IMG/VR virus record: IMGVR_UViG_2541047966_000003
Reading direction: 5' to 3' (one strand)
Source of the DNA: a virus
Taxonomy: Duplodnaviria; Heunggongvirae; Uroviricota; Caudoviricetes
DNA: 5,526 bases
Notes under the pieces: generated by a model
Told to the model about the DNA's origin: nothing
The model's database searches: none
Seen by the model: the letters and a program-made list of their open reading frames with translations, nothing else
Position numbers and translations under genes: made by a program
In this document: positions 1-5,526 of the stretch, one piece after another
How the letters are laid out: the number at the start of each line of letters is the position of its first letter
Numbering within the stretch: the first letter of the stretch is position 1

Positions 1-1
1 T

Positions 2-169
2 GCCACAGGCCCGAATCCCTTCATGATTAACAAAGCTTCTGCGCCAAAAGTTGATGGTGAGATCAAGGTCTCTTTTGTGAATTCGCCTCCGGGTATGCGG
101 GTTATGGAAACGCGATCCAGCGGTTTTGATGTCAGCCATGATGTTGGCTATACGCGCTTTGGCAGGTAA
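2..169 (+). CDS. 3' end of upstream tail gene (5'-truncated by window edge); probably tape-measure protein C-terminus
   Basis: Frame 2 is open from the window edge for 56 codons (…SFVNSPPGMRVMETRSSGFDVSHDVGYTRFGR*) and ends in tandem in-frame stops TAA(167-169) TGA(170-172). Position directly upstream of an N-like gene matches the Mu order (tape measure, then N). No start codon is visible, so the ORF track omits it. Product identity is by synteny only. Confidence 0.5.
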   Translation, partial: ATGPNPFMINKASAPKVDGEIKVSFVNSPPGMRVMETRSSGFDVSHDVGYTRFGR

Positions 170-190
170 TGAAAAATTAATCTGTTAATG

Positions 191-216
191 AGTCCCACTC
201 CGGTGGGATTTTTTAT
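191..216 (+). terminator. Short GC hairpin followed by T-tract (possible weak intrinsic terminator/attenuator or processing structure)
   Basis: Seen in sequence: CCCAC(194-198), loop TCCG, GTGGG(203-207); stem extendable to about 8 bp (191-210); followed by TTTTTTAT (209-216). Lies between the upstream stop (169/172) and the SD-supported start at 230. Confidence 0.2.
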
Positions 217-229
217 GTACGGAGTTTAT

Positions 230-1558
230 ATGACGTGGAAAGACAGACTTCAGGACGCGTCATTTCGCGGTGTGCCGTTTAAGGTTGAAGAAGAAAGTGC
301 GGGAACCGGTCGTCGTGTGGAAACGCACGAATACCCGAACCGCGACAAACCCTATACCGAAGACCTGGGGAAAATCACTTTCCGCCCGTCCATCACAGCT
401 TATGTGGTGGGAGATGACTGCTTTGACCAGCGCGATCGCCTGATTGACGCGCTGAATAAACCCGGTCCTGGCACGCTTGTCCATCCGACTTACGGTGAGC
501 TGAAAGTCTGTGTTGACGGGGAAGTTCGGGTCAGCACATCGAAGAGTGAAGGGCGTATTGTCCGCTTTGACCTGAAGTTTGTCGAAGCGGGAGAACTCTC
601 TTACCCCACTTCAGGTGCGGCGACGGCGCAGACGCTGATGTCATCCTGTTCTGCACTGGATGACTGCATCAGTGATAGCTTCAGTGGTTTCAGTATCGAT
701 GGCGTGGCAGATTTTGTGCAGAACGACGTCGTCGGTAATGCCAGCACAATGCTTGGGTATGTTTCTGATGCGATGAAAGTGGTGGATTCTGCCGTATCGG
801 ATGCCGCCAGGCTGTTGCAGGGGGATATCTCGGTACTTCTGCCGCCGCCATCGTCAGGCAAAAATTTCGTTGAGCAGGTGCAGAAAATGTGGCGTACCGG
901 GAAACGCCTTTATGGTAACGCCAGCGACCTGGTCACCATGATCAAAACGCTTTCCGGTGTCAGCCTCGGCAGCGATCTGCAACCGCGCGGCGTCTGGAAA
1001 ACGGACAGTAAAACCACCGCCACGGCGACGCAGCAGCGTAACGTGGTTGCCAGCACCCTTCGTACGACCGCAATCAGCGAAGCGGCGTATGCCGTCACAC
1101 GATTGCCTGCGCCCACAACTTCCGCGGTGATGCAGAATTCCGCAGTGGGGCAGGCAACAACACCCGCGCAGAGCACCGGCTGGCCTTCTGTCACGCATCC
1201 GGCACTGAACAATGCACCGGCGGTGAAAAACACGGTTGACCTGCCAACGTGGGAAGAACTGACCGACATTCGCGACACACTGAATACGGCAATTGATAAG
1301 GAGTTGTCCCGTACAACCAGTGATGCGCTGTTTCTGGCGCTGCGCCGGGTGAAAGCAGATCTGAATGCGGATATCAACACGCGCCTTGAACAGTCTGCAC
1401 GGATCATTCAGCGCACGCCGGATGAGGTTTTACCCGCGCTGGTGCTGGCGGCGACCTGGTTTGATAACGCGGCGCGTGACGCGGACATTATCCGGCGTAA
1501 TGCCATTACGCATCCCGGCTTTGTGCCGGTGATCCCTCTGAAGGTGCCAGTGCAATGA
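230..1558 (+). CDS. DNA circulation protein N-like tail protein (Mu gp43/N family)
   Basis: Long ORF (track: 188..1558). ATG at 230 has GGAG at 221-224 with a 5-nt spacer; ATGs at 188 and 215 lack an SD. The resulting N-terminus MTWKDRLQDASFRGVPF matches my recollection of this family's N-terminus. Size (~442 aa) and position upstream of a P-like hub gene match Mu. Start is uncertain (188/215/230); stop is firm. Confidence 0.8.
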   Translation: MTWKDRLQDASFRGVPFKVEEESAGTGRRVETHEYPNRDKPYTEDLGKITFRPSITAYVVGDDCFDQRDRLIDALNKPGPGTLVHPTYGELKVCVDGEVRVSTSKSEGRIVRFDLKFVEAGELSYPTSGAATAQTLMSSCSALDDCISDSFSGFSIDGVADFVQNDVVGNASTMLGYVSDAMKVVDSAVSDAARLLQGDISVLLPPPSSGKNFVEQVQKMWRTGKRLYGNASDLVTMIKTLSGVSLGSDLQPRGVWKTDSKTTATATQQRNVVASTLRTTAISEAAYAVTRLPAPTTSAVMQNSAVGQATTPAQSTGWPSVTHPALNNAPAVKNTVDLPTWEELTDIRDTLNTAIDKELSRTTSDALFLALRRVKADLNADINTRLEQSARIIQRTPDEVLPALVLAATWFDNAARDADIIRRNAITHPGFVPVIPLKVPVQ

Positions 1559-2634
1559 ACGACAATGTCACGCTACGGGTAAATGGCCGGGAGTGGAATG
1601 GCTGGACATCGGTGCGCATCGGTGCCGGTATTGAACGGCTGACGCGGGATTTCAGTGTGGAGATCACTCGCCAGTGGCCGGGAGATGAGGGTATCACCAC
1701 GCTTCAGCCGCGCATTAAAAACGGTTCAAAAGTGGAGGTGCTGATTGGTGATGAGCTGGTGATCACCGGCTGGGTGGAGGCGACGCCCGTTCGTTACGAT
1801 GCCCGTTCGGTCAGCACCGGTATTGCCGGACGCAGTCTGACCGCTGACCTGATTGATTGTGCAGCTGAACCGACACAGTTTAACGGACGCTCGCTGGTGC
1901 AGATTGCGCAGGCGCTTGCTGCGCCTTTCGGCATTGAGGTGGTGAACAGCGGTGCGCCGTCGGGTGTTATTCCTGATGTCCAGCCTGATCACGGTGAAAC
2001 GGTGATTGAGGTAATCAACAAAATACTCGGTCAGCAGCAGGCGCTGGCTTACGACGACCCGCACGGCAGGCTGGTGATTGGCGGTATTGGCTCAACGCGG
2101 GCACATACCGCGCTGGTACTTGGGGAAAACATCCTTTCCTGTGATACGGAGAAGAGTATCCGGGAGCGGTTTTCTGTTTACCAGGTGGCGGGGCAGCGTG
2201 CCGGAAACGACGATGATTTCGGTGAGGCCACCACCACCGCGCTGCGGGCCCGCACAGAGGACGCATTTATTGCCCGTTACCGTCCGATGTATATCAGGCA
2301 GACAGGGCAGGCCACGGGGGCAGGCTGTATTGCGCGTGCTGACTTTGAAGCCCGACAACGGGCGGCGCGGACGGATGAAACCACCTATGTGGTGCAGGGC
2401 TGGCGACAGGGTAACGGTACGCTGTGGCAGCCCAACCAGCGGGTGATTGTCTTCGATCCGGTCTGTGGTTTCGACAATACCGAACTGCTTGTCTCGGAAG
2501 TCACGTTTACTCAGGACCAGAACGGCACCCTGACGGAAATCCGTGTCGGCCCACCTGATGCTTATCTGCCTGAACCCGAAGCCCCCGGCGCGCGGAAAAA
2601 GAAAAAAGCCAGAGTACAGGAGGACCCGTTCTGA
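1555..2634 (+). CDS. Baseplate hub protein (Mu gp44/P-like)
   Basis: 359-aa ORF whose ATG(1555-1557) overlaps the upstream TGA(1556-1558) as ATGA. N-terminus MNDNVTLRVNGREWNGWTSVRIGAGIERLTRDF resembles Mu P-like tail proteins. Size and position match Mu gene P (379 aa in Mu). Lys-rich C-terminus (ARKKKKARVQEDPF). Confidence 0.85.
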   Translation: MNDNVTLRVNGREWNGWTSVRIGAGIERLTRDFSVEITRQWPGDEGITTLQPRIKNGSKVEVLIGDELVITGWVEATPVRYDARSVSTGIAGRSLTADLIDCAAEPTQFNGRSLVQIAQALAAPFGIEVVNSGAPSGVIPDVQPDHGETVIEVINKILGQQQALAYDDPHGRLVIGGIGSTRAHTALVLGENILSCDTEKSIRERFSVYQVAGQRAGNDDDFGEATTTALRARTEDAFIARYRPMYIRQTGQATGAGCIARADFEARQRAARTDETTYVVQGWRQGNGTLWQPNQRVIVFDPVCGFDNTELLVSEVTFTQDQNGTLTEIRVGPPDAYLPEPEAPGARKKKKARVQEDPF

Positions 2635-3182
2635 TGAGGACGATTGAAGCCATGCAGCGACAACTTCTCGGCCTGATTGGGCGGGCCGTGGTGAAAAGCA
2701 TCAGTGCCGCCACGAAATGTCAGACCGTGGATGTGTCCCTGATTGCCGGTGAACCCAAAGCCGGGGTTGAACATCTTGAACCCTACGGTTTTACCGCAAG
2801 GGCAAACAGCGGTGCGGAAGCGGTGGTGTTGTTTCCGGATGGCGACCGTTCTCATGCGGTGGTTGTTACGGTGTCGGACCGGCGCTACCGCCTGAAAGGG
2901 CTGCAGACGGGGGAGGTGGCTGTCTATGACGATCAGGGGCAGTCCGTGACGCTGACCCGGGAGGGGATCGTGGTGGACGGTGCAGGTAAAACGATCACGT
3001 TTCGCAATGCGCCCAGAGCACGTTTTGAAATGGACCTGGAAGTGACCGGACAGGTGAAAGACCTGTGCGACTCCGGCGGCACCACCATGTCAGCGATGCG
3101 GCTTGCCTATAACGGGCATCGTCACAGAGAGAACGGTCAGGGCAGTAACACCGACAAACCTGATAAAGCGATGGAGGCATGA
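2634..3182 (+). CDS. Baseplate central spike / puncturing device (Mu gp45-like, P2 gpV-like)
   Basis: 182-aa ORF; ATG(2634-2636) shares one base with the upstream TGA(2632-2634); AGGAGG at 2618-2623. Size and position match Mu gp45 (197 aa in Mu). C-terminal HxH motif (…YNGHRHRENG…, His codons 3117-3119 and 3123-3125) as in spike apex metal sites. Confidence 0.85.
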   Translation: MRTIEAMQRQLLGLIGRAVVKSISAATKCQTVDVSLIAGEPKAGVEHLEPYGFTARANSGAEAVVLFPDGDRSHAVVVTVSDRRYRLKGLQTGEVAVYDDQGQSVTLTREGIVVDGAGKTITFRNAPRARFEMDLEVTGQVKDLCDSGGTTMSAMRLAYNGHRHRENGQGSNTDKPDKAMEA

Positions 3183-3607
3183 TGGAACTGTGGCTGACGG
3201 TGAACGGTAAACGCACCTGCGCCAGCGCACAGCTGGATCCGCTGACCCGCGCCGTGGTGATTTCCCTGTTTACCTGGCGGCGGGCGGAGCCTGATGACAA
3301 CGCCGACGTCCCGATGGGATGGTGGGGGGATACCTGGCCTGCGGTACAGAATGACCGTTACGGCTCCCGACTGTGGCTGCTTCAGCGCAGCAAACTGACC
3401 AATCAGCTGGTGCAGACGGTAAGGGGGTATATCCGCGAATGCCTGCAATGGATGACTGATGACGGCGTGGTGTCCCGTATTGATCTGGATATCCGCCGCA
3501 CCGGGATTAATGAACTGGGTAACAGTATCACTCTCTGGCGTCGTGACGGACCGGTAATGATTTCTTTTGATGATCTGTGGAGTGCGATAACGCATGGCGG
3601 ACAGTGA
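3182..3607 (+). CDS. Baseplate wedge protein, Mu gp46-like (T4 gp25 / P2 gpW-like family)
   Basis: ORF in track starts at 3179 (MMELW…). GGAGG at 3173-3177 sits 1 nt from ATG 3179 but 4 nt from ATG 3182, so 3182 is preferred (MELWLTVNGKR…). About 141 aa, same size as Mu gp46 (142 aa). Overlaps the upstream stop TGA(3180-3182). Confidence 0.82.
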   Translation: MELWLTVNGKRTCASAQLDPLTRAVVISLFTWRRAEPDDNADVPMGWWGDTWPAVQNDRYGSRLWLLQRSKLTNQLVQTVRGYIRECLQWMTDDGVVSRIDLDIRRTGINELGNSITLWRRDGPVMISFDDLWSAITHGGQ

Positions 3608-4652
3608 ATTTCAGCGCCCGACGCTGGCAGAAAATATCAGTATGCTCCGTAACGATTTATTCGCCAGGCTGGACGTCTGCGACACGCTCCGGCGCATGGA
3701 TGAAGACGTACGGGCAAAGGTGTATGCGGCGGCGCTGCATACGGTTTACGGTTACATCGATTATCTGGCAATGAACATGCTGCCTGACCTGTGCGATGAG
3801 TCCTGGCTGGCGCGACATGCTGCGATGAAACGGTGTCCGCGCAAGGGAGCCACGGCTGCCAGCGGGTATATGCGCTGGGAAGGTGTCAGCGATGGCCTGA
3901 AGGTGACCGCCGGGAGTGTTATTCAGCGCGATGACCTGGTGCAGTACACGACAACTGACGATGCAACCAGCTCCGGTGGTGTCCTGCGCGTGCCGATCGC
4001 CTGCTCAAGTGCAGGTGCGGTCGGTAACGCTGACGACGGTACGGCATTAATCCTGGTCACGCCGGTGAATGGTCTGCCGTCTTCCGGTGTGGCTGACACC
4101 CTTACAGGCGGATTTGATACTGAAGAGCTGGAAACGTGGCGCGCCCGCGTCATTGAGCGGTATTACTGGACGCCTCAGGGCGGGGCTGACGGGGACTATG
4201 TTGTCTGGGCTAAAGAAGTGCCCGGCATTACCCGCGCATGGGCATACCGTCACTGGATGGGAACGGGGACTGTCGGTGTGATGATTGCCAGCAGTGACCT
4301 GATTAATCCCATTCCGGAAGAATCAACGGAAACGGCGGCAAGACAACATATCGGGCCACTGGCCCCGGTGGCAGGCTCTGATTTGTATGTGTTCAGGCCG
4401 GTGGCGCATACGGTGGATTTTCATATCCGTGTGACGCCGGATACACCGGAAATACGGGCTGCCATCACCGCGGAGTTGCGTTCGTTCCTGCTGCGTGATG
4501 GTTATCCGCAGGGAGAACTGAAGGTGTCGCGTATCAGTGAAGCGATTTCCGGTGCGAACGGGGAATACAGCCATCAGTTGCTTGCACCGGCGGAAAATAT
4601 CTCCATTGCAAAAAATGAACTGGCGGTTCTGGGGACGATTTCATGGACGTGA
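3594..4652 (+). CDS. Baseplate J-like protein (Mu gp47-like; P2 gpJ / T4 gp6-like wedge)
   Basis: 352-aa ORF. ATG 3594 lies 14 nt inside the 3' end of the previous gene; GGAG at 3579-3582. Size matches Mu gp47 (361 aa in Mu) and position follows the gp46-like gene. Confidence 0.88.
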
Positions 4653-5227
4653 CAAACGATGATTACATCCGTCTGTTGTCGGCACTGCTGCCGCCCGGTC
4701 CGGCGTGGTCAGCCAGCGATCCGGCGATTGCCGGTGCGGCACAGTCATTAACCCGCGTTCATCAGCGTGCGGATGCCCTGATGCGGGAGCTGGATCCGCG
4801 CACCACTACTGAACTGATAAACCGCTGGGAGCGTCTGTGCGGCCTGCCGGATGAATGTATTCCGGCGGGAACGCAGACCCTTCGCCAGCGTCAGCAACGG
4901 CTGGATGCGAAGGTTAACCTGGCGGGCGGCATCAACGAGAATTTTTATCTTGCACAGCTTGCTGCCCTGGGCAGACCAGACGCTACCATCACGCGATACG
5001 ACAAAAGCACGTTCACCTGCTCATCGGCCTGTACTGACGCGGTGAATGCGCCGGAATGGCGGTATTACTGGCAGGTCAACATGCCAGCTGCCACCAACAC
5101 CACCTGGATGACATGTGGCGATCCCTGTGCTTCCGCACTGCGTATCTGGGGCGACACCGTTGTCGAGTGCGTGCTTAACAAACTCTGCCCTTCGCATACC
5201 TACGTAATTTTTAAATATCCGGAGTAA
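4643..5227 (+). CDS. Phage tail/baseplate protein, YmfQ-like (Mu gp48-like)
   Basis: 194-aa ORF. ATG 4643 overlaps the upstream 3' end by 10 nt; GGGGA at 4631-4635. Same length as E. coli e14 YmfQ as I recall it (194 aa); position between the J-like gene and the tail fibre matches Mu gp48. Cys-rich C-terminal half. Confidence 0.82.
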
Positions 5228-5230
5228 TCC

Positions 5231-5526
5231 ATGCATCGTATAGACACGAAAACCGCGCAGAAGGATAAGTTCGGCGCGGGTAAGAACGGTTTTACCCGTG
5301 GTAACCCCCAGACCGGCACTCCTGCCACCGATCTGGATGATGACTACTTTGACATGTTGCAGGAAGAACTCTGCAGCGTGGTGGAGGCATCCGGTGCCAG
5401 CCTGGAGAAGGGGCGGCATGACCAGCTGCTTACCGCGCTTCGTGCGCTGCTGTTAAGCCGCAAGAATCCGTTTGGTGATATCAAATCGGACGGCACAGTA
5501 CCAACGGCTCTCGAAAACCTTGGTTT
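5231..5526 (+). CDS. Tail fibre protein, N-terminal constant region (3'-truncated by window edge)
   Basis: GGAG(5221-5224) with 6-nt spacer to ATG 5231, 3 nt after the upstream TAA(5225-5227). Open to the window end (98 codons): [47 protein letters not shown]…TALENLG. The …[12 protein letters not shown]… motif is the type I recall in the baseplate-attachment N-terminus of Mu S / e14 Stf-type fibres. Confidence 0.85.
5508..5526. other. Partial serine-invertase crossover site (gix/hix/pix-like left half-site plus core), truncated by window end
   Basis: CTCTCGAAAACC-TT-GGTTT (5508-5526) compared with recalled 26-bp sites hixL (reverse complement TTATCAAAAACC-TT-GGTTTTCAAGAA) and Mu gixL (reverse complement TTATCCAAAACC-TC-GGTTTACAGGAA). 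The inner AAAACC-NN-GGTTT matches perfectly; the half-site matches 9/12. It lies inside the tail-fibre ORF, where such sites occur in Mu, P1 and e14. Confidence 0.4.

Follow-up and report, generated by a model that had tools for sequence, protein, structure and literature searches.

A tail-fibre gene that stops, in the assembly, at a probable e14-type DNA-inversion site

Some phage genes end where the sequencing ends, and it is not always obvious why the sequencing should have ended there. The DNA analysed here, a stretch of 5,526 nucleotides that we call the window, stops inside a tail-fibre gene: the reading frame opens at an ATG at position 5231 on the + strand and remains open to the last base, 98 codons later, and the final 19 nucleotides (5508–5526, CTCTCGAAAACCTTGGTTT) have the look of a partial recombination site for a DNA invertase. 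An earlier note on this sequence had read them in that way and had proposed that the element carries a fibre-switching system whose variable parts lie just beyond the window. Is the gene interrupted at a fibre switch, and could that switch still operate? A half-site alone could be a relic, or a coding motif kept for its peptide (ENLGLGEG), and it is the content of the scaffold downstream that settles the identity of the switch.

The window is identical at 5526/5526 bases to positions 5359–10884 of one locus, L005, from scaffold KE702541.1 of assembly GCA_000461635.1; L005 was among nine loci retrieved with the exact YmfQ protein as query. In KE702541.1, runs of N lie on both sides of this stretch, so the window is one whole contig of the scaffold, and its 3′ end is an assembly break rather than a biological one. 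Upstream of the fibre gene, six co-oriented genes make up a Mu-like baseplate module (230..5227, + strand) that encodes a DNA circulation protein, the gpP/gp44 hub, gp45, gp46, gp47/baseplate J and gp48/YmfQ. This assignment follows the Pfam families of the L005 genes (DNA_circ_N, GpP-like, Mu_Gp45, GP46, Baseplate_J and Mu_Gp48/YmfQ) and the way in which SfV, e14 and E. coli prophages are annotated. At one end of the prophage, an integrase gene adjoins dusA-pspG. With this neighbourhood, and with all close matches coming from E. coli or Shigella, the chromosome would be of the E. coli type, and the host element appears to be an SfV/e14-like myovirus prophage inserted beside dusA. At the 5′ contig end, directly after the N run, window positions 1–170 (L005 5359–5527) hold roughly the last 55 codons of a tape-measure gene, whose counterpart in locus L004 has a PhageMin_Tail domain. 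Compared with E. coli LR-50 and BY63, the window diverges upstream of about position 200.

The site itself is divided by the contig end. Its outer 12-bp half (5508..5519, + strand) is CTCTCGAAAACC, which matches the outer half of the e14 left site base for base and has the TnnTCnnAAACC layout in common with the half-sites of Mu gix. The central crossover dinucleotide, TT, follows at 5520..5521 (+ strand); the partner site described below has AA on the + strand, the same dinucleotide inverted. The first five nucleotides of the inner half-site, GGTTT, occupy 5522..5526 (+ strand), and the contig end cuts off the remaining seven, GGGAGAA or TGGAGAA. Of the full form, CTCTCGAAAACC-TT-GGTTT(G/T)GGAGAA, 19 of 26 nucleotides are therefore inside the window. 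Because the inner half and the facing cassette of the source genome fall in the assembly gap, we take the rest from relatives that are 99.4–99.9% identical in the window region, in which the left site reads CTCTCGAAAACC-TT-GGTTTGGGAGAA or ends in GGTTTTGGAGAA instead. Both endings fit the right half-site that the earlier note had predicted, TTTNNNNGAA.

Within the fibre reading frame the left site covers codons 93–98 and the central TT falls in codon 97 (CTT, Leu), in line with a predicted crossover about 97 codons into the gene. The interval first flagged was wider (5490–5526); its last 19 nucleotides hold up as site sequence, and 5490–5507 turn out to be ordinary coding sequence. AAACCNNGGTTT occurs once in the window against 0.01 occurrences expected from 200 shuffles, and TCNNAAACCNNGGTTT once against 0.02 expected from shuffles, which excludes a chance match; the motif is real. 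The terminal 19 nucleotides show no difference from the left site of the E. coli K-12 e14 P segment and fit the 12+2+12 layout of Mu gix, as the earlier note's assignment to the DNA-invertase sites would have it. We consider it very likely that this is the left 26-bp site of an e14-type P segment, with 5508–5526 supplying its outer half, its core and the first five nucleotides of its inner half.

Past the window, KE702541.1 continues with about 305 N and then with the 3′ part of a tail-fibre assembly (tfa) gene of the 200-aa type on the + strand. Next come a 142-aa tail-fibre assembly gene and a silent fibre C-terminal cassette, both on the − strand; the cassette extends 99 codons from the site and has a Gp53-like_C domain. 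The inverted partner, or right, site, TTCTCCAAAACC-AA-CGTTTATGAAAA, lies at L005 12312–12337 in the source scaffold. In reverse complement, right sites read TTTTCATAAACG-TT-GGTTTTGGAGAA, or GGTTTGGGAGAA in the last position. Two inverted 26-bp sites, each with imperfect 12-bp half-sites around an identical 2-bp core, are thus present, and between them are two opposed Caudo_TAP tail-fibre assembly genes and the silent, opposed fibre cassette. The core-to-core distance from left to right site is 1806 bp in L004 and in a second relative, L006. Opposed fibre segments with tfa genes, bounded by a second inverted site 1–3 kb away, are what the earlier note had said should be sought. A scan for promoters and terminators within the segment yielded no more of them than shuffled sequence would lead one to expect.

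The part of the fibre that lies within the window (5231..5526, + strand) corresponds to its constant N-terminal part, Sc, codons 1–98, and is a homologue of e14 stfP/ycfK. Its 98 residues match e14 StfP at 97/98 positions, and the e14-like constant part of about 100 aa named in the earlier note is borne out; the constant part in Mu is about 170 codons long. Two near-identical prophages illustrate how the gene goes on. In L004, 99.7% identical to the window, the gene in the expressed orientation goes on to encode a fibre of 265 aa with a Collar domain, and in L006, 99.4% identical, one of 194 aa with a Gp53-like_C domain. Both fusions are open and in frame, as ...ALENLGLGEGS... and ...ALENLGFGEGA.... 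Each cassette comes with its own assembly gene, Collar with the 200-aa tfa and Gp53-like with the 142-aa tfa, and the Collar-type cassette is homologous to e14 stfE′. The exchange of the fibre C-terminus that had been proposed for this element is visible among its close relatives.

L004 and L006 share both cassettes, but with the orientation reversed between the two loci. More widely, prophages 98–99.9% identical to the source have the 1.8-kb segment in both orientations, with breakpoints at the site cores (L004/L006, L005/L006 and the E. coli genomes EC974/EC1515). Single-base markers in the sites narrow down the exchange. The inner half-sites differ by one base, GGTTTG versus GGTTTT, in a reciprocal manner: L004 has G on the left and T on the right, and L006 the reverse. 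The outer half-sites differ at the base beside the core, C versus G. As the outer C/G marker stays in place and the inner G/T marker travels with the segment, the exchange lies within the 7 bp TTGGTTT, which include the central TT. The source scaffold joins this series, since past its gap KE702541.1 corresponds to L006 with the segment inverted, 1141 nt matching at 99.9% in reverse and the following 1392 nt at 99.86% collinearly.

The same holds for EC974 and EC1515, complete genomes of two urinary isolates that belong to one Taiwanese series and are likely to be closely related. Their flanks are 99.96–99.98% identical, the 1.8-kb segment between them is inverted with the same marker swap, and pinE is intact in both. 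When junction queries were compared with complete genomes, both junction types occurred, in 172 and 23 genomes at ≥80% coverage, numbers that are confounded by cassette diversity and give qualitative support only. In EC1515 (L019 4001–4449), which is in the inverted state, the fibre is annotated as a truncated stfP pseudogene; relative to the query, this region is 1 nt short, a difference that may reflect an indel of the assembly and not biology.

By analogy with Hin and Gin, a Pin-family serine invertase would bind the left site and its inverted partner about 1.8 kb downstream and cut both at the central TT, after which one pair of subunits would rotate and the ends would be religated, inverting the segment. 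A crossover in codon 97 would join the constant 98-aa N-terminus in frame to either the Collar or the Gp53-like receptor-binding C-terminus, and the same inversion would bring the matching tail-fibre assembly chaperone gene into the expressed orientation downstream. In this way the phage would exchange one fibre type for another and, presumably, alter its host range. This catalytic scheme, and a dependence on Fis, would carry over from the biochemistry of Hin, Gin and Pin. The enhancer is about 65 bp long, with two Fis sites, and is located about 100 bp from a hix site (PMC3798978). Its expected place in a system of the e14 type is in cis, within the 5′ portion of the invertase gene. Over their first 210 nt, the source pin and the functional e14 pinE have 2 differences by eye. 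Fis sites follow the loose consensus G-N2-Y-N7-R-N2-C, with paired sites 48 bp apart; when the initial 300 nt of each of three genes (pin, pinE and gin) were scanned for it, no pairs with the 48-bp spacing appeared, Mu gin included, so the scan is powerless.

Tail-fibre inversion by e14/Pin has been known since the 1980s, and what we describe is a further copy of the e14/Pin P-segment inversion system, with nothing new in its design. The site identity, the 98-aa constant part, the gene order and the homology of the Collar cassette to stfE′ make the locus, judged by its sequence, a member of the e14/Pin branch of the Fis-dependent DNA-invertase family, not of the Mu/Gin branch. The left site of e14 in K-12 agrees with the window in every base of its outer half, its core and the 5 nt that follow, and the right sites of the two systems have the same outer half (left site CTCTCGAAAACC-TT-GGTTTGGGAGAA; right site, in reverse complement, TTTTCATAAACG-TT-GGTTTGGGAGAA). 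The order of the e14 P region, ymfQ, stfP, tfaP, tfaE(−), stfE′(−) and pinE, is that found here: ymfQ, fibre, tfa(+), tfa(−), silent fibre cassette(−) and pin(+). The e14 segment measures 1827 bp from core to core, against 1806 bp here, and the two Pin proteins are about 84% identical. The systems differ by the one base (G/T) in the inner half-site, by a second cassette (Gp53-like, 96 aa past the site) that departs in sequence from the C-terminus of e14 StfP, by a frameshift in pin here, and by the gene that follows pin, which encodes a DUF4145 protein here and is mcrA in e14. Unlike e14, a remnant at icd, the module here sits by dusA in an apparently complete SfV-like prophage with tail, baseplate and integrase genes. 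For e14, inverted repeats TTGGTTTGGGAGAAGG and CCTTCTCCCAAACCAA have been described that flank a 1797-bp P segment, whose inversion is brought about by PinE and also, in trans, by PinQ (PMC12529663, 2025), and both of its orientations coexist in MG1655 cultures, by sequencing and PCR (PMC4272514, 2014).

The Mu G segment is built along the same lines. It, too, has 12-bp half-sites around a 2-bp core within a fibre gene (S), alternative cassettes (Sv/U and Sv′/U′) and an invertase gene just outside the right site, and its upstream baseplate genes (gp43–gp48) are homologous to those here. However, Mu gix reads TTATCCAAAACC-TC-GGTTTACAGGAA, with a TC core in place of TT; its half-sites (TTATCCAAAACC and TTCCTGTAAACC) are unlike those of our locus, its constant part has about 170 codons instead of 98, and its segment spans about 3 kb instead of 1.8 kb. 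Neither a gix with a TC core nor a constant S part of about 170 codons is found at this locus. The Hin/hix H segment of Salmonella and the Cin/cix C segment of P1 belong to the same family of Fis- and enhancer-dependent serine invertases, and Gin, Cin, Pin and Hin cross-complement. Hin flips a promoter, whereas the segment here swaps the 3′ end of a gene. Systems of this family have two 26-bp sites, which the title of Johnson and Simon 1985, as cited in PMC2724282, mentions. The deposited genome of Escherichia phage SKA5 also contains the module described here, annotated there with a "DNA invertase". The value of the locus as a discovery is accordingly small; in the source strain, flipping may continue despite the broken invertase.

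The earlier note had predicted a serine recombinase gene of about 190 codons next to the segment. A pin-type gene does follow directly (L005 12392–12975, + strand; Pfam Resolvase), beginning with MLIGYVRVSTNDQNTDLQRNAL 55 nt after the right site, which is about 1.5 kb past the window end as deposited and about 1.9 kb when the gap is sized from L004; the source copy, however, is frameshifted. A deletion of 1 nt at nt 375, where one G is lost relative to the allele of locus L015 (GGGCGGGC becoming GGGCGGC), reduces the product to 142 aa with the Resolvase domain only, and the helix-turn-helix region can be read in another frame. L004 and L006 have the same lesion. The intact allele, from E. coli QA-1986 630 (L015), encodes 185 aa with a Resolvase domain (4e-51) and an HTH_7 domain (2e-11). 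Small serine recombinases of the invertase subfamily have a Resolvase catalytic domain with the VRVST serine and a C-terminal HTH_7, and the gene belongs with them; the source copy has no intact frame. Once repaired, the source protein shares 83.8% identity with PinE and 70.5% with Gin.

Among the 30 complete-genome pin matches listed, 18 show no length difference, 17 of these over the full 584 nt, and the other 12 are 585 nt long. An alignment over all 584 nt implies that those 17 carry a deletion of this type, and a length of 585 nt is like that of the intact allele; at least 17 complete E. coli genomes therefore have a frameshifted pin allele. In strain ECZP248 (L016), a pin gene 99.0% identical to that of the source is called frameshifted by NCBI PGAP. 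In L004, the recombinase gene (12752–13310) has 5′ 210 nt that are, by eye, nearly those of Mu gin and a 3′ part that is the frameshifted pin-type allele of L005 and L006. It looks like a gin/pin chimera produced by recombination between prophage invertase genes.

How far can the site sequence be trusted as the mark of a switch? It might be that AAAACCTTGGTTT is kept only for the fibre peptide ...ALENLGLGEG..., with no inversion system attached, as in Shigella phage SfV. Across the whole window SfV is 97.4% identical in nucleotide sequence, and its fibre gene orf21 (also of SfI, SfII and SfIV) contains the 26 bp unchanged, CTCTCGAAAACC-TT-GGTTTGGGAGAA. Yet its fibre is fixed, followed by one tfa gene and then by the gtr O-antigen genes, and its 37-kb genome contains just one such site, lacks a partner and has no PinE homologue by tblastn. 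A half-site alone therefore proves no switch; the sequence can persist without one, and the partner site and the invertase gene have to be found. At the source locus they are: the same scaffold contains, downstream, a second site in inverted orientation, the silent cassette, the two tfa genes and pin, and near-identical prophages are inverted exactly at these sites. We rejected a motif-only reading for the source locus on this downstream content, and regard it as very improbable.

Far more credible, if in our judgement still somewhat short of an even chance, is that the locus is a genuine homologue of the e14 switch that has died in the source genome. The fibre would then be fixed in one orientation, and the contig would have broken because the Collar-type cassette and the 5′ part of its tfa are repeated in other prophages of the same genome. 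The frameshifted Pin without HTH_7 fits such a history, and so does the assembly: the right-hand site of KE702541.1 was assembled through without a break, and the gap, which starts at the left site, ends midway through the 200-aa tfa gene. Matches to the Collar-type cassette occur in 2886/5426 E. coli genomes, at up to 10 places per genome, and contigs of the L008 type end 98 nt beyond the site instead of at the site itself. Against a dead switch, the window stops exactly at GGTTT, whose final T is the last base that both orientation states have in common; the next base is G or T. Among contigs from other assemblies that end near the site, Logan contig L010, from another sample, ends at the same base, L011 ends 6 nt later and L012 8 nt earlier. 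An assembly graph halts at such a base if the reads continue in two ways. The stop at the last common base fits orientation heterogeneity in the sequenced culture, and it fits a second prophage copy with another cassette equally well. The comparison of L005 with L006 also speaks against a fixed fibre: they share one frameshift allele (2 mismatches in 1392 nt), yet have the segment in opposite orientation. In complete genomes with a frameshifted pin, either cassette type can adjoin pin. Nor does a broken resident gene need to fix the segment, given that e14 is inverted in trans by PinQ (PMC12529663) and that pin-like genes are common in E. coli, at up to 5 places per genome.

Since the pin product lacks the DNA-binding domain, any inversion in the source genome would need an invertase acting in trans. 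For the presence of both orientations despite the frameshift, inversion in trans by another Pin-family enzyme would be the simplest reading; alternatively, the frameshifted 3′ half of the gene may have spread by homologous recombination, as its junction with a gin-like 5′ half in L004 illustrates. More tentatively still, and as something that we think rather unlikely, the segment could be an orphan switch, kept in motion by Pin-family invertases that other prophages supply in trans. The idea comes from the frameshifted alleles in at least 17 complete genomes, the lesion joined to a gin-like 5′ half in L004, and the two orientations among carriers. If it were true, phase variation of the fibre (Stf) would be governed by the whole prophage set of the cell and not by the phage itself, and it could serve the host, as in the block of T2 adsorption by PinQ/StfE2 that has been reported for e14. 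A pseudogene invertase beside a segment seen in both orientations offers a small, testable case of such trans-control among prophages. Of the fibre-switching system first proposed for this element, then, the sites, cassettes, tfa genes and natural inversion have been borne out, and the element's own pin has proved frameshifted; in the source strain the switch may continue to operate.

For annotation, a fibre gene "ending" at ...AAAACCTTGGTTT is an assembly artefact of the switch or of a repeat and not a truncated gene, and contigs of such prophages tend to break at the crossover site. In some E. coli genomes, fibre genes are interrupted near the site in other ways. In locus L003 (7916–7945), the fibre gene is cut off just past the crossover site, with divergence after GGTTTGGGAGA and an IS1 nearby, and in L016 (1263–1571), stfP is annotated without its C-terminus. 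To judge by these two loci, deletions or rearrangements appear to favour the crossover site.

The slot that follows pin has a varied cargo (L005, L013, L021, L001 and L018). In the source it is the DUF4145 gene (L005 12975–13670, − strand), for whose protein PADLOC returned no match. The same slot is occupied by mcrA in e14 and in phage 689R6; in strain LR-50 it has an autotransporter gene, and in EC974 small hypothetical genes.
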